The notes under the pieces were generated by a model. It worked only from the letters and a program-made list of their open reading frames with translations. It did not search any database and was not told the DNA's origin. From Pseudomonadota bacterium (GTDB lineage Bacteria > Pseudomonadota > Alphaproteobacteria > Sphingomonadales > Sphingomonadaceae): DNA of 59,911 nt. The DNA lies in contig JAEZQR010000221.1 of NCBI GenBank assembly GCA_023413015.1, positions 1-59,911 of the forward strand, read 5' to 3'. The translations under genes and the position numbers were made by a program. Positions within the stretch are counted from its first letter, which is position 1; each line of letters starts with the position of its first letter. Shown piece after piece: positions 1 to 59,911 of this stretch.

Positions 1-1881
1 CTGACCATCCTTGACCGCCACCTCGGCCACCTGCGCCACGATCGAGCCGAAGCTCTCGTGCAGCGCGATGCCGTGTGCGACGCCGTCCTCGCCCGCGCCC
101 ATGAACCCGGCCTCGGCCGCCGCGCGGCGTAGCACTTCGGCATGGCGCGGCGACTTGGCCAGCATGCGCAGGCGGAAGGTCAGCGGATCGACGCCCGCGG
201 CATTCGCCAGCTCGTCGACGAAGCTTTCGACGAAGAAGGCGGTGTAGCTGTGCCCGACCGAGCGCCAGAAACCCAGGGGCACCGGCGTCTCGACATCGGC
301 ATGCGCCACGCGCACCGCGCCGATATCGTAGGGCATGGCGAGCGCACCTTCGAGCGCCTGCGCGTTCGCGCCGCCACCGCTACCGAGCGCCGGCACGTTG
401 CGTGACATAAAGCTGGGTCCGACGCTCGGCACCGCAATCGTCGCGTCCCACGCCGCGATCCGCTTGTCCGGCCCGAGCTTCGCGCGCATCTGGGCGCGCG
501 CCGCCGGCCGGTACTTGTCCTGGGTCGTGTCCTCCTCGCGGGTCCAGATCAGCTGGACGGGGCGCTTCACCTGTTTCGCGATCAGCGCCGCCTGCACGCA
601 GGCATCGACCTCGGCCTTGCGGCCGAACCCGCCGCCGAGCAGCGTCGGGAAGACGGTGACCTCATCTTCCGACAGCCCGAGCGCGTCGGCCACGCGCCAG
701 TTGACCAGCGTCGCCGACTGGGTCGGTGCCCAGACCTCGGCGCCATTCTCGGTGATCCGCACCGTGGCGTTCATCGGCTCGAGGCAGGCGTGCGCGAGGA
801 ACGGCACGCCGTAGCTCGCCTGCACGACGGGGCCGCTTTCGAGCGCCGAGCCGGCGTCGCCCTCGTCCTGGAAGGCCTTCGCGTCGTCACCGGCCAGCGC
901 GTCGCGCAGCACCTTGTCGATCGCCGCGCTCGCCGCCACCGTCTCCGACGGCTCGAACCGGGCCTTGACCGCGTCGAGCGCGCTGCGCGCGCCCCACCAG
1001 GTGTCGGCGACCACGGCCACCCAGGTCGGCCCCTCGACCACGTCGATCACGCCTGGCCGGCGCCGCGCCGCGCCCGCATCGACGCTCGCCAGTTCCGCAC
1101 CATCGACCGGCCCGCTCTGCACGGCGGCGTACACCATCCCCGGAAGCCGCACGTCGAGGCCGAAGCGTGCCGAACCGTCGACCTTGGACGGCACGTCGAT
1201 CCGCGTCATTGACCGGCCGATCAGCCGCGGCGCTTTGCGCAGCATCGGTTCTTCCGGCGCGTCGTCAGGATCGACCTCGTCGATCAGCTCGGCGAAGCGC
1301 AGCCGCTTGCCCTGGTGCTCGACGAAGCCGTTCGCCGTGTCGCACTCGGTCCAGTCGACGTCCCAGCGCCGCGCCGCCGCCCGGCACAACAGTTCGCGCG
1401 CCGAGGCGCCGGCCAGCCGCAGCGTGTCATGGAACGCCATCACCGAGGTGCTGCCGCCGGTGATCTGGATCGCGTAGCGCCGCGCCAACTCGACCAGCGC
1501 CCAGCGCCCAAGTCCCTGGACGAGGCTCGGCAATCCCTCGGCGGCGGCCGCGCTGATGAAGGTGTTGGCATAGATCGGATGCAGCGGCGCCGGCTCGACG
1601 CCGACCGTCCGCCAGTCCGCTCCCAGCTCGTCGGCGACGATCTGCGGCAACGCGGTATAGACGCCCTGCCCCATCTCCGCCTGCGGCACCGCGACGATCA
1701 CCCGGCCCGAGGTGTCGATCTTGAGCCAGCCGTTGACCACCGTCTCGCCGGGACGGGCCGTCCAGTTGAGCGCGCGCTCGCGCGGCCACACGAGATAGCC
1801 GACGACGAGCCCGGCACCGACGCCGGCACCGATCAGCAGCTTGCGCCGGCTGATATCCGGAAGCTTGACCTTGGAAGCCAT
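1..1881 (-). CDS. Xanthine dehydrogenase family molybdopterin-binding subunit (isoquinoline 1-oxidoreductase beta, IorB-like); 3' end lies outside the window
   Basis: Absent from the ORF track because there is no stop in the window. Hand translation from ATG 1881: MASKVKLPDISRRKLLIGAGVGAGLVVGY (Tat-like RR), WLKIDTSGRVIVAVPQAEMGQGVYTALPQIVADELGADW, later GGGFGRK and GFWRSVGHS. Confidence 0.9.
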   Translation of the reverse strand, partial: MASKVKLPDISRRKLLIGAGVGAGLVVGYLVWPRERALNWTARPGETVVNGWLKIDTSGRVIVAVPQAEMGQGVYTALPQIVADELGADWRTVGVEPAPLHPIYANTFISAAAAEGLPSLVQGLGRWALVELARRYAIQITGGSTSVMAFHDTLRLAGASARELLCRAAARRWDVDWTECDTANGFVEHQGKRLRFAELIDEVDPDDAPEEPMLRKAPRLIGRSMTRIDVPSKVDGSARFGLDVRLPGMVYAAVQSGPVDGAELASVDAGAARRRPGVIDVVEGPTWVAVVADTWWGARSALDAVKARFEPSETVAASAAIDKVLRDALAGDDAKAFQDEGDAGSALESGPVVQASYGVPFLAHACLEPMNATVRITENGAEVWAPTQSATLVNWRVADALGLSEDEVTVFPTLLGGGFGRKAEVDACVQAALIAKQVKRPVQLIWTREEDTTQDKYRPAARAQMRAKLGPDKRIAAWDATIAVPSVGPSFMSRNVPALGSGGGANAQALEGALAMPYDIGAVRVAHADVETPVPLGFWRSVGHSYTAFFVESFVDELANAAGVDPLTFRLRMLAKSPRHAEVLRRAAAEAGFMGAGEDGVAHGIALHESFGSIVAQVAEVAVKDGQ

Positions 1882-2025
1882 GCGCAGAGCGTTAGCGGCT
1901 GCTACGCCTTGCTGCAAACCTCAACCCGATGTGCGTCATCCTGCGCGAGAGGAGCCACCCGCTCGCAGATAGGCGCTCTAGTAGTGGCCCTCAGGTTTTC
2001 AGGGTCCTGAATATGGCTTGCATCG

Positions 2026-2057
2026 ACGCTACAAATGTAGCACGCTACAAAAGTAGC
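2026..2057. promoter_or_regulatory. Two tandem palindromic operators of BlaI/MecI/CopY type (TACA-N2-TGTA)
   Basis: ACGCTACAAATGTAGC (2026-2041) directly followed by ACGCTACAAAAGTAGC (2042-2057); TTGCAT -35-like hexamer at 2018-2023. Confidence 0.7.
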
Positions 2058-2128
2058 GCAAAGCCCCTGCCGACTTCCGATCCATGCGAACGGGCAGGCT
2101 TTGACAGACGATGACGAGGAGAAATGCC

Positions 2129-3097
2129 ATGTCGAGACTCTTCGCTTTCCTTGCCGCAGTCGTGGTTTCGAGCGTCGCGATATCCTCGGCCTGCTCCGCG
2201 GACGTCGCCGACAGCGTCCACTTCAGTCTGCAGCCGGCAGAGCGCGATGATGGAATCCACGCCAGCTTCCGGAAGGCCGGGCAAGGGATCGACCAATGGT
2301 CGGCCGACCTCCCGGCCCGCGAGCTGGTGGGGCTCGATATCAGTCGGTTCCGCGCTTCGGGAAGCACGCCGGTCCGCTTCGCCCTGGTGCGAGAGGCAGG
2401 GCGTCTTGATTGCGCCGGCAATGGCGGCAACGCGACGGCCGCTGGTACGTGCCGCTTCTCACCGAACGCGAGCTTCATGGATTTTCTGGTCAGTCGCGGG
2501 ATGAGGCGCCCCACGTCCAATCAAGCGCTTGGCCTGATGGCGGTTGACGCCCGGCGCGGCACTGTCGAGGCGCTGGGCGCCGCACGCTATCCGGTGCCGA
2601 CAGTCGAGCAGCTGATGGGGCTGACGGCGGTCGGTGTCGATGCACCCTATATCGCCGGACTGTCGCGGGTCGGCTACCGCCCGCAGACGATCGATACGTT
2701 GCTGGAATTCCGGGCGCTGAACATCACGCCGGAGTTCATCCAGGGCTTCGTCCGGCTCGGCTATGCCGATCTGCCGGCTAGCGAGTTCGTGCAGCTGAAG
2801 GCGCTCGGAATCGACGCCGACTTCGTCGCCGGGTTCGAGCGCATCGGCTACGGCCGCCTGCCGGCATCGGACTTGGTTCAGCTCAAGTCTCTCGGCGTCA
2901 CGCCAGCCTGGGTCGCGAGCTTCGAGCGGCTCGGTTACCACCGGATCGGCATCGATGATCTGGTGCAAATGAAAGCGCTCGGAGTCACGCCCGACTATGC
3001 GCTCGCGGTCCGGAAGAGCGAAGGTGCGGCGCTACCTTCGCCCGACCGCCTCATCCAGCTTCGCGCGGTCGGCTTTCGCCCGCGTCTACGCAACTAA
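2129..3097 (+). CDS. Secreted protein with about seven 29-aa helical repeats
   Basis: AGGAGA RBS (2117-2122) before ATG 2129; signal peptide MSRLFAFLAAVVVSSVAISSAC; repeats such as ITPEFIQGFVRLGYADLPASEFVQLKALG and IDADFVAGFERIGYGRLPASDLVQLKSLG. Confidence 0.8.
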   Translation: MSRLFAFLAAVVVSSVAISSACSADVADSVHFSLQPAERDDGIHASFRKAGQGIDQWSADLPARELVGLDISRFRASGSTPVRFALVREAGRLDCAGNGGNATAAGTCRFSPNASFMDFLVSRGMRRPTSNQALGLMAVDARRGTVEALGAARYPVPTVEQLMGLTAVGVDAPYIAGLSRVGYRPQTIDTLLEFRALNITPEFIQGFVRLGYADLPASEFVQLKALGIDADFVAGFERIGYGRLPASDLVQLKSLGVTPAWVASFERLGYHRIGIDDLVQMKALGVTPDYALAVRKSEGAALPSPDRLIQLRAVGFRPRLRN

Positions 3098-3124
3098 GCT
3101 CCTATTTCGTCGACAGGGGACTCC

Positions 3125-5218
3125 ATGACCGCCCACTTGCGTCCGTTGCTGCTCGCCTCCGCCGCCTTGCTGTGGGCCGCGCCACAGAACGCGAGCGCCC
3201 AGACGACGTCCGATCCGGCAAAGGTGCCGCCGCCGGTGCCCGCCGCGACAAAAGGGGCACGGGTTTACAGCCCGGCGGATTTCGCACGCTTCGCCCCAAA
3301 GAACGCGTACGACATGCTGCGGCAGGTCCCTGGCTTCGCCATCCGCACCGCCGATGAGGAGCGGGGTCTCGGGCAGGCATCCGAGAATGTCCTGATCAAC
3401 GGTCAGCGGCTCACGAACAAGTCGGGTGGCGCGGTCGAGGCGCTGCGGAAAGTTCCGGCCGGCAATGTCGAGAGGATCGAGATCGTCGAAGCGGCCAGCC
3501 TCGGCATCGCCGGCCTTTCCGGCCAGGTCGCCAATGTGGTGATCAAATCGCAGCAGACCTCCGCTGGCCAGTTCGAATGGAACCCGGTCTTCCGGGCCCA
3601 TTATGCCGAGCCGGAGCTGCTCGCCGGCTCAGTCAGCTATTCCGGCAAGGCCGGGCCGGTCGATTATACGCTGTCGGCGAAGAACCAGTACGGCCGCGGC
3701 GCGTTCGGTGGCCCGATCGAGATCCTGGATGCGGCCGGCACGGTCATCGAGCGGCGGCACGAGGTCTATCACTCCGAATATGAGCAGGCGAACCTCGAGG
3801 CCAAGTTCGCGCTGGATCTCCCCGGTTCATCGGTCGCCAACCTCGACCTCAATTATATCCCCTATTGGAACCCCGCCCGTTACCGCGACCGTCGAATACT
3901 GCTGAGCGGCGACAACCGCCGGCGGACGACGGTCACCAAGCTCGAGGGCTACGAAATCAACCTCAACGGCGATTACGAGTTCGCGCTCGGCCCCGGCCGG
4001 CTGAAGCTGATCGGGCTGCGTCATTTCGAACATGAGCCCTTGGTAACGACGCGTGTGCTCAGCTTCGACAGCGGAGCCCCGGATCAAGGTCTCCGGCTGA
4101 GCCGCAACACCCGCATCGGCGAAACCATCGCCCGAGCCGAGTATGGCTGGAAAAGCGGACGCAACGATTGGCAATTCTCGCTGGAACGGGCGTTCAACTC
4201 GCTCGACCAGAAGGGCGCGCTCTTCGAACTCGATCCTCTGGGTGAGTTTGTCGCGGCGCCGTTTCCGAACGGCACCGGCAAGGTCGTCGAGACCCGGTAC
4301 GAGGGCATTGCAACGCTCAGCCGCCCGCTCGGGCCCAACCTCGACCTGCAGGTCGCCGCCGGCGCCGAAACCTCCCGTCTCGAACGGGTGGACGGCGATC
4401 TGCCGGCCCGCAAGTTCTTCCGGCCGAAGGGCAGCATCACGCTGGGATGGCGGCCGGCGGCGGGGTGGGATGCCAGCTTCAAGCTGCGCCGGCGCGTCGG
4501 CCAGATCAGCTTCTATGATTTCCTCGCCCAGCCCAAGCTGACGCAGGATCGCGAGAACGCCGGCAATCCCGACCTCGTCCCGCCGCAGAGCTGGGAGATC
4601 GAGACCGAGGTCGGCCGCGAGCTCGGCGCCTGGGGCAAGACGCGCCTGCGCACCTGGTATCACCGTGTCGAAGATATCGTGGACGTGATTCCGATCGGCG
4701 AGGACGGCGAGGGCATCGGCAACCTGCCGCGCGCGAGCCGCCTGGGCGTCGAGAGCGTAAGCACGATCCAGTTCGAGCCGATCGGATGGGCCGGCGCCAA
4801 GCTGGACGTGAAGGTTGGCTTCGAGCGCACCCGCGTCAAGGACCCGCTCACGGGCGAGAAGCGCCCGATCAGCGGCATCATGGACCGCTGGGCGAATTTT
4901 TCGCTGCGCCACGACATTCCGGAGACCCCACTGGCGTGGGGCGTCTCCGCCGACTACAGCCACTATGCGAAATACTACTATCCGACCGAGGTCTACCGCA
5001 GCTGGGAAGGCCCATGGTGGATCGGCTTCTTCGTCGAGCACAAGAACGTCTTCGGCCTGACCGTGCGCGCCGACGTCGGCAATTTGTCCAACGCCCGTCA
5101 CCTGTTCGACCGCACCGTCTATACCGGCCGCAGGACGGTCGCTCCGGTCGACTATATCCAGCGCCACGATCAGCTGATCGGGCCGATCTTCGAGTTTTCG
5201 GTGCGCGGGAATTTCTAG
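3125..5218 (+). CDS. TonB-dependent outer-membrane receptor
   Basis: Signal peptide; plug motifs DMLRQVPGF, VLINGQR, VERIEIV; GNPDLVP barrel motif; C-terminal Phe. Confidence 0.9.
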   Translation: MTAHLRPLLLASAALLWAAPQNASAQTTSDPAKVPPPVPAATKGARVYSPADFARFAPKNAYDMLRQVPGFAIRTADEERGLGQASENVLINGQRLTNKSGGAVEALRKVPAGNVERIEIVEAASLGIAGLSGQVANVVIKSQQTSAGQFEWNPVFRAHYAEPELLAGSVSYSGKAGPVDYTLSAKNQYGRGAFGGPIEILDAAGTVIERRHEVYHSEYEQANLEAKFALDLPGSSVANLDLNYIPYWNPARYRDRRILLSGDNRRRTTVTKLEGYEINLNGDYEFALGPGRLKLIGLRHFEHEPLVTTRVLSFDSGAPDQGLRLSRNTRIGETIARAEYGWKSGRNDWQFSLERAFNSLDQKGALFELDPLGEFVAAPFPNGTGKVVETRYEGIATLSRPLGPNLDLQVAAGAETSRLERVDGDLPARKFFRPKGSITLGWRPAAGWDASFKLRRRVGQISFYDFLAQPKLTQDRENAGNPDLVPPQSWEIETEVGRELGAWGKTRLRTWYHRVEDIVDVIPIGEDGEGIGNLPRASRLGVESVSTIQFEPIGWAGAKLDVKVGFERTRVKDPLTGEKRPISGIMDRWANFSLRHDIPETPLAWGVSADYSHYAKYYYPTEVYRSWEGPWWIGFFVEHKNVFGLTVRADVGNLSNARHLFDRTVYTGRRTVAPVDYIQRHDQLIGPIFEFSVRGNF

Positions 5219-5271
5219 GGCGGGCTCATCCGGCGCTGGAACGGGATATGACAGTGGCCACGACCGGCCGC

Positions 5272-5814
5272 TTACATCCGTTTCGGGGTGGAGAAGACCC
5301 GCGTCACTTCGGGCTCGAAGCTTTCGAGGGGGTCGACGTCGAAGTTGGGGTCGAAGGCGGGGGCGTCCCATTCGTCGACGAGGCGTTCGGCGGTGGCGAA
5401 CCAGGGTTCGTCCTTGAAGCGGTCGCGCATGTTCGTCGGCTTGCCGAGGTGGTCGTAATAGTAGCGGCCCTGGAAATCCTGGTGCCAGTAGATGGTGTGG
5501 TACAGGTCTTCCGAGACGTAGGGCTTGAGCATCTCGGCGGCGATCGGGCCGTGGTTGGGAATCGAGAACAGCTTGCCGAGATCGTGGCAGAGCGCGGCGA
5601 CCACCTCCTCGTCCGAGGCGCCCGCGCGGCGGGCGAGCGTCGCCGCCATCAGGCTGTGCGTCAGCTGATCGGCGGCGAAGCCGACCTCGATGTCCTTGAG
5701 CCGCGCGAGGCTTTCCATGATCTGCCGGGGCGCCTGCGTCTTTTGATGCTTGCCGTGCTCGGCGGCGATGTGCGCCCAATCCTCGGCGGTACCCTGCAAC
5801 ATGTTCGTGAACAT
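5272..5814 (-). CDS. HD-domain metalloprotein (PhnZ-like subfamily)
   Basis: C-terminal 180 aa of track ORF 5272..6684; AGGAG RBS before ATG 5814; QLTHSL..AAT.A, VVAALCHDLGK, NHG, WHQDFQ motifs. Confidence 0.85.
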   Translation of the reverse strand: MFTNMLQGTAEDWAHIAAEHGKHQKTQAPRQIMESLARLKDIEVGFAADQLTHSLMAATLARRAGASDEEVVAALCHDLGKLFSIPNHGPIAAEMLKPYVSEDLYHTIYWHQDFQGRYYYDHLGKPTNMRDRFKDEPWFATAERLVDEWDAPAFDPNFDVDPLESFEPEVTRVFSTPKRM

Positions 5815-5825
5815 GGGTTCTGCTC

Positions 5826-7553
5826 CTACTCGGCGGCCTCGCGGGCCGTGAACACATCGCGGTAGTGCTTGCGAAGCGAGACCTTGTCGATCTTGGCCGA
5901 TCCCAGCTTGGGCAGCGGCTCGGCGCTGATCCACAGCCGCGCCGGCACCTTGAACGCCGCCAGATCGTTGCGGGTGAAGTCGATCAGCGCCTCGGGCTCG
6001 ACGCGCTCGCCGGGCTTGAGGTACGCGACCGCGCCGACGATCTCGCCCAGCCGCTCGTCGGGCAGGCCGAACACGCAGGCCTCGGCCACCGCCGGGTGGT
6101 TGTAGATCGCGGCTTCCACCTCCTGACAGCTGATGTTCTCGCCGCCGCGGATGATGATATCCTTCTTGCGGTCGACGATAAACAGATAGCCGTCCTCGTC
6201 CATGTAGCCGAGGTCGCCGGTCAGGAACCAGCCGTCGGGCGTGAACGCAGCGGCCGTCTCGGCCGGCTTGTTCCAGTAGCCGCGCACGTTGGCGGACGAA
6301 CGGATGCACACCTCGCCGATCTCGCCTGCCGGCAGCGGGTTGCCGGCATCGTCGGCGATCTTCATCTCGACCATCGGCGGTGAGGGGCGGCCGGTGGAGG
6401 CCGGCTTGTTGCGGTAGTTGTCGCGCAGGTTGCCGGCGCCGACGCCGTTGGTCTCGGTGAGGCCGTAGCCGATCGCCGGGTTCTTGCCGGGGAAGGCCTG
6501 CGCCAGCCGCTCGACATGCTCGGCCGGGCGCGGCGCGCCGCCGGCGGCGATGTCGAGCAGGCTCGAGAGGTCGTACTTGTCCTTGTCCGGGTGCTGCATC
6601 AGCTCGAGGCTCATCGTCGGCACGCCGACGAAGTAGGTCGCGCGCTCCTTCTCGATCAGCTTGAGCGCCTCGCCCGCGTCCCACTTGTGCATGATGACGA
6701 GCTTGCGCCCGATCGCCACCGAGACCAGCAGCACCGGCACCGAGCCGGTGATGTGGAACAGCGGCACGTTCAAGAGCATCACCTGCTGCGGCGGCAGCTC
6801 GACGCCCTGGCCGGCCGCGAGCTGGAGCATCGCGAGGCCCTGGACGAGATAGTTCATCGCGCCATGCACCACCGACCGGTGCGTCGCGACCGCCCCCTTC
6901 GGGTTGCCGGTCGACCCCGAGGTGTACATGATCGTCGCGTCGTCCTCGGGCCCAAGCGGCGGCAGGTACCAGGGCGCCGCCGGCGCGTCGGCCATCAGCT
7001 TCTCGAGCCGCGCATAGCCCAGTTCGCCCGCCACGCCAGCGCCGGCACGCACCACGACGACCGGGACGTGGAAGCCGGCGAGCGAGGCCAGGCGCCGCGC
7101 CCGCTCCTCGTCGGCGAAGATCAGCCGGGTTCCCGAATCCTCAACGCCGTAGCGCAGCTCGTCCGGCTGCCACCAGGCGTTCATCGGCACGACCACCGCA
7201 CCCAAGTGCAGCAGCCCGACGAAGCAGGCGATCCATTCGGGGTAGTTGCGCATGGCGAGCGCCACGCGGTCGCCCTTGGCGATGCCGTATTTCTGCTGCG
7301 CGGCGGCGGCGATGCGGATCGCCTGCTCGTAGATCTGGCCGAAGGTGAAGCGCTCGTCGCGGTAGACGACGAACTCCTTGTCGGCGTTCTGCTGGAAGAA
7401 GAAGGCGAGATACTCGCGCATCGACGGCGGCGCGTTCTTGAACACCGGCAGCTCGGCGCCGCGGATGTTCGCCGTCGTCACCTCGAGCTGTCCGCCCGGC
7501 GCGATGATTGCCGCGATCGTGGCATCGAGCGCCTTGTCGAGCTCGGTCAGCAT
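5826..7553 (-). CDS. fadD: Long-chain fatty-acid--CoA ligase (class I adenylate-forming enzyme)
   Basis: YTSGSTGNPKG, GYGLTE, TGDLG, DRKKDIIIRGGENI motifs. Confidence 0.9.
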   Translation of the reverse strand: MLTELDKALDATIAAIIAPGGQLEVTTANIRGAELPVFKNAPPSMREYLAFFFQQNADKEFVVYRDERFTFGQIYEQAIRIAAAAQQKYGIAKGDRVALAMRNYPEWIACFVGLLHLGAVVVPMNAWWQPDELRYGVEDSGTRLIFADEERARRLASLAGFHVPVVVVRAGAGVAGELGYARLEKLMADAPAAPWYLPPLGPEDDATIMYTSGSTGNPKGAVATHRSVVHGAMNYLVQGLAMLQLAAGQGVELPPQQVMLLNVPLFHITGSVPVLLVSVAIGRKLVIMHKWDAGEALKLIEKERATYFVGVPTMSLELMQHPDKDKYDLSSLLDIAAGGAPRPAEHVERLAQAFPGKNPAIGYGLTETNGVGAGNLRDNYRNKPASTGRPSPPMVEMKIADDAGNPLPAGEIGEVCIRSSANVRGYWNKPAETAAAFTPDGWFLTGDLGYMDEDGYLFIVDRKKDIIIRGGENISCQEVEAAIYNHPAVAEACVFGLPDERLGEIVGAVAYLKPGERVEPEALIDFTRNDLAAFKVPARLWISAEPLPKLGSAKIDKVSLRKHYRDVFTAREAAE

Positions 7554-7590
7554 AATCTCTCCCTCCCCAGGGAATTCACACCTTAGTGTA

Positions 7591-7661
7591 TCGTCATTCC
7601 CGCGAAAGCGCGAACCCCGGGAGTCCGCCTCGCCGGGGCGCCGCCTTCACGGGAACAACGA
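7591..7661. repeat. REP-like palindromic doublet (inverted pair)
   Basis: TCGTCATTCCCGCGAAAGCG (7591-7610) and an inverted copy reading TCGTTGTTCCCGTGAAGGCG on the minus strand (7642-7661), 4 mismatches; intergenic. Confidence 0.65.
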
Positions 7662-7680
7662 TCACCGTATCGACTTTGCC

Positions 7681-8817
7681 TCAATAGCCCATCATCCGCG
7701 CCATTCTGTCGCCGTGGAAGGCGATGTCGCCGAAGGTTTCCATCGCGGCACGCGCGCGCTTCATGAAGAAGCCGATGTCGAACTCGTCGGTCATGCCGAT
7801 GCCGCCGTGCATCTGCACCGCCTCGTTGGTCGCGAGCTTCGCCACCTCGCCGGCCTTGCCCTTGGCGAGGCTGACGAACAGCGCGGCGTTGCCGCCCTCG
7901 TCGAGCGCCTGGAGCGCGCGGAGCGTCGCCGAACGCACCAGCTCGATCTCGCAGAACAGATGCGCGGCGCGGTGCTGCAGCGCCTGGAAGCTGCCGATCT
8001 TCACGCCGAACTGCTCGCGTTGCTTGAGATAGTCGACCGTGTGGCGGAAGCTTTCCGACGACAGCCCAAGCATCTCGGCGGCGAGGCAGGCGCGGCCGGC
8101 GTCGAGCACGCGTTCGAGCACCGGCCAGCCGCCGCCGACCTCGCCGAGCACGTCGGCGCCGTCGACCTGGACGCCGTCGAGCTGGATGCGCGCGGCGTTG
8201 CGGCTGTCGACCATGATGGTGCGGTCAACCGAAACGCCGTCGGCCTGGCGGTCGACGAGGAACAGCGTTAGGCCGGTCGTGTCGCTCGCCTCGCCGGCGG
8301 TGCGCGCCGCGACGATCAGCTTGTCGGCGACATGACCGTCGAGCACGAAGGTCTTGCGCCCCGTGAGCTTGAAGCCGTTGCCCGAGGGCTCGGCGCGCGT
8401 CTCGATGAAGCTGGGCGCGTGCCGCGACTTCTCCTCGGCGGCGAGCGCGAGCAGCAGGTCGCCGCTGGCCACCTGCGGCAGCAGCGCCGCCTTCTGCTCG
8501 TCGTTGCCGCCTGCCATCACCGCGGTCGCGCCGAGGATCGCGGTCGAAAGCATCGGCGACAGCGTCAGGTTCTTGCCGATCGCCTCCTGCACGAGGCCGG
8601 CTGCGACATAGCCCAGCCCGACGCCGCCGTGCTGCTCCGGCACCAGAATGCCGGCGAAGCCCATCTCGGCCATCGCCTTCCACAGCTCGCGGCTGAAGCC
8701 GACGGAATCGTTCGCATCGCGCAGGTGCCGCAGCTCGGACACCGGCGCCTTCTCCGCGAAGAAGCCTTCCGCGGAGTCGCGGATCATCGCCTGCTCGTCG
8801 GTCAGTACCAACGCCAT
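7681..8817 (-). CDS. Acyl-CoA dehydrogenase family protein (probable partner subunit of a two-gene ACAD pair)
   Basis: REQFGVKIGSFQALQHR, AVQMHGGIGMTDE. Confidence 0.9.
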   Translation of the reverse strand: MALVLTDEQAMIRDSAEGFFAEKAPVSELRHLRDANDSVGFSRELWKAMAEMGFAGILVPEQHGGVGLGYVAAGLVQEAIGKNLTLSPMLSTAILGATAVMAGGNDEQKAALLPQVASGDLLLALAAEEKSRHAPSFIETRAEPSGNGFKLTGRKTFVLDGHVADKLIVAARTAGEASDTTGLTLFLVDRQADGVSVDRTIMVDSRNAARIQLDGVQVDGADVLGEVGGGWPVLERVLDAGRACLAAEMLGLSSESFRHTVDYLKQREQFGVKIGSFQALQHRAAHLFCEIELVRSATLRALQALDEGGNAALFVSLAKGKAGEVAKLATNEAVQMHGGIGMTDEFDIGFFMKRARAAMETFGDIAFHGDRMARMMGY

Positions 8818-8842
8818 CTGGCTATTCTCCCCTTATCTCTCT

Positions 8843-10027
8843 TCAGGCGCCCGGCAGGTCGAGCACGCGCTTGGCGATGATGTTGAGCTGCACCTCGCTG
8901 GTGCCGCCCTCGATCGAGTTTGCTCGACTGCGGAGCCAGCTGCGCGCCTGCGCGCCATTGCGACTCTCCTCGCCTTCCCACATCAGCCCGTCAGTGCCGC
9001 GGACCGACATGAACAGCTCCTGTCGGCGCTTGTTGAGCTCGGTGCCGTAATATTTGAGCATCGACGACAGCGCGCCGACGCCCTGGCCGGCCTTCGCCTC
9101 GTCCTTCACCCGTTCCATCGTTAGAAGGAAGGCAAGCCCGTCCATGTCGGTGCGCGCGATGTCGCCGCGCAGGATCGGATCAGCTAGACGCCCGTCGGCG
9201 TCCGAGCCAATCAGGCGCCCGGCGAGCTGGCCGAGCTGCGGCCCGCCGCCGCCCATGTCCATGCCGCCGATCATCTCGCGCTCGTGCGTGAGCAGATATT
9301 TGGCGATGTCCCAGCCGCGGTTGAGCTCGCCGACGATGTTGCCCTTGGGCACCTTCACATTATCGAAGAAGGTCTCGCAGAAGGGCGAGTAGCCGGAGAT
9401 GAGCTTGATCGGCTTGGTGCTGACGCCGGGCGAGGCCATGTCGAAGAGCAGGAAGCTGATGCCGTTGTGCTTGGTCGCGCTGAAATCCGTGCGGACGAGG
9501 CAGAAGATCCAGTCCGACTTGTCGGCGTAGCTCGTCCACACCTTCTGGCCGTTGACCAGCCAGTGGTCGCCCATGTCCTCGGCACGGGTCTTCAAGGATG
9601 CGAGGTCCGAGCCCGCGCCCGGCTCCGAATAGCCCTGGCACCAGCGGATCTCGCCGCGCGCGATCTTCGGCAGATGCTCGAGCTTCTGCTCGTGGCTGCC
9701 GTATTTGAGCAGTGCGGGTCCCAGCATCCAGATGCCGAAGCTCTGTACCGGCGGGCGTGCGCGGATAGCGCGCATCTCCTCGGCGAGGATCTTGGCCTCC
9801 TCCTTCGAAAGGCCGCCACCGCCATATTCCCTGGGCCAGGTCGGCACCGTCCAGCCCTTGGACGCCATCGCGTCGAGCCAGCGCTTCTGCGGCTCGGTCC
9901 ACTTGAAGTTGCGGCCGCCCCATGGCGCGTCGTCCTCGGATTCGAACGGCCGGCGCATTTCGGGCGGGCAGTTCGCCTCCAGGAACTCGCGGACTTCGGC
10001 GCGGAACGCATCGAGCGATTCGGTCAT
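8843..10027 (-). CDS. Acyl-CoA dehydrogenase family protein
   Basis: WCQGYSEPGAGSDLASL, NGQKVWTS, SIEGGTSEVQ. Confidence 0.92.
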   Translation of the reverse strand: MTESLDAFRAEVREFLEANCPPEMRRPFESEDDAPWGGRNFKWTEPQKRWLDAMASKGWTVPTWPREYGGGGLSKEEAKILAEEMRAIRARPPVQSFGIWMLGPALLKYGSHEQKLEHLPKIARGEIRWCQGYSEPGAGSDLASLKTRAEDMGDHWLVNGQKVWTSYADKSDWIFCLVRTDFSATKHNGISFLLFDMASPGVSTKPIKLISGYSPFCETFFDNVKVPKGNIVGELNRGWDIAKYLLTHEREMIGGMDMGGGGPQLGQLAGRLIGSDADGRLADPILRGDIARTDMDGLAFLLTMERVKDEAKAGQGVGALSSMLKYYGTELNKRRQELFMSVRGTDGLMWEGEESRNGAQARSWLRSRANSIEGGTSEVQLNIIAKRVLDLPGA

Positions 10028-10102
10028 CGCCCCATCTCCCCACTAGCTTTGTGATTGGCCCCGACTATGGTGCCCCCCAAAGGGCGGGCAAAGGGGAAAA
10101 AG

Positions 10103-10966
10103 GTGGACCCTATCAACTTCGCGCAGACGGCGATCCAGTTCCAGGACCTCGGGCTCGATCCGATCATCTTCCAGATCGGCCCATTCGCGCTGCGCTGGTA
10201 CAGCCTCGCCTATATCGGCGGCATCCTCGTTGCCTGGTGGTACATCCTGCGGATGCTGAAGCGCCCCGGCGCGCCGATGGCAGCGCGCCACATCGACAGC
10301 TTCGTCACCTGGATCACGCTCGGCATCATCCTCGGCGGGCGGCTGGGCTATGTCCTCTTCTACGACCTCGACAAATATCTCGCGAACCCGCTCGACGCGC
10401 TGAAGCTGTGGGAGGGCGGCATGAGCTTCCACGGCGGGCTGATCGGCGTGATCGTGGCGATCTGGGGCTTCGTCCGCACGCACAAGCTCAGCTTCCTGCG
10501 CTTCGCCGACTATGTCGCGGTCACCATCCCCTTCGGCCTGTGCTTCGGGCGGATCGCCAACTTCATCAACGGCGAGCTGTGGGGCCGACCGACCGACGTG
10601 CCCTGGGCGATCGTCTTCCCCGGCGGCGGCCCCTATGCGCGTCACCCGAGCCAGCTCTACGAAGCCTTCCTCGAAGGCCCGGTGCTGTTCGCGATCCTCT
10701 GGTTCCTGTTCTGGAAGACCGATGCGCGCTACCAGCCCGGCAAGCTCGCCGGCGCCTTCGGAGTCGGCTACGGCAGCTTCCGCTTCATCGTCGAGTTCTT
10801 CCGCGAGCCCGACGCGCAGCTGACCGAGTTCGCCGCCCGCACCGGCCTCCACATGGGCCAGTGGCTCAGCCTGCCGCTGATCCTCATTGGCCTCTATCTC
10901 ATCCTCACATCCAAGCGCCGCCGCGAGCGCGTCGAGCCGATCGCGGGGCCGGCCGCACAGCAGTGA
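10103..10966 (+). CDS. lgt: Prolipoprotein diacylglyceryl transferase
   Basis: [51 protein letters not shown] start at 10103 chosen after a purine-rich RBS. Confidence 0.95.
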
Positions 10967-12009
10967 CCCCGCTCCGCGAGCGCCTCGCACGCGAGATCGC
11001 GGCGACCGGTCCGATCCCGGTCAGCCGCTACATGGCCGAGTGCCTCGTGCATTATTACGCCACGCGCGACCCGCTCGGCCGTGTCGGCGACTTCACGACG
11101 GCCCCCGAGATCAGCCAGGTGTTCGGCGAGCTGATCGGCCTCTGGCTCGCCGACCTGTGGCTGCGCGCCGGGGCGCCGGACGCCTTCCGGCTGGCCGAGA
11201 TCGGCCCCGGCCGCGGCACGCTGATGGCCGACCTGTGGCGCGCGACCGCGCGCGTGCCCGGCTTCCATGCCGCCGCGCGCGTCCACCTCGTCGAGACCAG
11301 CCCGGCGCTCCGCGCCGAGCAGGCCAAGCGCGTGCCGCACGCCGACTGGCACGACCGTCTGGACGACGTCCCCGGCGACGTGCCCCTCCTCCTCGTTGCC
11401 AACGAATTCTTCGACGCGCTTCCCATCCGCCAGCTGGTGCGCACCGAGACCGGCTGGCGCGAGCGCATGGTCGGCCATGCCGAGGGCCGCTTCTTCGCCT
11501 GCGCCGGCCCGACCGCGCTCGACATTCTTGTGCCGCCTCAGTTCGCGAACGCGCCGGTCGGCTCGATCTACGAGCTTGCGCCGGCCGGCACCGCCATCGC
11601 CGCCGAGATCGGCGCGCGGCTTGCGAGCCAGGGCGGCGCGGCGCTGGTCATCGACTATGGCCATGCCGGCCCCGCGCTCGGCGACACGCTGCAGGCGGTG
11701 AAGGCACACGCTTTCGCCGATCCCTTCGCCGATCCGGGCGAGGCCGATCTCACTGCGCACGTCGACTTCACGACGCTCGCCCGTGCGGCTGCCCCCGCCG
11801 TCGCATATGGACCGGTGACCCAGGGTGCGCTGCTCACGGCGCTCGGCATCGCGCAGCGCACGGCGGCGCTCGCCGCGCGGGCGACGCCGGCCCAGGCCGA
11901 ACTGCTGCGCTCCGGCACCGACCGCCTCGTCCGCGACGATGCGATGGGTTCCCTGTTCAAGGCCTTGGCGCTAACCGGTCCGATATGGCCGAAGCCGGCA
12001 GGATTTTGA
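10963..12009 (+). CDS. Class I SAM-dependent methyltransferase, MidA/NDUFAF7 family
   Basis: [47 protein letters not shown] start overlaps the lgt stop (GTGA). Confidence 0.9.
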
Positions 12010-12548
12010 TGACCGAGATCAGCTACCGTACCCCGACGCTTGCCGATGCGGACGCGCTCTGCGTGCTCGCACGCGACACCTTCATCGAGACCTTCGGCCA
12101 TCTCTATTCGGACGCCGACCTCAACGCCTTCCTCGATAAGACCTTCGGCCCCACCGGCCTGCCGGTCGAGATGGCCGATCCGGCCTTCGCCTTGCGGATC
12201 GCCGAAGCGGATGGCGCGATGGTCGGCTACTGCAAGGTCGGGCCGCTGTACCTCGACGTCGACGCCACCGGCCGCCGCGCGCTCGAGCTGCGCCAGCTCT
12301 ATGTCCGCCGCAGCCACCATGGCGCCGGCATCGCGCCGACGCTGATGGCCTGGGCGCTCGCCGAGATGCGCCGCCGCGGGGCCGAGGACGTCTATCTGTC
12401 GGTGTGGAGCGAGAACGAGCGCGCCAAGCGCTTCTATGCGCGCTATGGCTTCGTCGAGGTCGGCCGCACCCTGTTCATGGTCGGGGACCAGGCCGACGAC
12501 GACCGTATCTGGAAGCTGACGTTCGCACCGGAGACCGCAGCCGCATGA
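12009..12548 (+). CDS. GNAT family N-acetyltransferase
   Basis: ELRQLYV..HHGAGIA..L, LSVWSENERAKRFYARYGF; TGATG coupling to the upstream gene. Confidence 0.88.
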   Translation: MTEISYRTPTLADADALCVLARDTFIETFGHLYSDADLNAFLDKTFGPTGLPVEMADPAFALRIAEADGAMVGYCKVGPLYLDVDATGRRALELRQLYVRRSHHGAGIAPTLMAWALAEMRRRGAEDVYLSVWSENERAKRFYARYGFVEVGRTLFMVGDQADDDRIWKLTFAPETAAA

Positions 12549-13303
12549 CGATCGATATCACCCGCGCCGCCGCGCTCTCGGCCGTGCCGCACGGCTTCCT
12601 TGGCCGCAGCGGCGGCGCCTCGATCGGCCTCTTCGCCAGCCTTAACGTCGGCCTCGGCTCCTCCGACGACAAGCAGGCGGTGCGCGAGAACCGCCGCCGC
12701 GCCGTCGAGGCGATCGGCTGCGACCTGACGCTCGCCACCGTGCATCAGGTTCATAGCCCACAAGTTGTCGAGGCCGATGCCTGGCCCGACGACGCCCGCC
12801 CGCAGGCCGATGCGCTGGTGACCAACCGCCTCGGCTTGGCGCTCGGCATCCTTACCGCCGACTGTGCGCCCGTTCTGTTCGCCGATGCGGAAGCCGGCGT
12901 CATCGGCGCCGCGCACGCCGGCTGGAAAGGCGCGCTCGGCGGCGTTCTCGCCAATACGGTCGCGGCGATGGAGACGCTCGGCGCCCGCCGCGAGCGCATC
13001 GCCGCCGCGATCGGCCCCTGCATCGCGCGCCGCTCCTACGAGGTCGACGACGGCTTCCTCGAGCGCTTCGTCGCGCAGGACGAGGAATATCATCACTTCT
13101 TCACCCCCGGCCGCGAGGGGCATCATCTGTTCGACCTCGAAGGCTTCGTCGCCCGCCGTCTCGCCGACGCCGGCGTCGCCGTGATCGAGGCGCTGGGCCA
13201 GGACACCTACGCCCAGCCCGACCGCTACTTCAGCTATCGCCGCACGACGCACGCCGACGAGCCCGACTACGGCCGCCAGATCTCGCTGATCGCGCTGCCC
13301 TAG
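12545..13303 (+). CDS. pgeF: Peptidoglycan editing factor PgeF / YfiH family protein
   Basis: [39 protein letters not shown] overlap. Confidence 0.92.
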
Positions 13304-14628
13304 GGCAGGACGTCGCTGCGCCCTTCGATCTGGAGGCGGTCGCTCTCGGCCTCGGTGAGGTCGGCGCCTTTGCCGGCGAAGGCCGCGCGGAGCTGGTCGA
13401 GGTCGACGGCCTTCTCCCAGCGGGCGACGACGATCGTCGCCACGGCATTGCCGACGAAGTTGGTGAGCGCGCGGCACTCGCTCATGAAGCGGTCGACGCC
13501 GAGGATCAGCGCCATGCCGGCGACCGGCACGGCCGGGACGACCGACAGCGTCGCGGCGAGCACGATGAAGCCCGAGCCAGTCACGCCAGCTGCGCCCTTC
13601 GAGCTGAGGATCGCGACCGCCATCAGCAGCAACTGGTCGGCGAGCGAGAGGTCCGTGTTGGTCGCCTGCGCGATGAACAGCGCGGCCAATGACATGTAGA
13701 TGTTCGTGCCGTCGAGGTTGAACGAGTAGCCGGTCGGCACGACCAGGCCGACGATCGGCTTGGGGCAGCCGGCTCGCTCGAGCTTCTCCATCAGCAGCGG
13801 CATCGCGCTTTCGGACGACGAGGTGCCGAGGACGAGCAGCAGCTCGTCCTTGATGTAGCGCACGAGCCCGAACAGCGAGAAGCCGACGGCGCGCGCCACC
13901 AGCCCGAGCACGACGACCACGAACAGCAGCGCGGTGATGTAGAAGGTGGCGATCAGCTCGGCCAGGTTGGCGAGCGTGCCGATGCCATATTCGCCGATGG
14001 TGAACGCCATCGCGCCGAACGCGCCGATCGGCGCGGCGTACATCAGGATATGCACCATGCGGAACACGATCGCCGTCAGCGTGCGGAGCGTGCCGAGCAG
14101 CTTTTCGCCGCGGTCGCCGATCAACGCGAGCGCAACCCCGAACAGGATGGCGACGAACAGCACCTGCAGGATCTCGCCCGAGGTGAAGGCGCTGAACGCC
14201 GTGTCGGGGATGATGTGGAGCACGAACTCGGTGACCGTCCGCTCCTTGGCGGCACTGACGTAGTTCGAGACGGCGCCGGTATCGAGCGTCGCCGGATCGA
14301 CGTTCAGCCCCTTGCCCGGCTGCGCCAGGTTGCCGACGACGAGGCCGACCGCGAGCGCCAGCGTCGAGAAGGTCAGGAAATAGGCCATAGCCTTGGCACC
14401 GACGCGGCCGAAGGCCTTGAGGTCCGCCATGCCGGCGATGCCGGTGACGACGGTCAGGAAGATGACCGGCGTGATGATCATCTTGACCAGCTTGATGAAG
14501 CCGTCGCCCAGCGGCTTCAGCGAGGTGCCGAACGCGGGGAACAGCCAGCCGACGAGCACGCCGAGCCCGATGCCGACGAGGACCTGGAAATAGAGCGTCC
14601 GCCAGAACGGCCTTTTCGATTCTGCCAC
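13300..14628 (-). CDS. dctA: C4-dicarboxylate:H+ symporter
   Basis: [43 protein letters not shown]. Confidence 0.93.
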
Positions 14629-14768
14629 CCGCCCCCCGCGAGAATATGGTTCGAGGCCGATGCTTACCCGATGCCTGTCATCCGGACCAGCACCGTCGAT
14701 CGGACAGGTTTGACTCCCCGGCGTCGGCCGCTCATGTTCCGGCGCGCTGCATCATCGGAGCCGTAACC

Positions 14769-15386
14769 ATGCGCCACGCTTTCGTTGCCCTCGCCTTTGC
14801 CACCTTGGCCGCGCCGCTGGCGGCGCAGAACCCGCCGGCCCAGGCGCCGGGCGCTCCCGATCCCGCCCGCGTGAAGGCCGGCAGCTACACCGTCGACGGC
14901 GCCCACACGCAGGTGGTCTGGACGGTGAACCACTTCGGCATCAACGCCTACAACGGCATCTTCGGCGACGTCTCGGGCACGCTGACGCTCGATCCGGCGC
15001 GCCCCGCGGCGTCGAAGCTTTCGGTGACGATCCCGATCGCGAAGGTCGCGACGACGAGCGAGGGGCTGAACAAGCATCTGATGACCGGCGACTTCTTCGA
15101 GGTCGAGAAATATCCCACCGCCACCTTCGTCTCGACCCGGATCGAGCCGCAGGGCACCCGCGCCAGGATCACGGGCAACCTGACGCTGCGCGGCGTGACC
15201 AAGCCGGTGACGCTCGATGCCCGCTTCATCGGCGCGGGCGACAATCCGATGAACAAGAAGGCGACAATCGGCTTCGAGGCGACGACTACGATCAACCGCT
15301 CCGATTTCGGCATCGCCTACGGGATTCCCATGGTGGCCGACCGCGTCGACCTGCGCATCACCGCCGCCTTCGAACGCCAGAGCTGA
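14769..15386 (+). CDS. YceI family periplasmic lipid/polyisoprenoid-binding protein
   Basis: Signal peptide; FFEVEKYPTATF, GNLTLRGVTKPV, INRSDFGI. Confidence 0.9.
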   Translation: MRHAFVALAFATLAAPLAAQNPPAQAPGAPDPARVKAGSYTVDGAHTQVVWTVNHFGINAYNGIFGDVSGTLTLDPARPAASKLSVTIPIAKVATTSEGLNKHLMTGDFFEVEKYPTATFVSTRIEPQGTRARITGNLTLRGVTKPVTLDARFIGAGDNPMNKKATIGFEATTTINRSDFGIAYGIPMVADRVDLRITAAFERQS

Positions 15387-15501
15387 GCCTCGGAGGGGGC
15401 GACGGCGTGCCGCCGATCGTCGCGGCCTGCTTCGGGTTGCGGCGGTCGCCCGGCGCCGCTAGGGAACCGGGCGGGGCGAGAGTTACAGCGGAGCGCGGGC
15501 A

Positions 15502-16437
15502 ATGAAGATCCTCACCGGCAATAGCAACCTGGCGCTGGCGCGCGATATCGCCGCCTATCTGGAGCTGCCGATCACCGAGGCCTCGGTCCGCCGCTTCGCC
15601 GACGAGGAAGTGTTCGTCGAGATCCACGAGAATGTGCGCGGCGAGGACGTGTTCGTCGTCCAGTCGACCTCGGCGCCGGCCAACGACAACCTCATGGAGC
15701 TGCTGATCTGCATCGACGCGCTGAAGCGCGCGTCGGCGCGGCGCATCACGGCGGTGGTCCCCTACTACGGCTACGCCCGCCAGGACCGTAAGCCCGGCCC
15801 GCGCACGCCGATCTCGGCCAAGCTCGTCGCCAACCTCATCGAGACCGCAGGCGCGAGCCGCGTGCTCTCGGTCGACCTGCATGCCGGCCAGATCCAGGGT
15901 TTCTTCGACATCCCGACCGACAATTTGTACGCGGCGCCGGTCATGGCGGCCGACATCCAGGCGCGCTTCCCGAACGACAATCTGATGGTCGTCTCGCCCG
16001 ACGTCGGCGGCGTGGTGCGCGCCCGCGCGCTCGCCAAGCGCCTCGGTAACGCCCCGCTCGCCATCGTCGACAAGCGCCGTGAGCGCGCCGGCGAGTCGGA
16101 GGTGATGAACATCATCGGCGACGTCTCGGGCCGCTTCTGCATCCTTCACGACGACATCGTCGATTCGGCCGGCACGCTGTGCAATGCCGCCGGCGCGCTG
16201 ATGCAGGCCGGCGCCGTCGGCGTCGTCGCCTACGTCACCCACGGCGTGCTGTCGGGGGGCGCGGTCGCCCGCGTCGAGGGCTCGGCGCTCACCGAACTCG
16301 TCGTCACCGACTCGATCATCGCGCCCGAAGCGGCGCAGGGCGCGAAGAAGATCCGCTTCCTGACCATCGCCCCGCTGCTCGGCGAAGCGATCCGCCGCAT
16401 CGCCGACGAAAGCTCGGTGTCGAGCCTGTTCGACTGA
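15502..16437 (+). CDS. prs: Ribose-phosphate pyrophosphokinase
   Basis: [38 protein letters not shown]. Confidence 0.96.
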
Positions 16438-16535
16438 TCGGGTAGCCGACCCCGGTATTCACCGGTTTGCCATAAAACCAGATTCCAGGCAGTCTCCCTG
16501 TCGGCGCCGCATCGCGCCGAACAGGGGGATTTTCC

Positions 16536-17132
16536 ATGATCAGGTTGCATTGCGCACCTGCCGCCGGCGCGTTCCTTCTCGCAGTGGCATCACCGGCGCT
16601 CGCTCAGACGGCCGCGCCCCTCGTAGCCAGCGCGCCGGAGGCCAACGTCCTGCGTACCGGCACCGCCGTCCCGCTCCGGATGAACGAGGAGCTCACCACC
16701 AAGGGCAAGAAGCTGCGCGTCGGCCAGCGCTTCCGCATGGAGGTCGCCGAGGCCGTCTCGCTCAACGGGCAGGTGGTGGTCCCGGCCGGCACACCGGCGA
16801 CCGGGGAGGTCATCGAGGTTCGCAACAAGGGCATGTGGGGCAAGTCGGGCAAGATCACCGCACGCCCGCTCTATCTTCAGGCGAACGGCCGCCAGATCCG
16901 GCTGACGGGCACGGTCGACGACAAGGGCAAGACCGGCACTGCCGGCGTCGTGGCCGCCGTCGCCGTCCTGCCGGTCGCCGGCTTCTTCACCACGGGCACC
17001 AGTGCCGTCATCCCGATCGGCACGACGGTCACGGCGTTCCTCGACGAGGACGTGCCGGTGGCATTCGCGCCGGCCGCCGCACCTGCGCCGATGGTGGTGC
17101 CGGTCGCGGCGCCGACTTCAACCGGTCAGTAA
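16536..17132 (+). CDS. Secreted hypothetical protein with a VirB10/TrbI-like beta-rich domain
   Basis: Signal peptide ending ALA-Q; GT.VPLR..EEL, G..VVPAGT...GEV, GKSG pattern; AGGGGGA RBS. Confidence 0.7.
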   Translation: MIRLHCAPAAGAFLLAVASPALAQTAAPLVASAPEANVLRTGTAVPLRMNEELTTKGKKLRVGQRFRMEVAEAVSLNGQVVVPAGTPATGEVIEVRNKGMWGKSGKITARPLYLQANGRQIRLTGTVDDKGKTGTAGVVAAVAVLPVAGFFTTGTSAVIPIGTTVTAFLDEDVPVAFAPAAAPAPMVVPVAAPTSTGQ

Positions 17133-17139
17133 GCGACTG

Positions 17140-17161
17140 CAGGGGGTGCTCGCACCCCCTG
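17140..17161. terminator. Hairpin between convergent genes, probable bidirectional terminator
   Basis: CAGGGGGTG-CTCG-CACCCCCTG perfect stem; no clear U-tract. Confidence 0.6.
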
Positions 17162-17165
17162 AACC

Positions 17166-19658
17166 TCATTCGTAGCGTAAGGCGTGCACCGGGTTGGTGC
17201 GCGCCACGCGCAACGCATGGCCCGACACCGTGCCGATCGCGATGACGAACGCGATCAGGCCGGCGAGCACGAACGGTCCGGGCCCGAGGTCGATGCGCAG
17301 GTCGAAGCCGTTGAGCCAATCGCGCATGATCCACCAGGCGATCGGCCAGGCGACCAGGTTGGCGATCATCACCGGCCGCGAGAACTGCCAGGCCAGCAGC
17401 CGCACGATATCGGACACGCTGGCGCCGAACACCTTGCGGATGCCGACCTCCTTCGTCCGGCGCTCGGCGGTGAAGGCGGCGAGCCCGAATAGCCCGAGGC
17501 AGGCGATGACCACGGCGAGCCCGGCGAACGCGGCAAAGCTGATCCCGCGCGCCTGATCGGTCTGGTACAGCTCGGCGAGCTGCGCATCGGCATAATCGGC
17601 TTCGTAAGGCACATCGGGTGCCAGCCGCCGCCACACATTGCCGACAGCGGTCCGCACGGCCTCTGGATCGGGCGAGTCGTAGCGAACGATCAGCGCTCCG
17701 TAGATGCCCATATCGTGGAAGATCATCGGCTCTGGCGGCTCGCGCAGCGAGCGGAAGCGCGAGTCCTCGACGACGCCGACGATCGTCACCGGCAGCAGGC
17801 CAAACTCGTCCGGCAGCTGGTTAACCCGGAAGGTCTTGCCGATCGCCTGCGCCGGATCGGCGAAGCCCAGTTGCTTGGCCGCCAAGCGATTGACGACGAC
17901 GTTGGCACCGCGCGTCGCCAGCTGGCGATACATGGCATCCGCCGCCGGGCCGGACTCGAACGTGTAAGGAATTCGATCCTTGGCATAGGCGTGCGACAGC
18001 GTGCGGCCGGCGAGACGTTTCACGCCCAATGTCGAGAAGAATTCGGGCGACACGCTGTACCAGCCGATCGTCATCGGCTTGGCGCGGCCTGGAACCTGAA
18101 CGTTGATAGTGAGATCAGTGCCGCTGGCAACGTAGATGCCGCCGACCGCCGCATCGCGTACGCCCGGCAGGCGCTTCACTTCACGCACCAGCGTTTCGGT
18201 TACCGGCAGCATGGCGCTGCGGTTGAGATTGCCGACCTGCAGCAGCCCTTCGCGCCGGTACCCGGCGTCAGTGGTCTGCACGAAGCGGGTCTGCGCATAG
18301 ATGACAAGCGTGCAGACGATGAGGCCGATTGAAACCGCGAACTGCGCGACGACCAGCAGGCTGCGCAGGCGTCCTGTACCGGCGGGCTCAGCGGACGATC
18401 GGTTGGCCTTGAGCACGGCACCGGGCTGGTAGCGTGATAGATAGAGGGCCGGATAAAGACCGCCGGCCACGCCGACCACCAGCCACAGCAGCAGCACCGG
18501 CCCGAGCACGCCGTTTGTGCCCAAGTAATCAAGCTGGAGATCCGCGTTCAGGAAATGGGACAGCCTCGGCAGCATCAGCTCAGCCAGTGCCATAGCGATC
18601 AGCAGCCCGACACCCGTCAGCAGCAACGACTCGCCGAGGAACTGCACCACGAGCTGGCCTCGGTTGGCGCCGAGCACCTTGCGGAGTGCCACCTCGCGGG
18701 CGCGCTGGCCCGCACGCGCCGTCGCCAAGTTGACGAAGTTCGCAGACGCGATGCCGAGGATCAGCAGCGCGATCACCGCGAAGGTGGTGACGGTGCCGAC
18801 GTCACTGCCGGGTTTCTCATCGGAACCTTCGGCGCCGCTCAGATGCACGTCGCGGACATTGACGAGCCGCCAGTCGAAGTTGTCGCCCTCGCTGACCTTG
18901 GCGCCGCCGACGTCGATGGGCGGGATGTTGCGCTTCTCCCACGCCGGCAGTCCGCGCTCGATCTCGGCCGGCGAGGCGCCGGGCCGCAGCTTGAGGTAGA
19001 CATAGCCGTTGACGCAGCCCCAGCTGCAGTCGGCCGCCTCCTGCGGGCTGATCCGGGCGACGTTCCTGAAGCTCATGTGGCTGTTCTTCGGCAGGTCCTC
19101 GAACACGCCGGTCACGCGTAGCTCTCGCTTCTCGCCCCGGCTGATCCGGGTGACCGGGCGGCCGAGTACGTCGATCGTGCCGAACTGCTTCACCGCCTCG
19201 GTGCGGCTCATGACGAGGCCGTCGGCACCATCTAGTGCGGTATGTGGGTCGCCGCGCAGGAACGGAACTTCCAGAATCCGGAAGAACGGCTCGTCCGCGA
19301 GCAGTACGTTCGCGAACGCCGGCTCGCCGTCGCGGCGGAGGAAAACAAGCTGCTCGTCATCGGCCCGCGCGATCGCCTCGATCTGCGGGAAGTCCTTGGC
19401 AAGCGGTTGAGCGACCGCGCCGTGTGTGCCCTGCTGGGTCGTCACATAGCCGGTTTCGGGATCGGTGTAGATCGACTGCACCTGATAGACGCGGTCCGCG
19501 TCCTTCAGCCAGGCATCATAGGAGGTCTCGTAACGCACGTAGAGCAGCAGCACGATGCTTGCGGCCAGTCCCAAAGCAAGGCCCGCGATGTTGATGAAGC
19601 TGTACATGCGATTCTTGGCGAGCGCGCGCAGCGTCACCGTCAGATAGTTGCGCCACAT
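17166..19658 (-). CDS. ABC transporter permease, duplicated MacB-PCD/FtsX type
   Basis: MWRNYL start after a GGAGG RBS; NFVNLATARAGQRAREVALRKVLGA and ERRTKEVGIRKVFGA; ends NPVHALRYE. Confidence 0.9.
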   Translation of the reverse strand: MWRNYLTVTLRALAKNRMYSFINIAGLALGLAASIVLLLYVRYETSYDAWLKDADRVYQVQSIYTDPETGYVTTQQGTHGAVAQPLAKDFPQIEAIARADDEQLVFLRRDGEPAFANVLLADEPFFRILEVPFLRGDPHTALDGADGLVMSRTEAVKQFGTIDVLGRPVTRISRGEKRELRVTGVFEDLPKNSHMSFRNVARISPQEAADCSWGCVNGYVYLKLRPGASPAEIERGLPAWEKRNIPPIDVGGAKVSEGDNFDWRLVNVRDVHLSGAEGSDEKPGSDVGTVTTFAVIALLILGIASANFVNLATARAGQRAREVALRKVLGANRGQLVVQFLGESLLLTGVGLLIAMALAELMLPRLSHFLNADLQLDYLGTNGVLGPVLLLWLVVGVAGGLYPALYLSRYQPGAVLKANRSSAEPAGTGRLRSLLVVAQFAVSIGLIVCTLVIYAQTRFVQTTDAGYRREGLLQVGNLNRSAMLPVTETLVREVKRLPGVRDAAVGGIYVASGTDLTINVQVPGRAKPMTIGWYSVSPEFFSTLGVKRLAGRTLSHAYAKDRIPYTFESGPAADAMYRQLATRGANVVVNRLAAKQLGFADPAQAIGKTFRVNQLPDEFGLLPVTIVGVVEDSRFRSLREPPEPMIFHDMGIYGALIVRYDSPDPEAVRTAVGNVWRRLAPDVPYEADYADAQLAELYQTDQARGISFAAFAGLAVVIACLGLFGLAAFTAERRTKEVGIRKVFGASVSDIVRLLAWQFSRPVMIANLVAWPIAWWIMRDWLNGFDLRIDLGPGPFVLAGLIAFVIAIGTVSGHALRVARTNPVHALRYE

Positions 19659-19696
19659 GATCCGGCCTCCTCCCGCAGTTCGAGCGGAGAGAGTCA

Positions 19697-19712
19697 TGCA
19701 ACTCGCGCGCCA
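19697..19712 (-). promoter_or_regulatory. sigma54 (-24/-12) promoter of the ABC permease
   Basis: Minus strand TGGCGC-GCGAG-TTGCA versus consensus TGGCAC-N5-TTGC(A/T); adjacent IHF-like TCTCAA-N4-TTA (19718-19730). Confidence 0.75.
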
Positions 19713-19759
19713 GCGCCTAACTCATTGAGAAATATGAAGGCACGTGGCGGCGGCGGTGA

Positions 19760-19803
19760 CCGACTGTCCGCAACCGCACATCCGACTGTCCGCTCGCGCA
19801 CAT
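19760..19803. promoter_or_regulatory. Tandem 22-bp repeat carrying TGTCCG-N4-CGCACA, putative enhancer-binding-protein sites
   Basis: CCGACTGTCCGCAACCGCACAT then CCGACTGTCCGCTCGCGCACAT. Confidence 0.7.
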
Positions 19804-19818
19804 CGACTGGTAGCCGCC

Positions 19819-21273
19819 TCACCCCCGTCCGAGGCTGGTGCGCGCAGCGACGATACGCCATCCCCGGCTAATCTCGGCGCACAGCTCGTGCCGCGCAGTG
19901 AAAAGGGCGACGAGCCAGAGCAGCACGCCCGCCGCCACCGCGCCGAGGACCTGGCCGGCCGGGACCGCCTCCGACCAGCCGTGCCATGCCATCAGCCCGA
20001 GCGCCGGCGCGATCGCGGCGAGCGTGACGGCCAGGCTGGTACCGTAGCAGCGGTAGAGCGCCGCATAGCTCGTGCCCGCGGCGTCGCGGAGGCGGCCGAC
20101 ATAGACGCCATGCTGCGTCAGCGCCTCGCCGACGCGCGCGGCGGCAGCCGGCACCAGCCCGTAGGAAGCGCCGATCGTGAACAGCGCCAGCCCGACGCTG
20201 CCCCGCAGCGCCTCGAGCCTGGGCAGTTCGCGCTCGCGGCCCATCGCGATCAGCACTTCCTGCCGGCTCGTCACCGAAAGGTGGATGATCGCCGCGACAC
20301 ACAGCAGCGACAACACCGGCGCGGCCGGCGCCCAGCGTTCGCCGTAGATCAGCACGATCACCGGTCCAGCGAGGACGGCCAGCCCGGCATAGGCCGGCCA
20401 GAACAGCCCGGTCGCCGCACGCAGCGTCCGCAGATAGACCTCGTCTATCCGCCCCAGCCGGTCGCGGCTGTCGACCAGCGCCTTCAGCACCACCCGCTGC
20501 ACGGGGTAGAGCACGCCTGCCTCGAAGGTGTCGACGACGCCCGAGGCGCGGCTGTAAAGCCCGACCGTCGCCATGCCCGACAGGCGGCCGAGCACGATGT
20601 CGGGCAGCCGCTCGAAGATGTTGACCAGCGACATGGTGGCCAAAATCCGCGCGCCGTAGCCCCATACCTCCCGCCAGCGCGCCAGCGTCGGCCGGCCGCG
20701 CAGCTCCGCCCCGGTCAGCGCGAGCGCGGCAATGGCGGTAAGCGCCTGCGCGCCCGATGCGCCCCACGACAGGCTCGCGTAGGAATGGCCGGCGAACGCG
20801 AGGCTCACCGCGATGCCGGCGGCGCTCGCCACGCGAACGAACGCCAGCAGCGTCGTCAGGTCGAACCGCCCGCGCCGCTGCAGCAACCCGCCCGCGACCG
20901 TCTCGACCGGCGACAGCAGCGCGAACAGGCAGAGGATGCGTAACGCATGCGTGACGCGTGGTTCGTCGAGGAAAGCGGCGAGCAGCGGCGCCCCGAGGTA
21001 GAGCAGCGCCGCCAGCGCCGCCCCCTGCGCCATCGCCATGGTGACGACGGTGCCGCGCGTCGCCGGCTCGAGCCGCTCCTCGCGCACGAGGAAGCTCTGG
21101 AAACCGAGGTTCTGGAACGACGTCAGCAGCATCAGCGCCGACAGCGAGACGGCATAGACGCCCATCTCGGCCGGCGTCAGCAGCCGCGCGACGATCACCG
21201 AGGCGGCGAACTGGATGACGAAGAAACCGACGCTTCCGGTCAGCGACCACGCCATCGACTTTCGCACGGACAT
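19819..21273 (-). CDS. Oligosaccharide flippase (Wzx/PST family)
   Basis: Many TM segments; VARLLTPAEMGVYA, VGLYSRA, LIYGERWAPAAPVL. Confidence 0.85.
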   Translation of the reverse strand: MSVRKSMAWSLTGSVGFFVIQFAASVIVARLLTPAEMGVYAVSLSALMLLTSFQNLGFQSFLVREERLEPATRGTVVTMAMAQGAALAALLYLGAPLLAAFLDEPRVTHALRILCLFALLSPVETVAGGLLQRRGRFDLTTLLAFVRVASAAGIAVSLAFAGHSYASLSWGASGAQALTAIAALALTGAELRGRPTLARWREVWGYGARILATMSLVNIFERLPDIVLGRLSGMATVGLYSRASGVVDTFEAGVLYPVQRVVLKALVDSRDRLGRIDEVYLRTLRAATGLFWPAYAGLAVLAGPVIVLIYGERWAPAAPVLSLLCVAAIIHLSVTSRQEVLIAMGRERELPRLEALRGSVGLALFTIGASYGLVPAAAARVGEALTQHGVYVGRLRDAAGTSYAALYRCYGTSLAVTLAAIAPALGLMAWHGWSEAVPAGQVLGAVAAGVLLWLVALFTARHELCAEISRGWRIVAARTSLGRG

Positions 21274-21350
21274 GCGGCGCGAAACTCCTCGGGACCGGGC
21301 GTTGTTGCCCCCCGGACCCGATTAGCCCCGCGCCGACGGGCCGACAAGCG

Positions 21351-22202
21351 CTAGCCGCCGACGGGCGTTCCGCCGTTGGGGCTGAGGATCTGGCCGGAGA
21401 AGTAGCTGCCGTCCTCGCAGGCGAGGAACAGGTAGCTCGGCGCCACCTCCCAAGGCTGGCCGGGGCGCCCCATCGGCGTCGACTTGCCGAAATTCTTGAG
21501 CTTTTCCGGGCTCGCGCCGCCGAAGGGGTTGAGCGGCGTCCAGATCGGCCCTGGGGCCACGCCGTTCACACGGATGCCCTTCTTGACGAGGTTCTGCGCG
21601 AGCGCGCGGGTGAACGAGGTGATCGCCCCCTTGGTCGCGGAATAATCCAGCAGCTCCTCCGACCCCTCGAAGCTCGTCACCGAGGTGGTGTTGATGATCG
21701 TGCTGCCGTCCTTCAGGTGCGGCATCGCCGCCTGCACCATGTGGAAATAGCCGAAGATATTGGTCTGGAAGGTTCGGCGCAGCTGCTCCTCGGTGATGTC
21801 GGTGATCTCCTTGTCGGCATGCTGCTCGGCGGCGTTGTTCACTAGGATGTCGAGCCCGCCGAAGGCTTCGACCGTGCGGCGCACCGCCTCCTCGCAGAAC
21901 GCCTTGTCGCCGACGTCGCCGCGGATCGCGAGGCAGCGCCGCCCTTCGTTCTCGACATGGCGGCAGGTCTCGGCCGCGTCGTCATTCTCCTCGAGATGCA
22001 CGATCGCGACGTTGGCGCCCTCGCGCGCGAACAGTACGGCGACCGCGCGGCCGATCCCGCTGTCGCCGCCCGTGATGATCGCGGTCTTGCCGGCCAGCCG
22101 GTCCGAACCTTCGTAGCACGGCATGAAATCGGGCTTGGGTTCGAGCTGGCTCTCATGACCGGGGAGCCTGTCCTCGTGCAGCTTCGGCTGTTCGACCGCC
22201 AT
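21351..22202 (-). CDS. SDR family oxidoreductase (general-stress YhdF/YghA-like)
   Basis: TGGDSGIGRA, NNAA, YSATKG, VAPGPIWTPL. Confidence 0.92.
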   Translation of the reverse strand: MAVEQPKLHEDRLPGHESQLEPKPDFMPCYEGSDRLAGKTAIITGGDSGIGRAVAVLFAREGANVAIVHLEENDDAAETCRHVENEGRRCLAIRGDVGDKAFCEEAVRRTVEAFGGLDILVNNAAEQHADKEITDITEEQLRRTFQTNIFGYFHMVQAAMPHLKDGSTIINTTSVTSFEGSEELLDYSATKGAITSFTRALAQNLVKKGIRVNGVAPGPIWTPLNPFGGASPEKLKNFGKSTPMGRPGQPWEVAPSYLFLACEDGSYFSGQILSPNGGTPVGG

Positions 22203-22235
22203 CGCACCTCTCCTTGTGAAAAAGACAAGGCCCGC

Positions 22236-22260
22236 AACGAGCGGGCCTGGGATCGGTTGC
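22236..22260 (-). promoter_or_regulatory. EcfG (general stress response)-type promoter of the SDR
   Basis: Minus strand GCAAC-N16-CGTT versus consensus GGAAC-N16/17-CGTT; overlaps hairpin AGGCCCGC/GCGGGCCT with a T-tract. Confidence 0.6.
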
Positions 22261-22274
22261 GGCGTTGAGAGCGC

Positions 22275-22499
22275 TCAGCCGATCGGCCGTGCCTCGGCGT
22301 AGGTGCTCTTCGTCGACTTCAGGCAGTTGGCCATGATCACCGGATAGGCGAGGTCCGTCAGCTTCTCGAGCACGGCGGGCGTGGCGGCGCGGCAGTCGGC
22401 GACGGTCGTATAGGCGGTTTCGACCTTGCGCACGGTCTCGCACTGGCTGGCATCGTCGCCGCAGCCGAGAATCGCCATGATGATAAGGGCTTCCTTCAT
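22275..22499 (-). CDS. Small Cys-containing, probably exported hypothetical protein
   Basis: MKEALIIMAILGCGDDASQC...ADC...MANC; four Cys. Confidence 0.65.
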   Translation of the reverse strand: MKEALIIMAILGCGDDASQCETVRKVETAYTTVADCRAATPAVLEKLTDLAYPVIMANCLKSTKSTYAEARPIG

Positions 22500-22529
22500 A
22501 CGCCACCCCCAAGGACTGGTCATGGAGTC

Positions 22530-22554
22530 AACAGGCGAAGCGTAAGCAGGTTCC
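22530..22554 (-). promoter_or_regulatory. EcfG-type promoter
   Basis: Minus strand GGAAC-N16-TGTT about 30 nt upstream of the 22499 start. Confidence 0.6.
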
Positions 22555-22556
22555 AC

Positions 22557-22565
22557 TTATCCACA
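22557..22565 (+). promoter_or_regulatory. DnaA box
   Basis: Perfect TTATCCACA in a divergent intergenic region. Confidence 0.5.
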
Positions 22566-22602
22566 GCGTTGCGGCGATCCGTTTAGAACCTATCTATCGG
22601 CG

Positions 22603-24402
22603 ATGCAGTCATCCCCCTCGTTCAATTCGCTGCGGCGCTTCCTTCCCTACCTCTGGCCCGCCGGCGAACCGGGGCTTCGCGCCCGCGTCGTGATCGCGTT
22701 CGGGCTGGTGCTGGTCGCCAAGGCGACGACGCTGGTGATGCCGTTCGCCTACGCCGCCGCGATCGACGCGATGTCGGCGCGCACGGGGGAGGCGGCGGCG
22801 CTCGCGATCGGGCTGGTGCTCGCCTATGCCACCGCCCGCTTCGGCGGCGTGCTGTTCGACAATGTCCGCAACGCCATCTTCGAGCGCGTGGGCCAGAACG
22901 GCACGCGCACCTTGGCGGTGAGCGTGTTCCGACACATCCACGCCCTGTCGCTGCGCTACCACCTGGAGCGCCGCACCGGCGAGCTGACCCGCGTGATGGA
23001 GCGGGCCAGCAAGAGCGTCGACGAGATGCTCTACTTCCTGTTCTTCAACATCGCCCCGACCGCGATCGAGATCGTCGTCGTCAGCGCGATCTTCTGGGTG
23101 AAGCTCGGCCCCGGCATGGTGGCGGCGCTGCTCGCGATGGTGGTCGCCTACATCGGCTTCACCTGGCGGGTGACCCAGTGGCGCAACCAGGTGCGACGCG
23201 AGGCGATCGACGCCGACAACAAGGCCACGCAGCGCGCGGTCGACTCGCTCCTCAACTACGAGACGGTGAAATATTTCAACGCCGAGGAGGTCGAGGCCGA
23301 GCGCTACACCCGCAGCTACCGCCGCTTCTCCGAGGCGAACGTCAGGAACGAGACTTCGCTCGCCTGGCTCAACGTGGGCCAGTCGCTTATCACCAACCTG
23401 ATGATGGGCGCCGCCATGGCCTATACGGTGTGGGGCTGGAGCCAAGGCCGGCTCAGCGTCGGCGACGTGGTGCTCGTCAATACGCTGCTCGCCCAGTTTT
23501 TCCGTCCGCTCGACGTGCTCGGCTGGGTGTATCGTACGATCGTGCAGGGCCTCATTGACGTCGAGGCGATGTTCAAGCTGCTCGACACAGAGGCCGAGGT
23601 GAAGGACCGGCCGGACGCCAGGCCGCTCGAGGTGCGCGGCGGGCATGTGCGGTTCGAGGGCGTCGAGTTCGCCTACGAACCGAGGCGGCAGATTCTGCAC
23701 GGCGTCAGCTTCGACGTGCCGCCCGGCCGGAAGCTCGCGATCGTCGGCCATTCGGGCGCGGGCAAATCGACGATCAGCCGCATCCTCTACCGCTTCTACG
23801 ACATCGCCGGCGGGCGCGTGACGATCGACGGGCAGGATGTCCGCGACGTGACGCAAGCGTCTCTACGTGCTGCGATTGGCATCGTCCCGCAGGACACCGT
23901 GCTGTTCAACGACACGGTCGCCTACAACATCGGCTACGGCAAGGCCGGCGCGAGCCAGGCCGAGATCGAGGACGCCGCGCGCCGCGCGCAGATCCATGAC
24001 TTCATCACATCGCTGCCCGACGGCTACCAGACGGTGGTCGGCGAGCGCGGCCTGAAGCTATCGGGCGGCGAGAAGCAGCGCGTGGCGATCGCGCGCACCA
24101 TCCTCAAGGACCCGACGATCCTCATCCTCGACGAGGCGACGAGCGCGCTCGATTCGGCGACCGAGGCCGAGATCCAGTCGGCGCTCCGCGACGTGTCCGA
24201 GCACCGCACGACGCTCGTCATCGCGCACCGCCTGTCGACCGTGATCGACGCCGACGAGATCATCGCGATGGAGGCCGGGCGCATCGTCGAGCGCGGCACG
24301 CACGCCGAGCTGCTGGCGCGCGGCGGCCTTTATGCCGAAATGTGGACCCGCCAGCAGGCCGAAGCCGAGGAGGCCATCGCGGAGATGCAAGCGGCGGAGT
24401 AA
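22603..24402 (+). CDS. ATM1/ABCB7-type ABC exporter (fused permease-ATPase)
   Basis: DSLLNYETVKYF, GHSGAGKST, LSGGEKQRVAIAR, ILDEATSALD. Confidence 0.92.
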   Translation: MQSSPSFNSLRRFLPYLWPAGEPGLRARVVIAFGLVLVAKATTLVMPFAYAAAIDAMSARTGEAAALAIGLVLAYATARFGGVLFDNVRNAIFERVGQNGTRTLAVSVFRHIHALSLRYHLERRTGELTRVMERASKSVDEMLYFLFFNIAPTAIEIVVVSAIFWVKLGPGMVAALLAMVVAYIGFTWRVTQWRNQVRREAIDADNKATQRAVDSLLNYETVKYFNAEEVEAERYTRSYRRFSEANVRNETSLAWLNVGQSLITNLMMGAAMAYTVWGWSQGRLSVGDVVLVNTLLAQFFRPLDVLGWVYRTIVQGLIDVEAMFKLLDTEAEVKDRPDARPLEVRGGHVRFEGVEFAYEPRRQILHGVSFDVPPGRKLAIVGHSGAGKSTISRILYRFYDIAGGRVTIDGQDVRDVTQASLRAAIGIVPQDTVLFNDTVAYNIGYGKAGASQAEIEDAARRAQIHDFITSLPDGYQTVVGERGLKLSGGEKQRVAIARTILKDPTILILDEATSALDSATEAEIQSALRDVSEHRTTLVIAHRLSTVIDADEIIAMEAGRIVERGTHAELLARGGLYAEMWTRQQAEAEEAIAEMQAAE

Positions 24403-24416
24403 GGCTCCGCCGCCCG

Positions 24417-24848
24417 CTAGAGCGCCCGCAGCAGCTCGCGCACGATCATCGTGCCGAGCGCCACCCACGACAGGATGAACAGCAGGAAGCGCGGCACCAC
24501 GCGGTTGACCGTCGCCTGCACCAGCGAGTGGAGCACGCGCAGGGCCAGATAGGCCCAGGCGCAGGCGGCGTGCACCGGATCGGCGTTGCCGATCACCACG
24601 ACGTAGAGCGCCATCGCGTAGAACAGCGTCGGCGTCTCGAACAGATGGTTGTAGTTGTCAGCGACGCGCCGCACCTCGCTCGGCAGCACGTCGAGCAGGC
24701 CCGGATGCGCCACCGACTGCGGATCGATCCGGCCGCGGTTCATCGCCGGGATGCGCGTCGCATACATCCACACGCACATGACGAGCGACAGCACGCCCAT
24801 GCCGAGCATGGCGTGCAGGATCGACAGCACGTCGGCTGAAAGGTTCAT
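24417..24848 (-). CDS. MAPEG family membrane protein
   Basis: ADNYNHLFETPTLFY, LRVLHSLVQ. Confidence 0.85.
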   Translation of the reverse strand: MNLSADVLSILHAMLGMGVLSLVMCVWMYATRIPAMNRGRIDPQSVAHPGLLDVLPSEVRRVADNYNHLFETPTLFYAMALYVVVIGNADPVHAACAWAYLALRVLHSLVQATVNRVVPRFLLFILSWVALGTMIVRELLRAL

Positions 24849-24922
24849 GATATCCCCCGTTCGTTACGGGGGCGGATGCTGGACCGCTCCCGCCGCCAAG
24901 GCAAGCGGGAGCGGCCTAGACC

Positions 24923-25393
24923 TCAGAGATTGCGCAGCGCGTAGTCGCGGTTGCGGTTGTATTCGTCCTGACTGATGTTCCCATCGTTGTTGGTATCCAT
25001 CAGCCGCCGCAGATCGCGCTCAGCGAGCTGGCCCTCGCTGCGGTCGAGCTCGTTGTTCCGATTGGTGTCGTAGCGCGACATGATCCGGTCTTGGAGCGCG
25101 GCGTCGTAGCGGATCGTTTCGTCGATCTCGTTCCAGCCCGCTCCCCGGTAGTTCGAGCTCGTGCGGCCGCTATCGCGGTTTTTGTCGAGCGCGCCGGCCA
25201 CCGCGCCCACCGCCGCACCGATCGCGGCGCCTTCACCCGCAGAGACGCCTGGCACCACCGCGCCGACCGCGGCACCGCCAGCGGCACCGATCGCGGCGCC
25301 GCGTACGGTCCTGTTGTCCAGGATATCACGATTGTCGGTCGCGCACGCCGCGACCGAAGCCCCCGCAAGCAGAACGATCATCAGCCGTTTCAT
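24923..25393 (-). CDS. Lipoprotein with glycine zipper and two EF-hand-like loops
   Basis: Lipobox VAAC; GAAIGAAGGAAVG; DTNRNNELDRSE and DTNNDGNISQDE. Confidence 0.8.
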   Translation of the reverse strand: MKRLMIVLLAGASVAACATDNRDILDNRTVRGAAIGAAGGAAVGAVVPGVSAGEGAAIGAAVGAVAGALDKNRDSGRTSSNYRGAGWNEIDETIRYDAALQDRIMSRYDTNRNNELDRSEGQLAERDLRRLMDTNNDGNISQDEYNRNRDYALRNL

Positions 25394-25428
25394 CCAACGG
25401 TCCCTTCATGTCTGTTGCGTACCGGAGC

Positions 25429-25457
25429 TTGAACACCCGCCCCCCTGAATGGTTCAA
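25429..25457. promoter_or_regulatory. Palindromic EcfG-like element between divergent genes
   Basis: TTGAAC-N17-GTTCAA; reads TGAAC-N16-GGTT on plus and TGAAC-N16-TGTT on minus. Confidence 0.45.
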
Positions 25458-25487
25458 TGAGCGGGCAGAAGGGAGCGGGGCCGGCGC

Positions 25488-27854
25488 ATGCGTGAGAAGG
25501 AGCTTCGGCTGGCGCTGGTCTGCTACGGCGGCGTCAGCCTCGCCGTTTACATGCACGGCATCGTCAAGGAGGCCTGGAAGCTGCTGCGCGCGAGCCGCGC
25601 GTTCCACGACGCCGGACAGGACAGGACACTCAAGGACAGCGAAAACACCTATTACGAACTGCTGCAGGCGCTCGCGCCGCACGTCCGGCTGCGCGTGCTG
25701 GTCGATATCGTCGCCGGCGCCTCGGCCGGCGGCATCAACGGCGTCATGCTCGCGCACGCCATCGCCGGCGGCCACGACATGGAGCCGCTGCGCGACCTCT
25801 GGCTCGAGAATGCCGACATCGAGAAGCTGCTCGATCCCGAGGCGGCGCCGACCTCGCGCCTGAGCAAGATCTACGCCCGGCCGTTGGTCTGGCTCGCCGG
25901 CCGCGACAAGGGCGGCGACGACATCGACCGCATCGCCGACCCGGCCGCCCGCGCCGAGGTGCGCGCCAAGCTCTCGCGCTTCATCCGCTCGCGCTGGTTC
26001 GAGCCGCCCTTCTCCGGCCCCGGTTTCACCCGCATGCTCTACGAGGCGCTCGAAGCGATGGAGGAAGGCGAGCGCACCGCGCCGCTGCTCCCGCCCGGCC
26101 AGCCGCTCGACCTGTTCGTCACCACCACCGACTTTCACGGCTATCCCGAGCCGCTCGCGCTCAACTCGCCGGCGCAGGTGGTCGAGACCGAGCATCGGCT
26201 GGTCATCGGCTTCCGCGACGACGGCCGCCCGATCGCGGGTCCCCGCGACGATGGTGGCGGTGCCGGCCTGCGCCGCAGGATCGGCGATCGCGCCGCGCTC
26301 ACCTTCGCCGCGCGCGCCACCGCCTCCTTCCCCGGTGCCTTCCCGCCATTCCGGTTGGGCGAGCTGGACGAGGTGCTCGAGGAGGTCGGCGAGGCCTGGC
26401 CGGGACGCGAGGCCTTCCTTGCGCGCGTGTTCGCCCGCCGCATCGCCGCCGGGCTCGATCCGGCCGAGGTGTCGCTGATCGACGGCAGCGTGCTCGCCAA
26501 CGCGCCGTTCCGCCCGGCGATCGAGGCGTTGCGCAACCGCCCGGCCCACCGCGAGGTCGACCGGCGCTTCGTCTACATCGATCCGAAACCCGACGGGCAT
26601 CTCGTCGCGATGCCCGACGGCAGCGGACGCGGCCCGCCGGGCTTCTTCACCACGATCCTGCACGCGCTGTCGAACATCCCGCGCGAGCAGCCGATCCGCG
26701 ACAACCTCGACGCGATCTCCGGCCTGTCGCGCCGTGTCCGCCGGCTCCGCTACATCGTCGCCGGCATGCGCGACGAGGTCGATGCCGCGATCGAGGCCGC
26801 GCTCGGCCGGACGCTGCGCTTCTACCGCCCGACGCCCAGCCGCCTAGCCAGCTGGCGCAGCCGTGTCCAGACCGCCGCCGCCACGCAGGCGAGCTATACC
26901 CATGCCGCCTATGGTCAGCTCAAGCTGAGCCACATCGTCGAGCATCTGGCGGAGACGCTGGCGGCGGTCGGCGGCCAGCGGATCGTCGGCCATGCCGAGC
27001 GCGTGCGCGGCGCGCTGTGGCGCTGGGTGCGCGCCCGCGACCTCGACCGGATCGAGACCCAGCCCGGCTGGCGAGGCACGCCGAGCCCCTACGTCGCCTT
27101 CCTGCGCCGCTATGACCTGCCCTATCGCATCCGCCGTCTGCGCTTCCTGATCCGGCGGCTGACCGAAGTGGCCGCCGACCTGCCGGCCGGGCAGGACCCG
27201 CGCGCGCTCGACCAGCTGAAGGAGCAGCTCTACGGGCTTCTCGCGCCACTGCTCGAACGCCGCGACCCGGCCTTCTTCGCGCCCATCACGCCTATCGCCG
27301 CCGCGATCGACGGCGATCCGACCGCCGCGATCGAGGCACTGGGCGACGCGCTCAACCTGACCGCGCTCGACGCCGTCACCGACGCCCGCCTCGTCGATCT
27401 TCTGAATGCGCCCGGCATCCACGCCACCGTGCGGCGCACGCTCATCCTCGCCTATCTGGGCTTCCCCTTCTACGACATCGCGACGCTGCCGCTGCTCCAG
27501 GGCGAAGGCCTCGACGAGTTCGACGAGATCAAGGTCGACCGGATCTCGCCCGACGACGCCACCACGATCCGCGCGGGCGGAGCCGCCGCTACGCTGAAGG
27601 GCATTCAGTTCAATGCCTTCGGCGCCTTCTTCTCGCGGGCCTGGCGTGAGAACGACTATCTCTGGGGCCGCCTCCATGCCGCCGAGCGGCTGATCGACAT
27701 CGTGCTCAGCACGGTGCCCAAGGGCGCCGCGCTCCCCAAGGGCCTGGCCGACGATCTCAAGCGCCGCGCCTTCCGTGCCATCATCGCAGTCGAACGCCAG
27801 CACCTCACCCACGTCTCCGATCTCTGCGACCGTCTGGAGCGCGAGATCGGCTGA
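25488..27854 (+). CDS. Patatin-like phospholipase family protein (DUF3376 C-terminus)
   Basis: GGVSLAVYMHG, GASAG nucleophile elbow, DGSVLAN, RENDYLWGRLH. Confidence 0.88.
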   Translation: MREKELRLALVCYGGVSLAVYMHGIVKEAWKLLRASRAFHDAGQDRTLKDSENTYYELLQALAPHVRLRVLVDIVAGASAGGINGVMLAHAIAGGHDMEPLRDLWLENADIEKLLDPEAAPTSRLSKIYARPLVWLAGRDKGGDDIDRIADPAARAEVRAKLSRFIRSRWFEPPFSGPGFTRMLYEALEAMEEGERTAPLLPPGQPLDLFVTTTDFHGYPEPLALNSPAQVVETEHRLVIGFRDDGRPIAGPRDDGGGAGLRRRIGDRAALTFAARATASFPGAFPPFRLGELDEVLEEVGEAWPGREAFLARVFARRIAAGLDPAEVSLIDGSVLANAPFRPAIEALRNRPAHREVDRRFVYIDPKPDGHLVAMPDGSGRGPPGFFTTILHALSNIPREQPIRDNLDAISGLSRRVRRLRYIVAGMRDEVDAAIEAALGRTLRFYRPTPSRLASWRSRVQTAAATQASYTHAAYGQLKLSHIVEHLAETLAAVGGQRIVGHAERVRGALWRWVRARDLDRIETQPGWRGTPSPYVAFLRRYDLPYRIRRLRFLIRRLTEVAADLPAGQDPRALDQLKEQLYGLLAPLLERRDPAFFAPITPIAAAIDGDPTAAIEALGDALNLTALDAVTDARLVDLLNAPGIHATVRRTLILAYLGFPFYDIATLPLLQGEGLDEFDEIKVDRISPDDATTIRAGGAAATLKGIQFNAFGAFFSRAWRENDYLWGRLHAAERLIDIVLSTVPKGAALPKGLADDLKRRAFRAIIAVERQHLTHVSDLCDRLEREIG

Positions 27855-27857
27855 GAC

Positions 27858-27889
27858 TTATCCACAGTCGATCCACAGCACTGCCCACG
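27858..27889 (+). promoter_or_regulatory. DnaA box array upstream of dnaB
   Basis: TTATCCACA (27858), CGATCCACA (27869), degenerate CTGCCCACG (27881). Confidence 0.6.
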
Positions 27890-27944
27890 GCTATCTTTTT
27901 GCTGGCGCCTCGACCGTTACGGCGCTGCATGCGATTATCGGCGC

Positions 27945-29435
27945 ATGGCCATCAGTCACCTGCGTCCCGTCCAGACCGAAACCGCCGAACAGGCTCAGCT
28001 TCCGCAGAACATCGAGGCGGAGCAGGCGCTGCTCGGGGCACTGATGATCGACAACCGGCTCGTCGAGGACGTGCAGCTCAAGCTGCGCCCCGACCATTTC
28101 TTCGATCCCTTCCACGGCCGGATTTACGAGGCGATCCAGCGGATCGTCGACCGCAACATGGTGGCGAACCCCGTCACGCTGCGGCCGCTGTTCGATGCCG
28201 ACCCGGACCTCGCGGCGCATGGCGGTCCCGGCTACCTTGCCGAGCTGACGCAGAACTCGGCGGCGATGATCGCCACGACCGACTTCGCGCAGCAGATCTA
28301 CGACCTCGCGCTGCTGCGCGAGCTCATCCGCGTCGGCCGCGAGATGGTGACGTCGGCCACCGACATCAGCCAGTTCGTCGACCCTGAATCGAAGATCCAG
28401 GAAGCCGAAATGGCGCTGTACAAGGTCGCCGAGCAGGGCGAGGTCGCGGGCTCGGTCAAGGACTTCCACCAATCGGCGACGCTGGCCGTCCAGATGGCCG
28501 AGCGCGCGCTGAAGTCGGGCGGCCATCTGTCGGGCATCACCACCGGCCTCGAATCGCTCAACGCCAAGCTCGGCGGCCTGCACCGCTCCGACCTCGTGAT
28601 CCTCGCCGGCCGTCCCGCCATGGGCAAGACCGCGCTTGCCACCAACATCGCGTTCAACGCGGCGCAGCGGCTGATGCGCGACAAGGACTTCGGCACCTCG
28701 GCGACCGAGTCGAGCGGAGCGGGCGTCGCCTTCTTCAGCCTCGAAATGTCGGCCGACCAGCTGGCCACGCGTATCCTCGCCGAGCAGTCGGGCGTCAGCG
28801 GCGAGAATCTCCGCATGGGCAAGATCAGCCAGCAGGAGTTCCGGAACCTCGCGCGCGCCGCTGCCGAGCTTCAGGACCTGCCGCTCTACATCGACGACAC
28901 GCCGGGCCTGACCATCGCCGCGCTGCGCACCCGCGCGCGGCGCCTCAAGCGCCAGAAGGGCATCGGCTTCATCGTCGTCGACTATCTCCAGCTCCTCCAG
29001 GGCTCGAAGACGCAGGGCGGCGACAGCCGCGTGCAGGAGATCTCGGAGATCACCCGCGGCCTCAAGACGCTCGCCAAGGAACTCAACGTGCCGGTGCTGG
29101 CGCTGTCGCAGCTCAGCCGCGCCGTCGAGCAGCGCGAGGACAAGCGCCCGCAGCTCGCCGACCTTCGCGAATCCGGCACCATCGAGCAGGACTCCGACAT
29201 CGTGCTCTTCGTGTTCCGCGAAGAATATTATCACATGCAGAAGAAGCCCGAGGACGGCTCGGAGAAGTTCCAGGCCTGGCTCGAGAAGGCGCAGCGCATC
29301 GACGGCCGCGCCGAGGTAATCGTCGCCAAGCAGCGCCACGGCGCCACCGGCATCGTGCCGCTCGCCTTCCACAAGATGATCACCAAGTTCGCCGACCTCG
29401 CCGACGACGCCTATCTGCCGGAGCAGTACGAGTAG
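27945..29435 (+). CDS. dnaB: Replicative DNA helicase
   Basis: AGRPAMGKT, FSLEMS, VDYLQL, LSQLSR, DLRESGTIEQD, KQRHG. Confidence 0.97.
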   Translation: MAISHLRPVQTETAEQAQLPQNIEAEQALLGALMIDNRLVEDVQLKLRPDHFFDPFHGRIYEAIQRIVDRNMVANPVTLRPLFDADPDLAAHGGPGYLAELTQNSAAMIATTDFAQQIYDLALLRELIRVGREMVTSATDISQFVDPESKIQEAEMALYKVAEQGEVAGSVKDFHQSATLAVQMAERALKSGGHLSGITTGLESLNAKLGGLHRSDLVILAGRPAMGKTALATNIAFNAAQRLMRDKDFGTSATESSGAGVAFFSLEMSADQLATRILAEQSGVSGENLRMGKISQQEFRNLARAAAELQDLPLYIDDTPGLTIAALRTRARRLKRQKGIGFIVVDYLQLLQGSKTQGGDSRVQEISEITRGLKTLAKELNVPVLALSQLSRAVEQREDKRPQLADLRESGTIEQDSDIVLFVFREEYYHMQKKPEDGSEKFQAWLEKAQRIDGRAEVIVAKQRHGATGIVPLAFHKMITKFADLADDAYLPEQYE

Positions 29436-29441
29436 GAGATC

Positions 29442-29777
29442 ATGACCAGCCCTGATGTCGCTGCCTACATCGCCGCGCTCGCCGGTGAGCGCCGCGCCAA
29501 GCTGGAAACTCTTCGCGCGGCAATCCATGCGGCCTTCGAGGACGTGACCGAAAGCATCGAATGGAAGATGCCGGTCTTTCGGCGCGGCGAGCGCTGGTTC
29601 GCCACCGCTAGTCAGCGCTCCTATCTGTCGCTGTATTTCGGTGGAGAGCCGATCGCCGCGTCGGTCGCAGCGGCCGATCCGCGGCTCAAATACGGAAAAG
29701 CCTGCGTCAACGTTCGTGACGGTGTCCCGCTGCCGATGGCGGCTATCGAGGCGGGCATCGCCCAGACCTTGGGCTAG
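29442..29777 (+). CDS. DUF1801 / YdhG-like protein
   Basis: VAAYIAAL...LRAAI...ESIEWKMPVF pattern; AGGAG RBS. Confidence 0.75.
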   Translation: MTSPDVAAYIAALAGERRAKLETLRAAIHAAFEDVTESIEWKMPVFRRGERWFATASQRSYLSLYFGGEPIAASVAAADPRLKYGKACVNVRDGVPLPMAAIEAGIAQTLG

Positions 29778-29842
29778 CCGCACCCAGGGGCGCGACGATC
29801 CGGAGTTTGCACCAGTCATCGCACCCCGCTACTCCACGCGCG

Positions 29843-30871
29843 ATGCGTCCCCCGCCCCCCCTCCGCCTGACGATCGACCTCGACGCGCTCGCGCATAACT
29901 GGCGCTGGTTCGCGGCCCGCTCGGCGCCCGCGGCCTGCGGCGCGGCGGTGAAGGCGGACGGTTACGGCGTCGGCGCGCGGCAGGTCGTCGAGCGGCTGGC
30001 GCGCGAGGGCTGCCGCGACTTCTTCGTCGCCACCTGGGCCGAGGCCGCCGAACTGCTGCCGCTCCCCGACGGCGTCAGCTTGCGCGTCCTCCACGGCGTG
30101 CTGCCCGATGACCTGCCCTTCGCGCTCAAGGCGCAGGCGGTGCCGGTACTGGTCAGCGCCGAGCAGGTCGCGCGCTGGCGCGCCGCCACCGACCGGCCGG
30201 CCGATGTCATGATCGACACCGGCATGAACCGCCTCGGCCTGCGGGCGGACGAGACCGGCGCGCTCGCCGGCCTCGCGATCGATACGCTGCACAGCCATCT
30301 CGCCTGCGCCGACGAGGCCGACCATCCGATGAACCGGCGCCAGCTCGACGCCTTCCGCGCGCTCGGGATTCCGGCGCGGCGGCGCGCGCTCGCCAACTCG
30401 GCCGGCATCTGCCAGGGCGCCGACTATCATTTCGATCTCACCCGGCCCGGTCTCGGCCTCTACGGCGGGGTGCCGCACCCGGCGGCGGTCGGGCAGCTGC
30501 GCCAGGTCGTGCGCGCCGAGGCGCAGGTCGTCCAGACGCGTATCCTGAAGGCCGGCGACAGCATCGGCTACAACGCCACCTATGTCGCCGATCGCGACAC
30601 GCCGGTCGCCGTCCTTAACCTGGGCTATGCCGACGGGTACCTCCGCGCCTTTTCTGGCGTCGGCCGGGTGATCGTCGGCGGCGAGGCCCGGCCCGTTCTC
30701 GGCCGCGTCTCGATGGACCTCACCGCGATCGACGCGACCGGCACCGCCTTGCGAGAAGGCGACTGGGTCGAGGTCGATCTCGACCTGCCGCGCGCCTCCG
30801 CCGTTTCGGGCCTGTCGCAATATGAGTTGCTGACCTGTCTCGGCGCCCGCTATCACCGCCGCTATCTATGA
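29843..30871 (+). CDS. alr: Alanine racemase
   Basis: AAVKADGYG (PLP lysine), DTGMNRLG, SHLACAD, GYADG, GRVSMD. Confidence 0.94.
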   Translation: MRPPPPLRLTIDLDALAHNWRWFAARSAPAACGAAVKADGYGVGARQVVERLAREGCRDFFVATWAEAAELLPLPDGVSLRVLHGVLPDDLPFALKAQAVPVLVSAEQVARWRAATDRPADVMIDTGMNRLGLRADETGALAGLAIDTLHSHLACADEADHPMNRRQLDAFRALGIPARRRALANSAGICQGADYHFDLTRPGLGLYGGVPHPAAVGQLRQVVRAEAQVVQTRILKAGDSIGYNATYVADRDTPVAVLNLGYADGYLRAFSGVGRVIVGGEARPVLGRVSMDLTAIDATGTALREGDWVEVDLDLPRASAVSGLSQYELLTCLGARYHRRYL

Positions 30872-31668
30872 TTCAGGTCCTATCCGAAAATCTGTTCATG
30901 CTGCTGGTGCGCATCGGCGCGTTCGTGGTGGGCAGCCTCGGCTCGATCGGGCGGCTGGCACGCTTCACCGCGCGGGCGCTGGGCCGCGCCTTCCTGCCGC
31001 CCTATTACCCGTCGCGCCTGGTCGAGCAGATGCTGACCATCGGCTATTTCTCGCTGCCGGTCGTCGGCCTGACCGCGCTGTTCACGGGTGCGGCGCTCGC
31101 GCAGCAGATCTTCGTCGGCGGCAGCCGCTTCAACGCCGAAAGCACCGTGCCCGCCGTCACCGTGATCGCGATCGTGCGTGAGCTCGGCCCCGTGCTCGGC
31201 GGCTTGATGGTCGCCGGCCGCGTCTCCTCGGCGATGGCGGCCGAGCTCGGCACGATGCGCGTCACCGAGCAGATCGACGCGCTGGTGACGCTGCGCACCG
31301 ATCCGTTCCAGTATCTCATCGCGCCGCGCCTCGTCGCAGCGGTGATCGTGCTGCCGATCCTCGTGCTCGTCGCCAACATCATCGGCGTGATGGGCGGCTA
31401 TCTCCTCGCCACCGAGCGGCTGGGCTTCAACAGCGCCAACTATCTGTCGATCACCAGCCGCTACCTCGAGTCGGACGACGTCATGTCCTCGCTCGTGAAG
31501 GCGGCGGTATTCGGCTTCATCATCGCGCTCATGGGCTGCTACCACGGCTTCCATTCGAACGGCGGTGCCGCCGGCGTCGGACGCGCGACGACGAACGCGG
31601 TCGTGTCGGCGTTCATCCTGATCCTGCTCGCCAACCTCATCATCACCGTGCTGGTGTTCGGCTCATGA
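30868..31668 (+). CDS. mlaE: MlaE family ABC permease
   Basis: RELGPVL, AELGTMRVTEQIDAL, GVGRATTNAVV. Confidence 0.92.
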   Translation: MIQVLSENLFMLLVRIGAFVVGSLGSIGRLARFTARALGRAFLPPYYPSRLVEQMLTIGYFSLPVVGLTALFTGAALAQQIFVGGSRFNAESTVPAVTVIAIVRELGPVLGGLMVAGRVSSAMAAELGTMRVTEQIDALVTLRTDPFQYLIAPRLVAAVIVLPILVLVANIIGVMGGYLLATERLGFNSANYLSITSRYLESDDVMSSLVKAAVFGFIIALMGCYHGFHSNGGAAGVGRATTNAVVSAFILILLANLIITVLVFGS

Positions 31669-32429
31669 CGCCCAAGATCGAGCTGCGCGGCGTTACCAAG
31701 CGCTTCGGCCGCAAGGTCGTGCTGGACGGGGTGAACCTGTCGGTCGCGCCTGGCGAGTCGCTCGTGATCATCGGCGGCTCGGGCACCGGCAAGTCGGTGA
31801 CGCTCAAATGCATCCTCGGCCTGCTCGAACCGGATGGAGGACAGATCCTCGTCGACGGGCAGGACGTCACCCACCTGCGCGGCCGCGCGCGCGCCGCGCA
31901 CCAGGCGCGCTTCGGCATGCTGTTCCAGGGCGGCGCGCTGTTCGACTCGCTGCCCGTGTGGCGCAACGTCGTGTTCGGCCTCACCAACGGACGCGCCAAC
32001 CGCAAGCTCAAGGGTCTCGCGGTCGAGACGCTGGCGCGCGTCGGGCTTGGCGCCGACGTCGCCGACCTGCGCCCCGCCGAACTGTCGGGCGGCATGCAGA
32101 AGCGCGTCGCGCTCGCCCGTGCGATCGCCGCCAAGCCGGAGATCATCTTCTTCGACGAGCCGACCACTGGCCTCGATCCGATCCGCGCCGACGTGATCAA
32201 TGACCTGATCGCCAGCCAGGTGCACGACCTTGGCGCGACCGCGCTCACCATCACGCACGACATGGCCTCGGCCCGCAAGATCGCGCACCGCATTGCCATG
32301 CTCCACGAGGGCCGGATCATCTGGGAAGGCCCGCGCGACCAGATCGACGCGAGCGGCAATCCTTACGTCGACCAGTTCGTCCACGGCCGCGCCGAAGGAC
32401 CGATCACGACCGGGGTGTTGAATCGCTGA
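31665..32429 (+). CDS. mlaF: MlaF family ABC ATPase
   Basis: GGSGTGKS, FQGGALFDS, LSGGMQKRVALAR, DEPTTGLDP. Confidence 0.9.
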   Translation: MTPKIELRGVTKRFGRKVVLDGVNLSVAPGESLVIIGGSGTGKSVTLKCILGLLEPDGGQILVDGQDVTHLRGRARAAHQARFGMLFQGGALFDSLPVWRNVVFGLTNGRANRKLKGLAVETLARVGLGADVADLRPAELSGGMQKRVALARAIAAKPEIIFFDEPTTGLDPIRADVINDLIASQVHDLGATALTITHDMASARKIAHRIAMLHEGRIIWEGPRDQIDASGNPYVDQFVHGRAEGPITTGVLNR

Positions 32430-32470
32430 CGAGCCGCCGACCGGCCAAGAAACATGGGGGAGGTTTCATC

Positions 32471-34252
32471 ATGAGAATATCGGCTTTGATCTGTTCGGCG
32501 GCGACCCTCGCGCTGGCTATGCCGACCGCGCCTGCCTTGGCGCAGGCGCAGACGGAAACACGGGCGACCTCGGCGGACGCCCGGCTCCGCGCGCTCTACG
32601 AGGCCGACTGGGCCTGGAACATGCGCGAGGAAGCCTCGATCGACGACGGCGAAGGCGGCATCACCCGGGACGATCATCTCCCCCGCGTCGATGCCGCGAC
32701 GCAGATGCGCCGCGTGGCGCACTGGCGCGAGATGCTCGGGGCTCTCGACAAGATCCCGCTCGACCAGCTGTCGGACGACGAGCGCGTCAACGCCGCCGTG
32801 TTCCGCACGAACCTCGAGATCGCGCTGGCGGACGCCAAGTTCCGCGAATGGGAGATGCCGTTCAACAGCGACTCCTCCTTCTGGACCTATCTCGACACCA
32901 GCCGCGGCCTGAAGAACGCGGACGACTACCGCCGCTACATCGGCCGCATGCGCGACATCCCGCGCTACTTCGGCGAGCATGTCGAGAACATGCGCGCCGG
33001 GCTGAAGCGCGGCTTCACCGTGCCGCGCGCAACGCTCGACGGGCGCGATTCGTCGATCGCCACCTATGCGGTGACGGACATCGAGAAGAACCCCTTCTAC
33101 GCCGCCTTCAAGACGATGCCGGGCACGATCCCGGCGGCCGAGCAGGCGGCGCTGCGCGAGGAAGCCCGCGCCGCGATCCGCGACGCGGTCGTCCCGGCCT
33201 ATGGCAAGCTGCTCGATTTCTTCCGTACCGAATATCTGCCGAAGGCACGCAAGACGCTCGCGGCGACCGTCCTGCCCGACGGCAAGGCCTTCTATGCGGC
33301 GCAGATCAAGGAATATACGACGCTCGACCTGACCGCCGAGCAGATCCACGAGATCGGGCTGAAGGAGGTCGCGCGGATTGAAGCCGAGATGCGGCAGACC
33401 ATGGTCGACAGCGGCTTCAAGGGCAGCTTCGAGGAATTCCTGAAGTTCCTGCGCACCGACCCGCAGTTCTATGCCAAGACGCCGGACGAGTTGATGGGCG
33501 TGTCCGCCTATGTCGCCAAGCGCGTTGACGGCAAGATCGCCGACACCATCGGTACGCTGCCGCGCAAGCCGTTCACGATCATCCCGGTGCCGGAAGCGCT
33601 CGCCCCCTTCTACACGGCGGGGCGCGGCGGCCTCGGCAGCTGCCAGATGAACACCTACAATCTGCCCAGCCGGCCGCTCTATCAAATCCCGGCGCTGACG
33701 CTGCACGAGTGCGCGCCCGGCCACAGCTTCCAGGCCGCGCTCGCCAAGGAGCGCCAGCAGGGCCCGGCATTCCGCCGCCACACCTATTTCTCCGGCTACG
33801 GTGAAGGCTGGGGCCTCTATACCGAATGGCTCGGCATCGGCATGGGCATCTACCGCACGCCCTACGAGCATTTCGGCCGCCTGTCCTACGAGATGTGGCG
33901 CGCCGTCCGCCTCGTGGTCGACACCGGCGTCCATTCGAAAGGCTGGTCGCGCCAACAGGCGATCGACTATCTCGCCGGCCACACGGCGCTGTCGCAGCAC
34001 GAGGTCGAGACCGAGGTCGACCGCTACATCAGCTGGCCGGGCCAGGCGCTCGCCTACAAGCTCGGCGAGATGACGATCCGGCGGCTGCGTGGCGAGGCCG
34101 AACAGAAGCTCGGGCCGAAGTTCGACCAGCGCCGGTTCCACGACGCGATCCTCGCGCTCGGCTCGGTCCCGCTCCCGGTACTCGAACGGCGGATCGCCCG
34201 CTTCATCGAGGACGAGGGCAAGGCGCCAGCCCCGGCCGTCAGCGCAAACTAA
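32471..34252 (+). CDS. DUF885 family secreted protein (putative metallopeptidase fold)
   Basis: Signal peptide; HECAPGH, EGWGLY, RLVVDTGVH, WPGQALAYKLG. Confidence 0.9.
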   Translation: MRISALICSAATLALAMPTAPALAQAQTETRATSADARLRALYEADWAWNMREEASIDDGEGGITRDDHLPRVDAATQMRRVAHWREMLGALDKIPLDQLSDDERVNAAVFRTNLEIALADAKFREWEMPFNSDSSFWTYLDTSRGLKNADDYRRYIGRMRDIPRYFGEHVENMRAGLKRGFTVPRATLDGRDSSIATYAVTDIEKNPFYAAFKTMPGTIPAAEQAALREEARAAIRDAVVPAYGKLLDFFRTEYLPKARKTLAATVLPDGKAFYAAQIKEYTTLDLTAEQIHEIGLKEVARIEAEMRQTMVDSGFKGSFEEFLKFLRTDPQFYAKTPDELMGVSAYVAKRVDGKIADTIGTLPRKPFTIIPVPEALAPFYTAGRGGLGSCQMNTYNLPSRPLYQIPALTLHECAPGHSFQAALAKERQQGPAFRRHTYFSGYGEGWGLYTEWLGIGMGIYRTPYEHFGRLSYEMWRAVRLVVDTGVHSKGWSRQQAIDYLAGHTALSQHEVETEVDRYISWPGQALAYKLGEMTIRRLRGEAEQKLGPKFDQRRFHDAILALGSVPLPVLERRIARFIEDEGKAPAPAVSAN

Positions 34253-34264
34253 AGGAAACGCCGT

Positions 34265-34292
34265 CCGGATGCCGCCTGAGAGCGGCATCCGG
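34265..34292. terminator. Hairpin between convergent genes
   Basis: CCGGATGCCGC-CTGAGA-GCGGCATCCGG perfect 11-bp stem. Confidence 0.6.
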
Positions 34293-34324
34293 CAGTCGCG
34301 GGAAACCCGTAATGGGAGATACCG

Positions 34325-34615
34325 CTAGCGCTCGAATGCGAGCCCGGCGTGCCCTTGTCTCGCCCACCGGACGACGACCGGCACCGCTCCCCAGCCCTCG
34401 ACGGTGAGGAGGAAGCGCTCATTCACCACGAGCGGAAGCGTGGTGGCGATCATGGCGCCGCCATCGGAGAGGTTCACCACCGATACCTCGTCGGCGCAGC
34501 CGTGGCCGGACAGCACGCCCGGCAGTGCCACGGTGACCCGGCGACCGGCACGCCGGTCGGCCGCCTGCGAAGACTTGCCTCCGGCAAGGCCGAAGAATCG
34601 CTGCAACATACCCAT
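34325..34615 (-). CDS. Single-domain PilZ protein
   Basis: RRAGRR (RxxxR) and NLSDGG (D/NxSxxG) motifs; GGGAGG RBS before ATG 34615. Confidence 0.8.
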   Translation of the reverse strand: MGMLQRFFGLAGGKSSQAADRRAGRRVTVALPGVLSGHGCADEVSVVNLSDGGAMIATTLPLVVNERFLLTVEGWGAVPVVVRWARQGHAGLAFER

Positions 34616-34749
34616 GACGCCTCCCTGCACGAGGAGGTGTTGGGCAAGGATTAAGCAAAAGGGTGAAGTTACCTGCAACCATCCCGATTTGACGTGGAGC
34701 GGGGGCGGGCGCCCGAAGCTCGAATGCGCTTCAGGCGCAGGAAGGCATT

Positions 34750-35421
34750 TCAGAAGCGGTAGCCGAGCGACAACTGCACCACCGGATGGAAGCGATAGTC
34801 GTCGATGTCGTTCTCGATCGTCATCCGCTCCGCCTCTAAGTCGGCCGCGAACGCCGGATCATCCGACAGCGTGCCGCCGATCGAGCGCAGGCGGCGGATC
34901 TTCGGCGCGCCCTGGAATATCGCGCCCGCCTCGAAGCCCAGCGCCAGCTGCGGCGCGAGGTCGGTGACGTAGCCGACCATCACCGCCGGCGCCCAGTCGC
35001 GGACGCGGTAGCGCGCGCGCAGCTTGCCGACCTGCGCCGGCGTCACGGTGCGCAAGCCGATGGTGACGTCGCTCGTCGGCGTCGCCTCCAGCCACGCCCG
35101 CTCGCCCGTGACCCGGATGCCGACCGACAGTCGGAAGCCGTTGCCGGTCGGATAATAGTCCAGCATCGCGCCGCCCGAGTGCCGCCGCTTCACGCTGGTG
35201 TCGAAGTCGATGTCGTCGCTCTTCGCGTCAACCTCGAAGAGGTGGGTGTCGATCAGTGTCGCGTTGGCACGGAGCACCAGTTTGTCGTCGAAGCGGTAAC
35301 TGATCTCTGGCCCCACCCCCAGCGTGCCGGCGGTCAGCCCGATGCCGAATGGCTGCTCCTGAGCCACGCTGGGCCCGGCGGCCAGCACCAAGACTGCCAC
35401 CAGAAACATTCCACGCAACAT
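34750..35421 (-). CDS. Hypothetical outer-membrane beta-barrel protein
   Basis: Signal peptide; AGTLGVG, DYYP..NGFRLSVG; C-terminal LGYRF. Start could be 35427, 35421 or 35409. Confidence 0.7.
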   Translation of the reverse strand: MLRGMFLVAVLVLAAGPSVAQEQPFGIGLTAGTLGVGPEISYRFDDKLVLRANATLIDTHLFEVDAKSDDIDFDTSVKRRHSGGAMLDYYPTGNGFRLSVGIRVTGERAWLEATPTSDVTIGLRTVTPAQVGKLRARYRVRDWAPAVMVGYVTDLAPQLALGFEAGAIFQGAPKIRRLRSIGGTLSDDPAFAADLEAERMTIENDIDDYRFHPVVQLSLGYRF

Positions 35422-35555
35422 CCGCAACCCTGTTTTGTACGCAACGAACTGCTCCGCTCAACCCGAAGGCGCGCGCTTCGTTCCCGAAACGGCCGCAGCA
35501 CGAGCCCGCGTCAAACGGGCCGAATGACGTTGCGAAACACCAGCCAAAACCCTAT

Positions 35556-35581
35556 GTTCCCTGTCTGTTCAGGCGGGGTTC
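35556..35581 (+). promoter_or_regulatory. Alphaproteobacterial LexA (SOS) box, triple half-site
   Basis: GTTC-CCTGTCT-GTTC-AGGCGGG-GTTC ending 11 nt before the radA ATG. Confidence 0.75.
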
Positions 35582-35592
35582 GAAAGACGGAA

Positions 35593-36966
<1,374 letters not shown>

Positions 36967-36969
36967 GCC

Positions 36970-37575
36970 GTGACCGCAATGACCGCTCTCGACATCATCG
37001 TCCTGCTGATGATCGGCCTTGCTGCGCTGTTCGGCGTGATGCGCGGCTTCGTCACCGAAATCCTGTCGCTGATCGCCTGGGTGGCCGGCGTCGCCGCGCT
37101 TCGCCTGTTCTACGAGCCCGGCGCCGAGATCGCGGCCGGCTGGACCGGCACCGAGACCGGCGGCGCGATCCTCGCCTTCGTGCTGATCTTCCTCGTCACC
37201 TTCATCGGCTTCCGCTTCGTCGCCCGGAGCTTGGGCGAACGCACCAAGAAGTCGGTGGTCGGCCCGATCGACCGCGTGCTGGGGCTGGGCTTCGGCGCGA
37301 TCAAGGGCCTGATCGGCGCCTCGCTTCTCTTCCTGCTGGTCAACCTCTTCTTCGACGTCACCTGGGGCGCCGACGAGCCCAAGCCCGAATGGCTGCGCTC
37401 GTCGAAGACCTACCCCCTCCTCAAGCTATCGAGCCAGGCGGTCGTCGACTGGGTCGAGGAACGCCGCGCCGACACCGGCCCGGCCGCCCCTGTGGGCACC
37501 AGCGGCACCGGCTACGACGCCGACCAGCGCGGCGGGCTGGAGGAACTGCTGAAGGACACCGCCGGCAAGCGCTGA
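36970..37575 (+). CDS. cvpA: CvpA family (colicin V production) membrane protein
   Basis: RGFVTEILSL, DRVLGLGFGAIKG; follows radA; alternative start 36979. Confidence 0.88.
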   Translation: MTAMTALDIIVLLMIGLAALFGVMRGFVTEILSLIAWVAGVAALRLFYEPGAEIAAGWTGTETGGAILAFVLIFLVTFIGFRFVARSLGERTKKSVVGPIDRVLGLGFGAIKGLIGASLLFLLVNLFFDVTWGADEPKPEWLRSSKTYPLLKLSSQAVVDWVEERRADTGPAAPVGTSGTGYDADQRGGLEELLKDTAGKR

Positions 37576-37641
37576 GGTCCGGCGGCCGATTTCTGTACGC
37601 GCCGGATTAAGAAGGCACGCCGGCACCCGTTCTACCCTTCT

Positions 37642-38838
37642 ATGCGAGTCCTATTCTATCTGCCGGTCGTAACGCCCTGGTGGTTCGAAAACATCGTCGC
37701 ACCTCTCATCCGAGTCACGGCGTCGGAGGCCGAGGTACATGTGCTTGTGCCCACCTTCTGGAACAGCATCGGCATCGGCCCCACCCAACTGGCGCCCTAC
37801 ACGGACCTACCCCATGTGCATTGGCACCTGATGCCCGGAGAGGAGAATGCCGCCCTCCGCGTATCGGCAGCCGACTGCCCCGAGTTGCTCGACTTCGTGC
37901 ATCAAATCCGTGCGGACTACACCATCTGCCGCAGCGCCGACTTCGAAACGCCAGCCAAGTTCCCCGGCAAGGTGCGCTATCTCATGGAAGGAGGAGTGCC
38001 GCCATTTCCGACCGAGAACCACTGGGCGGTGCTGACATCGCAGCCATTCGACAACGGTTGCCTGCCGGCTCTGCCAGCCGCGGACCGCGAGCGACTGGCT
38101 ACCGCCATCGCTCCGGCTTGGAAGCATATGCACGAGCGCTTCGCGGCAGAAGATCCTTCGCGTGAAGCCGGCCTCGCGGCGCTTGGCCTGCCCACCGACA
38201 AGCGCATCATCGCGCTCCCGCTCGAATATGAGCACCACGAAAATCTGTTCGGAGTGCATCGCTCGTACCAGTCGAATAGAGACGTCGTGCTCGGCATTGC
38301 CGCCCACCTCGGACCCGACGAACTCCTTGCGGTTACTGACCATCCGCTGAATCAACTGCATGTCGACACGACCGAGATGCGTCGCGCTGTCGCTTCGCTT
38401 GGCGATCGTGCCGTGCTCATGCCGAACGTCAGCAAGGATAGCGACGATATTGTCGCGCAGCGCATCAATACAACCGCACGGCTCATTGGCTGCTGCGATG
38501 GCGTTTTCGTCGAGCTTTCGAAGTCATTTTCCGTTGCCGGTTTCTTCGGCACGCCGATGATGCGCAACACACCCTTCCGCACCGGCGGCTGGCTCCGCAG
38601 CTTCAGTAACTTCGATGACTTCCTGAAATCGCTGCGCGCGGGCAAGCGACGGGAGCCAGCCCCTGATGATGCGCGCGTTTGGTTCGGCTTCCACCTGCTG
38701 AACGATGTCATCGACACCCAGCACCTCGACCTTGGGGCGGCGGATATTATCGGACATTTTGAACAGCCGGTGGATCCCCGCCGCTGGGATGCCGCTCTGG
38801 AGCGCTACTGTGAATATGTGCCGGAGCTCTTCGCTTGA
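37642..38838 (+). CDS. Putative KpsS/KpsC-like (capsule synthesis, GT107-like) glycosyltransferase, divergent
   Basis: LMEGG, IALPLEYEHHEN, AVTDHP and CDGVFVELSKS..AGFFGTP occur in the same order as the KpsS-family E.G, PLQ...D, K.HP and S..G.EA...GKP motifs; first gene of a Kdo operon. Confidence 0.5.
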   Translation: MRVLFYLPVVTPWWFENIVAPLIRVTASEAEVHVLVPTFWNSIGIGPTQLAPYTDLPHVHWHLMPGEENAALRVSAADCPELLDFVHQIRADYTICRSADFETPAKFPGKVRYLMEGGVPPFPTENHWAVLTSQPFDNGCLPALPAADRERLATAIAPAWKHMHERFAAEDPSREAGLAALGLPTDKRIIALPLEYEHHENLFGVHRSYQSNRDVVLGIAAHLGPDELLAVTDHPLNQLHVDTTEMRRAVASLGDRAVLMPNVSKDSDDIVAQRINTTARLIGCCDGVFVELSKSFSVAGFFGTPMMRNTPFRTGGWLRSFSNFDDFLKSLRAGKRREPAPDDARVWFGFHLLNDVIDTQHLDLGAADIIGHFEQPVDPRRWDAALERYCEYVPELFA

Positions 38839-39851
38839 GCGCCGCGGCCGCCCTGAAGCGCACCCCGGCACGACCGGTCAAACCTGCCGACGAGACCAAT
38901 GGCTGGTTTCTCGACGTAGTACGGGCGGAACGCGACGCACTGGATGCCTTCATCGCGTCGGTCCCAGCCGGCATTGACGCCATCGTACGACTGATCGCCA
39001 GCCAGATGCGCCCCATCGTCTGCCTCGGCATGGGCAAGTCCGGGTTGGTCGCCGCCAAGCTTGCTGCCACCTTCTCCAGCCTCGGCACGCCCGCTTTCTT
39101 TCTGAACGCCGCCGAGGCCGCGCACGGCGATCTTGGGGCCATACAGACCGGCAACCTCGTCATCCTGTTCTCGAACAGCGGCACGACCGACGAAATCCTG
39201 CGCATCCTGCCGCTGCTGAAGGCGCGCGACTGCACGCTCGTCGGCGTTGTCGGCCGTTCCCCATCACCGCTCGCAGGGGCCGTGGATCATCTGATACTGG
39301 CAAATGTCACGGCCGAGGCCGACCACATCGGCATGGCCCCGACCGCCAGCACGACGCTGCAGATGGCGATCGGCGATGCGCTCGCAGTGGCCGCGAGCCG
39401 GGCGCGCAACTTCACCCGCGCGGATTTCCTGCGCCACCATCCGGCTGGACTACTCGGGCGCCAGTCGATCCCGATCCGCCACCTGATGCGCACTGGCGAT
39501 GATCTGCCCGTTGTATACCCTCACACATCGGCGGCCGAACTGCTCGCTGTCGTATCGGCCAAACGATTAGGGGCTGCCTGCGTCATCGATTGGGAGAATC
39601 GGCTTCTCGGCCTCATCGTTGATGGTGACATCCGCCGCTTGGTCCAGGCGCGGCAGGATCTCTACGCCGCCACGGCCCGCGATCTCATGCAGCCCCACCC
39701 CACCGTCATTGTCGATACCGCCACCGTCGGCGACGTACTGGTGCTGCTCGAAGCCCAAGGCGGCCCCCTGGCCGTGCTCCCGGTCGTCGACACCAACGGC
39801 AGTCTTCAGGGCATGCTCCACACGTACGACGTCGCTCAGGCCAAGGGATAA
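38835..39851 (+). CDS. kdsD: Arabinose-5-phosphate isomerase, KpsF/GutQ family (SIS + 2 CBS)
   Basis: GMGKSG, EAAHGDLG, SNSG, APTAST, HHPAG; TTG start overlapping the upstream stop (TTGA). Confidence 0.9.
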   Translation: MSAAAALKRTPARPVKPADETNGWFLDVVRAERDALDAFIASVPAGIDAIVRLIASQMRPIVCLGMGKSGLVAAKLAATFSSLGTPAFFLNAAEAAHGDLGAIQTGNLVILFSNSGTTDEILRILPLLKARDCTLVGVVGRSPSPLAGAVDHLILANVTAEADHIGMAPTASTTLQMAIGDALAVAASRARNFTRADFLRHHPAGLLGRQSIPIRHLMRTGDDLPVVYPHTSAAELLAVVSAKRLGAACVIDWENRLLGLIVDGDIRRLVQARQDLYAATARDLMQPHPTVIVDTATVGDVLVLLEAQGGPLAVLPVVDTNGSLQGMLHTYDVAQAKG

Positions 39852-39859
39852 TTGTCGTC

Positions 39860-41170
39860 ATGAAGATCGTGGCCTTCGTGCCAGCCAAGGGTACAAGCGA
39901 GCGCATCGCCAACAAGAACCTGCAACTTCTCGACGGCGAGCATCTGTTCAAGCGCAAGCTGCGCCAACTACTCGACTGCGAGCTCATCGACGAAATCTAT
40001 CTCGATACTGAGACGGATGATCTGGCCGCTTACGCCGACGACCTGCCGATCAAGCGCCTGCGCCGCCCCACGAGCCTCGCGACCAATGCGACCGACGGGC
40101 ACGAGATGTTCGCCTATGAGTGCGGCGAGGTTCCCGACGCCGACATCTATGTCCAGTGCCTGTGCACTGCTCCCTTCGTCACTGCCGACACCGTAACTCG
40201 CGCCCTGCGGCGCCTGCTCGACGACCCGGACGCGGACAGCTTGGTCGGTGTGCACCGCGCCAAACATTATCAGTGGGATAACGGGACGCCTCTCTATGGC
40301 ACCGGCCGCATCCCGAACAGCGTCGACCTGCCGGCCTCGATCATTGAGGCGATGAGCCTCTATATCGTCCGCCGCGCCGGTGACGCTCCGCCGACCCGGC
40401 GCTTCGGCGCCCGCCCGATCCTGTTCGACCTCGACCCGCTCGAACAGATCGACGTCAACACACCGGCCGACCTGCAGCTCGCCGAAACCGTCTGCGCCGG
40501 TCAACGCGCTGCCGCGAACGATCGGATGCGCGCGATGCGGGCGCACCTCTCCTCCTCGATGTTGGCCGATATCTGTAAGGATATGGGGCTGAATGCGGTG
40601 CTGCCATCGCGCCTGCGCCCGACCAGCCCCGGCAAAATCTTCGGTCGCGCCAAGACGCTCGCGCTCGCTGCGCTCGACAACGAGGCGCGCCGCACCGATG
40701 CCTGGAAAGGCATCTACGGCGCGCTCGAGTCCTACCGCTTCGTCCGTCCCGGCGATGTTATCATGGTATCGACCGAGGCACCCGAGCGTGCCTACTTCGG
40801 CGACCTGAACGCCAACCTCGCGATCCGGTCGGGGGCGGTCGGCGCCGTGATCGACGGCTTCACCCGCGACACGGCCGACGTGCGTGCGCTCGGCCTGCCG
40901 GTCTATGCGCATGGCGCGCGCTGCGACGACATCAAGTACGAAGGCACGCTCGCCGACATGAACCGTCCGATCGAGATCGGCGGCGTGGCGATTCGCAATG
41001 ACGACTATGTCTTCGCCGACGAGGATGGTGTCATCGTCGTGCCGCGCGAACGGTGGCCTGCAGTCGAGGCCGAAGCGTGGAAGGTCATGGCGAACGAGGC
41101 GCGCATCCGCCTCTATGCAGCGCAAGGCCGGGACGTCGGTGAAATTCTCGCCGAATGTGGTGCATTTTGA
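39860..41170 (+). CDS. Fusion of an acylneuraminate-type cytidylyltransferase and an RraA/HMG-aldolase domain
   Basis: N-terminal [34 protein letters not shown]-terminal GRAKT, PGDVIMV, FGDL.A..A...[24 protein letters not shown]. Confidence 0.85.
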
Positions 41171-41184
41171 TGGAGGCAACGGCC

Positions 41185-42003
41185 ATGCATGCTGTCGAAG
41201 TAGGCCCACTCACCATCGCCAACGATCGGCCGCTGGTGCTTATCGCCGGCCCCTGCGCCATGGAGAGCCGAGATCACGCCATCGAGACGGCCGCCGCGCT
41301 TTCCGAGATGTGCGGCGCGCTTGGCCTCGGGCTGATCTACAAATCCTCCTTCGACAAGGCGAACCGCACGTCGATTAACGCACCGCGCGGAATCGGCATG
41401 GCAAAGGCCCTTGAGGTGTTTGCCGAGGTACGCGAACGCTTTGGCTGTCCAATTGTCACTGATGTTCATGAAGCGACGCAGTGTGCGCCAGTCGCCGAAG
41501 CCGTCGACATGCTGCAGATCCCGGCCTTTCTGTGCCGCCAGACCGATCTGCTCGTCGCCGCCGCGCAAACCGGTCGCGCCGTTAACGTGAAGAAGGGCCA
41601 GTTTCTCGCACCGTGGGACATGGCGAATGTCGCCGCCAAGCTGAAAGCCGCCGGTAACGATCGCATTTTGCTCTGCGAGCGTGGGGCGAGTTTCGGCTAT
41701 AACACGCTCATCAGCGATATGCGCGCGCTGCCGATCCTGGCGCAGACCGGTTTCCCGGTGGTGTTCGACGCGACCCATTCGGTGCAGCAGCCAGGTGGCC
41801 AAGGCGATCGCTCGGGCGGGCAGCGCGAGTTCGTGCCCGTTCTGGCCCGCGCTGCCGTCGCGGTCGGGGTAGCCGCGCTGTTCATTGAGACGCATCAGAA
41901 CCCCGATACCGCACCGAGCGATGGCCCGAACATGGTGCCGCTGCACGAGATGCCAGCGCTCCTCGCCCGACTCCAGCAGTTTGATCGGCTCGCGAAGGCT
42001 TAA
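41185..42003 (+). CDS. kdsA: 3-deoxy-D-manno-octulosonate 8-phosphate synthase (metal-dependent class)
   Basis: AGPCAME, KANRTS, KKGQF, ERG.SFGYN, DATHSVQ, SDG; GGAGG RBS (alternative coupled start 41170). Confidence 0.95.
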
Positions 42004-42797
42004 GCCAGCAGTCGCTCTTGCACCTTCGCCCAAATGTCGGGGTTGCGTGCGATAAGCATCCCCTCGCCGTCCTCGCTTGGCCGATAGGGTGAACCGTCCC
42101 AGCGCGCGACCTTGCCGCCCGCCTCGGTCAGGAACAGCGCTCCCGGCGCGTGATCCCATGCCAGCGTCCGGCGATAGATCGCGAAATGTGGTCCGCTGGT
42201 CGCCACCAGCGGGTATTCCGCTCCCGCACAGCCCAAGCTCGGCGTCAATTCGGCAAGGCCATCGCTCCGGCCATGGATCGCCTCGCTTACGGCCTGCGAC
42301 ATGAACTTGCCGACGGCTCCGTGAAGTACCATCGGCACGTCAACCGAAGTGCGAACCCGCTCGCCGGCGATCCAGGCACCGCTGCCCGCCTCGGCTACCG
42401 CCAGCCGACCGGTCACCGGGTCCAGCAGCCAGCCCGCTACCGTCTGTCCGCGCTCCAGCAACGCCACCATTACCGCAAATGTTGATCGGCCCGCTGCGAA
42501 ATTCGCCGTGCCGTCGAGCGGATCGACAAGCCACACCCGCTTATTGCTTATGCGTGACAGACAATGGGGATTGGCTGCGCAGGCCTCTTCACCGATTACC
42601 AGCGACCCGGGCAACAGGGCCGTCAGCCCGTTCGTGATGATCGCTTCGGCTTCGCGATCCGCCACCGTGACCAGTTCGCCGGGCGATTTCTCGATAATCT
42701 GGTCTGCCGCGAGCGCTCGAAACCTCGGCAGGATCGCCGCCGCTGCGGCCTCACGCAGCAGGTCGCCGACCTTATCGATCAGTTTGACGACCGTCAT
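42000..42797 (-). CDS. Inositol monophosphatase family phosphatase
   Basis: [36 protein letters not shown]. Confidence 0.9.
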
Positions 42798-42862
42798 GCC
42801 TGAAGCCTCTCATCACTCACGATGGCGGCGACTCGTGGAAGCATGGCGGAACCCTGCCTGAT

Positions 42863-45274
42863 CTATTCTGCGGCAATTAGCTCGGGGAGCGCAGTCTCTA
42901 CGGGAACGTGCAAACGTTCCTTGATAGGCCGGAAGGCAACGCTCAGTACGGTTTCTTCGGTCGTCCATGGTGGCGGAACGAGCATAAATCCATGCTTTTC
43001 GACACAGCGGTAGAGGCCGTCAGCTACCACCTCGATTCCCTCGAAATAACACTCGGCATTCTGCCGGACTGCCCCGTCCTCGGCGGCATCCTGGGTCAGA
43101 TCGTGTCCGGCAACGAACCAGGCACCTTCAACTTGTACCCACTCATAGAGTGCGCCAAACTTGATGCCGATAGCGTAACGGCCGGCGCCGACCGGAATAT
43201 TCACGACGAAGTAGCCGTCATGCGTCCGATGCGCCTGCACTTCGGCGTCGATCATGGAACCGCCCTCGGCGACGATAATCGGCAAGGTCAGTTTGCGGTC
43301 ATTGAAGTCCGACTGTTGAATGTCGAGCCCAAAGCGCCGAGCTGCCATCGATGTCAGGCTGATCGGCAGCCCCTGTCCGCGCAACTCGGCCGGCAGGTAC
43401 ATGCGGTCGACCCCGTGCACATAGAATATGCCACGCCGCCGCAGTTCCTGTGCCGCATTTTCAGGATCGAACAGACGCACCGAATGACCGGTGCCGAGAT
43501 TCACATCATGCTCGAACTGCGACAGTGCAGCGAGTTCACTATCGGTCGGCAGATACATGAGCCGCGTCAACGCCGCCATTGCAGCATGACGCCACGACTC
43601 CGCCTCCGATGTCGGGCGACGGTAGAACGCTTGGTCAGCCTCGCGCGTGAACCGTACACAAGCATCTTGTATCATCGAGCGGACCACGCTCTGACCGCCC
43701 TTGAGGACATCGTCGGCGTGCTCAGGCGTTCCGTCCTCACCATAGCCGATCACCGAGCCCAAAGGGATCGTGCTGAGCTGCTCGAGGACCGCCACATTGC
43801 GGCACAGCGCGTGCATCGCCCGGGTATCATAGTGCTGATCGTCGATCAGGCCCCGCTTGTCACTTGTCCGCACATCATGCCGGCGCAGTACCAAGTAGCG
43901 GCCGGCCACGGTGACGCCCATCTCGCGGCGGAGCAGCGGCTCGATATAATCCTGCACTGTACCGGCGTAACCCAGGTCCACCAAGACTAGGACGTCGCCG
44001 CGTTCGGCACCCGTCTGCGCCTTTACATGTGCGACCAGCCGGTCCGCCATCTGGCGGGAGCGTGCCAAAATCGTGCGTATCGTCTGTGGTTTCTGCACGA
44101 GTTCAGCAAACTTGGCTTTGCGGCGCTGGCCGATCGGAAGCAACCCGATGATATGCCTGATCTCACGCTCGTTGAGTAGGAGCCGCTTCGCGACCACCTC
44201 CACCGGCGTATAGTCTAACGTCCGTGCGAGGAAGTCACGGACGCTATCTTTATCGACAAACGAAGTTGCAGCTGAGGTGAAGCGGCTGATCTGAACCGTC
44301 GTTGTGGGATGCTCCGTGCCCAACGCATCGAGCACCAGCTTCGGCAGATGGCCGTCGCGTAGCAGGAATACCAAATGCGTCCGACCCGTCGTCGTCGCGG
44401 CGATCGCTTCAGCCTCCGCCTCCAGCCAGCGCGCGAAGCCGTAGAACACCGGCCCCAGCGCTGCGTAGCCGAGCGCCTCGGCCGGTTCTGCCAGTCGTGG
44501 CTGCGCGACCGCCAAAGCCGCACGGTGCGGCTGAAAGGCCGGCTGCACGACACGCACCCCGGGATCGAACATCACGCCTGCTACCGTCTCCAGGCGTAAC
44601 CGTTCGCGCGTTACCTCGTCGAACTGGACGAGATGGAGAGCTGTCACGCCCATATCCGTGGGTGCCGCAAAGTCGGCCCTCGGGTTATCGCCGATGTGTA
44701 GGACGCGGTTCGGTGCAACCTCAAGCTTGCGCAGCACCGGCTCGAATAGGCCGCCTGACTTGGACGTGCCGAATTCGGACGAGCAGAATATCTGATCGAT
44801 AAGCTCGATCACCTCGTCTCCCGCAACTGTGCGGATCAGCTCGGTCAGTTGCGTCTCGCTCAGGTACGTGTCGCTGACGATGACTACCTTCAGCCCACGC
44901 CGCTTGGCGCTGCGCATCAGCTCGACCGCCGGTCGGAAAGCGTAGCAATGCCGCCTCTCAGCCGCCAGCTCGGCCGCTACACCCGCGCTTCTGACCGCCT
45001 CATCGGCATCTGGCATAAGGTCACGATAGATTTCCTCGATCGTCACCTCGTTACTACTGCGTAAAACCCGGGAGTAGGTGCGCGCAATAAGCTCGGCGAA
45101 TGTACGCTGGTGGGGATCCACGCCCGGCAGCCCCAGATCGGCGAACACGTCCTTAGGGGCGTTCACGTTGCGCCAGATCAGCGTGTCGAAGCAGTCCAGC
45201 GACAGAACGTCGACGTCGAAGCTCCTGTCCTCGAGAAGGGTCGCGAGCTCATGCGGGTAAACGGCGTCGGTCAC
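42863..45274 (-). CDS. HAD phosphatase + PRTase-like multidomain protein, candidate PRPP-dependent ribofuranosyltransferase
   Basis: HAD motifs SLDCFDTL, IVSDTY, SSEFGTSK, HIGDN..AD; second domain FLLRDG, ISRF, VLVDLGYAGTVQ (PRPP-loop-like). Confidence 0.7.
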   Translation of the reverse strand: MTDAVYPHELATLLEDRSFDVDVLSLDCFDTLIWRNVNAPKDVFADLGLPGVDPHQRTFAELIARTYSRVLRSSNEVTIEEIYRDLMPDADEAVRSAGVAAELAAERRHCYAFRPAVELMRSAKRRGLKVVIVSDTYLSETQLTELIRTVAGDEVIELIDQIFCSSEFGTSKSGGLFEPVLRKLEVAPNRVLHIGDNPRADFAAPTDMGVTALHLVQFDEVTRERLRLETVAGVMFDPGVRVVQPAFQPHRAALAVAQPRLAEPAEALGYAALGPVFYGFARWLEAEAEAIAATTTGRTHLVFLLRDGHLPKLVLDALGTEHPTTTVQISRFTSAATSFVDKDSVRDFLARTLDYTPVEVVAKRLLLNEREIRHIIGLLPIGQRRKAKFAELVQKPQTIRTILARSRQMADRLVAHVKAQTGAERGDVLVLVDLGYAGTVQDYIEPLLRREMGVTVAGRYLVLRRHDVRTSDKRGLIDDQHYDTRAMHALCRNVAVLEQLSTIPLGSVIGYGEDGTPEHADDVLKGGQSVVRSMIQDACVRFTREADQAFYRRPTSEAESWRHAAMAALTRLMYLPTDSELAALSQFEHDVNLGTGHSVRLFDPENAAQELRRRGIFYVHGVDRMYLPAELRGQGLPISLTSMAARRFGLDIQQSDFNDRKLTLPIIVAEGGSMIDAEVQAHRTHDGYFVVNIPVGAGRYAIGIKFGALYEWVQVEGAWFVAGHDLTQDAAEDGAVRQNAECYFEGIEVVADGLYRCVEKHGFMLVPPPWTTEETVLSVAFRPIKERLHVPVETALPELIAAE

Positions 45275-45322
45275 GGGCGGGCCTTCGGCTAGCGCTGCAG
45301 GATGGCCCGGCCATGCGTTCGC

Positions 45323-45337
45323 GCATCCGCCGTGCCA
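45323..45337 (-). promoter_or_regulatory. Candidate sigma54 promoter of the HAD/PRTase gene
   Basis: Minus strand TGGCACG-GCGG-ATGC; GG-N10-GC spacing correct, one mismatch in the -12 element. Confidence 0.5.
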
Positions 45338-45420
45338 CTCCCCTGAGTTAACGGAGGCGCCCGCCGATGCTTAAGGCGCCCGGCCTAGCGCCCGCCCCTC
45401 CCGGGCGCTAAGGGGCGCGC

Positions 45421-46755
45421 ATGGACCTTCACCTGCACAATACGCTGACGCGCGCGAAAGAGCGCTTCGTTCCCGCCGATCCGAGCCGGGTGACGATGTA
45501 TGTGTGCGGTCCCACCGTTTACAATCGCGCGCACATCGGCAATGCGCGGCCCGCCGTCGTCTTCGACGTGCTCGCCCGCCTGCTCCGCCACGTCTACGGC
45601 GAGGGCCACGTCGTCTATGCGCGCAACATCACCGACATCGAGGACAAGATCATCGCCGCCGCTGCCAGCGAAGGCGTGCCGATCGAGACGATCACCTCCC
45701 GCTTCGAGCGGCATTATCTCGACGACATGGGGGCGCTCGGCGTCATCCCGCCCGACATCGCGCCGCACGCCACTGCCCATGTGCCGCAGATGATCGCGAT
45801 GATCGAGCGACTGATCGCGGCCGGCCACGCCTACGAGGCCGAAGGCCATGTGCTGTTCGATGTGCCGAGCTGGCCCGAGTATGGCCGTCTGTCGAAGCGC
45901 CCGATGGACGAGATGATCGCCGGCGCCCGCGTCGAAGTCGCGCCGTACAAGAAGAGCCCCGCCGACTTCGTCCTGTGGAAGCCGAGCACCGGCGACCAGC
46001 CTGGTTGGGACTCGCCTTGGGGCCGCGGCCGCCCCGGCTGGCACATCGAATGCTCGGCGATGATCGAGGCGCATCTCGGGCAGACGATCGACATCCACGC
46101 CGGCGGCATCGACCTCCAGTTCCCACACCACGAGAACGAGGGCGCGCAGTCCGCCTGCTCGCACGGCGGCGCGGCGCTCGCGCGCTACTGGCTTCACAAC
46201 GGCTTCCTGTCGATGGACTCGACCAAGATGTCGAAGTCGCTCGGCAACGTCGTCACCGTCGACCAGCTGCTGGCGCAAGGCCACAAGGGCGAGGTCCTCC
46301 GCCTCGCGCTGCTCTCCGCCCACTACCGCCAGCCGCTCGACTGGACCGAGGCGCTGATCGAGCAGTCGAAGGCGACGCTCGACCGCTGGTACGACCTGCT
46401 CCGCAACGTGCCGGCCGGCGACGCCGAGGCTGCCCCGAAGGTGCTGGCCGCGCTGGCCGACGACCTCAACACGCCGCGCGCGCTCGCTGCCCTGTCGGCG
46501 CTGCACGGCGCCAAGGATGCCGCGCGCCTCAAGGCGTCGGCCGCGCTGCTCGGCCTGCTGCAGGACGATCCCAACGCCTGGTTCACCGCCGGCACCGATG
46601 TCGACCCCGCCTGGATCGAGGCGCAGATCGCCGCCCGCCGCGAGGCGCGCGCCGCGAAGAACTTCGCCGAAGCCGACCGCATCCGTCAGGAACTCACCGA
46701 CGCCGGCATCGTGCTGGAGGACGGCCCCACTGGTACGACCTGGAAGCGCGCCTAG
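45421..46755 (+). CDS. cysS: Cysteine--tRNA ligase
   Basis: [27 protein letters not shown]. Confidence 0.97.
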
Positions 46756-46824
46756 ATGTCTTTCCGCCGCGGGGGGTGACGCACCGGGTTGGGCCTGCCC
46801 GTTCGGAGTGCTAGATCAGCAAAC

Positions 46825-47268
46825 GTGTCCGACACCCTCTACAACACGCACATCCTGCGCCTCGCGGCTTCGATCCCACACCAGGCGCGGCTGGAGGCCC
46901 CGCAGGCGAGCGTGCAGCGCGTGAGCCCGATCTGCGGCAGCCGGGTGACGGTCGATCTCGACCTTGATGCGGCCGGTCGCGTCGCCCGCTTCGGGCAGGA
47001 GGTGCGCGCCTGCGCGCTCGGCCAGGCCTCCGCCGCCATCCTCGGCGCGCAGGTGATCGGCCGGACCCCGCTTGAGCTCGCCCAGGCCCGCGACGCGCTT
47101 GCCGCCTTCCTGAAGGGTGAGGCGGAAACGCCCGGCGGCTGGCCCGGGCTCGACGTGCTCGCGCCGGCGCGGCCGCACAAGGGCCGCCACGGCTCGATCC
47201 TGCTCGCCTTCCAGGCGGCCGCCGACGCCGCGGCAGCGGCGGCGAGCGACGTGGCGGCCGCCTCCTAG
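46825..47268 (+). CDS. IscU/NifU N-terminal-like Fe-S scaffold protein
   Basis: SPICGS, RACALGQAS, RHGSI; GTG start. Confidence 0.85.
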   Translation: MSDTLYNTHILRLAASIPHQARLEAPQASVQRVSPICGSRVTVDLDLDAAGRVARFGQEVRACALGQASAAILGAQVIGRTPLELAQARDALAAFLKGEAETPGGWPGLDVLAPARPHKGRHGSILLAFQAAADAAAAAASDVAAAS

Positions 47269-49077
47269 ATGACCGCCGCGCACGAGCCGACGCTGCTCCG
47301 GGACGCGGTGGTCTATCTCGCCGCCGCGGTGGTCGCCGTGCCGCTCTTCTACCGCCTCAAGCTCGGCGCGGTGCTCGGCTATCTCGCCGCCGGCATCGCG
47401 ATCGGACCGCACCTCCTCGGCCTCGTCGCCAACCCGGAGTCGACGCTCGCCTTCGCCGAGTTCGGCATCGTGCTCCTGCTGTTCGTGATCGGGCTCGAGC
47501 TGCGGCCTGCGCGCCTCTGGCAACTGCGCGGCGACATCTTCGGCCTGGGGTTCCTGCAGGTCATGACCTGCGGCCTGGCGCTGACCGGCGTCGTGCTCGC
47601 GCTCACCAACTTCACCTGGCAGGCCGCGCTCGTCGTCGGCCTGCCGCTCGCGCTGTCCTCGACCGCGCTCGTCATCCAGCTCCTCGAGGAGCGCGGCGAG
47701 CTCAGCACGCCGATGGGCGAGCGCAGCTTCTCGATGCTGCTGTTCCAGGACCTCGCAATCGTACCGCTGCTGACGATCGTCGCGGCCCTGAGCCGCGTGC
47801 CCGATCCGAATGCCGCTCCCGGCTGGCTGCAGGTGCTCTACACGGTCGGTGCCATCACCGGCCTCGCGCTCGCCGGCCGTTATCTCCTGAACCCGCTGTT
47901 CCGCATCATCGGCGAGCTGGGCGCGCGCGAGGCGTTCGTCATCGCGGCGCTGTTCACGGTGCTCGGCGCCGCCTTCGTCATGGCGAGCCTCGGCCTGTCG
48001 ATGGCGCTCGGCGCCTTCGTCGCGGGCGTGATGCTCGCCGATTCGAACTACCGGCATGAACTCGAAGCGGACATCGAGCCGTTCCGCGGCCTGCTCCTCG
48101 GCCTGTTCTTCATCTCGGTCGGCATGACGCTCGACCTCGGCGTGCTTCTGGACCGAGCCGAGCTCATCCTCGGCCTCGCGATCGCCGTGATGGCGACGAA
48201 GACCGCGCTCATCGCGCTTCTCGCCCGCCTGTTCGGCTCGCCGCTCAGAAGCGCGCTGCCGATGGGGCTGCTGCTGGCCCAGGGCGGCGAGTTCGGTTTC
48301 GTGCTGTTCGGCGCCGCCGAGCGCGGCCTCCTCATCTCGCCCGCCGCCGCCAGCCTGTTCAGCGCGGTGGTCACCATATCGATGGCGCTCACGCCGATTC
48401 TCGTCCGGCTCGCGAGTGTCCTGCCGGTCAGCGAGCGCGAGGTGACGCTCGACGGTCCGCGCGGCACGGACGCTGCGCGCAACGCGATCATCGTCGGCTA
48501 CGGCCGCTTCGGCCAGGCGGTCGGCCAGATGCTGACGGGCCGCGGCATCGGCGTCACGCTGATCGACGTGAAGCCCGCGCAGATCGAGCTGACGGGCCGC
48601 TTCGGCGCCAAGGTCTATTATGGCGACGGCCGCCGCGTCGACGTGCTGCGCGCCGCCGGCGCCGAGCACGCCGACATCATCGTCTTCGCCGCCGATGGCG
48701 GCTGGCTCGTTGCCGACACGCTCGAGCCGATCCGTGCCGCCTTCCCCCAGGCGAAGATCCTCGCCCGCGCCTATGATCGCCGCCACTGGCTCGAGCTTAC
48801 CCGGGCGGATGTCGAGGTGGTGGTGCGCGAGGTCTTCGATTCGGCGGTGCGCATGGGGCGCGAGGCGCTGCGCGCGCTGGGCACCGACGAAGAGACGATC
48901 GACGCGATCGAAGAAGAGTATCGCCGTCTCGATGCCGAACGGCTATCGGTCCAGCTTTGCAGCGGCGACTTGATGGCGGGCCGCGATCTCGTCTACCCGC
49001 CGCGCCGGACCATCAACGACGCGGTCGGTGAAATTCCGTTCGCCGACAATGAGAGCGAGGTACCTTCCAGTGCGTGA
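47269..49077 (+). CDS. KefB/KefC-type CPA2 potassium-efflux antiporter
   Basis: LSSTA, LLFQD, RHELEADIEPFRGLLLGLFF, QGGEFGFV, KTN domain GYGRFG. Confidence 0.92.
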   Translation: MTAAHEPTLLRDAVVYLAAAVVAVPLFYRLKLGAVLGYLAAGIAIGPHLLGLVANPESTLAFAEFGIVLLLFVIGLELRPARLWQLRGDIFGLGFLQVMTCGLALTGVVLALTNFTWQAALVVGLPLALSSTALVIQLLEERGELSTPMGERSFSMLLFQDLAIVPLLTIVAALSRVPDPNAAPGWLQVLYTVGAITGLALAGRYLLNPLFRIIGELGAREAFVIAALFTVLGAAFVMASLGLSMALGAFVAGVMLADSNYRHELEADIEPFRGLLLGLFFISVGMTLDLGVLLDRAELILGLAIAVMATKTALIALLARLFGSPLRSALPMGLLLAQGGEFGFVLFGAAERGLLISPAAASLFSAVVTISMALTPILVRLASVLPVSEREVTLDGPRGTDAARNAIIVGYGRFGQAVGQMLTGRGIGVTLIDVKPAQIELTGRFGAKVYYGDGRRVDVLRAAGAEHADIIVFAADGGWLVADTLEPIRAAFPQAKILARAYDRRHWLELTRADVEVVVREVFDSAVRMGREALRALGTDEETIDAIEEEYRRLDAERLSVQLCSGDLMAGRDLVYPPRRTINDAVGEIPFADNESEVPSSA

Positions 49078-50569
49078 CATCCAGCATTTCATCGCCGGCA
49101 AGGCACAGGCTTCGTCCTCGGGACGCTTCGGCGACGTATTCGATCCCAATACGGGCCGCGTGCAGGCCCGCGTCGGCCTCGGCACCGCGGACGAGCTGAA
49201 CAGCGCGGTCGAGATCGCCGCCGCCGCGCAGCCCGCCTGGGCCGCGGTCAACCCGCAGCGCCGCGCCCGCGTGATGTTCGAGTTCAAACGCCTGCTCGAA
49301 GCCAATATGGACGAGCTCGCGCACCTGCTCTCCTCCGAGCATGGCAAGGTGATCGCCGATGCGCGCGGCGATGTGCAGCGCGGCCTCGAGGTGATCGAGT
49401 TCGCCTGCGGCGTCCCGCATCTGCTGAAAGGCGAGTACACGCAGGGCGCGGGCCCCGGCATCGACGTCTATTCGATGCGCCAGCCCTTGGGCGTCGTCGC
49501 CGGCATCACGCCGTTCAACTTCCCGGCGATGATCCCGATGTGGATGTTCGGCGTGGCGATCGCCTGCGGCAACGCCTTCATCCTGAAGCCGTCGGAGCGC
49601 GACCCGTCGGTGCCGGTGCGCCTCGCCGAGCTGATGCTCGAGGCCGGCCTGCCGGAAGGCGTCCTCAACGTCGTCCAGGGCGACAAGGAAGTCGTCGACG
49701 CCATCCTCGACAATCCGACGATCAAGGCGGTGAGCTTCGTCGGCTCGTCCGACATCGCCCACTATGTCTACCAGCGCGGCGTCGCCGCGGGTAAGCGCGT
49801 CCAGGCGATGGGCGGCGCCAAGAACCACGGCATCGTGCTGCCCGACGCCGATCTCGACCAGACGGTCGCCGACCTCGTCGGTGCCGCCTTCGGCTCGGCC
49901 GGCGAGCGCTGCATGGCGCTTCCCGTCGTCGTGCCGGTCGGCGACAAGACCGCGCAGGCGCTCAAGGACCGCTTGCTCCCCGAGATCGAGAAGCTTCGCG
50001 TCGGCGTCTCGACCGACAAGGACGCGCACTACGGCCCGGTCGTCACCGCCGCGCACAAGGCGCGGATCGAGAGCTACATCGAGATGGGCGTGCGCGAAGG
50101 CGCCGAGCTCGTCGTCGACGGCCGCGGCTTCAAGCTCCAGGGCCATGAGGAAGGCTTCTTCGTCGGCCCGACGCTGTTCGACCATGTGAAGCCGACGATG
50201 CAGTCCTACCAGGAAGAGATCTTCGGTCCCGTCCTTCAGATGGTACGCGCCGACAACTTCGAGGACGCACTCGCGCTGCCGACGAAGCACCAGTACGGCA
50301 ACGGCGTCGCGATCTTCACGCGCAACGGCGCGGCCGCCCGCGAGTTCGCCGCGAACGTCGAGGTCGGAATGGTCGGCATCAACGTGCCGATCCCGGTGCC
50401 CGTCGCCTATCATACCTTCGGCGGCTGGAAGCGCTCGGCGTTCGGCGACACCAACCAGCACGGCGAGGAAGGCATCCGCTTCTTCACGAAGATCAAGACG
50501 GTGACGCAGCGCTGGCCCGCTGGCGGCCCGGTGACCGACAGCGCCTTCGTCATCCCGACGATGAAATAG
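49070..50569 (+). CDS. mmsA: CoA-acylating methylmalonate-semialdehyde dehydrogenase
   Basis: ITPFNFPAM, LKPSERDP, MGGAKNH, AGERCMA, EEIFGPV. Confidence 0.94.
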   Translation: MRDIQHFIAGKAQASSSGRFGDVFDPNTGRVQARVGLGTADELNSAVEIAAAAQPAWAAVNPQRRARVMFEFKRLLEANMDELAHLLSSEHGKVIADARGDVQRGLEVIEFACGVPHLLKGEYTQGAGPGIDVYSMRQPLGVVAGITPFNFPAMIPMWMFGVAIACGNAFILKPSERDPSVPVRLAELMLEAGLPEGVLNVVQGDKEVVDAILDNPTIKAVSFVGSSDIAHYVYQRGVAAGKRVQAMGGAKNHGIVLPDADLDQTVADLVGAAFGSAGERCMALPVVVPVGDKTAQALKDRLLPEIEKLRVGVSTDKDAHYGPVVTAAHKARIESYIEMGVREGAELVVDGRGFKLQGHEEGFFVGPTLFDHVKPTMQSYQEEIFGPVLQMVRADNFEDALALPTKHQYGNGVAIFTRNGAAAREFAANVEVGMVGINVPIPVPVAYHTFGGWKRSAFGDTNQHGEEGIRFFTKIKTVTQRWPAGGPVTDSAFVIPTMK

Positions 50570-50570
50570 C

Positions 50571-50750
50571 ATGGCCGAAGGCTTCGTCCGTCACCGCCAG
50601 CCCTGGACCGCCGACGAGCTCGACAAGCTCCGGCGGTTCGCCGCCAAGGGGATGGCGCTGAAGGCCATCGCCAAGGCGCTGACCCGCAGCGAGGAATCGG
50701 TGAAGGACCGCGCCAAGCTTGACGGCCTGAAGATCAGCAAATTGCGGTAG
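50571..50750 (+). CDS. 59-aa basic helix-turn-helix protein (GcrA-N/Myb-like)
   Basis: Absent from the track (under 60 aa). Hand translation MAEGFVRHRQPWTADELDKLRRFAAKGMALKAIAKALTRSEESVKDRAKLDGLKISKLR; 1-nt gap after the mmsA stop; GC-rich third positions. Confidence 0.75.
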   Translation: MAEGFVRHRQPWTADELDKLRRFAAKGMALKAIAKALTRSEESVKDRAKLDGLKISKLR

Positions 50751-50773
50751 CGAAACCGCCCGAAGAGGACCGA

Positions 50774-51037
50774 ATGACCGACACACCTCCCGATCGCCTG
50801 TCCACCAATCCCAAGAACCCGCACTGCGATCCCGCGCTGCTCGAGCGCGGCGTCGGCATCCGCTTCAACGGGGTCGAGAAGACCAACGTCGAGGAATATT
50901 GCGTCAGCGAGGGCTGGATCCGCGTGGCGGCCGGCGCCAGCCGTGACCGCTTCGGCAACCCGATGACGATCAAGCTCAAGGGCAAGGTCGAACCCTATTT
51001 CCGCGACACCGCCGCGGAAGCCGAGGCCGGCGAATAA
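50774..51037 (+). CDS. DUF3297 family protein
   Basis: PPDRLS..P, GIRFNG.EKTNVEEYCVSEGW; GAGGA RBS. Confidence 0.85.
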   Translation: MTDTPPDRLSTNPKNPHCDPALLERGVGIRFNGVEKTNVEEYCVSEGWIRVAAGASRDRFGNPMTIKLKGKVEPYFRDTAAEAEAGE

Positions 51038-51047
51038 TCCGGGCTCA

Positions 51048-51067
51048 GGGCCGCCATCCGGCGGCCC
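51048..51067 (+). terminator. GC hairpin, possible terminator
   Basis: GGGCCGCC-ATCC-GGCGGCCC; weak U-tract. Confidence 0.4.
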
Positions 51068-51156
51068 GGCTTGCTTCCAGAACCGCCCGTGGAGCCGTTT
51101 GGCGACGCGGGCGGTTTATCGTTGTGTGACGAAAACATGACAACGAGAGGTGAGCC

Positions 51157-51387
51157 TTGTTCAAGACCCTCGGCTATCTGACCTCCACGATCAGCGTGCT
51201 GCTTCTGGCGATCGTATCCTGGGACTCGGCCAAGACCGACGATCTGCTGCGCAACTGCCTGATCGTCGGCGCCGCCGCCTCGGTGCTCGGCATGTTCTTC
51301 CGCTGGCTCTCGTTCCGCCTCGACGAGAAGCCCCACTCAGATCGAGCGGCGGACGTCCGCCATGCGCGCGTCGATCCGCGCGGCTGA
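51157..51387 (+). CDS. Small two-TM membrane protein
   Basis: GAGAGG RBS with TTG start; two hydrophobic segments. Confidence 0.55.
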   Translation: MFKTLGYLTSTISVLLLAIVSWDSAKTDDLLRNCLIVGAAASVLGMFFRWLSFRLDEKPHSDRAADVRHARVDPRG

Positions 51388-52818
51388 TCGCTCGAACTCG
51401 TCGTAGCGCCGATTGGCGAGGCGGGCGTTGTCGGTCCGCGCCAGCTTGTTTCGCAGCCTCCGCAAGTCCAGCAGATCGTCGTGGAGGCGCATCGAGGCAT
51501 CGTAGGCGCGCTCCTTGGCCGCCTGGCTCAGGCGCCGGCTACCGTAGCTGCGGCTGACCGCCGAACGCAGGCGGTCATAGTCGCCGAACAGGTCCCGCAA
51601 CCGCCGGTCCGCCCGCGCCAGCAACATGCGCGGCGTCGCCCCTTCCAGGCCCGGCGCTGGTTCCTCGATCGGCCGCGCCGATGGTTGCCGCTCGACCTCG
51701 GCGGTCCCGACCGGCGCAGGCGGCGGTGCCTTCGCCGCTGGCTTGGTAGCTGACGACTTCGAGACCGTCGGCTTCACCGCCGGTGCGGGGGCCGGCGCCA
51801 CGGCAATCCCTTCCGGGATCGACGGCTTGCTTGCGGTTGGCGGTTCAACGGTCGTGGGTGTCGGCTGCGCCGGCAGAACCTCCGGGCGCGATGCCTCTGG
51901 GGCCAGCGGGGCCGGTATCTTGGCGACAGGCACGGATGCAGGCGCCGGTGGTGGCGCGGGCCGCTCGGCGAGCAGCGCGATCCCGCCCGCCAGGGCTACG
52001 CCCGCTGCGACGGCCGCATAGCGCCCCCACCGACGGGTGGGTGCCACCGGCGGCGCGACCGCGACGGCAACCGGGGCCGGCGGGGGCGCTGCTTTAGGCG
52101 GTGCTGCTTCGGGCTCGGGCGCGTCAGTCCGCTCGACGACCGGCAGGTCGTAGGCGGCGACGCCGTCGACCGTGGCGATGGTGAACAGCGGCCCGCGCCG
52201 GATTTCGGGCCGGGCCGGCACGTAGAACTGCGCCTCGAGGTGGAGCGGGAAGGAAGGGGCGGCCGCCGGTGCCGACAGGCGTGATACCGTGGCACCCGGC
52301 GGTGCCGGGAACATCGCCAGCCACGCCGCGAGCGTCTGCGGCCGGCGCTGCGGCGCGATCGTCATCGCCGCATCGACCGCGCGCAGGAAATCCGGATCGA
52401 AACCCGCTGGTGCCAACGCCTCGAGCGTCGCGTCGCCCTTCCGCAACAGCACCTCGGCCGGCGGCGCGCCGGTCACCGCATGCCACAGCACCGCGCCCAG
52501 CGAATAGACGTCGGTCCATGGCCCCTGGGGATGCACCGGCACGTAGAGCTCGACCGGGGCATAGGGCTTCTCGCGCACCGGATCGGGCGTCGTATCGCGC
52601 CCGAAGCCGGCCAGGCTCACCTCGCCCGCCGCATCGAACAGAATGTCGGCCGGCGTGATCGTGCCGTGGATCCGTCCCCGGCGGTGAGCCTCGTCCAGTT
52701 CCTCGATCAGCTGCCGCAGCAGGTTCACGAGCTGCGCCTGTCCGAACCGCTCGCCGCCCTCCAGCCGCGACAGCAGGCTCTCTGGCGCCGCAGCGTCCCT
52801 GACCAGCGCTCGTCCCAT
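51337..52818 (-). CDS. Membrane-anchored Ser/Thr kinase-like protein, N-lobe-less pseudokinase
   Basis: Real part of track ORF 51337..53964, from ATG 52818: AHRRGRIHGTITPADIL, LAGFG, YAPVEL, TDVYSLGAVLW..VTG.PP; TM YAAVAAGVALAGGIALLA; Pro-rich linkers. Confidence 0.75.
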   Translation of the reverse strand: MGRALVRDAAAPESLLSRLEGGERFGQAQLVNLLRQLIEELDEAHRRGRIHGTITPADILFDAAGEVSLAGFGRDTTPDPVREKPYAPVELYVPVHPQGPWTDVYSLGAVLWHAVTGAPPAEVLLRKGDATLEALAPAGFDPDFLRAVDAAMTIAPQRRPQTLAAWLAMFPAPPGATVSRLSAPAAAPSFPLHLEAQFYVPARPEIRRGPLFTIATVDGVAAYDLPVVERTDAPEPEAAPPKAAPPPAPVAVAVAPPVAPTRRWGRYAAVAAGVALAGGIALLAERPAPPPAPASVPVAKIPAPLAPEASRPEVLPAQPTPTTVEPPTASKPSIPEGIAVAPAPAPAVKPTVSKSSATKPAAKAPPPAPVGTAEVERQPSARPIEEPAPGLEGATPRMLLARADRRLRDLFGDYDRLRSAVSRSYGSRRLSQAAKERAYDASMRLHDDLLDLRRLRNKLARTDNARLANRRYDEFERSAARIDARMADVRRSI

Positions 52819-52884
52819 GCGCGCAACCCCTAGCCCAATGCCGGACGCTTCCCGCACACCCGGCCCTTCGTCTATACGCGCGGC

Positions 52885-54036
52885 ATGACCATCCAGTTCG
52901 ACCTCACCGACGACCAGCGCGCGATCCAGGAAATGGCGCAGCGCTTCACCGCCGACGCGATCACCCCGCATGCCGCCGAATGGGACGAGAAGCACATCTT
53001 CCCGCGCGACACGATCAAGGCCGCCGCCGAGCTCGGCTTCGGTTCGATCTACGTGTCGGAAGCCTCCGGCGGCATCGGCCTCGGGCGCCTCGAGTCGGCG
53101 CTCATCATGGAGGCGATGGCCTACGGCTGCCCGTCGACTAGCGCCTTCATCTCGATCCACAACATGGCGAGCTGGATGATCGACTGCTTCGGGGGCGAGA
53201 CGGTCAAGGCGAAGTATCTGCCGAGCCTCGTCACGATGGATAAGATCGCCAGCTACTGCCTCACCGAGCCCGGCTCGGGCTCGGACGCAGCGGCGCTCAA
53301 GACCCGCGCGGTGCGCGACGGCGACCATTATGTCGTCTCGGGCTCCAAGGCGTTCATCTCGGGCGGCGGCGCGAACGAGGTCTACGTCACCATGGTCCGC
53401 ACCGGCGCGGAAGGTCCCAAGGGCATCTCTTGCCTCGTCATCGAGAAGGACATGCCCGGCGTCAGCTTCGGCGCGCAGGAGAAGAAGATGGGCTGGCACT
53501 CGCAGCCCACCGCACAGGTCAACTTCGACGAGGTGCGCGTGCCGGTCGAGAACCTCGTCGGCAACGAGGGCGACGGCTTCAAGATCGCGATGGCCGGCCT
53601 CGACGGCGGCCGCCTCAACATCGGCGCCTGCAGCTTGGGCGGCGCACAGCGCGCGCTCGACGAGGCGATTTCCTACACGCGGGGCCGCACCCAGTTCGGC
53701 AAGGCCATCGTCGATTTCCAGAATACGCAGTTCAAGCTCGCCGACATGGAGACCGAGCTTCAGGCCGCGCGCATCCTGCTCTACACCGCCGCCGCCAAGG
53801 TGACGGCGGGCGCGCCCGACAAGACCAAGTTCTCGGCGATGGCGAAGCGGCTGGCGACCGACACCGGCATGAGCGTGGTCGACCGCGCGCTCCAGATGTT
53901 CGGCGGCTACGGCTATCTGCAGGATTATCCGGTCGAGAAGCTGTACCGCGACCTGCGCGTCCACCAGATCCTCGAGGGCACCAACGAGATCATGCGCGTC
54001 GTGATCGCGCGCGAGATGCTGAGGGCGGCCAACTGA
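52885..54036 (+). CDS. Acyl-CoA dehydrogenase (isobutyryl-CoA dehydrogenase-like)
   Basis: YCLTEPGSGSDAAAL, GSKAFISG, DLRVHQILEGTNEIMR; near mmsA. Confidence 0.9.
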   Translation: MTIQFDLTDDQRAIQEMAQRFTADAITPHAAEWDEKHIFPRDTIKAAAELGFGSIYVSEASGGIGLGRLESALIMEAMAYGCPSTSAFISIHNMASWMIDCFGGETVKAKYLPSLVTMDKIASYCLTEPGSGSDAAALKTRAVRDGDHYVVSGSKAFISGGGANEVYVTMVRTGAEGPKGISCLVIEKDMPGVSFGAQEKKMGWHSQPTAQVNFDEVRVPVENLVGNEGDGFKIAMAGLDGGRLNIGACSLGGAQRALDEAISYTRGRTQFGKAIVDFQNTQFKLADMETELQAARILLYTAAAKVTAGAPDKTKFSAMAKRLATDTGMSVVDRALQMFGGYGYLQDYPVEKLYRDLRVHQILEGTNEIMRVVIAREMLRAAN

Positions 54037-54365
54037 GCCCGCTCCTTGCCCTCGCTGCCCTGAACGGCCTGCTCGCCGTCGCGATCGGCGCGTTCGGCGC
54101 GCACGCGATCGCCGATCCGCAGGCCAAGGCCTGGATCAGCACGGGTGCGACTTACGGCTTGGCCCATGCCGCCGCTGCGCTGGCCGTCGTCGACCGCTCG
54201 CCGACTGCGGCCTGGGCCATGACGCTCGGCGCGCTGATCTTCGCCGCCTCGCTCTACCTGATCGCGCTCACCGGCCAGCGCTGGCTCGGTGCGGTCGCGC
54301 CGGTGGGCGGCGTGCTGATGATCGCCGGCTGGGCTGTCCTACTCTGGACCGCGTTCAGGTCCTAG
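54033..54365 (+). CDS. DUF423 (YgdD/TMEM256) family membrane protein
   Basis: AVAIGAFGAH, FAASLY, GAVAPVGG..MIAGW; start probably CTG overlapping the upstream TGA. Confidence 0.8.
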   Translation: MSPLLALAALNGLLAVAIGAFGAHAIADPQAKAWISTGATYGLAHAAAALAVVDRSPTAAWAMTLGALIFAASLYLIALTGQRWLGAVAPVGGVLMIAGWAVLLWTAFRS

Positions 54366-55141
54366 TCGCGGTAGCTCGGATCGATCCGGTCGAGCTTGCG
54401 GAGCAGCGCCGGCCACGCGAGCATACGGCTGACCAACTGCATGCCCTGCCCTGACGACTGGTCCTTCACCTTCTCGGGCGTGCCCTGCGGCGGGTTGTTG
54501 AGATGCTCGCGGCCCGCCGCCAGCATGTATACCTGCGCCTCGCACGCACGCTCGAGGAAATAGAGGCGCACGAACGCATCGGCCACCGTCTCGCCGACGG
54601 TCAGCGTGCCGTGGTTCCTGAGGATCATCGCGTTCTTGCTGCCCAGGTCCTGCACCAGCCGCTCGCGCTCCTCGAGGTCGGTCGCGATGCCCTCATAGTC
54701 GTGATAGGCGACGTCGTGGCTCGCGATCATCGCGGTCTGCGTGTGCGGCAGCAGCCCGAACTCCATCGCGCTCACCGCCTGCCCGTGCGGCGTGTGCAGG
54801 TGCATCACCGCATGCGCGTCGTCGCGCGCCATGTGGATCGCCGAATGGATGGTGAAGCCCGCCGGGTTGGTCAGATACGGCGTCTCCATCACCGGGTTCC
54901 CATTGATGTCGATCTTCACCAGCGATGACGCAGTAATCTCCTCGAACATCAAATTGTACGGGTTGATCAGGAAGTGGTGCTCGGGGCCCGGCACGCGTAC
55001 TGACAAGTGCGTGAAGATCAGATCGTCCCAGCCGTAATGCGCGACCAGCCGGTAGGCAGCAGCGAGGTCGACGCGGAGCTTCCACTCCTCTTCCGATACG
55101 GTCTCGCGAACGTTCGACGTGCTCTTGAGGGCGGTGGCCAT
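54362..55141 (-). CDS. Class II aldolase/adducin family protein
   Basis: THLSVR, ITASSLVK, IHSAIH, MHLHT, LRNHG. Confidence 0.9.
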   Translation of the reverse strand: MATALKSTSNVRETVSEEEWKLRVDLAAAYRLVAHYGWDDLIFTHLSVRVPGPEHHFLINPYNLMFEEITASSLVKIDINGNPVMETPYLTNPAGFTIHSAIHMARDDAHAVMHLHTPHGQAVSAMEFGLLPHTQTAMIASHDVAYHDYEGIATDLEERERLVQDLGSKNAMILRNHGTLTVGETVADAFVRLYFLERACEAQVYMLAAGREHLNNPPQGTPEKVKDQSSGQGMQLVSRMLAWPALLRKLDRIDPSYRD

Positions 55142-55266
55142 GACGAAACTCCCAGGCTTTGATCCTTGCCCGCAATCTGCCTGACCGCCGCCCCCTTTGA
55201 AACTCTTCTTTCGGCAAGCGTCCGAGACGTTGGGCGGGTGCGTCGATAGCAGATGCAGGCGGAGTT

Positions 55267-55704
55267 TTACCCAGTTGCTGTGATTTGGCGTGCGATGATC
55301 GCCTGAGCCCATTCGCGTCCTGCGTCACCACCCCAAAGGAGCCAGGCGATGTTTGCGGGGCTGCGTTCGTTGGCAAGACGAGCATTGCGCTCACGCTCGC
55401 CATCGTGCCGTGCGAAGAACGCCTTCATCCGCTTGAGGTCGGTAAGCGTCACCTCCTCACCAGCCGACAGCTGCTCGCCCCGCGCGACGCCCGACGAGAT
55501 GCCCTGCTTCCTCGCCTGCTCGCGGTCGAGGCCGCCCCGGCCGGTGATCCCGCGGAGCTCGAGCCCGCGGCGAGCCGCCTCGCGAACCGCGGCCGGTGGC
55601 GTGAATCGAGGCTCAGCCGCCTCATCGACAAGCGGAAGGCCCAATTCCTTCAAGACCGTGTTGATGCTCAAGGCCGCCTCATATCGCGCCGACGCTCTGG
55701 ACAT
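55267..55704 (-). CDS. Hypothetical protein with a phage-associated domain
   Basis: PP.AVREAARRGLELR...GRGG...GVAR..QL..G...LKRM..FFARH...IAWLLWGGDAGR.WA; the phage link is from recall only. Confidence 0.6.
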   Translation of the reverse strand: MSRASARYEAALSINTVLKELGLPLVDEAAEPRFTPPAAVREAARRGLELRGITGRGGLDREQARKQGISSGVARGEQLSAGEEVTLTDLKRMKAFFARHDGERERNARLANERSPANIAWLLWGGDAGREWAQAIIARQITATG

Positions 55705-55816
55705 CGTCGACCGCCTGCGGCGCGACCTCTAGCATGCAACCGGACGCCGTTTCCACGCAGGACGAGCGCACGGTGCCGTACCGTCTCGGATCGACATCCG
55801 CCGGCTGCGGCAGGCC

Positions 55817-56089
55817 TTATTCTGCGGTGGTGGGGTCGATCGTGGCCCGCACCCGGGCGATGCTGTTGGCCGGGAAGCCCGCGGTCTCGGCGTGCTGCCG
55901 GATCAGCTCCTCGCTCGGCGCGCGGTAGATGCAGTAGATCTTGTCGTCGGTGACGTAGCTGTGGACCCACTGGATCTCGGGTCCCAGATCGCGCAGCACG
56001 CTGCAAGAACCCTGACTCGCACCCTTGAGATCTTCGGCCCCGAGGCCGCCGACACCGGGCATGTTACGTTCGATCACGAATTGCGGCAT
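55817..56089 (-). CDS. DUF4242 (SCO4226-like) protein
   Basis: FVIERN.PG, IQWVHSYV..DKIYCIY.AP, HA..AGFPA; GGAGAGG RBS. Confidence 0.85.
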   Translation of the reverse strand: MPQFVIERNMPGVGGLGAEDLKGASQGSCSVLRDLGPEIQWVHSYVTDDKIYCIYRAPSEELIRQHAETAGFPANSIARVRATIDPTTAE

Positions 56090-56267
56090 GTGCCCTCTCC
56101 CTCATCAGCACCCCGCGCCGGCATCCTAGCAGAAATGCTACGCGCCGGTAACGAGCAAATCAGGCTGCACCGCTTTCCGACTTCCGGAGCGAACATGAGC
56201 CGGATGGCGAAGGCGCGGCACTGCCTGGGCGAGCGAGGCGCCCCTCGCATGCCCCGCCACCAACCCG

Positions 56268-57374
56268 CTAGCGCTCTGCCAAGACCTCGCCGAGGAAGGC
56301 TTCGACGCGGTCGAGGCCGACCTCCTTCGTGACGAAGGCCTGCCCGATGCCGCGCGCCAGGATCAACGCCAGACGACCGCCCTGCATCTTCTTGTCCTGG
56401 CCCATGTGCCCGACGAGCGTGGCCGCATCGGTTCCGAGATCGATTTGATTGGGGTGCGCCGGCAAGCCGGCGCGCCGCATGTGCGCCATGACCCGTTCCG
56501 CGTCGTCCTGAGGGCATAGTCCCAGCTCGGCCGAGAAGCGGTAGGCGAGCGCCATGCCGATCGCCACCGCCTCGCCGTGTAGCAGCTTGTCGGAGAAGCC
56601 GGCCTGTGCTTCGAGCGCGTGGCCGAAGGTATGGCCGAGATTGAGGAGCGCGCGCGCGCCGCTCGTCTCGCGCTCGTCGGCAGCCACGACGGCGGCCTTG
56701 ACGCGCACTGCGGTCTCGATCGCCTGCTCGAGGACGGCAGGTTCGCGCGCCAGCACCTTGTCGACATGGCTGTCGCACCAGTCGAAGAAGCCGGCATCGC
56801 CGATCAGGCCGATCTTGACCACCTCGGCATAGCCGGCGCGCAGCTCCCGCTCGGCCAGCGTCTCAAGCACCTGTGGATCGACCAGCACCATCGCTGGTTG
56901 ATGGAACGCGCCGACGAGATTCTTGCCGGCGCGCGCATCGATCGCCGTCTTGCCGCCGACCGAGGAGTCGACCTGGGACAGAAGCGTCGTCGGCACCTGC
57001 ACGAAACCGCAACCACGGCGCAGGATCGCAGCGGCAAAGCCGGTCAGGTCACCGATCACGCCGCCGCCCAGGGCCACGACATGGTCACCGCGCTCGACGC
57101 CCAGCTCGAGCAGGCGTTCGGTGACGAACTCCAGGTAACGCCACGACTTGGTCGCCTCGCCCGGCGGCAGAACGACCGCTTCCACCCGCCGTCCCGCGGC
57201 CTCGAGCGAGGCCTGGAGACGCGGCAGGTGCAGTTTCGCCACCGTCTCGTCGCTCACCACGGCGATCGTCTCGCGACCGCCGAGCGGGGCGATCAACGCG
57301 CCGGCGCGTTCGAGCGCGCCGCTTTCGATATGAATTGGATAGCTCCGCTCGGCGAGCTCGACGGTCAGTTGCAT
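56268..57374 (-). CDS. aroB: 3-dehydroquinate synthase
   Basis: GEATKS, ALGGGVIGDL, PTTLLSQVDSSVGGKT, LNLGHTFGH, HGEAV. Confidence 0.95.
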   Translation of the reverse strand: MQLTVELAERSYPIHIESGALERAGALIAPLGGRETIAVVSDETVAKLHLPRLQASLEAAGRRVEAVVLPPGEATKSWRYLEFVTERLLELGVERGDHVVALGGGVIGDLTGFAAAILRRGCGFVQVPTTLLSQVDSSVGGKTAIDARAGKNLVGAFHQPAMVLVDPQVLETLAERELRAGYAEVVKIGLIGDAGFFDWCDSHVDKVLAREPAVLEQAIETAVRVKAAVVAADERETSGARALLNLGHTFGHALEAQAGFSDKLLHGEAVAIGMALAYRFSAELGLCPQDDAERVMAHMRRAGLPAHPNQIDLGTDAATLVGHMGQDKKMQGGRLALILARGIGQAFVTKEVGLDRVEAFLGEVLAER

Positions 57375-57931
57375 ACCGGGCTCATATTCGGCTGAGCGAG
57401 CGCAGCCAAGATCGCCCGTACCGTTGCCTCGTGCGGCGCGGGCCGGCTCTCGATGTGGATCGGCGCCTGCGCGTAGATCGGGTTGCGCTTGGCAGCGAGT
57501 TCGGTCAGCACGTCGCGCGGGTTGCGGTCGCGCAGCAGCGGGCGATGACTGCGCCGCCCCGTCCGCTCGACGAGCGTATCGATGTCGGCATCCAGCCACA
57601 CCGCGATGGCGCGTGCGAGGATGAGTTCGCGCGTCTCGTCGTTGATGAAGGCGCCGCCGCCGGTAGCGATCACCTTCGGCGATCCATCGATCAGCCGCGC
57701 GATCACCCGCCGTTCGCCGTCGCGGAAATAGGGCTCGCCATAACGTGAGAAGATTTCCGCGATGCTCAACCCCGCCGCCCGTTCGATCTCGGTATCGGCA
57801 TCGACGAACGGCAGGTCGAGGCGCTGAGCGAGACGGCGGCCGACGGTGGACTTGCCCACGCCCATCAGCCCGACCAGCACTAGCGGCCGGTCGATCTTAG
57901 GCATGCGGCCATCTTTGACATCGCGCTCCAT
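57365..57931 (-). CDS. aroK: Shikimate kinase
   Basis: GLMGVGKSTVG, DAD, GE.YFR, ATGGG, RPLL; alternative start 57904. Confidence 0.93.
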   Translation of the reverse strand: MERDVKDGRMPKIDRPLVLVGLMGVGKSTVGRRLAQRLDLPFVDADTEIERAAGLSIAEIFSRYGEPYFRDGERRVIARLIDGSPKVIATGGGAFINDETRELILARAIAVWLDADIDTLVERTGRRSHRPLLRDRNPRDVLTELAAKRNPIYAQAPIHIESRPAPHEATVRAILAALAQPNMSPVCN

Positions 57932-58001
57932 CGAACCACCCGCTATACACCGCCGGGGCGCCCGGCCAAATCGGGTGTGTTCGCGTAAAAGGTGGGGGTC
58001 A

Positions 58002-58142
58002 ATGGGACGACTGCTGCTCTGGGTTTTTCTGCTCGCACTCATCGTCGTCGTGGGCGGTTCGATCTACCTCATGTTCGCCGAACCGAAGGTCGAGACGCAG
58101 CGTATCGAGAAGGCCGTGCCGAATGAGAAGCTGGGCGTCTAG
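58002..58142 (+). CDS. 46-aa single-TM small protein
   Basis: MGRLLLWVFLLALIVVVGGSIYLMFAEPKVETQRIEKAVPNEKLGV; overlaps the start of the next gene. Confidence 0.65.
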   Translation: MGRLLLWVFLLALIVVVGGSIYLMFAEPKVETQRIEKAVPNEKLGV

Positions 58143-59907
58143 AACCGCGCTTGCGGTCGCCCTTGCTGCCGTCGTCGCGCTCCCGGTCATCGGCCAAGAA
58201 GCGCCGAAATCGATCCTGCCCGAAGGCTTCGGCGACGAACCGCCTCCCGTGGTGGCGCCCGCCGCACCGCTCCCCGGCGCCGATGTGACGCCGGCTACGC
58301 CCGCCGCACCGGCGGCCGACGGCCAGATCATCCAGCCCGGGACCAGCGGCATCCCGGCCCCGGTCGTTGCGGTCGATCCGCTGCTCACGGCCCCTAAGTC
58401 GCGCAACATCGACTTCGTCGGCTGGCTGTCGCCACAGGCGGGCGGCTATGGACCGAACACGTTCAACGGTTCGAACGGCCAGTTCCTGCAGGCTCTGCTG
58501 CGCCGCATCGACGCTCCGCTCGCCTCGCGCTGGGCGCATATCGTGCTGCGCCGCGCGCTGCTTTCCGAAGTGCCGACGCCGAACGGCGCCCGCCCGGCCG
58601 ACTGGGTGGCCGAGCGCGCCTGGATGCTCGTGCGAATGGGCGAGGTCGATGGCGCCAAGCAGTTGGTCCGTGCCGTGCCGCTCGACCGCTACACGCCGCG
58701 CCTCTACGCCGTCGCCGCGCAAGTCCATCTGGCGGCAGGCGACGCACTCGGGCTCTGCGCACTGGGGCCCACAGCCGTCACGCTCTCGCGCGAGCCCTTG
58801 TGGCGGTTGGTCAACGGCCTGTGCGCCGCGCTCGAAGGCGACGACCTGACCTCGACCTCCACCTTCGATGCACTGCGCGATCGCGAGGCGGCCGACCCCT
58901 TCGACATCGGGCTGGCAGAGCGCATCGCCACCGCCGCCTCCGGAACGGGGCGCGCTGCCAACGTCGAATGGGGCGACATCGAGCGGCTGACCACCTACCG
59001 CTTCGGAATGGCAAGCGCCGGCGGCGTGTCGATCCCCGAGAATCTGATCGAGCGAGCGCGCCCGGTAATGCGCGCTTGGGTGCTGCGCAGCCCGAACTCG
59101 ACGCTCGAAAAGCGACTGAACGCCGTTCCCACCGCCGCCGCCCTCGGCGTCGCCTCGGCCGCGGAGATGGGACGCATTCATTCGGCCTACGCCGCCGAGA
59201 TGGACCCGTTCGCGTTCGATGCCTCGCCGAGTGGGCGGTTGCGCGCAGCCTTCGTCGCCCGCGATGCCGACGATCGGCTGGCTGCGATGCGCACGCTGTG
59301 GCGGCGCGGCGCCGACGAGCGCGAACGCTATGCCGCGAAGATTCTCACCGCGCCCGCGGCGGCTCGCCTGCGCGCGGACGGCGACTATGTCGAGGCCGCG
59401 CCCGATCTCGTCGCGAGTGCGCTGACCGCCGGCTATGTGAGCGCCGCGATGCGTTGGTGGCCCCTGGCGCAGGAGGAAGGCGGCGAGGTCCGCGACCGGG
59501 TCTGGTCGCTGCTGGTGCTCGCCGACGGCCGGGTGCCGGCGTCCGGCGATCTTTTCGACGACTGGTATGAGGGCGAGCAGAAGCGCGTCGGCCCCGAGCG
59601 TGCCAAGCGCCGCGCGCAACTCATGGCCGCCGCGCTGGCCGGTCTCGGCCGCGCCGGTGACTGGAACGACGTCCTCGACGATCTGGATGTCGGGCCGCTC
59701 GACAACGCCTGGTCGCGTCAACTCGGTGCCGCCGCAAATGCTGGGCGGGTGGGCGAGGTCGCCGCGCTGGCGGCGACAGGTCTCCAGGCGCCGTCCTGGG
59801 GCGGCGTGCCGCCGCAGCATCTGGCGAAAATCCTTGCCGCCTACCGCCGCGTCGGACGGGCGAACGAGGCGCGCATGATGGCAGTCGAGGCGCTGACGCG
59901 CAGCTGA
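58123..59907 (+). CDS. Exported helical hypothetical protein with Pro-rich N-terminus
   Basis: 594-aa ORF, signal peptide, host-like codon bias; stop overlaps an ATG (TGATG) at the window edge. Confidence 0.75.
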   Translation: MRSWASRTALAVALAAVVALPVIGQEAPKSILPEGFGDEPPPVVAPAAPLPGADVTPATPAAPAADGQIIQPGTSGIPAPVVAVDPLLTAPKSRNIDFVGWLSPQAGGYGPNTFNGSNGQFLQALLRRIDAPLASRWAHIVLRRALLSEVPTPNGARPADWVAERAWMLVRMGEVDGAKQLVRAVPLDRYTPRLYAVAAQVHLAAGDALGLCALGPTAVTLSREPLWRLVNGLCAALEGDDLTSTSTFDALRDREAADPFDIGLAERIATAASGTGRAANVEWGDIERLTTYRFGMASAGGVSIPENLIERARPVMRAWVLRSPNSTLEKRLNAVPTAAALGVASAAEMGRIHSAYAAEMDPFAFDASPSGRLRAAFVARDADDRLAAMRTLWRRGADERERYAAKILTAPAAARLRADGDYVEAAPDLVASALTAGYVSAAMRWWPLAQEEGGEVRDRVWSLLVLADGRVPASGDLFDDWYEGEQKRVGPERAKRRAQLMAAALAGLGRAGDWNDVLDDLDVGPLDNAWSRQLGAAANAGRVGEVAALAATGLQAPSWGGVPPQHLAKILAAYRRVGRANEARMMAVEALTRS

Positions 59908-59911
59908 TGGC

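Follow-up and report, generated by a model that had tools for sequence, protein, structure and literature searches.

A cytidylyltransferase/RraA-like fusion protein in a sphingomonad Kdo gene island belongs to a widespread, predicted bifunctional family

We analysed a window of 59,911 nucleotides from a sphingomonad contig (JAEZQR010000221.1), in which a 7.7-kb island of lower GC3 carries genes of Kdo and glycan synthesis around P0001, a cytidylyltransferase (CT)/RraA-like fusion (Table 1). The window showed no kps export genes. The preliminary description had presented P0001 as one continuous 436-residue ORF and, indeed, the ORF list and translation gave a single unbroken frame from the ATG at 39860 to the TGA at 41168–41170. 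Homologues align from residue 1 or 2, which supports this start. P0001 begins 8 nt past the kpsF stop, and its own stop codon shares 1 nt with the ATG of kdsA at 41170 (TGATG), the longest ORF of kdsA starting at 41155. The setting in Kdo sugar chemistry proposed earlier was thus borne out by the two flanking genes. P0001 is the sole candidate CT in the island.

Table 1 Features of the P0001 island, with positions in the window.
Feature	Position	Strand	Basis
P0002, 398 aa, candidate retaining beta-Kdo-type glycosyltransferase (KpsS/KpsC/WbbB-like fold)	37642..38838	+	Structure matches; first gene of the + operon
kpsF/kdsD, arabinose-5-phosphate isomerase (SIS + CBS)	38835..39851	+	TIGR00393 KpsF/GutQ 225.4 bits (cut-off 203.7); Pfam SIS, CBS
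P0001, cytidylyltransferase/RraA-like fusion	39860..41170	+	436 aa, CTP_transf_3 then RraA-like
P0001 residues 1–200, predicted CMP-ulosonate synthetase-type domain (CTP_transf_3)	39860..40459	+	Pfam, PDB, conservation
P0001 residues 201–229, long linker helix	40460..40546	+	AF2 helix at 202–227
P0001 residues 230–436, RraA-like/class II pyruvate-aldolase-type domain	40547..41167	+	Pfam PF03737, 3NOJ
P0001 R336-D337, catalytic-equivalent pair	40865..40870	+	Alignment to 3NOJ
kdsA, Kdo-8-phosphate synthase	41170..42003	+	NF003543 432.9 bits (cut-off 242), TIGR01362 407.7 (314)
P0005, inositol-monophosphatase-family phosphatase	42000..42797	-	PF00459 145.7 bits
P0006, 803 aa, PRPP-type glycan ribofuranosyltransferase + HAD phosphoribosyl-phosphatase module	42863..45274	-	HAD Pfam, profile match to 7shg

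Domain searches recovered both halves of P0001 above the Pfam cut-offs, in agreement with the architecture first proposed, and its AF2 model had a pLDDT of 88. At the N-terminus, PF02348 (CTP_transf_3) matched residues 5–129 with 44.5 bits (gathering threshold 22.6), an alignment spanning profile positions 2–126 of 217, the first half alone. The motif [13 protein letters not shown] (residues 8–20; P-A-K/R-x-x-S-x-R-x-x-x-K-N) and C-terminal acidic residues are present; they, the latter being D198 and D204, would play the nucleotide-binding and acidic roles known from CMP-sugar synthetases. Among 34 fused representatives with 31–66% identity, on which all our conservation counts are based, K10 is retained in 31, S13 in 33, R15, K19, N20 and D198 in 32 each, and D204 in 31, and D79, G80, T103 and P105 are kept in 31–34. 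None of the curated families claimed this domain: PseF (TIGR03584) reached 45.1 bits for a cut-off of 205.7, the best KdsB-type model 32 bits for a cut-off of 193, and the KdsB model TIGR00466 was absent among the NCBIfam matches listed. Its top PDB sequence match was the CMP-Kdn synthetase 9t4z (residues 2–207, E 7.6e-13), found also with the AF2 model by Foldseek (E 6.3e-14) along with 1eyr, 6ifd, 9ftc and 1h6j, NeuA-type chains ranking above KdsB chains. The earlier view of a NeuA-like rather than KdsB-like N-half therefore stands. Judging from sequence, the domain is nearer to NeuA, PseF and CMP-Kdn synthetases than to KdsB and, since it also falls below every curated equivalog cut-off, its sugar may differ from plain Kdo.

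The C-terminal half matched PF03737 (RraA-like) at residues 235–393 with 101.6 bits (cut-off 24.5) over profile positions 4–152 of 152, and its top PDB match was the HMG/CHA aldolase of P. putida, 3NOJ (E 1.4e-16; 30% identity by Foldseek). The GDL...DG..RD residues that had been highlighted as typical of aldolases correspond to G314-D315-L316, D332-G333 and R336-D337 and do align with 3NOJ; counted along the phmmer alignment, D315 is equivalent to Asp-102 and R336-D337 to Arg-123-Asp-124. Arg-123 is catalytic and Asp-124 a metal ligand in this aldolase (PMC5065237). G314, R336, D357, D387 and E413 are retained in all 34 fused representatives and D337 in 33, and the position of D315 holds D or E in only 26 of them. 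The invariant E413 aligns by phmmer to Glu-201 of 3NOJ, within two residues of Glu-199, the acid that the neighbouring subunit adds to the metal site of the aldolase; in an alignment that includes the RraA-like protein encoded at the sphingomonad locus L094, E413 falls in line with a Glu of that protein. With mean pairwise identities of 0.38 for the CT domain, 0.35 for the RraA-like domain and 0.27 for the linker, the lowest of the three, the C-domain is about as conserved as its partner and looks ligand-competent. Moreover, two fused members with a degenerate CT motif (P0173 and P0183) have retained the RD motif of the C-domain.

Conservation does not extend to the phosphate/distal-carboxylate pocket of the HMG/CHA aldolase. 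Its His-75, Gly-144, Thr-145, Lys-147 and Arg-195 are replaced in P0001 by Y286, D357, I358, E361 and K408, and two of the replacing residues are themselves nearly fixed in the fused family (D357 in 34/34, Y286 in 33/34), so that the known substrates of HMG/CHA aldolases are unlikely for the C-domain. P0001 also remained below the cut-offs of the LigK equivalogs TIGR02798 (72 bits, cut-off 304.5) and NF006731 (77, cut-off 179), as well as the RraA model NF006875 (43.8 bits, cut-off 136). RraA, the protein regulator of RNase E, is a stand-alone protein of ~160 amino acids that binds and inhibits that enzyme; P0001 is a fusion protein encoded within a glycan operon. A sphingomonad RraA-like protein (genome G163, locus L094) shares 39% identity with the C-domain. 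It keeps Gly at the D357 position, and its gene adjoins PrpF and Amidohydro_2 genes, a context that we take to be LigK-type. Stand-alone proteins of a 'D-[IV]-K' subfamily (P0171, P0196 and P0199) occur as well.

The trimer model scored 0.87 against 0.00 for the best control. When the procedure was calibrated, 20 of 30 proteins solved as pairs attained its mark, as did 1 of 23 solved as single chains. Different runs shared no fewer than 93% of contacts, with a partner pLDDT of 88 or more. The modelled interface includes residues 314–316, 336–339 and 352–360. Residues 416–417 and 420–421 are also placed there with confidence, but E413, on the same helix, is not. This model indicates likeness to solved RraA-type trimers and may reflect model memory.

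P0002, at the head of the operon, had no Pfam or NCBIfam match and no PDB sequence match. Its Atlas model (pTM 0.89) reached TM 0.66 against clusters of Capsule_synth PF05159. The AF2 model, built from three sequences, is poor (pLDDT 65) and retrieved generic GT-B folds with Foldseek, the top TM values among the matches listed being 0.45–0.49 for WbbB, 0.41/0.52 for KpsC and 0.36/0.40 for KrkA; these fold matches are only suggestive. P0005 falls below all NCBIfam equivalog cut-offs and is a candidate Kdo-8-P phosphatase, or else a CysQ-like protein. P0006 carries HAD Pfam matches at residues 70–213, and a profile of five homologues hit PDB 7shg, a 'Ribofuranosyl transferase' (E 3.9e-24, stretches 103–224 and 382–599), and residues 385–844 of Bcs3 (E 1.1e-20). 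The order P0002-like/kpsF/fusion/kdsA/IMPase recurs in the loci L001, L002, L008 and L009 as far as these extend, with P0002 homologues in the equivalent place in all four and the IMPase-like gene convergent to kdsA in L001, L002 and L009. This last gene was found only in sphingomonad loci (2/82 loci).

The genomic background of the fusion in sphingomonads is informative. kpsF and kdsA adjoin it in the window and in 4/4 fusion-bearing sphingomonad genomes examined, each of which has one KdsA above cut-off, beside the fusion. The same four genomes gave no match to LpxC and no KdsB above cut-off, and neither WaaA nor KdsC was matched in G001 and G002. Where the host would thus lack a housekeeping Kdo supply, the synthase travels with the fusion, and no other protein is a plausible candidate for activating what KdsA makes. 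With no KdsB above cut-off and the sole KdsA adjacent, the fusion most likely activates the KdsA-derived sugar instead of building a second one, against the earlier suggestion that it makes a second ulosonic acid alongside the KdsA product. A restriction of Kdo genes to fusion carriers within Sphingomonadales was refuted: KdsA above cut-off occurs in 79 of 301 sampled genomes and the full fusion in 3 of 301.

The fusion is not peculiar to this island. All of the homologues listed, at least 120 and each of 436–453 amino acids, contain both Pfam domains with 100% query coverage. Full-length fusions come from Sphingomonadales, Arcobacteraceae, Microbulbifer and Halanaerobium, with Sphingosinicella terrae and Sphingomonas horti among the carriers. 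A scan with a 10-sequence alignment found the architecture in 392 metagenome stretches, and it is also present on 38 viral contigs. An assembly artefact, which the preliminary description had named as a way in which its reading could fail, is thereby ruled out, and P0001 is, on sequence grounds, a genuine two-domain and predicted bifunctional member of a widespread family, whose proteins the databases label only as 'RraA family protein' or 'cytidylyltransferase domain-containing protein'. A search for longer multi-domain forms yielded none at E <= 1e-10, which is weak evidence, and one such protein does exist: P0272 (1042 aa) combines Rpe, class-II DAHP-synthase-like (DAHP_synth_2), CT and RraA-like domains, without a phosphatase. 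Related CTs have other partners at either terminus, namely MptE in P0182 and, in the C-terminal position of the RraA-like domain, KdsC-like HAD domains in P0208, P0209 and P0211, as likewise in L034.

Loci elsewhere were varied. KdsA occurs near the RraA-like part in 19/82 loci, and neither KdsA nor KpsF is nearby in 31 of the 49 metagenome loci flanked by 4 kb or more and in 37 of the 38 viral ones. In L064 the order KpsF-KdsA-fusion-KdsC, with a true KdsC (133 bits, cut-off 107), places the fusion in the KdsB position. It is not simply a KdsB substitute everywhere, as L034 contains a true KdsB-KdsC fusion (206 bits, cut-off 155; 129, cut-off 107) in one cluster with the CT/RraA-like fusion, and L080 a second CT. 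An unfused RraA-like part is likewise a member of the pathway, as in the split operon of L095, which consists of RraA-like, NeuB, CT (40% identical to the N-domain) and histidine phosphatase genes. Phosphatases of four families stand beside the fusion, KdsC in L064, His_Phos_1 in L022, L027, L029 and L049, PHP in L016 and, in every sphingomonad locus, an IMPase-like enzyme. Other neighbours are Capsule_synth/KpsC-like (L035, L062, L066, L067, L070, L072, L076, L084, L088 and L092), Maf/MptE-like (L015, L016, L022, L051 and L080), polysialyltransferase-like (L025 and L033) or GT29 (L098) proteins, that is, predicted CMP-ulosonate-using transferases, and L025, L030 and L033 hold little beyond the fusion plus a transferase. 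In L067 and L092 a KpsC-like module is fused ahead of a P0006-like one in proteins of ~1170–1190 amino acids. The single-linkage cluster counted in 20 of 49 loci covers two merged modules, P0006-type and L072-type, between which identity is 10–12% and alignment uninformative. The L072 transferase module had no meaningful match among PDB sequences.

The sequences show which domains are present, how well their residues are conserved, how the genes are ordered and in which taxa they occur; the substrate, the polymer and catalysis by the C-domain are what we infer. We consider it moderately probable that the N-domain is a CMP-Kdo or CMP-Kdo-derivative synthetase serving the island polymer and that the C-domain carries out an extra step on the ulosonate without being its synthase. 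KpsF would convert Ru5P to A5P, from which KdsA, with PEP, would make Kdo-8-P, to be dephosphorylated by a phosphatase, probably the IMPase-like P0005. The trimer-forming C-domain, an RraA-like module of class II pyruvate-aldolase type with its predicted metal- and enolate-binding residues intact, would bind the 2-keto-3-deoxy-acid end of the open-chain ulosonate for one extra step before activation. This could be a retro-aldol cleavage followed by re-addition, which would edit the acid or epimerise it at C4, or else another reaction of this enolate type. The N-domain, of the NeuA/KdsB superfamily of CMP-ulosonic-acid synthetases, would then most likely yield CMP-Kdo or a close derivative, used by the beta-Kdo-transferase-like P0002 and the PRPP-dependent ribofuranosyltransferase/phosphatase P0006 in building a Kdo- and ribofuranose-containing surface polysaccharide of E. 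coli K13 type in a sphingomonad without LPS-type Kdo genes. Among the points against this scheme, an RraA-like domain would be superfluous for a CMP-Kdo product, dedicated capsule CMP-Kdo synthetases such as KpsU doing without it, and the polymer assignment hangs on P0002, whose AF2 model is poor. In a more specific version, which we hold to be unlikely, the C-domain would be an ulosonic-acid tailoring enzyme performing a metal-dependent retro-aldol reaction at C3-C4 of Kdo, or of a NeuB- or DAHP-synthase-type product, followed by re-closure, and the C4 epimer or edited acid would be accepted by the fused CT alone. Its specificity marks would be the invariant D357 and the NeuA-like, not KdsB-like, CT.

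Other roles for the C-domain have to be weighed against these. It might do no sugar chemistry at all and instead trimerise the enzyme, or bind pyruvate, PEP or oxaloacetate allosterically and so tune CMP-Kdo synthesis. Accessory C-domains oligomerise other CMP-sugar synthetases, the trimer model is confident (with the caveat of model memory given above), the closest CT relatives have other partners (HAD in P0208, P0209 and P0211, MptE in P0182), the aldolase phosphate/carboxylate pocket is not conserved, and RraA of E. coli is itself a protein that works by binding (PMC5065237). However, a pure scaffold would need none of the residues that remain invariant down to 31% identity, namely the catalytic Arg, the Asp that would bind the metal, the candidate metal-ligand Glu and D357, nor does it account for the RD motif persisting in P0173 and P0183, where the CT motif has decayed; in L095, with its separate RraA-like gene, there is no covalently attached oligomerisation platform. 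We regard a scaffold or sensor as rather unlikely. Less likely still is that the RraA-like domain makes a second 3-deoxy-2-ulosonic acid, by condensing an aldose with pyruvate or with oxaloacetate that loses CO2, and that the CT activates this acid at once. The intact catalytic residues of class II pyruvate aldolases, the many metagenome and viral loci with no KdsA or KpsF nearby, the near-bare L025, L030 and L033, and the second CT in L034 and L080, which fits a distinct sugar, all speak for it. Yet in the sphingomonad genomes examined, which gave no LpxC match and no KdsB above cut-off, fusions are always accompanied by their own kpsF and kdsA and are the only candidate activators there, and the RraA-like part coexists with KdsA, with NeuB (L095) and with DAHP_synth_2 (P0272), synthases that it would be expected to replace; the hosts of KdsA-less loci probably already make Kdo for LPS.

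The fusion may also recycle or proofread Kdo, as was suggested at the outset. That the RraA-like domain replaces KdsC and removes the 8-phosphate of Kdo-8-P, which would supply the one step lacking between KdsA and the CT, is highly improbable and we have largely rejected it. KdsC-like HAD domains do occupy the equivalent C-terminal position in P0208, P0209, P0211 and L034, the P0272 chain has no phosphatase, KdsC was not found in G001 and G002, and the HMG/CHA aldolase binds phosphate near Arg-123 (PMC5065237). But phosphatases of four families already stand beside the fusion, and the invariant D357 would repel phosphate from that pocket. We know of no phosphatase with an RraA-like fold.

Members of the fusion family occur in several phyla, in well-studied loci for capsules, O-antigens, flagellin glycosylation and viral glycans. 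If the aldolase-type half is catalytic, ulosonic-acid biosynthesis would contain a step that has gone unnoticed, and perhaps a sugar that has as well, which would matter for typing capsules, for glycoengineering and for interpreting the glycan genes of viruses; were the tailoring version true, a CMP-activated non-Kdo octulosonic acid would be widespread but overlooked in capsules, O-antigen caps and flagellin and viral glycans. The sphingomonad islands offer a clean background, in which LPS-type Kdo genes were not detected and kdsA and the CT candidate each occur once, and where the function of each half can be addressed without interference from essential LPS synthesis. They also point to a non-LPS use of Kdo, some LPS-less sphingomonads probably making a Kdo/ribofuranose polymer.

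Several known systems resemble parts of this one. P0001 shares with the CMP-Kdo synthetases KdsB/KpsU (EC 2.7.7.38) the PF02348 fold (Foldseek matches 1h6j, 1h7e, 1gqc and 4xwi, the first two of which we take to be the capsule enzyme KpsU) and a genomic role beside KdsA and KpsF, and differs from them in its extra 230-residue domain and its score (32 bits, cut-off 193). The C-domain shares with the HMG/CHA aldolase LigK (3NOJ), a class II pyruvate aldolase/oxaloacetate decarboxylase, the equivalents of Arg-123, Asp-124 and Asp-102 and, in the trimer model, a site at the subunit interface. Unlike LigK, and unlike the L094 protein, P0001 has no protocatechuate-pathway neighbours and lies instead among Kdo and glycan genes; with pocket and context both different, a different substrate is expected.

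We take 'demethylmenaquinone methyltransferase' to be an old name of RraA/MenG. This is the annotation of the C-terminal domain of crov266 of the Cafeteria roenbergensis virus, CroV (PMC9614988), with which the fusion architecture is already in print; a literature search found no paper pairing RraA-like with cytidylyltransferase, the one match to RraA plus cytidylyltransferase being unrelated by its title. As in P0001, a CT domain precedes a C-terminal domain in one protein encoded beside Kdo-pathway genes: crov266 belongs to a predicted Kdo cassette (crov265-267) where it adjoins arabinose-5-P isomerase, Kdo-8-P synthase and Kdo-8-P phosphatase, and its N-domain is a tentative CMP-Kdo synthetase that groups in phylogeny with CMP-NeuAc synthetases (PMC9614988). 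That review regards none of the CroV Kdo-pathway activities as validated. In CroV the partner genes are themselves fused, with a 3-O-methyltransferase attached to the synthase (PMC9614988), whereas the window has separate genes and no methyltransferase, with an IMPase-like phosphatase and a ribofuranosyltransferase instead. One viral contig, L108, is CroV-like: a KdsA linked to a TylF-like methyltransferase precedes the fusion, and KdsC-KpsF follows it in the opposite orientation.

For the activity proposed for the C-domain, the 2-keto-3-deoxy-hexarate dehydratase/decarboxylase FlDet of Flavobacterium sp. UMI-01 provides a parallel by description, since it indicates that an enzyme of RraA fold can act on a 2-keto-3-deoxy sugar acid; FlDet is catabolic and stand-alone and has another substrate (PMC8563752). 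As to the polymer, the KrkA protein of E. coli K13 unites a GT140 Kdo transferase and a ribosyltransferase, activities predicted here for the separate P0002 and P0006, and the fused KpsC-like and P0006-like modules of L067 and L092 reproduce a KrkA-type arrangement (PMC12887879). P0002 differs from KrkA, WbbB and KpsC in having no detectable sequence similarity to them and a weak structural match, and the island differs from K13 region 2, which has no dedicated CMP-Kdo synthetase (PMC12887879). Taken together, the island genes are similar to the set of components from which E. coli K13 assembles its Kdo-ribose capsule (PMC12887879).

The ORF list and its translation gave a single frame of 436 amino acids for the fusion protein (P0001), in which Pfam recognised a CTP_transf_3 cytidylyltransferase (CT) domain (residues 5–129; 44.5 bits, cut-off 22.6) and a full-profile RraA-like domain (residues 235–393; 101.6 bits, cut-off 24.5). 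Neither half reached any curated NCBIfam cut-off, the N-terminal one scoring 45 bits with PseF and 32 bits with the KdsB type, and the C-terminal one 82 bits with PRK08245 and 72–77 bits with the LigK type. Among solved structures, the N-terminal half matched a CMP-Kdn synthetase (9t4z, E 7.6e-13) and the C-terminal half the Pseudomonas putida HMG/CHA aldolase (3NOJ, E 1.4e-16). An AF2 model based on 38 homologues was confident (pLDDT 88.2, pTM 0.86) and retrieved the same two structure groups with Foldseek, NeuA-type synthetases ranking above KdsB. Counting positions along the alignment to 3NOJ placed R336-D337 on Arg-123-Asp-124 and D315 on Asp-102; in the aldolase, Arg-123 is indispensable for stabilisation of the pyruvate enolate, and the acidic metal-binding residues are Asp-124 and Glu-199 (PMC5065237). 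Translation, Pfam, structural alignment and Foldseek thus bore out every point observed in the preliminary description, namely one continuous 436-aa ORF, a NeuA-like N-terminal half and aldolase residues in the C-terminal half.

We examined conservation in an alignment of 34 fused representatives that were 31–66% identical to P0001. The CT motif residues were kept in 31–34 of them, G314, R336, D357, D387 and E413 in all, D337 and Y286 in 33, and position 315 was D or E in 26. Mean pairwise identity was 0.38 for the CT domain, 0.35 for the RraA-like domain and 0.27 for the linker helix. Two fused members, P0173 and P0183, had a degenerate CT motif and an intact RD in the C-terminal domain. The aldolase-type domain is conserved and apparently competent. 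The HMG/CHA aldolase's phosphate/distal-carboxylate pocket is replaced (His-75 by Y286, Gly-144 by D357, Thr-145 by I358 and Lys-147 by E361), and P0171, P0196 and P0199, which are stand-alone relatives, have the same 'D-[IV]-K' signature at 357–359; at the D357 position, Gly is found in the RraA-like protein of L094, a locus whose gene context we take to be of the LigK type. Since the R/D core is conserved and these residues are replaced, the domain seems to have kept the enolate/metal core with a different distal substrate pocket. A three-copy model of residues 225–436 reached the mark of the modelling tool (score 0.87, best control 0.00); in calibration, 20 of 30 pair-solved proteins and one of 23 single-chain ones did so, counts that apply only roughly here; runs agreed on at least 93% of contacts, partner pLDDT was at least 88, and residues 314–316, 336–339 and 352–360 of one copy faced 231–250, 387–392 and 416–430 of the next. 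As RraA-type trimers have already been solved, this likeness to known trimers may reflect model memory.

The fusion gene lies in an island of six genes between cvpA and cysS, with a GC3 of 0.72–0.81, against 0.84–0.93 for radA, cvpA, cysS and other flanking genes.

Genes of the island containing the fusion
Gene	Position	Strand	Arrangement
P0002	37642-38838	+	first of the run; kpsF may start at a TTG that overlaps the stop
kpsF	38835-39851	+	second of the run
fusion (P0001)	39860-41170	+	third of the run
kdsA	ATG at 41170	+	start overlaps the TGA of the fusion
P0005 (IMPase-like)	42797-42000	-	convergent to the + run
P0006	45274-42863	-	convergent to the + run

The order P0002-like, kpsF, fusion, kdsA and inverted IMPase gene is kept, to the extent of each locus, in Sphingosinicella terrae (L001), Sphingomonas horti (L002) and two further genomes from Sphingomonadales (L008 and L009). 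The housekeeping genes flanking the island in the window are absent around the first two of these islands, which have other chromosomal surroundings, so the block has either moved or been acquired; the window contained no tRNA and we saw no integrase at the island. As a separate observation, the longest radA ORF (35179-36966) begins ~140 codons ahead of the first domain match (a zinc ribbon at residue 146) and runs over an ORF on the opposite strand (34750-35427); translation probably begins further downstream.

We read the host background from related sphingomonad genomes, four of them fusion carriers. None of the five genomes tested (G001, G002, G109, G301 and G087) gave an LpxC match, and searches of G001 and G002 likewise found neither KdsC nor a WaaA-type Kdo transferase domain. 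Kdo in these Sphingomonadales seems to serve non-LPS glycans. None of the four fusion carriers had a KdsB above cut-off (a sub-threshold match of 127 bits in G109 adjoins canonical KpsS/KpsC genes), and each had one KdsA above cut-off, the copy adjoining the fusion, which leaves the fusion as the only good candidate activator of the KdsA product. Our firmest conclusion is that the N-terminal domain is the predicted CMP-Kdo-type synthetase of the island. Of 301 genomes sampled from the order, 79 had a KdsA above cut-off, so that Kdo genes reach beyond the fusion carriers; most KdsA-bearing genomes must use another CT.

Within Sphingomonadales the fusion is sporadic, with full-length copies in three of the 301 genomes. 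Homology searches showed it to be real and widespread, with full-length fused homologues in many sources. Among 8000 scored candidates, 999 matched at E ≤ 0.001; the 120 close homologues listed were all 436–453 aa long, covered the whole query at 64–75% identity with both domains present, and the organism names supplied with them were all Sphingomonadales or unclassified Alphaproteobacteria/Pseudomonadota MAGs. When 1.84 billion representatives were searched exhaustively, 8240 matched at E ≤ 0.001, of which 1413 also passed ≤ 1e-10 and 83 passed ≤ 1e-30; the matches included about 40 clusters of full-length fusions, with identities as low as 31%. Starting from the low-GC member P0130, 1411 of 7998 scored candidates matched at E ≤ 1e-30, with Arcobacteraceae, Aliarcobacter butzleri, Microbulbifer agarilyticus and Halanaerobium praevalens named among the matches listed. 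Metagenomes provided 392 relatives, from which 80 loci (GC 0.22 to 0.73) were kept, and viral contigs 38 loci with a full-length copy.

To characterise the neighbours, 620 ORFs from 83 sources were clustered, and families were counted in the 49 loci that had 4 kb or more of flank. A P0006-type or KpsC-like transferase cluster occurred in 20 of them, KpsF in 15, KdsA in 13 (either of the two in 18), an ABC-transporter ATPase (in several cases bearing a Wzt C-domain) in 15, and a TylF-like O-methyltransferase in 12, which may point to a Kdo-type sugar carrying an O-methyl group; nine lacked all four main neighbour families. Pfam scans of 130 + 49 + 49 neighbours added Maf/MptE-like proteins, flagellin or FliD, polysialyltransferase-like and GT29 proteins, and sulfotransferases. 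All four neighbouring transferase types use CMP-ulosonic acids, which supports a working CT domain. A second CT adjoins Kdo genes in two loci, L080 and L034 (the latter containing a true KdsB-KdsC fusion), suggesting that the product of the fusion may differ from CMP-Kdo. The second, PseF-like CT of L066 (a true PseF by score, accompanied by NeuB) and L073 belongs to a separate nonulosonate pathway.

Related architectures bring other enzymes together with the same domains. P0272 (1042 aa) joins ribulose-phosphate 3-epimerase (Rpe), a class-II DAHP-synthase-like domain, CT and an RraA-like domain with the RD motif kept, and might constitute, in one protein, a pathway to a sugar of the heptulosonic type. 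A split form in the sphingomonad G087 (L095:6850-9806, minus strand; GC 0.53) comprises four genes overlapping end to end, for an RraA-like protein (230 aa), NeuB, a CT 40% identical to the P0001 N-terminal domain and a His_Phos_1 phosphatase, with methyltransferases and a sulfotransferase nearby. The nearest non-RraA relatives of the CT domain have a KdsC-like HAD or Maf domain attached. In another sphingomonad genome (L096:7824-9169), two tandem stand-alone RraA-like genes adjoin a glyoxalase-family gene, unrelated to glycan genes.

The most interesting point of the fusion is its conserved aldolase-type domain. The preliminary description proposed that this half may make a second ulosonic acid which the CT half activates. 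Such a synthase role now looks improbable: the strongest argument against it is that in the four carriers the fusion, the sole good candidate activator, is always accompanied by its own kpsF and kdsA. Moreover, the RraA-like part is kept alongside three different PEP-dependent synthases and, therefore, points to a step other than synthesis. We slightly favour predicted catalysis on the open-chain ulosonate, a step that would probably act on the C1–C4 keto-deoxy end common to the products of KdsA, NeuB and DAHP-synthase-like enzymes; FlDet, an RraA-like enzyme, is able to use a 2-keto-3-deoxy sugar acid as substrate (PMC8563752). The domain might instead be a scaffold or sensor, which we consider rather unlikely, though less so than the synthase. 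That it substitutes for a phosphatase is very improbable; phosphatases of several families occur near the fusion (true KdsC in L064, His_Phos_1 in four loci, PHP in L016).

Catalysis on the ulosonate would also affect how viral glycan genes are interpreted. Most viral copies (34 of 38; L098-L135) were 48–50% identical to the window's protein, and several lay among phage-type (RecA-like, DnaB-like) and glycan genes, with FkbM methyltransferases, GDP-mannose dehydratase, a cupin/CTP_transf_like protein and radical SAM proteins also as neighbours; in L098 a GT29 sialyltransferase-like gene is directly upstream. No KdsA or KpsF was found within 6 kb at 37 viral loci, the exception being L108 (4500-8657), where a joined KdsA-TylF-like methyltransferase precedes the fusion, followed by KdsC-KpsF on the opposite strand. 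This matches the published arrangement of CroV crov265-267, in which Kdo-8-P synthase and a 3-O-methyltransferase are united in crov267, and crov266 has an N-terminal domain tentatively called CMP-Kdo synthetase, grouping phylogenetically with CMP-NeuAc synthetases, and a C-terminal domain annotated as demethylmenaquinone methyltransferase (PMC9614988). As crov266 was described with both domains, the architecture is already in print, under an outdated label, and known only in silico; according to that account, none of the CroV Kdo-pathway activities has been validated. A literature search pairing cytidylyltransferase with RraA or RraA-like returned nothing that was relevant by its title.

The likely polymer of the island can be compared with a known capsule. 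A profile of P0006 and four homologues matched the ribofuranosyl transferase 7shg (E 3.9e-24, two stretches) and Bcs3 residues 385–844 (E 1.1e-20); such enzymes combine PRPP-dependent glycan phosphoribosyltransferase and HAD phosphoribosyl phosphatase modules (PMC11231755; PMC12887879). P0002 had no family match; its Atlas model aligned to Capsule_synth clusters (TM 0.66), and our own AF2 model, which was poor, scored highest by TM with WbbB, KpsC and KrkA. The island is, thus, a plausible full parts list for a putative Kdo/ribofuranose polymer. In Escherichia coli K13, KrkA is a retaining Kdo transferase and ribosyltransferase in one, producing a Ribf-Kdo repeat (PMC12887879), and a KrkA-type layout is found directly downstream of the fusion in L067:9410-12982 and L092:1545-5048, as single proteins of ~1170–1190 aa in which a KpsC-like module (weak Capsule_synth) is joined to a P0006-like one.
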